Below, piece by piece: positions 1 to 32,000 of a DNA stretch of 32,000 bases. The position numbers and the translations under genes are program-made. The DNA comes from Microcystis aeruginosa NIES-2549 (lineage in GTDB: Bacteria; Cyanobacteriota; Cyanobacteriia; Cyanobacteriales; Microcystaceae), in contig NZ_CP011304.1 of assembly GCF_000981785.2 (NCBI RefSeq), forward strand, positions 210,001 to 242,000. Direction: 5' to 3'. Under the pieces are notes generated by a model. It saw only the letters and a list, made by a program, of their open reading frames with translations, was not told where the DNA came from and did no database searches. How positions within the stretch are numbered: the first letter of the stretch is position 1; each line of letters begins with the position of its first letter.

Positions 1-67
1 ACTTTCGAGCAGGAATTGTAAGGCAAAAAGGCCTAGAATAAGTAGCGAACTTTTGCTAGAGGTGGCC

Positions 68-1144
68 ATGGCGACAGAAAATCAAGCTAGAAACATAGTA
101 ATTACTGGTGGAGCAGGATTTATCGGCTCGAATTTTGTTCATCATTGGTGCGAGAATTATCCCGAGGATCGTGTCATTGTTCTCGATGCTCTTACCTACG
201 CAGGCAATTTGAATAATTTAGCGACACTGAAAGATAGAAAGAATTTCCGTTTTCTGCAAGGGGATATCTGCGATCGAGCGTTAGTTGATCAATTATTTGC
301 CGGTGAAAATATCGATACAGTTGCCCATTTTGCCGCCGAATCCCATGTGGATCGATCGATTCTCGGTCCTGGGGCTTTTGTGCAGACTAATGTGGTGGGA
401 ACTTTTACTCTATTAGAAAGTTTTCGGCAACATTGGTTAAGTAATCATCAACCGGATAACTATCGTTTTCTGCACGTTTCCACCGATGAGGTTTATGGCA
501 GTTTAGGAGTAGATGATCCGGCTTTTACCGAAACTACTCCCTATGCTCCTAATAGTCCCTATTCTGCCTCAAAAGCGGGGAGTGATCATCTAGCGAGAGC
601 TTATTTTCACACCTACGGAATGCCGACAATTATTACTAATTGCTCTAATAATTATGGTTCCTATCATTTTCCCGAAAAGTTAATTCCTTTGATGTGTATT
701 AATATTCTTTTGGGGAAACCTTTACCCGTTTATGGTGATGGTCAAAATGTTCGAGATTGGTTATATGTGCGTGATCATTGTCAAGCTTTAGATACAGTTA
801 TTCACAAGGGAAAAGTGGGAGAAACCTATAATATTGGCGGCAATAACGAGGTAAAAAATATCGATTTAGTCAGGATGTTATGTGAGTTAATGGATGAATT
901 GGCCCCCGATTTACCCGTGCAACCCGCTCAGAATTTAATTACTTTTGTTAAGGATCGTCCCGGACATGATCGCCGGTATGCTATTGATGCCACTAAAATT
1001 CGCACCGAATTAGGTTGGCAACCTCAAGAAACCGTAGAGGGGGGATTAAGAAAAACCATTCAATGGTATCTCGATCATCGGGATTGGTGGCAACCTTTGT
1101 TATCCAAAGAATATCAAGAGTATTATGGGAAAGTTTACGGTTAG
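68..1144 (+). CDS. rfbB: dTDP-glucose 4,6-dehydratase (extended SDR family)
   Basis: ORF 53..1144. ATG at 68 is preferred because 53 is TTG. Rossmann motif [10 protein letters not shown] and catalytic [10 protein letters not shown] (YxxxK) are present, and the length is colinear with RmlB/RfbB. Confidence 0.93.
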
Positions 1145-1175
1145 AGAGGGGTAAAAACTTTAATCTTAATTTTGG

Positions 1176-1199
1176 GTGTGTTAGTTTTTGCTAACACAC
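1176..1199 (+). terminator. Possible intrinsic terminator hairpin after rfbB
   Basis: 9-bp inverted repeat GTGTGTTAG / CTAACACAC with a 6-nt loop, about 30 nt after the rfbB stop. The following tract is only T-rich (TTATTACTTTA), not a clean U-run. Confidence 0.4.
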
Positions 1200-1234
1200 T
1201 TATTACTTTAGCTAGATTAATATTTGGCTCTCCC

Positions 1235-1361
1235 AGGTTTGGTGGGTAAAATGTATTCTAAGATACAGTCTTGCGGGCGAGGGAGTGGAACGAACCACTC
1301 CAGACAGAAAGGACACAAAGATTGATCGCTACTATATAAGTTAAACTTATGACACAAAGAA
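1235..1361 (+). repeat. Dispersed ~127-bp repeat, copy A (partner at 17144..17268)
   Basis: Shares AGGTTTGGTGGGTAAAATGTATTCTAAGATACA ... GCGAGGGAGTGGAA.GAACCAC ... ACACAAAGATTGATCG ... TAAGTTAAACTTAT with copy B in the same orientation. Both copies lie just 3' of a plus-strand gene. Confidence 0.75.
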
Positions 1362-1492
1362 TAAGAGAGCCAATATTTTAATTGTCAGTAATTAAGATCA
1401 CAGGAAAATCTCAAAAAAATAGTTAGCGTTGAGAGATAATAGGAGCAGAGCAGACTAAGACTGGCAATCTTTACTTTTTATTAGCAGCAACT

Positions 1493-2887
1493 ATGGCTTA
1501 TAAAAGAAATTATCGCCGCCGCAAGAATCGGCAATCGGGAAGGACAATTCCAGGGATTTTCATCTTTTTAGTTTTAATCTCCTTTGGGATGGCATTTAAA
1601 AACCAAAGTTCTCAACTGCTCAGGAATTTTCAATCATTTAAACCGGCAAATGACTTAATTTATAATACTAATAATCTGCAACTTTCTCAGCCAATTATTC
1701 CGGGGAATGATCCCCAAGTTAGACAGGGAAATTATCAAAACATTGATCCTCTAGCTCGCAGCATCAATTATTCAGGGAATTCTCTATCAGAATTAGCAAC
1801 AATTCTATCTAAATATGCCAAAACAGAAGCAGAAAAAGCCCGCATTATTTACGTTTGGATAACCCATAATATTACCTACGATGTGGCAAGTTTTTTCAGG
1901 GGTAATTACGGTGATGCTAGTGCTTATACTGTCCTCAAAAATCGTTTAGCTGTCTGTTCAGGTTATGCCAATCTTTATCAAGCTTTAGCAGAAAAAATGG
2001 GATTAAAATCAGCAGTTGTTATCGGTTATGCAAAAGGATTAGGCTATCTAGTGGGCAATGGTAGTGATGCTAACCATGCTTGGAATACTGTCAGAATTAA
2101 TAATGCTTGGTATCTAATTGATGCAACTTGGGGTGCGGGAGTAGTCAATAACAATCAATTTCAACGGCAATTTAATCCTCATTATTTTGCTACTCCACCC
2201 GCACAATTAATTTATAGTCATTTTCCCGAACAAACCCAGTGGCAATTATTACCGAAAGTTTATAGAAAACAACAATTTGATTCTTGGCCGATTGTGACAT
2301 CACAATTTTTTCGAGATGGGATAAAATTAGTCAATTACAAGAGTTATAATATCCAGTCTTCAGGGATGACAGAAGTTATTTTACAAGTTCCTACTCACAC
2401 CCAGATTTCTGCTCAATTGCAGCAAAATAATTTACCTATCAATGGCCATTTACCCTTAATTCAAAGAGTCAATGGACAAGCAATAATTAAAGTTTCCTTT
2501 CCCCAAACTGGTACTTATGATTTGATGGTTTTCTCTAAAAATAAATCCGATCAAAACCACTTTAATCATGCTTTATCTTATCGAATTACCAGCAATGCTA
2601 GGGGTGTCCCTATCCCGAAAACCTTTGCTACTTTTGAAGAAAATAATACCTATCTTTATAGTCCCACAATAGCCAAATTAACTAAGAATCAATTGGCAAA
2701 TTTTAAAATAGAAGTACCTAATGCTTTAGCTGTGGTTATCATCGATCAATCATCGGGTAACTGGACTCCTTTAACTAAGTCAGGTAATTTATTTTTCGGT
2801 AATGTTAAAGTTGGTTCAGGAAAGATAACTATCGCTGGCAAGTTTACCGACGGTAATAACTACGCTAGTTTAGTTGAGTACGAGTAA
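1493..2887 (+). CDS. Membrane-anchored transglutaminase-like cysteine protease family protein
   Basis: Basic N-terminus plus one hydrophobic helix (IPGIFIFLVLISFGMAF). Transglutaminase-core Cys/His/Asp context: AVCSGYANLY ... ANHAWNTV ... LIDATWG. Confidence 0.85.
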   Translation: MAYKRNYRRRKNRQSGRTIPGIFIFLVLISFGMAFKNQSSQLLRNFQSFKPANDLIYNTNNLQLSQPIIPGNDPQVRQGNYQNIDPLARSINYSGNSLSELATILSKYAKTEAEKARIIYVWITHNITYDVASFFRGNYGDASAYTVLKNRLAVCSGYANLYQALAEKMGLKSAVVIGYAKGLGYLVGNGSDANHAWNTVRINNAWYLIDATWGAGVVNNNQFQRQFNPHYFATPPAQLIYSHFPEQTQWQLLPKVYRKQQFDSWPIVTSQFFRDGIKLVNYKSYNIQSSGMTEVILQVPTHTQISAQLQQNNLPINGHLPLIQRVNGQAIIKVSFPQTGTYDLMVFSKNKSDQNHFNHALSYRITSNARGVPIPKTFATFEENNTYLYSPTIAKLTKNQLANFKIEVPNALAVVIIDQSSGNWTPLTKSGNLFFGNVKVGSGKITIAGKFTDGNNYASLVEYE

Positions 2888-2980
2888 TTTGTCTTTGAGT
2901 CATTAAGGAGCAAAAGAATTAATATTAATACTTTTAACAACTCTCGGAAAATCATTATCGAAGATGATAATATTGTATTG

Positions 2981-3478
2981 ATGTTTGAAAAAGAAAAAGT
3001 TATTTTAGTGAGAAAATTTAAAGAAAAAATCCAAGCAGATTTTTTGAAGTATATCGCCAACTTTACTTCCTATGGAAGACTAAGAAAAGATCTGCAAGAT
3101 ATATATTCTATCTTTGGTCAAATTAGTAAAATTGAATGGGTTCATTATCCGATTGAGAAGGATTGTAAATTATTAATACTGGGTGATAAAGACTGGAGAA
3201 CAGGAAAAGTTAAAACTTATGGAGAATGTACTTTTTCTAATGTTTTAGAAAAACTTTCAAACAGGTCAAGCAGTACTTTGAGTGATATTCAAAATGAAAT
3301 TTTCTGGAAAGAAATGACAAATCAAGGCTTTAAGGATTTCGATGAAATTCGTCAAATAAAAATTACTCTAGAATTTATTCCCGAAGAAAGCACAATTGAG
3401 CAAGAACCAGAATCACCTCTAGAGGAAATTCGGCAAATGTTGCGAGAAAATCCAGAAAAAACTAACTTCAATTCCTGA
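2981..3478 (+). CDS. Hypothetical protein, possibly KGK-domain-like
   Basis: 166-aa ORF in a visibly AT-rich segment. ATG at 2981 directly follows a TTG at 2978. The C-terminal ...RTGKVK... IKITLEFIPEES..EPESPLEEIRQ resembles, from memory, the KGK-domain tail (..LEF.PDEPE..SPLDDIR). The function call is weak. Confidence 0.5.
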   Translation: MFEKEKVILVRKFKEKIQADFLKYIANFTSYGRLRKDLQDIYSIFGQISKIEWVHYPIEKDCKLLILGDKDWRTGKVKTYGECTFSNVLEKLSNRSSSTLSDIQNEIFWKEMTNQGFKDFDEIRQIKITLEFIPEESTIEQEPESPLEEIRQMLRENPEKTNFNS

Positions 3479-3548
3479 AAACCTAATTAGGTAATGAGGA
3501 AAATAAATTAAAGCAATCACCTCTATCCTGTCGCCTGCTGTAATTATC

Positions 3549-3705
3549 ATGGCAAAAACTCCGAGAATACCGATTCCGATCGAAGTGAGAAAATATGTTT
3601 ATCAAAGGGATAATTATCAATGTCAGAGTTGCGGTAAACCCGAAAACTTTACCCAACTTTCCATAGATCATATAATTCCCTTAGCTTTAGGTGGCAGTAA
3701 CGATA
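3549..3705 (+). pseudogene. HNH endonuclease, 3'-truncated at the IS630 left end
   Basis: RDNYQCQSCGK...LSIDHIIPLALGGSNDI is the first half of an HNH motif. The expected N-L-Q..C..CN..K half is missing. From about 3706 the ORF reads through the IS terminal repeat (AVCTCMRYNRRGQ). Confidence 0.75.
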
Positions 3706-3779
3706 TAGCGGTATGCACTTGCATGAGGTACAATAGAAGAGGACAATAAATTATAGACCTAGGCAGGAGCCACGACCCG

Positions 3780-4142
3780 ATGAAGCCCTATTCTTTAGAC
3801 TTGCGACAAAAGATCATCGAGACCTACGAGGAGAATAACCTCTCACAACGTGAGTTAGCCAAAAGATTTAGAGTAGCTTTAAGCTTTATCCAGAAACTAA
3901 TCAAGCAGTGGCGTGAAACAGGAAATCTAAATCCCCGACCGCATGGTGGAGGACAAAAACTCAAGCTTAAGAGCGACGAAATTATCTTGCTGGGCGATTT
4001 AGTCCAAGAAAAGAAAGATGCCACCTTAGACGAGTTAAGAAAACAAATTGAGGAAAAAACACAGACGGTGGTGAGTAACTCAACAATCAGTAGAATTTTA
4101 AAACGGCTAAATTTAACTCAAAAAAAAAAGCTTACACGCTAG
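3780..4142 (+). CDS. IS630-family transposase, N-terminal HTH part (orfA)
   Basis: MKPYSLDLRQKIIETYEENNLSQRELAKRF... is a typical IS630/Tc1-like HTH N-terminus. It ends shortly after an A9 run (4121..4129). Confidence 0.8.
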   Translation: MKPYSLDLRQKIIETYEENNLSQRELAKRFRVALSFIQKLIKQWRETGNLNPRPHGGGQKLKLKSDEIILLGDLVQEKKDATLDELRKQIEEKTQTVVSNSTISRILKRLNLTQKKKLTR

Positions 4143-4511
4143 GGAAAGAGACACGGAAAGAGTGCAAAAATTAAGAGAAGAATATTGGGAGAAAATCCGA
4201 GATGTTAGAGCGGAAGATTTGGTTTTCGTTGACGAGTCTGGCTCTAATCTAGGGATGACAAGACTTTATGGCAGGGCTGAAAAAGGTCAGAGAGTGTATG
4301 ATTCAGTTCCGTTAAACCGAGGAAAAAACGTCACGATAATTGGAGCGATAGCGCTCAAAGGCTTGCTGGCTTTTATCAATGTATTTGGAGCCGCAAATGG
4401 TTTAATATTTGAAGCATTTATTGCTACATTATTAGTTCCAAACTTGTGGAAAGGAGCTTGTGTATTAATGGATAATGCTTCGATTCATCAAAAAGAAACC
4501 CTCGAACCAAT
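4129..4511 (+). pseudogene. IS630-family transposase, DDE part, 5' segment (interrupted)
   Basis: The +1 frame is open from the A9 run (..KKKSLHARERDTERVQKLREEYW..). It contains LVFVDESG and VLMDNASIH (the D, D region). The native frame is broken at 4511/4512 by the ISL3 left end. Confidence 0.75.
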
Positions 4512-5928
4512 GGCTCTTCCGAACTTGTCATGTAAAATTAAAAAAAAACAGACAATTATTGCTGACCAATAAAACAATAATTTATCTTTAAAAGCTGACT
4601 ATGCTTGCAATACAGCAATTTATTGTTTAAAATATAGACAGCCAAGACCAGCAATTTTAGACACAAGCTATACTTATGCCATCAAATCCACAATTAAAGT
4701 TAATGACCGAGCTACTTCACCTAGAAGGAGTTGTCGTTACCAATTATCAAATTATTACCGATATAGGAATTGTTTTACATTTAGAAAATATGTCAAGAGA
4801 AAGCCAGTGCATTCATTGTGGAAGTAAAACGGAAAAAGTTCATCAAAACAATGAATTAACAATCCGAGATTTACCCTTTGGAGAACAGGCATTATATCTG
4901 AGAATCAATCGTCGTCAGATGAGATGCGAGAAATGTGGGAAAAAATTCACAGAAGAACTAAATTATTTGCCGAAGAAAAGAACCTACACAGACAGATTTA
5001 GAAAAAAAATAGTGGCCGAAGTCCTGAATAGTGATCTCAAAAATACGGCAGAAAGAAATGGAGTAAGCGAACAAGAAATAGAGACGATGCTCAAAGACTT
5101 AGGAGAAGAGTTAATAACCGCAAAACCTCAAGGGCTAAAAAAACTAGGAATAGATGAAATAGCCATGATAAAGGGAAAAGGAAATTACTATGCTGTGTTA
5201 GTAAATATAGACACAGGAAAAATTATAGGCTTAGGGGAAAAAAGAACAGAAGAAGCATTAACAGAATATCTGAAACACTGGGGAGAAGAGGTTTTGAGCC
5301 AAATAGAGGAAGTAAGTATAAACCTGTGGATAGGGTATAAAAATGTGGCAGAAAAACTAATGCCTCAAGCTCAAATAGTAGGGGATAGATTCCATGTAAT
5401 GAAACAAGTAAATAACGAGCTAGATGAAGCAAGAAAGGAGGTAAAAAGAGAGGCAGCTAAGATAAAAAACAAGAAAAATAAAGAAAATATCTTAGCAGGA
5501 ATAGCCAAGAGCAAATATGCCTTATTAAAGAATGAAGGAGACTTAGTAGAGAAAGAAAGGAAAAAATTGGAAGAAATATATAAAGTGTCTCCAAAACTTG
5601 GGGAAATGCACAAATTAAAAGAGGAATTTAGAGAAGTATTTGAGAAAAATACGGAGGGGAATGAGGGATTATTTGCCTTGAGTGATTGGCTCAAAAAGGC
5701 GATGGCTTACTTTCCTAAAAGCTGCCAGACAATTCGGCGGTGGATTGACGAAATAACTGCCTATTTTGATAACCGAACAACCCAGGGAACAGTTGAAGGA
5801 ATTAATAATAAACTGAAGGTGATTAAAAGGAGAGGCTATGGATTTAGAAACTTTAAAAACTTTAGTCTTAGATGTTTATTAAATTGGCATTTTGCTAGTT
5901 GATTTTACATGGTAAGTTCGGAAGAACC
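4512..5928 (+). mobile_element. ISL3-family insertion sequence (1417 bp) with 8-bp target-site duplication
   Basis: 27-nt terminal inverted repeats, 24/27 matching: GGCTCTTCCGAACTTGTCATGTAAAAT versus the reverse complement of 5902..5928, GGTTCTTCCGAACTTACCATGTAAAAT. Direct repeat GAACCAAT at 4504..4511 and 5929..5936. One transposase ORF lies inside. Confidence 0.9.
4676..5902 (+). CDS. ISL3-family transposase
   Basis: 408 aa. N-terminal zinc-finger-like CIHCGS...CEKCGK, DDE-type core (GIDEIAM.., VGDRFHV.., TQGTVEGINNKLKVIKRRGYGFRNF) typical of ISL3 transposases. The stop lies inside the right IR. Confidence 0.9.
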   Translation: MPSNPQLKLMTELLHLEGVVVTNYQIITDIGIVLHLENMSRESQCIHCGSKTEKVHQNNELTIRDLPFGEQALYLRINRRQMRCEKCGKKFTEELNYLPKKRTYTDRFRKKIVAEVLNSDLKNTAERNGVSEQEIETMLKDLGEELITAKPQGLKKLGIDEIAMIKGKGNYYAVLVNIDTGKIIGLGEKRTEEALTEYLKHWGEEVLSQIEEVSINLWIGYKNVAEKLMPQAQIVGDRFHVMKQVNNELDEARKEVKREAAKIKNKKNKENILAGIAKSKYALLKNEGDLVEKERKKLEEIYKVSPKLGEMHKLKEEFREVFEKNTEGNEGLFALSDWLKKAMAYFPKSCQTIRRWIDEITAYFDNRTTQGTVEGINNKLKVIKRRGYGFRNFKNFSLRCLLNWHFAS

Positions 5929-6171
5929 GAACCAATTCTTCAAGAAGTCGGTGCTAGACTGGAGTTTTTACCTCCCTATTCTCCCGATTTTTCTCCCATT
6001 GAAAACTGTTGGTCGAAAGTGAAAATACTGATTCGTTCTATGTCACCTCGTACCTATGCTGATCTAGAAAAAGCGATCGTTCAAGCCTTTAGTCAGATTA
6101 CATTGCGAGACATCCATCACTGGTTTACCCATTGTTGCTATTGCGATACCCCTTTTAAAGAGCCTACCTAG
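5929..6171 (+). pseudogene. IS630-family transposase, DDE part, 3' segment
   Basis: Removing 4512..5936 rejoins ..KETLEP|ILQEVGARLEFLPPYSPDFSPIENCWSKVK.. in frame. The SPIEN segment carries the final catalytic E context. Confidence 0.8.
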
Positions 6172-6208
6172 TCATCCATGCTGTACCTCATTCAACTGAA
6201 ACCCGCTA

Positions 6209-6947
6209 TATAGGCTAAAGCCTTTTTCTCCTTGCCGAAAAAAGTCCTCGTCTGTAGCGTTTCTAGCTCTTTCGTACTCAGATCGGCCTTACTGTGGCGT
6301 AAATACTCGTAGGCCTCGCAGAGAAACCCCGCCGAACCGCAGGCCCCGTCATAAATCGTCTCCCCTAATTGCGGTTTAATCACTTGAATCATCGCCCGGA
6401 TCAGGGGCCGCGGGGTGTAATATTCGCCCCCGTTTCGCCCCGCATTGCCCATATTTTTGATCCGGGTTTCGTAGAGATCCGAAAGCTCGTGTTTCTGCTG
6501 TTGTGTGCGAAACTGAAGCCGGTCGATACTTTCGAGAACTTCCCGCAGGTTGTACCCGCTCTGAAACTTATTCCGCACCCCCGCAAAAATTTCCCCGATC
6601 TTAGCCCCGAACGTCCCCGGTTCTGCGTATTGCTTGAATCCCTGAAAGTAGGGAAATAGCTCGCTATTGACGAACTCGATCAGATCGTCCCCTACCTTGG
6701 CGGTTTTCAGCAGTTCACCCCTTGCGTCCTTGGGGTAGGCCCAATTCGACCAGCGATAGGGTTCGTCTAGTAACGGATCGTAGTCTTCCCCCGTCAATAA
6801 TGCCCGATTCTGGCGATCGACTGACCGATCGTCGAGATATTTCAAAAAGAGAATCCAGGAGATCTGTTCTGCGTAATCCAACTCCGTGGCGCATCCCGCC
6901 TCTTTTCGGAGAATATCGTCGATATTCTTAAATGTCTGCTCGAACAT
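6209..6947 (-). pseudogene. hsdM: Type I restriction-modification methyltransferase subunit HsdM, N-terminal ~245 aa only
   Basis: HsdM N-domain (FKNIDDILRKEAGCATELDYAEQISWILFLKYLDD) and AdoMet motif I (IYDGACGSAGFL) are present, but the NPPF catalytic half is absent. The native sequence stops at ..GKEKKALAY, and the last 5 codons of ORF 6192..6971 are read from the IS630 right IR. ATG at 6947. Confidence 0.85.
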
Positions 6948-7067
6948 AGGAAAAAGATTAGATACTCTCAAATCTTACCTCGATCGCTCCCTTATCCTGA
7001 GCATAGATTTGTAAAAAGGCTGAAAATGCTTCAGCCTCGTCTAAAAAATCAGATTTTACCCGCAAAA

Positions 7068-8483
7068 TTAAGTAATAGGATTAGCTGGTTCCTTGCTTTC
7101 TAGGGTTTCGGGAACAGCTTCCGTCTTACCAAAAGCAATTCTGAGGAAGGGAGGTGCGAGGAAAGTGGTCAGGATTACCATAATAATAATCGACACCTCC
7201 AAAGGCTTATCCAAAATTCCGCTGGCCGAACCAATCCCAGCAAAAACTAGACCCACCTCACCCCGGGGAATCATACCCACACCGATGGCGAGACGATTGA
7301 TTCCGGATATGCCAAAAACTGCCCAGCCCGTCACCAGTTTACCGATAATCGCCACAACCATCAAAAAGACAGCGATCAAAAGTCCGGCCCGATTCTCCGG
7401 TACCGTTGGGTTTAAAACACCGAGATCGGCACGCGCTCCCACCGTCACAAAGAAAATCGGTACAAGCAAATCGGCGATCGGTTTAATTAACTCATCCAAC
7501 TCGTTGCGGGTATCGGTTTCATCAAGAACCAAACCGGCGGCAAAGGCCCCTAAAATCGCTTCAAGATGAATAGCATTGCCTAAAAATGCCATAAAGAAAG
7601 CGAAGACAAATGCGGGAATAACAATATTTCCACGAGTTTTCAGCCGCTCCACGATCGCCACAAAACTTTTGTTAAAAACACCTCCCAACAAAATTGATCC
7701 GATCAAAAAGGCCGTAGCGCTGACGATCAAATAAATAACATTGACCACATCGATCTCACCGGTTTTGGCTAAACTAGCGACCACAGCCAGAACAATAATA
7801 CCGAGGACATCATCGATCACCGCTGCACCGACAATAATTTGCCCTTCTTTGGATTTGAGTTGACCTAACTCGGACAACACCTTCGAGGTAATACCGATAC
7901 TGGTTGCTGTCAAGGCAGCCCCTGCAAAAATCGCCGGGATAGCCGCCACATGAAAGACGAGCATTAACCCGGCCGTACCTGCCGCAAAAGGTGCCGCAAC
8001 CCCCACACAGGCCACAACCGTGGCTTGAATTCCCACTTCCTTGAGTTGCCGCAGGTCGGATTCTAGGCCAATTTCAAACAGCAGAATAATCACACCGATT
8101 TCAGCTAGAACCGAAATCACTTCACTTTGGGACTCAAAGATCCGGTCCACGGCAGCCGGGGCCAATTGATTCAATCCTTGCAGTACCGTCATAATCAGCG
8201 AATCGGAGGCCGATAGTCCCCCTTCGGGAAAGATGAGCAGATGCAAGGCCGAAACGCCGACAATCACACCGGCCACCAGTTCTCCCAGTACGGGAGGAAA
8301 ATCTAATCGTCTGGCGGCCTCTGCGCCGAGCTTGCTGGCCAGATAAATCACCACCAGTGTCAGCAATACGCCAGAGAGAATAATCGGTGAATCCTCGGCC
8401 ACAACGGTGGCGAGCAAGGGGAGCGGAGCCATGGGGGCTGCTATCTCCCCGATCGAAGGAGGCAGAATAGGGGACAAAATCAT
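7068..8483 (-). CDS. nhaS3: Cation:proton antiporter (CPA2-type Na+/H+ exchanger, NhaS3-like)
   Basis: 471 aa, polytopic, glycine- and alanine-rich helices throughout, Na_H_exchanger-like. It lies directly downstream of sbtB, as in described Microcystis Ci-uptake loci. Confidence 0.8.
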   Translation of the reverse strand: MILSPILPPSIGEIAAPMAPLPLLATVVAEDSPIILSGVLLTLVVIYLASKLGAEAARRLDFPPVLGELVAGVIVGVSALHLLIFPEGGLSASDSLIMTVLQGLNQLAPAAVDRIFESQSEVISVLAEIGVIILLFEIGLESDLRQLKEVGIQATVVACVGVAAPFAAGTAGLMLVFHVAAIPAIFAGAALTATSIGITSKVLSELGQLKSKEGQIIVGAAVIDDVLGIIVLAVVASLAKTGEIDVVNVIYLIVSATAFLIGSILLGGVFNKSFVAIVERLKTRGNIVIPAFVFAFFMAFLGNAIHLEAILGAFAAGLVLDETDTRNELDELIKPIADLLVPIFFVTVGARADLGVLNPTVPENRAGLLIAVFLMVVAIIGKLVTGWAVFGISGINRLAIGVGMIPRGEVGLVFAGIGSASGILDKPLEVSIIIMVILTTFLAPPFLRIAFGKTEAVPETLESKEPANPIT

Positions 8484-8609
8484 GAGTTTAAAGGGATGAG
8501 GGTTAAAGGTTTTAGGAGGTCATAAAACTGGGGGATAGGAAAAAGGTCCACCGCTCAAGGACAGTCAGGCTGCAGATGGGGTTGCCCAGATCAAGACAAG
8601 CTTAGTTGT

Positions 8610-10146
<1,537 letters not shown>

Positions 10147-10268
10147 GAATACCTCCTTACGCCTCCCCTGATGAGGAGTATTAATACAAATGAACTTTCA
10201 AGAGTTAAAGAAAATAAGGGTCAGGTGATTCACCCCAACAGCAGGCGTACTTCCCAATGCGGTTAAAT

Positions 10269-11969
10269 TTATGTCGGGTAAACCCCTTGATTAACCTCAA
10301 AATCCTCCGGTTCTTGGTGAGGATGGGTCTTGACAAAAGTTACCGCTTGTTGTAGGGCGATGGTTCTGTCCATTAGCACATGATCGGGGGGGATTTGGGC
10401 TAAAATGCCAAGACGTTCCAAACGATGCTGGATTTTGCTGGTGGCACCAACGATGAAGACTTGTAAACCTTTATCGATCGCATCTTTAATCGCATTTTCG
10501 ATCGCTAAAGAAGCTGTCACCCCTAACAAAGGCACATCACTCAAGTCCAAGATTAAAACATCCGCTTCCTTCATGGCTGTGTGTTCTCTGGCGATCGCTT
10601 TCGAGACTCCAAAGATCATCGGACCACTGAGATAAAATAGGATGATGCGACCGTTAGCTTGGTTGAGTAACCGTTTTTCTTCTGGACTTAGGAGAATCTC
10701 GTCATCGTTATCGGTGATCGTTTTCACTTCCTGCGCTTGCAGTTCACTGAGGCGATCGATGGTGAGAATATTAGCAATAAAGACCCCCACACCCACAGCA
10801 ACGATCAGATCGACGAATACTGTTAATAACAGTACACCGTACATGATTAGCGTCCCTTTCAGAGAAATCTTGTGAGAGCGTTTCAGGAAACTCCAGTCGA
10901 GAATATCGATCCCCACTTTTAGGGCAATCCCCGCTAATACCGCCATGGGGATACTCTTAGTTAAACCTGCGGCCCAGAGAACGACGACTAATAAAATTAA
11001 AGCGCGAGTAATGCCAGAAAGAGCAGTGGTCGCACCGGTTTGAATATTGACGACAGTTCCCATCGTGGCCCCGGCACCGGGTAAACCGCCACAGATTCCT
11101 GATACTAAGTTACCAATACCTTGACCGATCAATTCTTTATTCGATTTGTGTTCGGTACGGGTCAAACTATCGGCAATTACCGCCGTTAATAGGGTATCAA
11201 TACAACCCAACATCCCTAAAACTGCCCCATCCACCAACATTGTGATCATTTGGGCAGCACTAAAGGTGGGCATTTGCAAGGTGGGTAAACCCACGGGAAT
11301 ATCCCCAATCCGGCGAATTTCAACACCTTGGAAGAAAAACAGCGAAATCAGAGTTCCTATCACCAAAGCTAATAACTGAGGGGGGACAAAACGCTTGAAT
11401 TTCGAGGGCATCAGGAAGATGATCGCCAAGGTGATCGCCCCCAGAATGGCTTCAGGGGGATTGATATTAGAGAGTAGTTCTGGGATTTTCTGCACTGTGC
11501 CTAAAACCCCTCCTTTGGGAGCGGCTTGCCCTAAAAAGGGCGGAATTTGCAGAATAATCAGGATTACCCCGATCCCAGACATAAAGCCGGAAATAACGCT
11601 ATAGGGCATCAGGGTAATGTATTTACCCATTTTGAAGATACCGAACAGAATCTGGAAAATGCCCGCTAACATGACTACCGTAAAGGCCATGGGTAGGCCT
11701 AATTCGGGATTTCTGGCGGTTAAACTGGCCACGATCGCCGTCATTACTACCGTCATCGGCCCCGTCGGTTCCGAAATTAACGTGGGGGTGCCACCAAAAA
11801 GGGCAGCAAAAAAACCCACACAGACAGCACCGTACAAACCAGAGATCGCACCAGCCCCAGAAGCTACCCCGAAAGCGAGAGCTAGAGGGAGAGAAACGAT
11901 GGCAGCTGTTAGACCACCGAAGATATCACCCCGCAAATTGTCAAAATGAATACGATTGGTTATTTCCAT
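10269..11969 (-). CDS. bicA: SulP-family bicarbonate transporter BicA (with C-terminal STAS domain)
   Basis: The ATG at 11969 gives MEITNRIHFDNLRGDIFGGLTAAIVSLPLALAFGVASGAG, the canonical BicA/SulP N-terminus, and a product of 566 aa. The 24 upstream codons of ORF 10269..12041 lack an ATG and are taken as 5' UTR. Confidence 0.92.
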   Translation of the reverse strand: MEITNRIHFDNLRGDIFGGLTAAIVSLPLALAFGVASGAGAISGLYGAVCVGFFAALFGGTPTLISEPTGPMTVVMTAIVASLTARNPELGLPMAFTVVMLAGIFQILFGIFKMGKYITLMPYSVISGFMSGIGVILIILQIPPFLGQAAPKGGVLGTVQKIPELLSNINPPEAILGAITLAIIFLMPSKFKRFVPPQLLALVIGTLISLFFFQGVEIRRIGDIPVGLPTLQMPTFSAAQMITMLVDGAVLGMLGCIDTLLTAVIADSLTRTEHKSNKELIGQGIGNLVSGICGGLPGAGATMGTVVNIQTGATTALSGITRALILLVVVLWAAGLTKSIPMAVLAGIALKVGIDILDWSFLKRSHKISLKGTLIMYGVLLLTVFVDLIVAVGVGVFIANILTIDRLSELQAQEVKTITDNDDEILLSPEEKRLLNQANGRIILFYLSGPMIFGVSKAIAREHTAMKEADVLILDLSDVPLLGVTASLAIENAIKDAIDKGLQVFIVGATSKIQHRLERLGILAQIPPDHVLMDRTIALQQAVTFVKTHPHQEPEDFEVNQGVYPT

Positions 11970-12272
11970 GAGAATCCAACTGAGCAAAGGGTTTTTTGCC
12001 ACAACAAAGCCGGCGGTTGAGAGACCAGCCTTGATAGACAAAAGTTTATGGTTTTTAAAGATCGATTGTTATAAATCTATACTAGAACGGATATCTTGAC
12101 AAGCAAATTTTTATAAATTGAGTTTAAATCGATATATCTTTACAAAAGTATTGATTTAAACCTATGATATAAGCGGGGTGGGGAGGTTTTCACTCGTTCC
12201 CCTCCATTCCTGCTTCTGTTTAGCAAAGCTCCTCAAGGCAGTAACAGAAGTGTAGCTCTCTAGAGGCCTCTC
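11970..12272. promoter_or_regulatory. Divergent bicA-operon / ccmR2 control region
   Basis: ~300-bp AT-rich spacer between divergently transcribed bicA and the LysR gene. It contains ATCGAT-centred AT-rich half-site-like repeats (AAAGATCGATTGTTATAAATC, TTTAAATCGATATATCTTTA). No operator can be assigned from sequence alone. Confidence 0.45.
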
Positions 12273-13169
12273 TTGATTCACGCCACTTTACATCAACTGA
12301 TTGTCTTTGAAGCGACCGCTCGTCATGGCAGTTTCACCAGGGCTGCTGAAGAACTATCGATCACCCAACCCACCGTTTCCACCCAGATGAAACAACTGAC
12401 TAAAGCAGTGGGTTTACCCTTATTTGAACAGATAGGCAAACGTTTGTATTTAACCGAGGCCGGACGCAGTTTATTAGTAACCTGTCAGGCAGTCCTCAAG
12501 GATCTTGATAACTTTGAGATGGCGATCGCTGATATCAAGGGCATTAAACAGGGTAAACTGCGTTTAGCGGCGGTATCCACAGCCCAATATTTAATCCCTC
12601 AGATCCTAGGTCCTTTTTGTCAACAGTACCAAGGGGTGGATGTGTCCCTAGAATTGACCAATCACCAAGACCTAGAAGCAAGGATCATCAATAATGTTGA
12701 TGACCTATATATTTTAAGCGAACCTCCCGAAGATCTAAACCTGGAGATTCAACCGTTTCTGGAAAATCCCCTTGTGGTCATTGCACGCAAAGATCACCCC
12801 CTAGCGGGACAGAAAAAAATTCCGATTAAACGGCTGCAAGGGGAACCTTTTATTATGCGGGAAATGGGATCGGGAATTAGACGGGCAGTACAGCAAATTT
12901 TTCTCGACCACGGCATCACTTTATCTCTGCGTTTGGAAATCGGCAATAATGAAGCCATTAAACAAGCAGTCGCCGGTGGTTTAGGAATCTCGGTTCTGTC
13001 TCAGCACGTCTTAAATTTAGATCCTCCCAATGGGGAATTTACCATCCTTGACGTGGAAGACTTTCCCATCCAACGCCATTGGTATGTGGTTTATCCCAAG
13101 GATAAAAAACTATCCGTGATCGCCAAGACTTTTCTTGATTATCTCCTCTCAGGGGAATTAGGGGCATAA
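12273..13169 (+). CDS. ccmR2: LysR-type transcriptional regulator (CcmR2-like, CCM regulator)
   Basis: N-terminal LysR HTH (LHQLIVFEATARHGSFTRAAEELSITQPTVSTQMKQL) plus a substrate-binding domain. It is divergent from bicA. The start is apparently TTG at 12273, and there is no in-frame ATG near it. Confidence 0.82.
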   Translation: MIHATLHQLIVFEATARHGSFTRAAEELSITQPTVSTQMKQLTKAVGLPLFEQIGKRLYLTEAGRSLLVTCQAVLKDLDNFEMAIADIKGIKQGKLRLAAVSTAQYLIPQILGPFCQQYQGVDVSLELTNHQDLEARIINNVDDLYILSEPPEDLNLEIQPFLENPLVVIARKDHPLAGQKKIPIKRLQGEPFIMREMGSGIRRAVQQIFLDHGITLSLRLEIGNNEAIKQAVAGGLGISVLSQHVLNLDPPNGEFTILDVEDFPIQRHWYVVYPKDKKLSVIAKTFLDYLLSGELGA

Positions 13170-13170
13170 G

Positions 13171-13387
13171 TAGGGTCTGCTGAAAAAGTTTTTCGTGGGG
13201 GCAGGGTGTGGGGTGTGGGGTGTGGGGTGTAGGGTTTTACCCATTTTCAGAGGGTCAATTACCTAATTTTCAGGGAAAAAGTGCCTAAATTTCCCCCCCG
13301 ATCCCCCCAATGTCTGGCACTTTTTGATGGGAAAAAAGTCTAAAATTCTTATCCAACAAGGTTTTTAGATTTATTCAGCAGACTCTA
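13171..13387. mobile_element. MITE-like element bounded by 14-bp inverted repeats
   Basis: TAGGGTCTGCTGAA at 13171..13184 and TTCAGCAGACTCTA at 13374..13387 (13/14 complementary). It is non-coding and begins 2 nt after the ccmR2 stop. The same terminus occurs alone at 25274..25287 and 31187..31200. Confidence 0.6.
13203..13235 (+). repeat. G-rich heptamer array (GGGGTGT)n inside the MITE-like element
   Basis: AGGGTGT GGGGTGT GGGGTGT GGGGTGT AGGGT. There are five G-runs of 3-4 (three of them G4), so it is G-quadruplex-capable on the plus strand. Confidence 0.85.
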
Positions 13388-13545
13388 AGTACCCACAGAC
13401 CCCCGATCAAGTCGAATTCGGTAAGCGCAAGCGATCGATCTATCTCCGATCCGAAAAGGTGGAGAATGTTCGAGAACTCGATCGCCTGGGGAAATCGATC
13501 GGCAATATCCTCAAGGCGATCGATTCTCCCAAAACCCGCCAGGAT

Positions 13546-14163
13546 TTAATCCTCATAAATGCGGCACTCTAAGGCATCGGGATTGGCTTCGCAGTAGGAC
13601 TGAAGTGAGTTAGTCCCCTGTTTTTTAGCCCGTTGATGGGAGGCTTCGGCTTGGAGTTCCTCCACCACATCCCAGGCTGCGGCGCAATCGGGAGAGGTTT
13701 CACCCTTGGCCGCACAAATTGCCCGTGCGTCTTCCCGGGCTGCTTCAATTTCATCTTCAATGAACAACCGCTTGGGCTTTTCAACAAAATCGCTCTTGAA
13801 GAGAATATCACTCACAGAAATAATGCCCAGCAAAGTTTTGCCCTGAATCACTGGTGCGCGGCGAATGCGGGTTTGAGCAAATAACCGGGCCACATATTCC
13901 ACCCCCAGTTCGGGATTGACAACCACACAGGGCTTGGCCATAATTTCATAGACCCGCATAGTTTTAGGATCGTGGCCAAAGGCCGCCACTTTGTAAACGA
14001 TGTCAGTTTCGGTGACAATTCCATAGGGGTCCTGTTCATGGCGCGGTTCGACAATCAATCCCCGCAGTTGTTTTTCTTTCATCAATTTCACGGCATCGGC
14101 AACCGTTGCCGAACCACGAATGGTGACAACGTTTTGGGTCATAATTTCTTGAGCTTGCAGCAT
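13546..14163 (-). CDS. CBS-CP12 fusion protein
   Basis: An N-terminal CBS pair (IMTQNVVTIRGSATVADAVKLM.. / ..IMAKPCVVVNPELGVEYVARLF..) is fused to a CP12 module: CAAKGETSPDCAAAWDVVEELQAE (AWD_VEEL core) and C-terminal CEANPDALECRIYED. Confidence 0.9.
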   Translation of the reverse strand: MLQAQEIMTQNVVTIRGSATVADAVKLMKEKQLRGLIVEPRHEQDPYGIVTETDIVYKVAAFGHDPKTMRVYEIMAKPCVVVNPELGVEYVARLFAQTRIRRAPVIQGKTLLGIISVSDILFKSDFVEKPKRLFIEDEIEAAREDARAICAAKGETSPDCAAAWDVVEELQAEASHQRAKKQGTNSLQSYCEANPDALECRIYED

Positions 14164-14216
14164 AGGAGTTGGATGGTGTTGTTAAATTAAAGAACTGGTA
14201 TAAATGCAAAAGTTGA

Positions 14217-14543
14217 CTAGGGTTGGCCCGATAGCAATTTCCTAGACTCTTGTGGGCTGAGTGCCACTTTGAACACAGATGACAAGGGCCAATGAGCGAT
14301 CGCTGGTTGGGCTTGGGGCGGCACGGCCGCAGCTGTGTTCCTCTGAGTGCCTGGAGCATAGGCCTCCAGCACAGCGCCATTTTGCCAACACATGGCGATG
14401 AAATAATCACACACTGGGCATTCCGTCTGAGCAACTTGCCGGGCCGGACACTTATATCCTGCGGGCAGGCGATCGCTCAAGAGTCTTTGAGCTACGCTGC
14501 CACAGTTGGGACACCGGATTTCTATAAGCTTGTTCATCGCCAT
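14217..14543 (-). CDS. Zinc-ribbon hypothetical protein (CxxC ... CxxC)
   Basis: MNKLIEIRCPNCGS...TECPVCDYFIAMC lies between trxA and CBS-CP12 on the same strand. The C-terminal ~45 aa are low-complexity, so the true 3' end is uncertain. Overlapping ORFs on other frames were judged spurious. Confidence 0.55.
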   Translation of the reverse strand: MAMNKLIEIRCPNCGSVAQRLLSDRLPAGYKCPARQVAQTECPVCDYFIAMCWQNGAVLEAYAPGTQRNTAAAVPPQAQPAIAHWPLSSVFKVALSPQESRKLLSGQP

Positions 14544-14611
14544 ACCTCAAAATTGAATAGTGATGTGAGAAGGAAAGGGTCAACGTCGGACGTTTGCCCA
14601 GAGTGGAAGAC

Positions 14612-14935
14612 TTATAATTGTCGTTCTACCGCAGCCGTAAATTCTTCATAGGGTTTAACCCCAACTAATGTTTCTATCAATTTCCCCTGTTTAAATACCA
14701 TGACAGCCGGAATACTTTTAATTCCAAAGCGTTTGGCTACGGGTTTGTTACTGTCCAGGTCAAGTTTGAAGACTTTGGCGCGATCGCGATAGTCATCGGC
14801 CAATCGATCGATCAACGGTGCCACCAGTTTGCAAGGTCCACACCAGGTTGCTGTGCAATCTACCACCAACAGTGATTCACTCTTTAAGAGGGAATCGAAT
14901 TCAGTTTCATCTTGAATAAATGTAGCCGTACCCAT
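14612..14935 (-). CDS. trxA: Thioredoxin (m-type, WCGPC)
   Basis: 107 aa with active site TATWCGPCKLVAP and full thioredoxin-fold length. Confidence 0.93.
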   Translation of the reverse strand: MGTATFIQDETEFDSLLKSESLLVVDCTATWCGPCKLVAPLIDRLADDYRDRAKVFKLDLDSNKPVAKRFGIKSIPAVMVFKQGKLIETLVGVKPYEEFTAAVERQL

Positions 14936-15272
14936 GTTTATATCTCCAGATTGATTTTGTGTAACTTAGTACAAATTCTCTGATCGCTGCGTTTTACAAT
15001 AGAAATCCAGCCTTGACCCGCTCCTCATCTAAAAATGCCCAACCCTGGCCCCGAAACTTTCTCCCAAAAAGGGAAAGGGGTTGACGCTGAGGGCTATGAG
15101 TAAAGCAAAAAGGCATAAGTCAAGATCCACCTCCCGGGGGTATCGTCTATAGTTTGGTCGTCCCAGACATCGATGGTGACATCTAGTCCCTGCTCATGCA
15201 CGGGTTTTACTTTGTAAGTCGTCATCGGCTGCTCCCAATCAAAACAAATTTGCGACGTTAAGTTACGGTAAT

Positions 15273-15713
15273 ATGGTTTTGCAAGTTATTGCATTGACAT
15301 CCCCTATGACAGCGACCCCTTCAAACGATTTATCTGCCTGGGAGCGGCTAGAACAAGGTAGACAAGCAAAAGCAAGCAACGGTGGTTATGCGGGCTACGG
15401 CTCCCCTGCCTTTGGACAACGATCGATCGATGGGGAATTAGTGGATGATCCGGAAGAGTGCCGGGTCATTGAACTGATTCGCCGTCATCACAAATCGGGG
15501 AAATCCTTGCAGAAGATCGCCGATTGGCTTAATGAACAAGGCTACACCACCAAACGTGGTCAACCATGGCAGCGTATTTCCGTAAAGCGGGTGCTGGATC
15601 GACTTTATGGAAAGGTGTCCAGAATTTCCGGAGTAACCCTTCAGGCCGACCAGAACCCGGAAGTACTCACCCCAGCGTCTCGTGATGCCGCTCCTGAAAC
15701 CATTAGAGGCTGA
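15273..15713 (+). CDS. Recombinase-domain protein lacking the serine-recombinase catalytic domain (probable remnant)
   Basis: GGYAGYGSPAFGQRSIDGELVDDPEECRVIELIRRHHKSGKSLQKIADWLNEQGYTTKRGQPWQRISVKRVLDRLYGK matches the 'recombinase' DNA-binding domain pattern of large serine recombinases. No resolvase N-domain precedes it. Confidence 0.55.
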   Translation: MVLQVIALTSPMTATPSNDLSAWERLEQGRQAKASNGGYAGYGSPAFGQRSIDGELVDDPEECRVIELIRRHHKSGKSLQKIADWLNEQGYTTKRGQPWQRISVKRVLDRLYGKVSRISGVTLQADQNPEVLTPASRDAAPETIRG

Positions 15714-15951
15714 ATAACCCCTAAATAAAAAGTTTCAGGCTTTAACCTGTTACATCCCTCTATGATACACCGAAGTGGGTCTAAAATCTTTACGAGTTTA
15801 ATAAAAATTGTAACAAAACGTTACATCTTTTAGGAAAAAGTTAAATGACGCTACACTTTGAGATAGTTTTAGAACGGGTTTTGGCAACTCTGAGAGTCTG
15901 GGTTCTTTGCCCAGTGGCTGTTCTGTCTATCTTGGCCTTTGCGATTGCAGG

Positions 15952-17124
15952 ATGGCGCTGATGTCCTTTGATACACCTCTGAGTTGGGCCCCCGATCTGG
16001 AAAAGGCGATCAATCGCCAACCCTTGACGGTGCCGCCAACCACTTCTCTGGCAGATGCGATCGCCATGATCGGTCAGGCCCATAGCCGTCTGTGTTTACT
16101 CACCGATGACCTATACCCTCTAGCTGCTCCGGCCGGAGAAGCGCGTGTTAGCTGTCTGCTGGTGGTGCAAGGACAAGAGTTATTAGGAATTTTGACAGAA
16201 CGCGATGTGGTGCGACTCACCGCCCAAGGAATTAACCTGACCGAGACAACCGTTGCCGATGTGATGGTGCATCCCCTGATCACCTTACCCCAGCAATCTG
16301 CTCAAGACATTTTTGCTGCCCTGTTTTTGTTTCGTCGCTACCGCATTCGCCATTTGCCGATTGTGGATGACCAAGGACACTTAATCGGGGTGATTTCCCA
16401 TGAAAGTATTCGCCAGATATTGCGTCCGGCCAATCTGTTGCGGTTTCGTCGCGTATCGGATGTGATGACCAGTCAAGTGGTACAGGCCCCACTCACCGCC
16501 ACAGTCTTGCAATTGGCCCAGTTAATGGCGGAACATCGTGTCAGTTGTGTGGTGATCACCCAACGAGATTCAGAGGACAATGACTGCCCGGTGGGTATTG
16601 TGACAGAGCGAGATCTTGTTCAGTTTCAAGCAGTTCAAATTGATCTGCACAAAACTAGGGCCCAGACGGTGATGAGTACGCCCTTATTTCTCCTCAGCCC
16701 CGAGGATTCCCTGTGGACGGCCCATCAGGAAATGCAAAAACGGCGGGTGGGGCGTTTGGTGGTTTCTTGGAACTGGGGTCGGGGGTTGGGCATTGTTACA
16801 CAAACCAGTCTGTTAAGGGTTTTTGACCCGATGGAAATGTATGGGGTGATTGAAAATTTACAACAAACCATTCAACAGCTAGAGTCCGAGCGATCGCCCT
16901 CCCTTCCTTCCCCACCAGCGGACTTATTACCCCAACGGACCCGCACCCCATCAGAAAAAGAGAGCGCTGGCGATCGCGAATTATTACTGGCCTTGCTGGA
17001 TAATGCCTACAAAGACGTAAAGTATATGTTGGCTAACTTAGATATTGTCGTCGAGCAGCGGCGATCTTTGCTTCAATCTGTTCTAGATAAGCTTGAGTAC
17101 CTCGGCCGTGAAATTAGCTCTTAG
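15952..17124 (+). CDS. Four-CBS-domain (two Bateman modules) protein with C-terminal coiled-coil-like tail
   Basis: Repeated CBS patterns are present (..VADVMVHPLITLPQQ.., ..IRHLPIVDDQGHLIGVISHESI.., ..VSDVMTSQVVQAPL.., ..GRLVVSWNWGRGLGIVTQTSLL..). ATG at 15952 is preferred over the TTG at 15907. Confidence 0.85.
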   Translation: MALMSFDTPLSWAPDLEKAINRQPLTVPPTTSLADAIAMIGQAHSRLCLLTDDLYPLAAPAGEARVSCLLVVQGQELLGILTERDVVRLTAQGINLTETTVADVMVHPLITLPQQSAQDIFAALFLFRRYRIRHLPIVDDQGHLIGVISHESIRQILRPANLLRFRRVSDVMTSQVVQAPLTATVLQLAQLMAEHRVSCVVITQRDSEDNDCPVGIVTERDLVQFQAVQIDLHKTRAQTVMSTPLFLLSPEDSLWTAHQEMQKRRVGRLVVSWNWGRGLGIVTQTSLLRVFDPMEMYGVIENLQQTIQQLESERSPSLPSPPADLLPQRTRTPSEKESAGDRELLLALLDNAYKDVKYMLANLDIVVEQRRSLLQSVLDKLEYLGREISS

Positions 17125-17143
17125 TAAGCTGTTCGGATCTCTT

Positions 17144-17268
17144 AGGTTTGGTGGGTAAAATGTATTCTAAGATACATTCCTCCTAGCGAGGGAGTGGAAG
17201 GAACCACAAAGACACAAAGAACACAAAGATTGATCGATCATAGAGTAAGTTAAACTTATCACACAGAA
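17144..17268 (+). repeat. Dispersed ~127-bp repeat, copy B (partner at 1235..1361)
   Basis: See copy A. Copy B begins 20 nt after the stop of the CBS gene and contains a CACAAAGA x3 micro-repeat. Confidence 0.75.
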
Positions 17269-17380
17269 CCTAGAAGCTCCTTAGATTGAGTGATAAAACC
17301 GAAAGTAACGCCCAATTTTAGGAGAAAGTTTCCCATGAAAAATTCCAAATTAGTAGATTTACAAAAATGAGATGCACCCA

Positions 17381-17515
17381 ATCAAAGGCACAATCTATCT
17401 TATACTTTAATAAGTACCTAAGTAGGTAGGTGTTAAAAGTTTTCATATCCTCCCGCCTATCGGCGCCCCCTTATCAAGGGGGGATCAAGGGGGGATCAAA
17501 GGCACAATCTATCTT
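17381..17515 (+). repeat. 21-bp perfect direct repeat pair (114-bp spacing) bracketing a short repeat element
   Basis: ATCAAAGGCACAATCTATCTT occurs at 17381..17401 and 17495..17515. Tandem 11-mers ATCAAGGGGGG x2 lie at 17473..17494, immediately before the second copy. Confidence 0.8.
17419..17479 (+). repeat. Short dispersed element X, copy 1 (partner 26804..26849, opposite strand)
   Basis: TAAGTAGGTAGGTGTTAAAAGTTTTCA ... CCCCCTTATCAAGG versus the minus strand of 26804..26849, TAAGTAGGTAGGCGTTAAAAATTATCA GACA CCCCCCTTATCAAGG. Confidence 0.7.
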
Positions 17516-17592
17516 CAATTTAATAATTATAACCACCCACTTAATAGGATAGTTACACAACGTAAAAATTGGCTAATTCAGGAGTTATTATT

Positions 17593-19980
17593 ATGCTAGA
17601 CCAAATGATGAAGATGTTGGAAGGGCAACAAATAGGCCCCTATCGTCTTAATAAGTTTCTCGGTGCCGGTGGTTTTGGGGGTGTATTTCATGCTAGTGAA
17701 ATGGTCAGAAATACATCGGTCCAAGAAGTTGCTATTAAAGTTATTCCCGAAAGTAGCGATGATAAATTAATTGAATTAACAAATGCCAGAAAGTTAGAAC
17801 ATTCTAATTTAATTAAGGCTTATTCAGTGGGGGAATTTACTTTTCTCAATACGGAGATGCTTTATTTAGTGATGGAATTGGCACAGGGTAGCCTAGAAAA
17901 TCACATCGCTAAAGGCGGTTTGTCAGCGGATGAGATTAAAAATATTACTGCTCAAGTCGCCCAAGGTTTAAATTATCTTCATGGACAAAATAAAGTCCAT
18001 CGAGATTTAAAACCGGGTAATATCCTCAAGGTTAATCAACAATACAAGTTAGCAGATTTTGGCTTAATTAGAACCTTAAATAACAAAAGTCACACTCAAA
18101 CAGTCCACAATAGCGGTACAATTATTTATATGCCTCCCGAAGCCTTTAGGGGGGATATTTCCTCAGCCTGGGATCTGTGGTCATTGGGTATTATGTTAAT
18201 CGAAATGACCACTAATCAACTTCCCTATAAGTTTAATAATGATATTCACCAGTTAATGGCGAAGGTGATGAATTGTGAGCTACAAATCCCTAGTTTACCG
18301 AAAGAGTTTAAACAGATTATTGAAGGGTGTTTGCAAAAAGATAGAAAACAAAGATGGACAGCACAACAGGTTTTAAATGCCTTACAACCTCTGGGATGGA
18401 CTTCTCCCCCGTCACCTCCACCAGCACCGGCAGCAGTCAAAAAGCCTGTTTCACCAATACCCCTAATTGCTTCACCTACTCCATTTACCGAAAAACTACC
18501 CAACGGAGTAACACTAGAGATGGTGAGCTTACCAGCAGGTAAATTTCTCATGGGATCTCCTGACAGTGATTCTGATGCTTGGGATTCTGAAAAGCCTCCA
18601 CACCAAGTTAAAGTCAACAGTTTTGCGATTGGGAAATATCCAGTGACTCAGGCACAATATGAAGCGGTAATGGGAACCAATCCCTCTCGGTTTAAAAACA
18701 ATCCGCAAAATCCGGTAGAAAGGGTTAGTTGGAACAATGCTCAAGCTTTTTGTCAAAAATTGAGTCAAATAACAGGGAAAACCTATCGCCTACCGACGGA
18801 AGCGGAATGGGAATATGCTTGTCGTGCGGGGACCACTACTCGCTATTATTTCGGTGATGATGCTAGTCAGTTAGGAGATTACGCTTGGTATAGCGCAAAT
18901 TCTCAGAGTAAAACTCATCCTGTGGGACAGAAAAAACCCAATGCTTGGGGACTGTATGACATGATTGGCAATGTTTGGGAGTGGTGCGAAGACGATTGGC
19001 ACGATAACTATATCGGAGCGCCAAAGGATGGATCGGCGTGGCTTATCAAGAACGATAATCGTTCTCAGTCTCTTAAGTGTCTGCGGGGCGGTTCTTGGTA
19101 CGACTACCCTAATCTCTGTCGTTCTGCCAACCGCAGCGGGGGCAACCCCCTCGGCGACTACATCAACTACGGTTTTCGGGTAGTGTGCGGTGCTGGGGGG
19201 AAAAGTATCGCTACTGTAACATCTACACCCCTACCTAAAGAATCGCCAACTCCACTGACAAACTTTACCGAAAAACTACCCAACGGAGTAACACTAGAGA
19301 TGGTGAGCTTACCAGCAGGTAAATTTCTCATGGGATCTCCTGACAGTGATTCTGATGCTTGGGATTCTGAAAAGCCTCCACACCAAGTTAAAGTCAACAG
19401 TTTTGCGATTGGGAAATATCCAGTGACTCAGGCACAATATGAAGCGGTAATGGGAACCAATCCCTCTCGGTTTAAAAACAATCCGCAAAATCCGGTAGAA
19501 AGGGTTAGTTGGAACAATGCTCAAGCTTTTTGTCAAAAATTGAGTCAAATAACAGGGAAAACCTATCGCCTACCGACGGAAGCGGAATGGGAATATGCTT
19601 GTCGTGCGGGGACCACTACTCGCTATTATTTCGGTGATGATGCTAATCAGTTAGGAGATTACGCTTGGTATAAAGGAAATTCTCGGTATAAGACTCATCC
19701 TGTTGGTGAGAAAAAGCCCAATGCTTGGGGACTCTATGACATGAGCGGCAATGTTTTCGAGTGGTGCGAGGACGATTGGCATAATAGCTATGAGAATGCG
19801 CCAAAGGATGGCAGTGCTTGGCTGACAAATGATACTGATTATCAAATAGTGCGGGGCGGTTCTTGGTCTTTTAATCCCAATGACTGCCGTTCCGCTTACC
19901 GCAGCAGTAACGACCGCCGCGACTACATCGACCTCACCATCGGTTTTCGGGTGGTGTGCGGTGCTGGGAGGACTCTGTAA
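17593..19980 (+). CDS. Hanks-type Ser/Thr protein kinase fused to two tandem FGE-sulfatase (SUMF1/C-type-lectin-fold) domains
   Basis: ATG at 17593 is preceded by AGGAG. Kinase motifs: GAGGFGGVF, AIKVI, HRDLKPGNIL, DFGL. A Pro-rich linker follows, then two units, each with ..GSPDSD..EKPPHQV.., RLPTEAEWEYACRAG, AWGLYDM.GNV.EWCEDDW, RGGSW...GFRVVCGAG. Confidence 0.9.
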   Translation: MLDQMMKMLEGQQIGPYRLNKFLGAGGFGGVFHASEMVRNTSVQEVAIKVIPESSDDKLIELTNARKLEHSNLIKAYSVGEFTFLNTEMLYLVMELAQGSLENHIAKGGLSADEIKNITAQVAQGLNYLHGQNKVHRDLKPGNILKVNQQYKLADFGLIRTLNNKSHTQTVHNSGTIIYMPPEAFRGDISSAWDLWSLGIMLIEMTTNQLPYKFNNDIHQLMAKVMNCELQIPSLPKEFKQIIEGCLQKDRKQRWTAQQVLNALQPLGWTSPPSPPPAPAAVKKPVSPIPLIASPTPFTEKLPNGVTLEMVSLPAGKFLMGSPDSDSDAWDSEKPPHQVKVNSFAIGKYPVTQAQYEAVMGTNPSRFKNNPQNPVERVSWNNAQAFCQKLSQITGKTYRLPTEAEWEYACRAGTTTRYYFGDDASQLGDYAWYSANSQSKTHPVGQKKPNAWGLYDMIGNVWEWCEDDWHDNYIGAPKDGSAWLIKNDNRSQSLKCLRGGSWYDYPNLCRSANRSGGNPLGDYINYGFRVVCGAGGKSIATVTSTPLPKESPTPLTNFTEKLPNGVTLEMVSLPAGKFLMGSPDSDSDAWDSEKPPHQVKVNSFAIGKYPVTQAQYEAVMGTNPSRFKNNPQNPVERVSWNNAQAFCQKLSQITGKTYRLPTEAEWEYACRAGTTTRYYFGDDANQLGDYAWYKGNSRYKTHPVGEKKPNAWGLYDMSGNVFEWCEDDWHNSYENAPKDGSAWLTNDTDYQIVRGGSWSFNPNDCRSAYRSSNDRRDYIDLTIGFRVVCGAGRTL
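18484..18892 (+). repeat. Intragenic direct repeat, unit 1 (5' part of FGE domain 1)
   Basis: Identical to 19264..19672 except for one base (18866 G versus 19646 A). The offset is exactly 780 nt (260 codons). Confidence 0.95.
19264..19672 (+). repeat. Intragenic direct repeat, unit 2 (5' part of FGE domain 2)
   Basis: See unit 1. The duplicated antisense ORFs in the supplied track (18529..18768 = 19309..19548) are a by-product of this repeat. Confidence 0.95.
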
Positions 19981-20022
19981 CCCTTTTTCTCTTTTTTACC
20001 CTTTTTCTCTTTTTCTCTTTTT

Positions 20023-20052
20023 CCCGCCGCTAGGCGGGTCGATTTTTTTTTT
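20023..20052 (+). terminator. Intrinsic terminator after the kinase-FGE gene
   Basis: CCCGCC GCTA GGCGGG (6-bp GC stem, 4-nt loop), then TCGA and a T10 run. It is preceded by a ~45-nt polypyrimidine tract with direct repeats (CCCTTTTTCTCTTTT x2). Confidence 0.7.
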
Positions 20053-20278
20053 GAGATTTTTAATGGCTTCCATTACTGTTAATATCTCAGATGAACAGTT
20101 GAAGACTTAATTAGGGTTTGCATAGAAGATTCGATTTTCAATTTCTGTCGATGGCGTTTGGAACAAGGGGTTAAGGCTTGTGTTCGATGCCATCAAATCA
20201 CTACAGATATGCCAATAATCCCAGATGATAGAGAATAGATATTTCCGAAAATTAAATATGCGTAACCTGAAACACTTG

Positions 20279-20488
20279 GTAGGGACAATTCATGAATTGT
20301 CCCTACATTTTTGGAGTATAAATCATGAATTGTCCCTACATTTTTGGAGTATAAATCATGAATTGTCCCTACATTTTTGGAGTATAAATCATGAATTGTC
20401 CCTACATTTTTGGAGTATAAATCATGAATTGTCCCTACATTTTCGGAGTACAATTCATAAATTGTTCCTACGTTTTCGGAGATGTCTA
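20279..20488. repeat. 28-nt perfect palindrome followed by a 33-bp tandem direct repeat array (4 perfect + 2 degenerate units)
   Basis: Palindrome GTAGGGACAATTCA|TGAATTGTCCCTAC at 20279..20306. Unit CATGAATTGTCCCTACATTTTTGGAGTATAAAT at 20291, 20324, 20357 and 20390 (identical); 20423 has 3 changes; 20456 is degenerate. There are no spacers. Confidence 0.95.
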
Positions 20489-20551
20489 ATGATGATACAG
20501 CTAGTCTCTCTGCTATAGTACAAAAGTAGTTTAGCATGATACCCCACTCAA

Positions 20552-20854
20552 TTAACTAAAAATCTTTTCAAGCGCGTTTTTTGTGCGATCGGGATCTAAT
20601 TCAATATAGCGCTGTAAATTCGCGATCGAAGCGTGTCCGCTCACCGCTTGAATTGTTTTAAGGTCGGTTCCCCGGCGTGACAATTCGGTGATACAAGAAC
20701 GGCGGCCGCAGTGAGTGACAATTTTTTTGTCATCCAGTCCGACTTTACACGCGGATTTTTTCAAATAGCTCTGGTGTTTGTTTCCCCAGCATATACCGGC
20801 ATCTGTCCCCTTTTGTGGATTAAATTTGTTAGATTTTGTAGTAGAAATGTTAAC
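20552..20854 (-). pseudogene. Tyrosine recombinase / phage-type integrase, C-terminal fragment only
   Basis: ..VTHCGRRSCITELSRRGTDLKTIQAVSGHASIANLQRYIE.. carries the H-x-x-R, G-H and catalytic Y boxes of the C-terminal catalytic domain. The frame is open upstream to 20854 but has no ATG, and the N-terminal ~250 aa are absent. Confidence 0.75.
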
Positions 20855-20868
20855 TTATCTTAAAATTT

Positions 20869-22251
20869 ATGCTGACCAGCACTGCTACCCATCCCGTCGG
20901 GGGAACAGCTATCGATCGCTTTGATTGTCGTCAAGTTTGGTATCCTATCTACTACGTCAAAGATTTAGACAAAAAGCAGCCCCAACGCTTTACCCTACTA
21001 GAAGAGGATTTAGTGATTTGGTGGGACAAAAATCAGCAAGAATGGCGAGTTTTTGAGGATAAATGTCCCCATCGCTTGGCTCCTCTCTCAGAAGGTCGTC
21101 TTAACGAAAGCGGACATCTAGAATGTCCCTATCACGGTTGGTCTTTTTCCGGAGGGGGAGACTGTGAATTTATTCCCCAACAACCAGAAAACAGTCAAGC
21201 TAACACCTCTCGACGCGCTTGTGTGCGGTCTTTTCCCACGGCTATCCGTCAGGGATTATTATTCGTTTATGCGGGTAATCCCGAAAATGCTCCCCTGACT
21301 GCGATTCCAATTATTGAACCCATGGAGGAGGATGCCGATGCTTGGATTTGTTTGGATACCTTCCGAGATCTACCCTACTCGGCCGTCACTTTAATCGAAA
21401 ATATTATCGATTCTAGTCATGTTCCCTATACCCATCATCTCACCATCGGTAATCGGGCCAATGCCGCTCCTATGGAGTTAGAAATTATCGAGTCCAATCG
21501 TCAGGGATTTAAGGGAATTTGGCCCGAAGGACCGCGTAAAGGTCAATTAGGTCAGCAATACAGCAATTTTATCGCCCCCGGATTAATTTACCACGATCTC
21601 ACCTCGGAAAAGTTCGGACGGACTTTAACAGCAGTCTATGCAACCCCCATCCGTCAGGGAGAATGTCGTCTCTTTGCTCGTTTTCCCTTTAAATTTAACT
21701 CTAAGCTGCCGAAATTCTTCATTAAGCTTACTCCCACTTGGTATTCCCACATCAATCAAAACGCTATTCTCGAAGATGATCAGATTTTTCTCTACTATCA
21801 AGAGCGTTATCTGCAAGCTCGGGGGGATAGTCGGAATTTTAGTCAAGCTTGTTATCTCCCCACGAAAGCGGATTTATTCGTGTTCGAGTATCGCAATTGG
21901 GTTAATCAATACCAAGCTGATCCTTTTGCCGGTCAACCTTTCCCCCCCCTACAATCAAAAGAGATTCTCCTCGAACGCTATCACTCCCATACCAAAAATT
22001 GTGCTGTTTGTCAAGGGGCTTTAAAAAATATTAATCGTCTCCGGGGGTTAACATTAGCGATCGCTATTATTCTTGGTCTATCTTTACCACTTTTAGCCCT
22101 AATTTTCGCTCAATCGGCCCTTGTTCCCGTGACAGTGCTGACAGCATTAACTGTCATTATGGTGGCAGTTTATTGGCGCTTGGGAGAACTGATAAAACAG
22201 TTTTATCAAGGACGGGAACTATTGCCGAGAAATACTGGTAAAAAGCGCTAA
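20869..22251 (+). CDS. Rieske [2Fe-2S] non-heme-iron oxygenase, PaO/Tic55-like
   Basis: Rieske motif CPHRLAPLSEGR..(x)..CPYHGWSF. Mononuclear-iron region ENIIDSSHVPYTHH. A C-terminal CxxC (CAVCQG) is followed by hydrophobic helices, as in the pheophorbide a oxygenase family. Confidence 0.88.
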   Translation: MLTSTATHPVGGTAIDRFDCRQVWYPIYYVKDLDKKQPQRFTLLEEDLVIWWDKNQQEWRVFEDKCPHRLAPLSEGRLNESGHLECPYHGWSFSGGGDCEFIPQQPENSQANTSRRACVRSFPTAIRQGLLFVYAGNPENAPLTAIPIIEPMEEDADAWICLDTFRDLPYSAVTLIENIIDSSHVPYTHHLTIGNRANAAPMELEIIESNRQGFKGIWPEGPRKGQLGQQYSNFIAPGLIYHDLTSEKFGRTLTAVYATPIRQGECRLFARFPFKFNSKLPKFFIKLTPTWYSHINQNAILEDDQIFLYYQERYLQARGDSRNFSQACYLPTKADLFVFEYRNWVNQYQADPFAGQPFPPLQSKEILLERYHSHTKNCAVCQGALKNINRLRGLTLAIAIILGLSLPLLALIFAQSALVPVTVLTALTVIMVAVYWRLGELIKQFYQGRELLPRNTGKKR

Positions 22252-22273
22252 AGCTACAGGAAAAGAGCGGAAG

Positions 22274-24484
22274 TTAGGGAACAGGTTCCTCATTATCCAT
22301 TTTCGGGGTTTGGTTTTGGAGAGATTGCTGAAGTTCTTGCCAGCGAGTTTCTGCCAGTTGTTTTTGTGTTTGCACTTCTCGGTCATTGGAACGATAACGA
22401 AGTGATTCTTGATAAGCTTGAATCGCTCGCTCGTATTGACCGAGTTTAAAGCAACTATTGCCTAAACTTTTCCAGGTTTCTGGGTTATCTTTTTGTCTTT
22501 GAATCGCCTGTTGATAGGCGATTATGGCTTGAGAATAGTCGCCTAAACGATACCAAGCGTTACCGATACCGATAAAAACTTCGGCTTTTCGGGAAGAAAT
22601 ACGGCGAGCTTTTTCGTAGGATGATATCGCTTCTTGAAATCTTTCCAGTTGATGAAGTAATGCCCCTTGATTTAACCAAGCTTGATAATAATTAGAATTG
22701 GCCTCAGTTGCTTGCGTAAATGCCTGCAAAGCTTCTGAGTTGCGGCCTAATTTTTGCAAAATAATCCCTTGACTATAGTGAGCTTGGGAAAATTGGGGAT
22801 TAAATTGTCCGGCTTTGCTATAACTTTCTAAGGCATCATTAATTTTATTTAATTGATAGAAACTATTACCTTTTTGATACCAAATTAAGGCATTATCTGA
22901 CTCGATCGCTAGAGCCTGATCGTAGGCTTTAACTGCCCCTTCATAATCCTCAAGATTTTGTAATGCCCAGCCTTTTTTATACCATATTTTGGCATCATTT
23001 TTTTGAAAAGTTAACAATTTTTCCAGAGCTTTTTGGGCGGCGGAATATTGTTGCAGTTCTAGATAGATATCGGCTTTACCTTGCCAAGCTTGACTAGCAG
23101 CAGCATTAATAGATAAGACCCGCTCAAAACTTTCTAAAGCCTCCTGATTTTTATCTAATTTATCTAAAGCTTCTCCGCGACCGAGCCAAGCTTGCCAAGC
23201 GGAATCCGGGTTAATTTGAATAGCTTTTTCGTAGGTATTTAAAGCTTCCGAGTATCTTTTTAAAGCTAATAAAGCATCGGCTTGTCCTTGCAATGCCTCA
23301 AGATAATCGGGATTAATTTTTAAGGCTTTACCATAGGAATTAATGGCATCAGTATAGCGTTTAAGTTGATAAAAAGTCTGACCTTGTTGATAGTAACTAA
23401 GAGAATTACGAGAATTTTGCCAATAGTCAAAACCCAGATAAGCACCAGCTATTAAGCCAATTGTCCCAAAGACAAACAAGATTTTTGTTAGCCAAGATTT
23501 CCCTTGACGAGCAACTCGACCTTGGGGTTTCACCGCCTGGGTAGTTTTCGGATCGAGATGATGAATTTTACCTAATTTTCTCAGAGCGATTAATGCTTCA
23601 CTGGCACTGGTATAACGCTGACGAAAATCATAGCGGATCATCCGATCAATAATATAGCTAAACTCGGCGCTAGTCATGGCCAAATGTTGCCAGAGAATTT
23701 CCCCCGTGCGAGCATCCAATGGAATATCTTCGGGAGCTTTACCGGTTAAAGCTTGTAATCCAATCATACCAGTGGCATAGATATCGCTACTAAAACGGGG
23801 ATAACCCTGGGCCTGTTCACTGGGGAAATAACCGGGGGTTCCGATAGCGACTGTAGAAACGGTTTTACCTTCTTTAACTACTTGAGTGCTAATTTGTTTG
23901 ACAGCACCAAAATCAATTAAAACCAATTGATCATCTTGACGGCGACGAATAAGATTGAAGGGATTAACATCGCGATGGATCACCTGTTTGTGATGGACAA
24001 ATTCCAGAATTGAGAGAATTTCTGTTAATAAAACTACTACTTTCTCTTCATTTTGCCTATAGACACCGGCAGTAATTTCTGTGGCTAAATCTTCCCCCTC
24101 AATGTATTCTTGCACGAGGAAAAATTGACCATTTTCCTCAAAATAAGCAAATAAACGGGGAATATGACGATTAATGCCCAATTCTTGCAGGATTTTCGCC
24201 TCGGTTTCAAAGAGTCGTCTAGCGATGGCTACAGTTTCCGCATCCCGGCACTGGGGTTGAAATTGTTTGATCACACAGCGATTTTGATTGGGTAACTGGC
24301 GATCGCAGGCCAAGAAAGTCTGTCCGAATCCCCCTTTTCCCAATTGACGGATAATTTGGTAGCGATGACTAAGGATTTTTCCGGCAGCGAGTTCCATAGA
24401 CGATGGCAATCCGAGGTTTTTTACTATTCTAGGCTTTTCGGCTCTCCTTTGCGGTCGATGGACAAAATGGGTAAATTCTGCCAT
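22274..24484 (-). CDS. Hanks-type Ser/Thr protein kinase with one TM helix and a long C-terminal TPR array
   Basis: Kinase motifs GKGGFGQTF, VIKQF, HRDVNPFNLI, DFGAV, GTPGYFPSEQ. TM helix ILFVFGTIGLIAGAYLGF. At least 10 TPR-like 34-aa repeats (..A...Y.KAL.I.P....A...). ATG at 24484 was chosen; the ATG at 24538 is an alternative. The longer ORF to 24679 overlaps the divergent gene. Confidence 0.88.
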   Translation of the reverse strand: MAEFTHFVHRPQRRAEKPRIVKNLGLPSSMELAAGKILSHRYQIIRQLGKGGFGQTFLACDRQLPNQNRCVIKQFQPQCRDAETVAIARRLFETEAKILQELGINRHIPRLFAYFEENGQFFLVQEYIEGEDLATEITAGVYRQNEEKVVVLLTEILSILEFVHHKQVIHRDVNPFNLIRRRQDDQLVLIDFGAVKQISTQVVKEGKTVSTVAIGTPGYFPSEQAQGYPRFSSDIYATGMIGLQALTGKAPEDIPLDARTGEILWQHLAMTSAEFSYIIDRMIRYDFRQRYTSASEALIALRKLGKIHHLDPKTTQAVKPQGRVARQGKSWLTKILFVFGTIGLIAGAYLGFDYWQNSRNSLSYYQQGQTFYQLKRYTDAINSYGKALKINPDYLEALQGQADALLALKRYSEALNTYEKAIQINPDSAWQAWLGRGEALDKLDKNQEALESFERVLSINAAASQAWQGKADIYLELQQYSAAQKALEKLLTFQKNDAKIWYKKGWALQNLEDYEGAVKAYDQALAIESDNALIWYQKGNSFYQLNKINDALESYSKAGQFNPQFSQAHYSQGIILQKLGRNSEALQAFTQATEANSNYYQAWLNQGALLHQLERFQEAISSYEKARRISSRKAEVFIGIGNAWYRLGDYSQAIIAYQQAIQRQKDNPETWKSLGNSCFKLGQYERAIQAYQESLRYRSNDREVQTQKQLAETRWQELQQSLQNQTPKMDNEEPVP

Positions 24485-24605
24485 TCTACTTTTTTCCCTA
24501 TAGAGAGGGAAAAAATTCCCTGTTGAGGGGACTGACATGACAGGCAGAAGAAAATAATCTAGAAATAGAGAAAGTTCACTGTTGTTTTTTGAGAGGATAA
24601 CCGCT

Positions 24606-25274
24606 ATGTCTATCAATCCTGTTACTAGAGCCAGCACAGCTTTACTGATTACCCTGCTGATGGGGTCGATGTCCGGCACTTTTCCCGTCCTCGCTCAAAG
24701 TAATATTAATCGGCCACGTCTCATCGCTCAACAAATCTCGATTCCGGCAGGAACAGTTATCCCTTTGAATTACGAGAAAGCCGATAAAATTTTAGTTTCT
24801 AAAAGTGATGTTATTCCTCTGACTTTAACCGTAGCCAGAGATATTCGTAACCGGAATGGGAGTGTGGTGATTGCGGCAGGAAGTGAAGTCAAGGGTACTT
24901 TACAAGCGGTGGGCCAAGGTGTGCGCTTTATTGCCAATGAAATTGCCCTCGATGGGGGTAATCGTACTATTCCCCTCAATGGCACTTCGCGATTAATTAC
25001 TACCACTGAAACCGTGCGTAAAGGGGCAAAAACTCAAGATATCTTAGCGGGAACCGTCGCCGGTGCGGGGGCAGCCACAGCGATTGCTGCTCTTACGGGC
25101 GATCGCAAGATCGAAGTTCTCGACGTTTTAGCGGGGGCAGCCGTGGGAACCCTTGCAGGATGGGGTTTACCGACGGCGGGAATAGTCGGTGGTAGTTCCG
25201 TGCAGTTATACTCTGTTAACCCCGATCGAGATTTAAATATTACCCTGCAATCGCCCCTAGTGATCAGAGATTAG
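24606..25274 (+). CDS. Secreted hypothetical protein with C-terminal glycine-zipper segment
   Basis: ATG at 24606 gives a signal-peptide-like N-terminus MSINPVTRASTALLITLLMGSMSGTFPVLAQ. The C-terminus GTVAGAGAATAIAALTG...LAGAAVGTLAGWGL is glycine-zipper-like. Confidence 0.65.
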   Translation: MSINPVTRASTALLITLLMGSMSGTFPVLAQSNINRPRLIAQQISIPAGTVIPLNYEKADKILVSKSDVIPLTLTVARDIRNRNGSVVIAAGSEVKGTLQAVGQGVRFIANEIALDGGNRTIPLNGTSRLITTTETVRKGAKTQDILAGTVAGAGAATAIAALTGDRKIEVLDVLAGAAVGTLAGWGLPTAGIVGGSSVQLYSVNPDRDLNITLQSPLVIRD

Positions 25275-25404
25275 TTAGGGTCTGCTGGCGGATTTGGTGT
25301 CAACCATCGATTTAAACGGAGCGATCGATTTGTTAGATTTTTAATAGTCCGTCTGTCAACCAATAGACAGAAACAGTCAAAACATCAGAATCAGAGATCA
25401 AAGT

Positions 25405-26574
25405 ATGAAACTTCCTACAGGGTTACGGCGAACTATTACCCACGCTTTGGCAACTTTTCTGGGAGTTATGCTCGGTTTTAGCAGTTTAGCGGCGGTAAAT
25501 GCTCAAAATCTGCCCAGCACTGCCGCCGATCTGGTCAGAATCCCCCCGGAGATGACGGCGGAAAGTTTTGTCGCTAAGGCAGTGGCCCGCACGGGTGCGG
25601 CAGTGGTGCGAATTGACACCGAAGCGATCATTACTCGTCCCAATAGCCCCTTTTTTGATGATCCTTTTTTTCAGGAGTTTTTTGGGGAACAGTTTCGTGT
25701 TCCCACCCAGCAGCGAGTGGCGGGCCAGGGATCGGGTTTTATTATCGATGGCAGTGGTTTAATCTTAACTAATGCCCATGTGGTCGATAATGCCGATAAG
25801 GTAACGGTAACTTTAAAAGATGGTCGTAGCTTCAAGGGAGAAGTACGCGGTACTGATGAGATCACTGATTTAGCCGTAGTCAAAATTAATCCCCAAGGGG
25901 AAAATTTACCTGTAGCCGTCCTGGGCAATTCCTCATCCATACAAGTGGGGGACTGGGCGATCGCTGTAGGCAATCCCGTCGGTCTAGATAATACGGTAAC
26001 TTTAGGAATTATTAGCACGATCGGGCGCTCGGCGGCTAAGGCGGGTATTCCCGATAAACGCATTGATTTTATCCAAACTGATGCCGCTATTAACCCGGGT
26101 AATTCCGGCGGTCCTTTACTCAACGCCCAAGGGGAAGTCATCGGCATCAATACGGCGATTCGTGCTGATGCCATGGGCATCGGTTTTGCCATTCCCATCG
26201 ACCGGGCCAAGCAGTTACAAGCGACCCTAGAATCAGGTCAAAAGGTGGCCCATCCCTATATCGGTGTGCAGATGATTAATCTAACTCCCGATTTAGCCCG
26301 GGCTAATAATCAAAACCCCAATTCTGCCATGATCGTGCCGGAAGTGTCGGGAATTTTGGTGGTGAAAGTTCTACCCAATACCCCCGCCGAAAAAGCCGGG
26401 ATCCGTCGCGGGGATGTGATTGTCAAAGCTAATAATCAACCGGTTAGCGATGGCGCTCAGTTACAGGAAATGGTGGAAAAAACTGGGATCGGTCAATCTT
26501 TACCCCTAAGAATCAGAAGGGGTGAAAGGGCGCTCGATCTCACCGTAATCACCGCCCAAATGTCAAATCAGTAA
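25405..26574 (+). CDS. HtrA/DegP-family serine protease with one PDZ domain
   Basis: Signal/anchor N-terminus. Catalytic triad contexts TNAHVV, DLAVVKI, GNSGGPLLN. PDZ region (..VLPNTPAEKAGIRRGDVIVKANNQPV..). Confidence 0.93.
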   Translation: MKLPTGLRRTITHALATFLGVMLGFSSLAAVNAQNLPSTAADLVRIPPEMTAESFVAKAVARTGAAVVRIDTEAIITRPNSPFFDDPFFQEFFGEQFRVPTQQRVAGQGSGFIIDGSGLILTNAHVVDNADKVTVTLKDGRSFKGEVRGTDEITDLAVVKINPQGENLPVAVLGNSSSIQVGDWAIAVGNPVGLDNTVTLGIISTIGRSAAKAGIPDKRIDFIQTDAAINPGNSGGPLLNAQGEVIGINTAIRADAMGIGFAIPIDRAKQLQATLESGQKVAHPYIGVQMINLTPDLARANNQNPNSAMIVPEVSGILVVKVLPNTPAEKAGIRRGDVIVKANNQPVSDGAQLQEMVEKTGIGQSLPLRIRRGERALDLTVITAQMSNQ

Positions 26575-26594
26575 TCAGTTATCAGTTATCAGAT
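26567..26594 (+). repeat. Heptamer array ATCAGTW x4 overlapping the htrA stop codon
   Basis: ATCAGTA ATCAGTT ATCAGTT ATCAGAT. This is the same heptamer, reverse-complemented, as the AACTGAT array at 31138..31186. Confidence 0.85.
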
Positions 26595-26607
26595 GTAAGT
26601 TTTCAGT

Positions 26608-26714
26608 TTAACGCCAGTTCGGTTTAAGGGAATTTTGCCATAGCTTCCACGAAAGAATAGGAGTTTCAGGCTACGGTAGCATCAGGGTTTTAGCTTATCC
26701 CGAACTGAGGTTAA
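26608..26714. repeat. 107-bp segment bounded by 16-nt imperfect inverted repeats (MITE-like or structured RNA)
   Basis: TTAACGCCAGTTCGGT (26608..26623) versus the reverse complement of 26699..26714, TTAACCTCAGTTCGGG (13/16 matching). No ORF is present. Confidence 0.4.
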
Positions 26715-26803
26715 TTCCTTCTTTCAAAACTATACCTATTAATCGTTTCCCTTTTTTTTAAGTTTCTTCTCTTTTTGTTAAGAAAGATCCGACTAATGGA
26801 TAG

Positions 26804-26849
26804 CCTTGATAAGGGGGGTGTCTGATAATTTTTAACGCCTACCTACTTA
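26804..26849 (-). repeat. Short dispersed element X, copy 2, abutting the tnpB element right end
   Basis: See 17419..17479. Confidence 0.7.
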
Positions 26850-27060
26850 ACTCAGAAAGCGATTATACTCATTGACATCCTCACCGCCGTAAACGGACGG
26901 TGATTCCCAAACCTCACGATTTAGGCTTCTGCTTCTTTTCCGAAGGATTTTTCGCACCTGCCTTAACAGATTTACTCTGTTCTGGTCATCAGGTCGCTCT
27001 ACAGACTGACACCGCAAGCCCTGCGGCCAAAATGTTTTTACTGGCGTTAATATCTCGGTC
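26850..27060 (-). ncRNA. Putative omega/right-end RNA of the tnpB element
   Basis: By analogy with characterised TnpB systems, the guide RNA scaffold overlaps the tnpB 3' end and runs to the IS right end. A conserved-looking hairpin lies at 26882..26902. The boundaries are not determinable by eye. Confidence 0.35.
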
Positions 27061-28101
27061 ATGGTGAGTCCCACAGTCTGGACAGTCCCATTCTCGAACA
27101 TTTAACGGCATTTTCTCAGCAATATACCCGCAATTACTACACCTTTTAGAGCTAGGAAACCATCTATCTATTTCGATGTAATTTCTCCCATACCAACGGC
27201 ATTTATAGGCTAATTGTCTAGTGATTTCACCCCAGCTTACATCAGATATTGCCTGAGATAACTTGGGGTTTTTGACCATATTCTTGACGGCTAAATTCTC
27301 AACCACAATCGTTTGGTTTTCACGAACTAATTGAGTCGTTAGCTTATGTAAATGGTCTTTTCTGTTATCAGTAATTTGAGCGTGAATTCTGGCTACTTTG
27401 ATTCTTGCTTTTTCTCGATTCTTTGAGCCTTTCTGTTTTCGAGAAAGGCTTTTTTGTGCCTTTCGCAGTCTCCGATAATGCTTTTTAAAATGCTTGGGAT
27501 TAGATACTTTATCGCCGTCGCTGGTAATTACTAGGCTACTAATTCCTAAGTCAATTCCAATGGCTTTATCTGTTACTGGTAATGGCTTAATTGTTGGGTC
27601 ATCAAATCTAATTGAAATATGCCAACGTCCAGAAGGATGTAATCTGACTGTTACTGTACTTGGTTCACAGCTTTCTGGTATTTGTCTTGACCATCGAATA
27701 GGTAAAGGTTCTGTGCATTTGGCTAAATAGATTTGTCTGTCTTTAAATTTAAAAGCAGATTTGGTAAATTCGGCACTTCCTCCCTGATGTTTTTTCTTAA
27801 AGTTAGGATACTTAGTACGACCAGCCAAGAAATTAGTAAAAGCTGTTTGTAGGTGTCTTAACCCTTGTTGTAAGGGTACACAGCTTACCTCATTGAGAAA
27901 GTCTAATTCTTCTTGCTTTTTCCACTCGGTTAGCATTGAAGAAGTTTGAACGTAGCCTACTCTTTCTTGTCTTTCGTACCATGCTTGTGTTCGTTCGTGG
28001 AGAGCTTTGTTGTAAACTAATCTTACACAGCCCAAAGTGCGTCGCAATAGCGACTCTTGTTCGGGTGTGGGGTAAAATCGAAACGAATAGGCTTTTTCCA
28101 T
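26989..28101 (-). CDS. tnpB: TnpB (RNA-guided RuvC-like nuclease, OrfB_IS605 with zinc ribbon)
   Basis: 370 aa. N-terminus MEKAYSFRFYPTPEQESLLRRTLGCVRLVYNKAL. RuvC residues in AIGIDLGI (D), IVVENLAVKNM (E), HHDRDINASKNI (D). Zinc ribbon CSNCG...CPDCG. The ORF ends at tandem TGA TGA, and the same frame is then open for 25 more codons (PEQSKSVKAGAKNPSEKKQKPKS). Confidence 0.9.
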   Translation of the reverse strand: MEKAYSFRFYPTPEQESLLRRTLGCVRLVYNKALHERTQAWYERQERVGYVQTSSMLTEWKKQEELDFLNEVSCVPLQQGLRHLQTAFTNFLAGRTKYPNFKKKHQGGSAEFTKSAFKFKDRQIYLAKCTEPLPIRWSRQIPESCEPSTVTVRLHPSGRWHISIRFDDPTIKPLPVTDKAIGIDLGISSLVITSDGDKVSNPKHFKKHYRRLRKAQKSLSRKQKGSKNREKARIKVARIHAQITDNRKDHLHKLTTQLVRENQTIVVENLAVKNMVKNPKLSQAISDVSWGEITRQLAYKCRWYGRNYIEIDRWFPSSKRCSNCGYIAEKMPLNVREWDCPDCGTHHDRDINASKNILAAGLAVSVCRAT

Positions 28102-28220
28102 ACCTCACATTTTAGCATATATTTCGTAAATGTGCTAATATTTAACAGTAAAGCCGTCGTAGAACGACGGGGTTTCAGACCCAAAATTTTCGATGATTAA
28201 AGACTATTGGCTGGTGATCG

Positions 28221-28832
28221 ATGAACCAAGACAACGAGATTAGTCATTTACTAGACCTCATGCCCGCTTCGGGAAGGATGATGACGCGCATTGTCAGCAA
28301 ACCCGAAAGCCCCAAGGTAATCGAAACTAATTTTCCCCTGCCCTGGCAAAGAGGAGTCAGACCGATTCCAATTAATTTTGACCTCTGGCGGCAATTATCA
28401 AGATCCCAACGGGATTTAGTCTTGTTAAGGGCTGTCTCTGTTTTAACGGCAGTAAAATGGTTTAAACCCGATATCGATCGAGCAATTGCTCTGGCTGGTA
28501 TGATCGGTTTAACCGTGGAAACTCTGCAAACCGATGCTGTCGGTATGGCAGTGGCTGGGGGTTTAACTGCCTTGGCAATTAACCGGATTTGGCGGGAAAA
28601 ACGCAGCCCCCAACGGGAATTAGACGCGGATGAAGCGGCCCTAAAAGTGGCCGTTAGACGCGGTTACACGGAAACCGAGGCCGCCAAAAGTTTATTATCA
28701 GCTATTGAGACTATAGCCGAAATTGAGGGGCGATCGAGTCTCAATTTTAACGAGTTATTGCGCTGTCAAAATCTGAAAAAATTAGCCAATCTCTCCTTTG
28801 TTGGTGTTCCCGATCAGGTGAGACAATCTTAA
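28221..28832 (+). CDS. Conserved hypothetical protein with central hydrophobic segments
   Basis: 203-aa ORF with ATG start and coding-like composition. Hydrophobic stretches (LVLLRAVSVLTAV, AIALAGMIGL, GMAVAGGLTALAI). I could not assign a family with confidence. Confidence 0.7.
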   Translation: MNQDNEISHLLDLMPASGRMMTRIVSKPESPKVIETNFPLPWQRGVRPIPINFDLWRQLSRSQRDLVLLRAVSVLTAVKWFKPDIDRAIALAGMIGLTVETLQTDAVGMAVAGGLTALAINRIWREKRSPQRELDADEAALKVAVRRGYTETEAAKSLLSAIETIAEIEGRSSLNFNELLRCQNLKKLANLSFVGVPDQVRQS

Positions 28833-28940
28833 AGTCAGTTGTTTTGGCTATCAGCTTTCTTTTTACCGATTACCGATCACTGATCACTTAAATCCCTAAC
28901 CCTAAAATAACTACTATAAAAATATTTTCCCCCTTGCTCA

Positions 28941-31046
28941 ATGGCTGCAATTGACTCTTTAGAAAAAGCCTTAAAATATTACTTTGGCTACGATCAATTT
29001 CGACCGAATCAACGCCAAATAATTGAGGCTGCTTTAAATAATCAGGATTTATTAGTAATTATGCCCACCGGAGGCGGTAAATCTCTCTGTTTTCAGCTAC
29101 CTGCTTTGATCAAAAAAGGGGTGACGGTGGTGGTTTCTCCCTTAATTGCTTTAATGCAGGATCAAGTAACTGCTTTAGCTGATAATGGTATCGGGGCAAC
29201 ATTTCTCAATAGCACTTTAAACGCTAAACAAGTTAGAGACAGAGAATCTTTAATCCTGCAAGGAAAAATTAAACTGTTATATGTTGCGCCAGAAAGATTA
29301 TTATCGCCTAGTTTTTTAGACTTTTTAGCTGTTATTGATAATTACCTCGGTTTAGCCTGTTTAGCAGTGGATGAGGCACACTGTGTCTCCGATTGGGGTC
29401 ATGATTTCCGCCCTGAATATCGACAAATTAAACAAGTCCGTCAACGCTTTCCCTCCGTGCCAATTCTGGCTTTAACTGCCACCGCAACTCAACAGGTTAG
29501 GGAAGATATTATCCAACAATTAGGATTGCGAGATACTTCCACTCATATTGCTAGTTTTAATCGTCCTAATCTTTATTATGAAGTTCAACCTAAAACCAGT
29601 AAATCTTATCAGCAATTGTATCAATATATTAAAGGACAAAAAGGGTCTGGTATTGTTTATTGTATCAGCCGCAAAACCGTCGATCAAGTTGCCGAACAGT
29701 TACAAAAAGATGGTATTAATGCCCTACCCTATCATGCGGGTATGGACGATCGGGAAAGAAGCGAGAATCAAACCCGTTTTATTCGGGATGATGTGCAGAT
29801 TATGGTGGCGACAATTGCCTTCGGTATGGGGATTAATAAACCGGATGTGCGCTTTGTCGTTCATTACGATTTACCCCGCAATTTAGAGGGATATTATCAA
29901 GAATCGGGCCGCGCCGGTAGGGACGGAGAACCGGCTAAATGTACCCTCTTTTTTAGCTTTGCAGATGCCAGAAAAATTGAGTATTTTATTAACCAAAAAA
30001 CTGAGCAAAATGAACAACAGAAAGCTCGTCAACAATTGCGACAGGTGTTAGATTATGCCGAGGGGACTGAATGTAGAAGATCTAGTGTACTAGGCTACTT
30101 TGGAGAAAGTTTTGCGGGTAACTGTGGTAACTGTGATAACTGTCGGAATGGAACAAATAACCAGGATTGGACGATCGAAGCACAAAAATTTTTATCCTGT
30201 GTGGCGCGGACGGGACAGAAATTCGGTATGATGCACATAATCAACGTACTCAGGGGAGGAAAAGGTGAAAGAATCACCCAATATCAACATCATTTATTAT
30301 CCACTTATGGCATCGGTAAAGATAAAACTGTGGGGGAGTGGAAACGTTTAAGTCGTTCCCTTGTCCAGCAAAATCTACTGGTAGAAACAGAAGACAATTT
30401 TAGAATCTTGAAACTTAATCAACACAGTTGGGAAGTGATGCGGAAACAACGTTCCGTCTTTATTGCCGTCCCCCAAAAAGCTAACGGTCCAATCTTGGGA
30501 GACGACAATCCCAATATGGTGGAAAGTGATTTATTATTCGAGCGCTTGCGGCAACTGCGGAAAAAAATTGCCGATAGTCAAGGGGTTCCTCCCTACGTTA
30601 TTTTCCATGATTCTAGTCTGCGTTTGATGGCCCAATCAAAACCCCGGAGTTTAGGGGAGTTTCGTCAAATTTCTGGAGTAGTACACAGCAAAGTCCAACA
30701 GTATGGGGATATATTTATAGCGGCAATTAATGATTTTTGTCAGGATAGTCTTCCCTCTACTCAATTCCTGACTCTCCAATACTATCAAGATGGTTTGAAT
30801 GTGGAAGAAATCGCTCGCAAAAGAAGCTTAAAAGTCTCAACAATCTATGAACATTTAGCTAAATTGCTGGAAGCTGGTTACAAAATTGATATTAATCAGT
30901 TAGTTTCTAAGAATAAACAGGAATATATTCGTTTAGCGATTAAAAAAGTGGGCGATCAATCCCTAAAAACTCTCAAAGAAAATCTGGGAGATAATTATAG
31001 TTATGAGGAAATTAAATTAGTTGTTGCTTGGCAAAGACGACTTTAA
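28941..31046 (+). CDS. recQ: ATP-dependent DNA helicase RecQ (with RQC, HRDC and C-terminal HTH extension)
   Basis: FGYDQFRPNQRQIIEA, motif I PTGGGKSLCFQLPA, DEAH box VDEAHCVSDWGHDFRPEY, SFNRPNL, zinc-binding CRR..C..CDNC, HRDC region (LFERLRQLRKKIADSQGVPPYVIFHDSSL). Confidence 0.95.
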   Translation: MAAIDSLEKALKYYFGYDQFRPNQRQIIEAALNNQDLLVIMPTGGGKSLCFQLPALIKKGVTVVVSPLIALMQDQVTALADNGIGATFLNSTLNAKQVRDRESLILQGKIKLLYVAPERLLSPSFLDFLAVIDNYLGLACLAVDEAHCVSDWGHDFRPEYRQIKQVRQRFPSVPILALTATATQQVREDIIQQLGLRDTSTHIASFNRPNLYYEVQPKTSKSYQQLYQYIKGQKGSGIVYCISRKTVDQVAEQLQKDGINALPYHAGMDDRERSENQTRFIRDDVQIMVATIAFGMGINKPDVRFVVHYDLPRNLEGYYQESGRAGRDGEPAKCTLFFSFADARKIEYFINQKTEQNEQQKARQQLRQVLDYAEGTECRRSSVLGYFGESFAGNCGNCDNCRNGTNNQDWTIEAQKFLSCVARTGQKFGMMHIINVLRGGKGERITQYQHHLLSTYGIGKDKTVGEWKRLSRSLVQQNLLVETEDNFRILKLNQHSWEVMRKQRSVFIAVPQKANGPILGDDNPNMVESDLLFERLRQLRKKIADSQGVPPYVIFHDSSLRLMAQSKPRSLGEFRQISGVVHSKVQQYGDIFIAAINDFCQDSLPSTQFLTLQYYQDGLNVEEIARKRSLKVSTIYEHLAKLLEAGYKIDINQLVSKNKQEYIRLAIKKVGDQSLKTLKENLGDNYSYEEIKLVVAWQRRL

Positions 31047-31094
31047 AAACTATAGGAGGGGGGGAATTATAAATTATAAATTATGAATTATTAA

Positions 31095-31200
31095 GTGGGG
31101 AAGTGGGGAAGTAGGGAAGTTTTTTCAGTAAACAGTGAACTGATAACTGATAACTGATAACTGATAACTGATAACTGATAACTGAATTCAGCAGACCCTA
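31095..31200. repeat. Octamer array (GTGGGGAA x3), heptamer array (AACTGAT x6.5) and a solo MITE-type terminus
   Basis: GTGGGGAA GTGGGGAA GTAGGGAA at 31095..31118. AACTGAT x6 plus a partial unit at 31138..31186. TTCAGCAGACCCTA at 31187..31200 is the same terminus as the MITE-like element at 13171..13387. Confidence 0.9.
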
Positions 31201-31440
31201 TTTAGGGGACAAGCGTTCTTGAATTTTATTAATCGCCCAGCTTAAAATCGCCCCCGCAATTAAAATACTAATAGCAGGATTGAATAGGGGCAGCCAAAGA
31301 CGCTGAAAAAGTTTAAATCCTAGGGGAATTCCCGTGGATTCACCGATAACAGCCACGGCAAACCAGAGAAAACCCGCTATCACTAAAAACACATCAAATA
31401 TTAAGATTCTATTCAACCACTTGACAAATTGCTCTTTCAT
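31198..31440 (-). CDS. Small two-TM membrane protein, hypothetical
   Basis: 80 aa with an ATG start and two clear hydrophobic helices (ILIFDVFLVIAGFLWFAVAVIG; PAISILIAGAILSWAI). Confidence 0.6.
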   Translation of the reverse strand: MKEQFVKWLNRILIFDVFLVIAGFLWFAVAVIGESTGIPLGFKLFQRLWLPLFNPAISILIAGAILSWAINKIQERLSPK

Positions 31441-31500
31441 TGCATCAAAAACTTAGGTTATTTATACAGTTTATTCACGAAAAAGTATAGCACTGTCACC

Positions 31501-32000
31501 TTAATCCCAAGCTCTCCAGAGCCAAGCTAGTCCGGCAGTAATGATTAAAACTTTGGTTAACCAATCTCCCCAGCGCACATATAAAGTCCTCGTATCTCGT
31601 CGATAAATTGTTTCGCTATGGATTTGATATTTATCTAAATCCGATAGCCAAAGGTGATTACCGTGGGGATCGACAAAAGCAGAATAACCTGTATTGGTGG
31701 CCCGGGCCATCCATCGATCGGTTTCGATCGCTCGCATGGTATCCTGAGCATGGTGTTGAGCGGGCATGGCGTGGCTATAATGGGCGTTATTAGAAGCAGT
31801 AATAATAAATTCGCCTCCCCTAGCAGTTTGACGGCGAAAATGTTCGGAAAAAGCCGACTCGTAACAAATGCCCACAATTATTTTACCGAAAGGACTGTCA
31901 ATAATTTGATCGGGATCTCCCTGGATTAAATGCGCTTGCAAGGGAGAAAGGCGATCAACAATTCCGCCTAAAATTTCCTGAAAAGGAACGTATTCGCCTA
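31501..32000 (-). CDS. lnt: Apolipoprotein N-acyltransferase, C-terminal part (gene continues beyond the window)
   Basis: Carbon-nitrogen hydrolase region with GICYESAF (catalytic Cys context), ..ASNNAHY.., ..ARATNTGYSAFVDPHG.., and a terminal TM helix. The frame is open to position 32000, so the M at 31941 is internal. Confidence 0.85.
   Translation of the reverse strand, partial: GEYVPFQEILGGIVDRLSPLQAHLIQGDPDQIIDSPFGKIIVGICYESAFSEHFRRQTARGGEFIITASNNAHYSHAMPAQHHAQDTMRAIETDRWMARATNTGYSAFVDPHGNHLWLSDLDKYQIHSETIYRRDTRTLYVRWGDWLTKVLIITAGLAWLWRAWD

What the first reader, a model, noticed from the sequence alone, without database searches (positions are those of the whole stretch)
19081..19980. 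Each FGE/C-type-lectin domain ends in a GC-rich, NNC-codon-rich tail resembling a DGR variable region, with no RT/TR in the window
The last ~120 nt of each unit are compositionally different from the rest of the gene. By my count, 75/120 G+C in 19081..19200 and 72/120 in 19851..19970, versus 54/120 in 18481..18600. Nucleotide blocks are shared between the two tails (CGGGGCGGTTCTTGG; CCGCAGC; GACTACATC; GGTTTTCGGGT.GTGTGCGGTGCTGGG). Between these blocks sit clusters of unrelated codons, mostly of NNC type: TAC GAC TAC / CTC / AAC / GGC AAC CCC CTC GGC GAC TAC ATC AAC TAC in one tail, and GAC / TAC / AAC GAC CGC CGC GAC TAC ATC GAC CTC ACC ATC in the other. At protein level this is RGGSW[xxx]PN[x]CRSA[x]R[x..x]GFRVVCGAG. 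These are the positions that are Asn (AAC) in template repeats of diversity-generating retroelements, which target CLec/FGE-fold C-termini. Kinase-CLec proteins are known DGR targets in cyanobacteria. A GC hairpin with a 4-nt loop (20023..20038) lies about 45 nt after the stop. Caveats: three invariant codons differ by T/C synonymous changes between the tails (tgt/tgc, tct/tcc, gcc/gct). That argues against both tails having been recently rewritten from one template. No reverse transcriptase or A-rich template repeat is in these 32 kb, so this could be a remote (trans) target or a fossil one.
Basis: partly seen in the sequence, partly recalled or inferred. Interest (0 to 1): 0.7.

Follow-up and report, generated by a model that had tools for sequence, protein, structure and literature searches.

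The report
Known remote DGR target in Microcystis
The two GC-rich tails belong to a Microcystis aeruginosa kinase-lectin gene already published as a remote target of a diversity-generating retroelement; the first tail carries the adenine-specific signature of the template repeat found beside that genome's reverse transcriptase, and the second tail does not.

Summary
GC counts, shared blocks, T/C synonymous differences, the hairpin and the absence of RT, Avd or TR in the window were all reproduced.

The gene (17593..19980) encodes a protein 100% identical to AKE62606.1 of Microcystis aeruginosa NIES-2549. Vallota-Eastman et al. 2020 already list it as a remote variable protein of that strain's DGR (Avd AKE65308.1, RT AKE65309.1).

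I recovered the template repeat (TR-B) from contigs that encode exactly that RT.
- **Tail 1** (19087..19181): 15 differences from TR-B at 31 TR adenines and 1 at 64 other bases (p=3.5e-8). It carries TR-B's TGT/TCT/GCC codons. In 21 unique homologous tails, variation falls almost only on TR codons with adenine.
- **Tail 2** (19849..19980): not cognate to TR-B or to any TR I fetched. Its family still shows a DGR-type pattern, so it is an orphan of another or older template.

Tail 1 is internal and lacks the 3' module found after every terminal VR (CT-rich tract plus a CCCGCC-N4-GGCGGG hairpin). Tail 2 has that module.

Both tails recur in another strain in swapped order, tail 1's variable region nucleotide-identical and tail 2's differing at one base. 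This points to recombination and no recent rewriting.

The parts
17593..19980 (+). Gene for a 795-aa Ser/Thr kinase with two FGE-sulfatase (C-type-lectin-fold) domains. It is identical to AKE62606.1 / AOC50994.1 of Microcystis aeruginosa NIES-2549 / NIES-2481.
   Evidence: Pfam: Pkinase E=1.3e-52 and FGE-sulfatase E=1.6e-118 with two stretches. BLASTP gives 795/795 identity to P0257.
17641..18378 (+). Hanks-type protein kinase domain (aa 17-262).
   Evidence: Pfam PF00069 covers residues 17-262.
18484..18865 (+). 5' half of FGE unit 1, 100% identical to 19264..19645.
19264..19645 (+). 5' half of FGE unit 2, 100% identical to 18484..18865. This is the signature of recent unequal recombination or gene conversion.
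19081..19181 (+). Tail 1 is an internal variable region homologous to TR-B. The variable codons lie in 19099..19170. In the core 19087..19181 there are 15 mismatches at 31 TR adenines and 1 (19150, G to C) at 64 other bases.
   Evidence: Fisher p = 3.5e-8.
19182..19263 (+). 3' end of unit 1 plus the inter-domain linker (…VVCGAGGKSIATVTSTPLPKESPTPLTN). It does not match the 3' end of TR-B (GTTGCGTGTGTCTCCCCAG…) and has neither a CT-rich tract nor a hairpin.
19849..19980 (+). Tail 2 is the C-terminal, VR-like region of the 'RR' type. The variable codons lie in 19867..19941, the protein ends GFRVVCGAGRTL, and the stop codon is at 19978..19980. It is not cognate to TR-B or to any TR I fetched.
19981..20022 (+). 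CT-rich tract (CCCTTTTT-like repeats). A similar tract follows terminal VRs at unlinked loci, including the DGR's own cis target.
20023..20052 (+). Hairpin CCCGCC-GCTA-GGCGGG followed by TCGATTTTTTTTTT. It is terminator-like, and the same stem follows terminal VRs in L059, L060, L062, L070/L071 and L067.

Best explanation
The gene is a remote target of the diversity-generating retroelement of Microcystis aeruginosa NIES-2549. That element (FGE target, Avd, RT, TR) lies elsewhere on the same chromosome.

**General mechanism (established for DGRs, inferred here).** The TR is transcribed. The Avd-RT complex copies it into cDNA and misincorporates opposite template adenines. The cDNA then replaces the homologous variable region at the end of a C-type-lectin-fold domain. 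This recodes AAC/AAT codons and so changes the ligand-binding surface of the sensor domain attached to the kinase.

**Tail 1** was written this way from TR-B or a near-identical earlier version of it.

**Tail 2** was written from a different, unidentified template of the 'RR' type. In this genome it is an orphan.

**How the present arrangement arose.** Recombination between tandem FGE units produced it. Tail 1 was probably diversified while it was the terminal unit, with the CT-rich tract and hairpin behind it, and was then moved inside. Neither tail shows evidence of recent rewriting.
For: **Shown**
- The protein is identical to AKE62606.1, which PMC7517822 lists as a remote variable protein of the NIES-2549 DGR.
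- RT AKE65309.1 (P0458) and Avd AKE65308.1 / WP_046662611.1 are recorded on a contig of the same length, 4,294,213 bp.
- Avd passes NCBIfam NF033474 with 131.7 bits against a cutoff of 80.
- The RT's best solved relative is the 328-aa RT of entry 8ub7 (E=3e-48), against 3e-20 for the best group II intron-type RT. I identify 8ub7 from memory as the Bordetella phage DGR RT. The RT carries the motifs MGNLTSQ and YVDD.
- The TR is identical in all 12 contigs of this cassette, four of which encode exactly P0458.
- Tail 1 against TR-B over 95 nt: 15 of 31 adenines changed and 1 of 64 other bases changed, p=3.5e-8. The next best TR has 13 non-A mismatches.
- In 21 unique tail-1-type tails from Microcystis, every codon without adenine at position 1-2 is invariant except two rare changes (Cys to Arg in 4 tails, Phe to Val in 1). 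Every codon with adenine has 1.8-3.0 bits of entropy. The AGG codon yields R, G and W in 20 of 21 tails, with one S.
- The cis target's VR in L071 differs from TR-B only at adenines.
- In the tail-2 family (35 unique tails), the invariant positions are RGGSW, P, CRSA, RR and GFRV. One position shows only D/V/G/A, the set expected from GAC. Only 3 of 560 variable residues are K/E/Q/M/W.
- In L084, tail 1's variable region is nucleotide-identical and tail 2's differs at one base, and the two are in swapped order at another locus.

**Inferred**
- That retrohoming acted in trans on this locus.
- The order of events (diversification first, then shuffling).
Against: - I did not read the TR of NIES-2549 from the genome record itself. 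I inferred it from short contigs that encode the identical RT protein.
- Past GGTTTTCGGGT, neither tail matches the 3' end of TR-B. The cis target does match it through GTCTCCCCAG. How a TR-B copy was joined to a GFRVVCGAG end is therefore unexplained.
- Tail 1 has one internal non-adenine mismatch (19150).
- Tail 2 has no template, so its DGR origin rests on family-level patterns only.
- The published 'remote VP' label used a lax criterion (>=50% nucleotide identity to the VR), so it adds little independent weight.
Confidence: 0.78

Rival explanations
1. Both tails are live targets today: the intact NIES-2549 DGR keeps rewriting them in trans.
For: - The RT is intact (A9 allele, 352 aa), and Avd and TR are present.
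- Tail 2 has the conserved CT-rich tract and hairpin that follows every terminal VR, including the cis target.
- Within 90%-identity clusters of homologues, many different tails coexist in metagenomes, for example the cluster of P0016.
Against: - Tail 2 has at least 10 non-adenine mismatches and a 3-nt indel against TR-B.
- Tail 1 is internal and lacks the 3' module.
- The protein is identical in NIES-2549 and NIES-2481.
- Both tails recur in L084, tail 1's variable region nucleotide-identical and tail 2's differing at one base. The kinase domain of that protein differs at several residues.
- One tail-1-type tail body (NSYKAPDY…) is shared by five listed proteins, named from NIES-3807, FACHB-1344, PCC 9806 and others.
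Confidence: 0.1
2. Tail 2 is served by a second template repeat or a second DGR in the same genome that I could not see.
For: - The tail-2 family shows a clean DGR-type pattern.
- Other TR types exist in related DNA: L066/L067/L069 with the same 25-codon layout, and L005.
Against: - PMC7517822 lists one RT for NIES-2549.
- L070 extends about 3 kb past TR-B without a second TR.
- Tail-2-type alleles differ at positions that a shared template would keep fixed (CCC/CCA/CCG, TCC/TCT, AGT/AGC). This points to ordinary drift.
- Two pattern scans for a matching TR found none: one of metagenome contigs and one of viral contigs.
Confidence: 0.1
3. No retroelement was involved. The tails are an ordinary fast-evolving loop shaped by selection, codon bias and recombination among paralogues.
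For: Paralogues clearly recombine. Tail bodies and ends are shuffled: P0013 and P0014 share one body with different ends, and L084 has swapped units.
Against: - Mismatches to a real TR sitting next to an Avd-RT pair are adenine-specific (p=3.5e-8).
- Third codon positions are conserved while positions 1-2 vary.
- The AGG codon gives R/G/W in 20 of 21 tails, and the GAC codon of the tail-2 family gives only D/G/V/A.
Confidence: 0.02

Closest known systems
Remote variable proteins (Ser/Thr kinase + C-type-lectin/FGE domain) of cyanobacterial DGRs, Vallota-Eastman et al. 2020, BMC Genomics 21:664 (PMC7517822)
   Same: It is the same object. AKE62606.1 of M. aeruginosa NIES-2549 is listed there as a remote VP of the DGR with RT AKE65309.1 and VP AKE65307.1. 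The architecture is also the same: an N-terminal STK and a C-terminal CLec domain carrying the VR.
   Different: - The paper assigned remote VPs by >=50% nucleotide identity to the VR, not by adenine-specific mismatches.
- Here only the first, internal tail passes the adenine test against the TR.
- The C-terminal tail does not pass it.
- The two-domain, two-tail structure was not found in the passages of the paper and supplements that I read.
Bordetella phage BPP-1 DGR (Mtd, TR, bRT, Avd, IMH and downstream hairpin)
   Same: - The RT's best solved relative is the 328-aa RT of entry 8ub7 (E=3e-48), which I identify from memory as bRT.
- Avd is present.
- TR-to-VR differences fall at adenines.
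- The VR sits at the end of a C-type-lectin-fold domain.
- A GC stem with a 4-nt loop lies downstream of the terminal VR. That such a hairpin aids target recognition in BPP-1 is my own knowledge (Guo et al. 2011, PLoS Genet), not tested here.
   Different: - The element is chromosomal in a cyanobacterium, with several unlinked targets.
- The hairpin lies 42 nt past the stop codon, behind a CT-rich tract, and doubles as a terminator-like site.
- The 3' ends of both window tails differ from the TR's 3' end right after GGTTTTCGGGT.
FGE-type (formylglycine-generating-enzyme subfamily) C-type-lectin-fold DGR variable proteins such as Treponema denticola TvpA (own knowledge, Le Coq and Ghosh 2011)
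   Same: Both have the Pfam FGE-sulfatase fold, with the variable residues in the last ~40 residues before a conserved GFR motif.
   Different: Here the fold is fused to a cytoplasmic-type kinase and is duplicated in tandem.

Membership tests
DGR variable region (tail 1, 19081..19181) | Paired with a template repeat, with differences confined to template adenines. | tested here: met
   Against TR-B, 15 of 31 adenines and 1 of 64 other bases differ in 19087..19181, p=3.5e-8. The next best TR has 13 non-A mismatches.
DGR variable region (tail 1, 19081..19181) | Lies at the 3' end of the target ORF, followed by an IMH-like 3' homology and a hairpin. | tested here: not met
   Tail 1 ends about 800 nt before the stop codon. 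After GGTTTTCGGGT it diverges from TR-B, and no CT tract or hairpin follows. In L084 the same tail is terminal.
DGR variable region (tail 2, 19849..19980) | Paired with a template repeat, with differences confined to template adenines. | tested here: not met
   Tail 2 has at least 10 non-A mismatches per 100 nt to every TR fetched, and a 3-nt indel against TR-B. The whole NIES-2549 genome could not be scanned.
DGR variable region (tail 2, 19849..19980) | Lies at the 3' end of the ORF in a C-type-lectin/FGE fold, with a downstream hairpin. | tested here: met
   Tail 2 runs into the stop codon at 19978..19980. A CT-rich tract and the CCCGCC-N4-GGCGGG hairpin follow, as after the cis target in L070/L071.
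DGR (the element serving this gene) | A DGR-clade reverse transcriptase in the same genome. | tested here: met
   P0458 = AKE65309.1 is recorded on a contig of the same length (4,294,213 bp) as the window protein P0257. Its best PDB relative is the 328-aa RT of entry 8ub7, E=3e-48, and it has the motifs GNLTSQ and YVDD. I did not read the genome record itself.
DGR (the element serving this gene) | An Avd accessory protein next to the RT. | tested here: met
   P0473 scores 131.7 bits on NF033474 (cutoff 80). The cassette order in L070-L078 is target, bAvd, RT, TR.
DGR (the element serving this gene) | Ongoing diversification of this locus. | tested here: inconclusive
   At family level the tails are hypervariable only at adenine codons. 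However, this allele is identical in NIES-2549 and NIES-2481, and in L084 tail 1's variable region is nucleotide-identical and tail 2's differs at one base. No read-level data were available.
FGE-sulfatase / C-type-lectin fold | A Pfam PF03781 match above the gathering score. | tested here: met
   395.4 bits against a cutoff of 23.3, in two stretches.

The most novel reading that the evidence does not exclude
Microcystis may use its DGR only episodically, and may store and reshuffle the products.
- **On/off switch.** The RT exists in nature as an intact A9 allele and a frameshifted A8 allele. This could act as a slippage switch.
- **Archive.** Tails written while terminal may be moved inside tandem FGE arrays by unequal recombination. 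These internal copies, such as tail 1 here, would then be exchanged among paralogues and strains.
- **Address tag.** The CT-rich tract plus the CCCGCC hairpin would mark the one unit that can be rewritten.
Probability: 0.15. Interest if true: 0.55.

Novelty: already known. Interest (0 to 1): 0.27.

Why it matters
This confirms that a reader working from raw sequence alone can recognise a remote DGR target, which makes it a good positive control for the scan.

Biologically it adds detail to a published case. Of the two tails of one listed 'remote variable protein', only the internal one fits the genome's template by the adenine rule, so lists based on loose VR similarity overstate what a given DGR can rewrite.

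The conserved 3' module and the A8/A9 RT alleles are testable leads on how remote targets are chosen and when the element is active. Those leads lie mostly outside this window.

Tried and rejected
- **Genome-collection scan for an AAY-rich TR.** It found 58 loci but only one in Microcystis (L005, W13-11 MAG). That is a complete but different DGR whose TR has 14 non-A mismatches to tail 1. P0084 is not on record.\n- **RT search seeded with the L005 RT.** It gave no hit named Microcystis in the table. The link to NIES-2549 came only from cluster listings.\n- **Supplements of PMC7517822.** They hold no TR sequences.\n- **Viral-contig scans.** There is no TR of the tail-2 type and no TR-B. The GFRVVCGAGRTL end occurs in nine IMG/VR contigs, but as VR-like tails rather than templates.\n- **Rfam.** No family matches in the window or in the TR loci.\n- **Idea that tail 2 is a partly rewritten TR-B product.** Rejected: only the last four codons fit, and non-adenine mismatches follow (my reading of the and 58 sequences).
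Full report
**1. The observation**

The region lies in one ORF, 17593..19980 (+), 795 aa. It has a Pkinase domain (residues 17-262) and two FGE-sulfatase domains.

- 75/120 G+C in 19081..19200.
- 72/120 in 19851..19970.
- 54/120 in 18481..18600.
- 43.6% G+C for the whole window.

The shared blocks, the NNC-type codon clusters and the three T/C synonymous differences between the tails are all present.

The hairpin at 20023..20038 has six G-C pairs and a 4-nt loop. It starts 42 nt after the stop codon, is followed by a T run and scores as terminator-like. The 86-nt region folds with z = -3.7 against shuffles.

The window's six-frame translation has no match to the Microcystis DGR RT or Avd, and neither tail has a template-like partner in the window.

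The 5' halves of the two FGE units (18484..18865 and 19264..19645, 382 nt) are 100% identical, and divergence starts well before the tails.

**2. Whose gene it is**

Homologues are almost all from Microcystis. Most have a kinase plus one FGE domain.

A cluster listing shows that the window protein equals P0257, which is AKE62606.1 / AOC50994.1 of M. aeruginosa NIES-2549 / NIES-2481. The match is 795/795 residues.

Vallota-Eastman et al. 2020 (PMC7517822) list a DGR in NIES-2549 with RT AKE65309.1 and variable protein AKE65307.1. They list AKE62606.1 among its remote variable proteins.

The paper's criterion for 'remote' was only >=50% nucleotide identity to the VR. The adenine test was still worth doing.

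**3. Finding the template**

A first pattern scan of species-representative genomes found one Microcystis DGR, L005 from the W13-11 MAG. It has the order target-Avd-RT-TR-target, and its two VRs differ from its TR only at adenines. Its TR is not cognate to the window tails: 14 non-adenine mismatches per 100 nt.

A more specific scan of metagenome contigs found six TRs. One of them, here called TR-B, sits in a cassette of FGE target, bAvd, RT and TR.

The clusters of this cassette's RT and Avd contain three named proteins:
- AKE65309.1 (P0458, 352 aa).
- AKE65308.1.
- WP_046662611.1, named by NCBI as DGR protein Avd.

These proteins are recorded on a 4,294,213-bp contig, the same length as the contig carrying the window protein.

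Four short contigs encode exactly P0458 and carry TR-B just downstream. TR-B is identical in all 12 contigs of this cassette.

Avd passes NCBIfam NF033474 with 131.7 bits against a cutoff of 80.

The RT's best solved relative is the 328-aa RT of entry 8ub7 (E=3e-48), against 3e-20 for the best group II intron-type RT. I identify 8ub7 from memory as the Bordetella phage DGR RT. The RT has the motifs GNLTSQ and YVDD.

I could not read the NIES-2549 record itself. The step 'this TR is in the window's genome' is therefore an inference from the identical RT protein.

**4. The test on tail 1**

TR-B aligns without gaps to 19081..19181. In the core, 19087..19181 (95 nt), there are 15 mismatches at the 31 TR adenines and one (19150, G to C) at the other 64 bases. 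Fisher p = 3.5e-8.

Tail 1 has TR-B's TGT CGT TCT GCC block, the synonymous sites where the two tails differ.

The DGR's own cis target in L071 differs from TR-B only at adenines.

Across 21 unique tails of this type in Microcystis proteins:
- Every codon without adenine at position 1-2 of TR-B is invariant, apart from two rare changes (Cys to Arg in 4 tails, Phe to Val in 1).
- Every adenine-bearing codon has 1.8-3.0 bits of entropy.
- The AGG codon gives R, G and W in 20 of 21 tails, the set reachable by changing its one adenine. One tail has S.

Against the syntenic orthologue in NIES-3807 (L059), mismatches are mostly 0-6 per 60 nt. They reach 14-16 in the bins that cover the tail.

Tail 1 is therefore a product of adenine mutagenesis from TR-B or a close earlier version of it.

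**5. The test on tail 2**

Tail 2 is one codon longer than TR-B. It differs from TR-B at many non-adenine positions, including CCC, TGC, TCC and GCT. Its best score against any fetched TR is 10 non-adenine mismatches per 100 nt.

Its family still looks DGR-written. In 35 unique tails of the 'RR' type:
- The invariant residues are RGGSW, P, CRSA, RR and GFRV.
- One position shows only D/V/G/A, as expected from GAC.
- Only 3 of 560 variable residues are K, E, Q, M or W.

TRs with the same 25-codon layout exist (L066, L067, L069), but they end GFRVVCVFG and are not cognate.

Tail-2-type alleles also differ at positions that a common template would fix (CCC/CCA/CCG, TCC/TCT, AGT/AGC), which suggests ordinary drift since they were written.

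Tail 2 is best called an orphan variable region.

**6. Context and history**

Every terminal VR I could read is followed by a CT-rich tract and the stem CCCGCC-N4-GGCGGG, and in the Microcystis loci also by TCGATTTTTTTTTGAG. This holds for the window's tail 2, L059, L060, L062 and the cis target in L070/L071. L067, a different DGR, has the same stem with a different trailing sequence. The loops differ between loci.

Tail 1 has none of this. It runs into the inter-domain linker.

Neither window tail matches the TR-B 3' end beyond GGTTTTCGGGT, whereas the cis target matches through GTCTCCCCAG. Tail bodies and ends are clearly reassorted among paralogues. For example, P0013 and P0014 share one body with different ends.

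In another strain (L084, at a different locus) both tails recur in swapped order: the tail-1 body is terminal and the tail-2 body is internal. Tail 1's variable region is nucleotide-identical and tail 2's differs at one base. The kinase domain of that protein differs at several residues.

Together with the 382-nt perfect repeat, this points to recent unequal recombination. It argues against recent rewriting of either tail.

The allele is also identical in NIES-2549 and NIES-2481.

No RT or Avd lies near any remote target examined.

**7. Mechanism**

The most likely reading is classical mutagenic retrohoming acting in trans. TR-B RNA is copied by Avd-RT with errors opposite adenines. The cDNA then replaces the end of an FGE/C-type-lectin domain and changes the ligand-binding face of the sensor domain attached to a Ser/Thr kinase.

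- **Shown here:** the adenine-specific TR/VR relation, the RT and Avd on the same chromosome, and the site-restricted population variability.
- **Inferred:** that homing happened at this locus rather than in a donor allele later brought in by recombination, that the hairpin module is the address for homing, and the order of events.

**8. Comparison and verdict**

This is a member of a known kind, and the locus itself is in the literature, so I score it as already known.

The added details are:
- Only the internal tail fits the genome's template.
- The C-terminal tail is an orphan.
- A conserved 3' module follows terminal VRs.
- Tails are shuffled by recombination.
- The RT gene exists as A9 (intact) and A8 (frameshifted) alleles.

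These are modest but testable.

Noticed in passing
L065, L070-L077 versus L078-L081 (RT gene of the TR-B cassette; not in the window): The DGR RT occurs as two alleles that differ by one A in a homopolymer. A9 gives the intact 352-aa RT (= AKE65309.1). A8 gives a frameshift and two ORFs of 163 and 154 aa. Both alleles are seen on many independent contigs (JGI, ENA, Logan, NCBI). This could be a slippage on/off switch.
   Followed up: partly
L005:3443-7965 (minus strand): A second, complete DGR lineage occurs in a Microcystis MAG (W13-11). Its order is target-Avd-RT-TR-target, its ends are GFRVVCRFPRT and all TR/VR differences fall at adenines. Its RT cluster contains many truncated fragments (263, 107 and 64 aa) from other Microcystis MAGs, suggesting frequent decay.
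   Followed up: partly
window 18484-18865 and 19264-19645; L084:3001-5373: A 382-nt perfect direct repeat lies inside the gene. Another strain carries the same two tails in swapped order at a different locus, tail 1's variable region nucleotide-identical and tail 2's differing at one base. FGE units with their tails behave as recombining cassettes.
   Followed up: partly
window 19981-20052; L059, L060, L062, L067, L070, L071 after each terminal VR: A conserved 3' module follows terminal VRs: a CT-rich tract of variable length, then the stem CCCGCC-N4-GGCGGG with varying loops. In the Microcystis loci TCGATTTTTTTTTGAG follows the stem. The module is found at unlinked loci and after the DGR's cis target, and is absent after internal tails.
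   Followed up: partly
window 20254-20514: A tandem array of six copies of a 33-nt unit (AATCATGAATTGTCCCTACATTTTTGGAGTATA) lies just downstream of the gene. A mechanical ORF on the minus strand reads through it.
   Followed up: no
window 1223-1298 and 17132-17207: A 76-nt repeat (87% identical, TTTGGTGGGTAAAATGTATTCTAAGATACA…GAGGGAGTGGAA) occurs twice. Each copy lies just after a gene end, and the second lies about 390 nt upstream of the kinase gene. Rfam gives no match.
   Followed up: no
window 26565-26610 and 31129-31188: Arrays of the heptamer AACTGAT / ATCAGTT in inverted orientation flank a block that contains an IS605-type TnpB gene (26989-28101). Similar heptamer runs follow an FGE gene in L063.
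   Followed up: no
L092-L100 (IMG/VR contigs): Predicted viral contigs carry FGE genes whose tails end GFRVVCGAGRTL/AL, like tail 2. These tails are rich in AGC (Ser) codons and have a different 3' flank. The fetched DNA holds no RT, Avd or TR.
   Followed up: partly
L087, L088 (syntenic sites in other strains): The kinase-FGE gene is absent upstream of the Rieske/PaO gene. A methyltransferase and a BsoBI-type endonuclease gene lie there instead, so the target gene sits in a variable genomic spot.
   Followed up: no
P0007 (three FGE units, Microcystis metagenome protein): Units 2 and 3 share the 5' half of the tail (YGLPNLCRSAYRNFNYRR) and differ only in the 3' half. This would be expected from partial rewriting starting at the 3' end.
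   Followed up: no
L079:1442-1601: An assembly chimera joins TR-B directly to the 3' flank of a VR (…CCCCAGGACTTTAACCCTTTG…). Short-read assemblies break or mis-join at TR/VR repeats, which may explain why all contigs of this cassette are under 5.2 kb.
   Followed up: no
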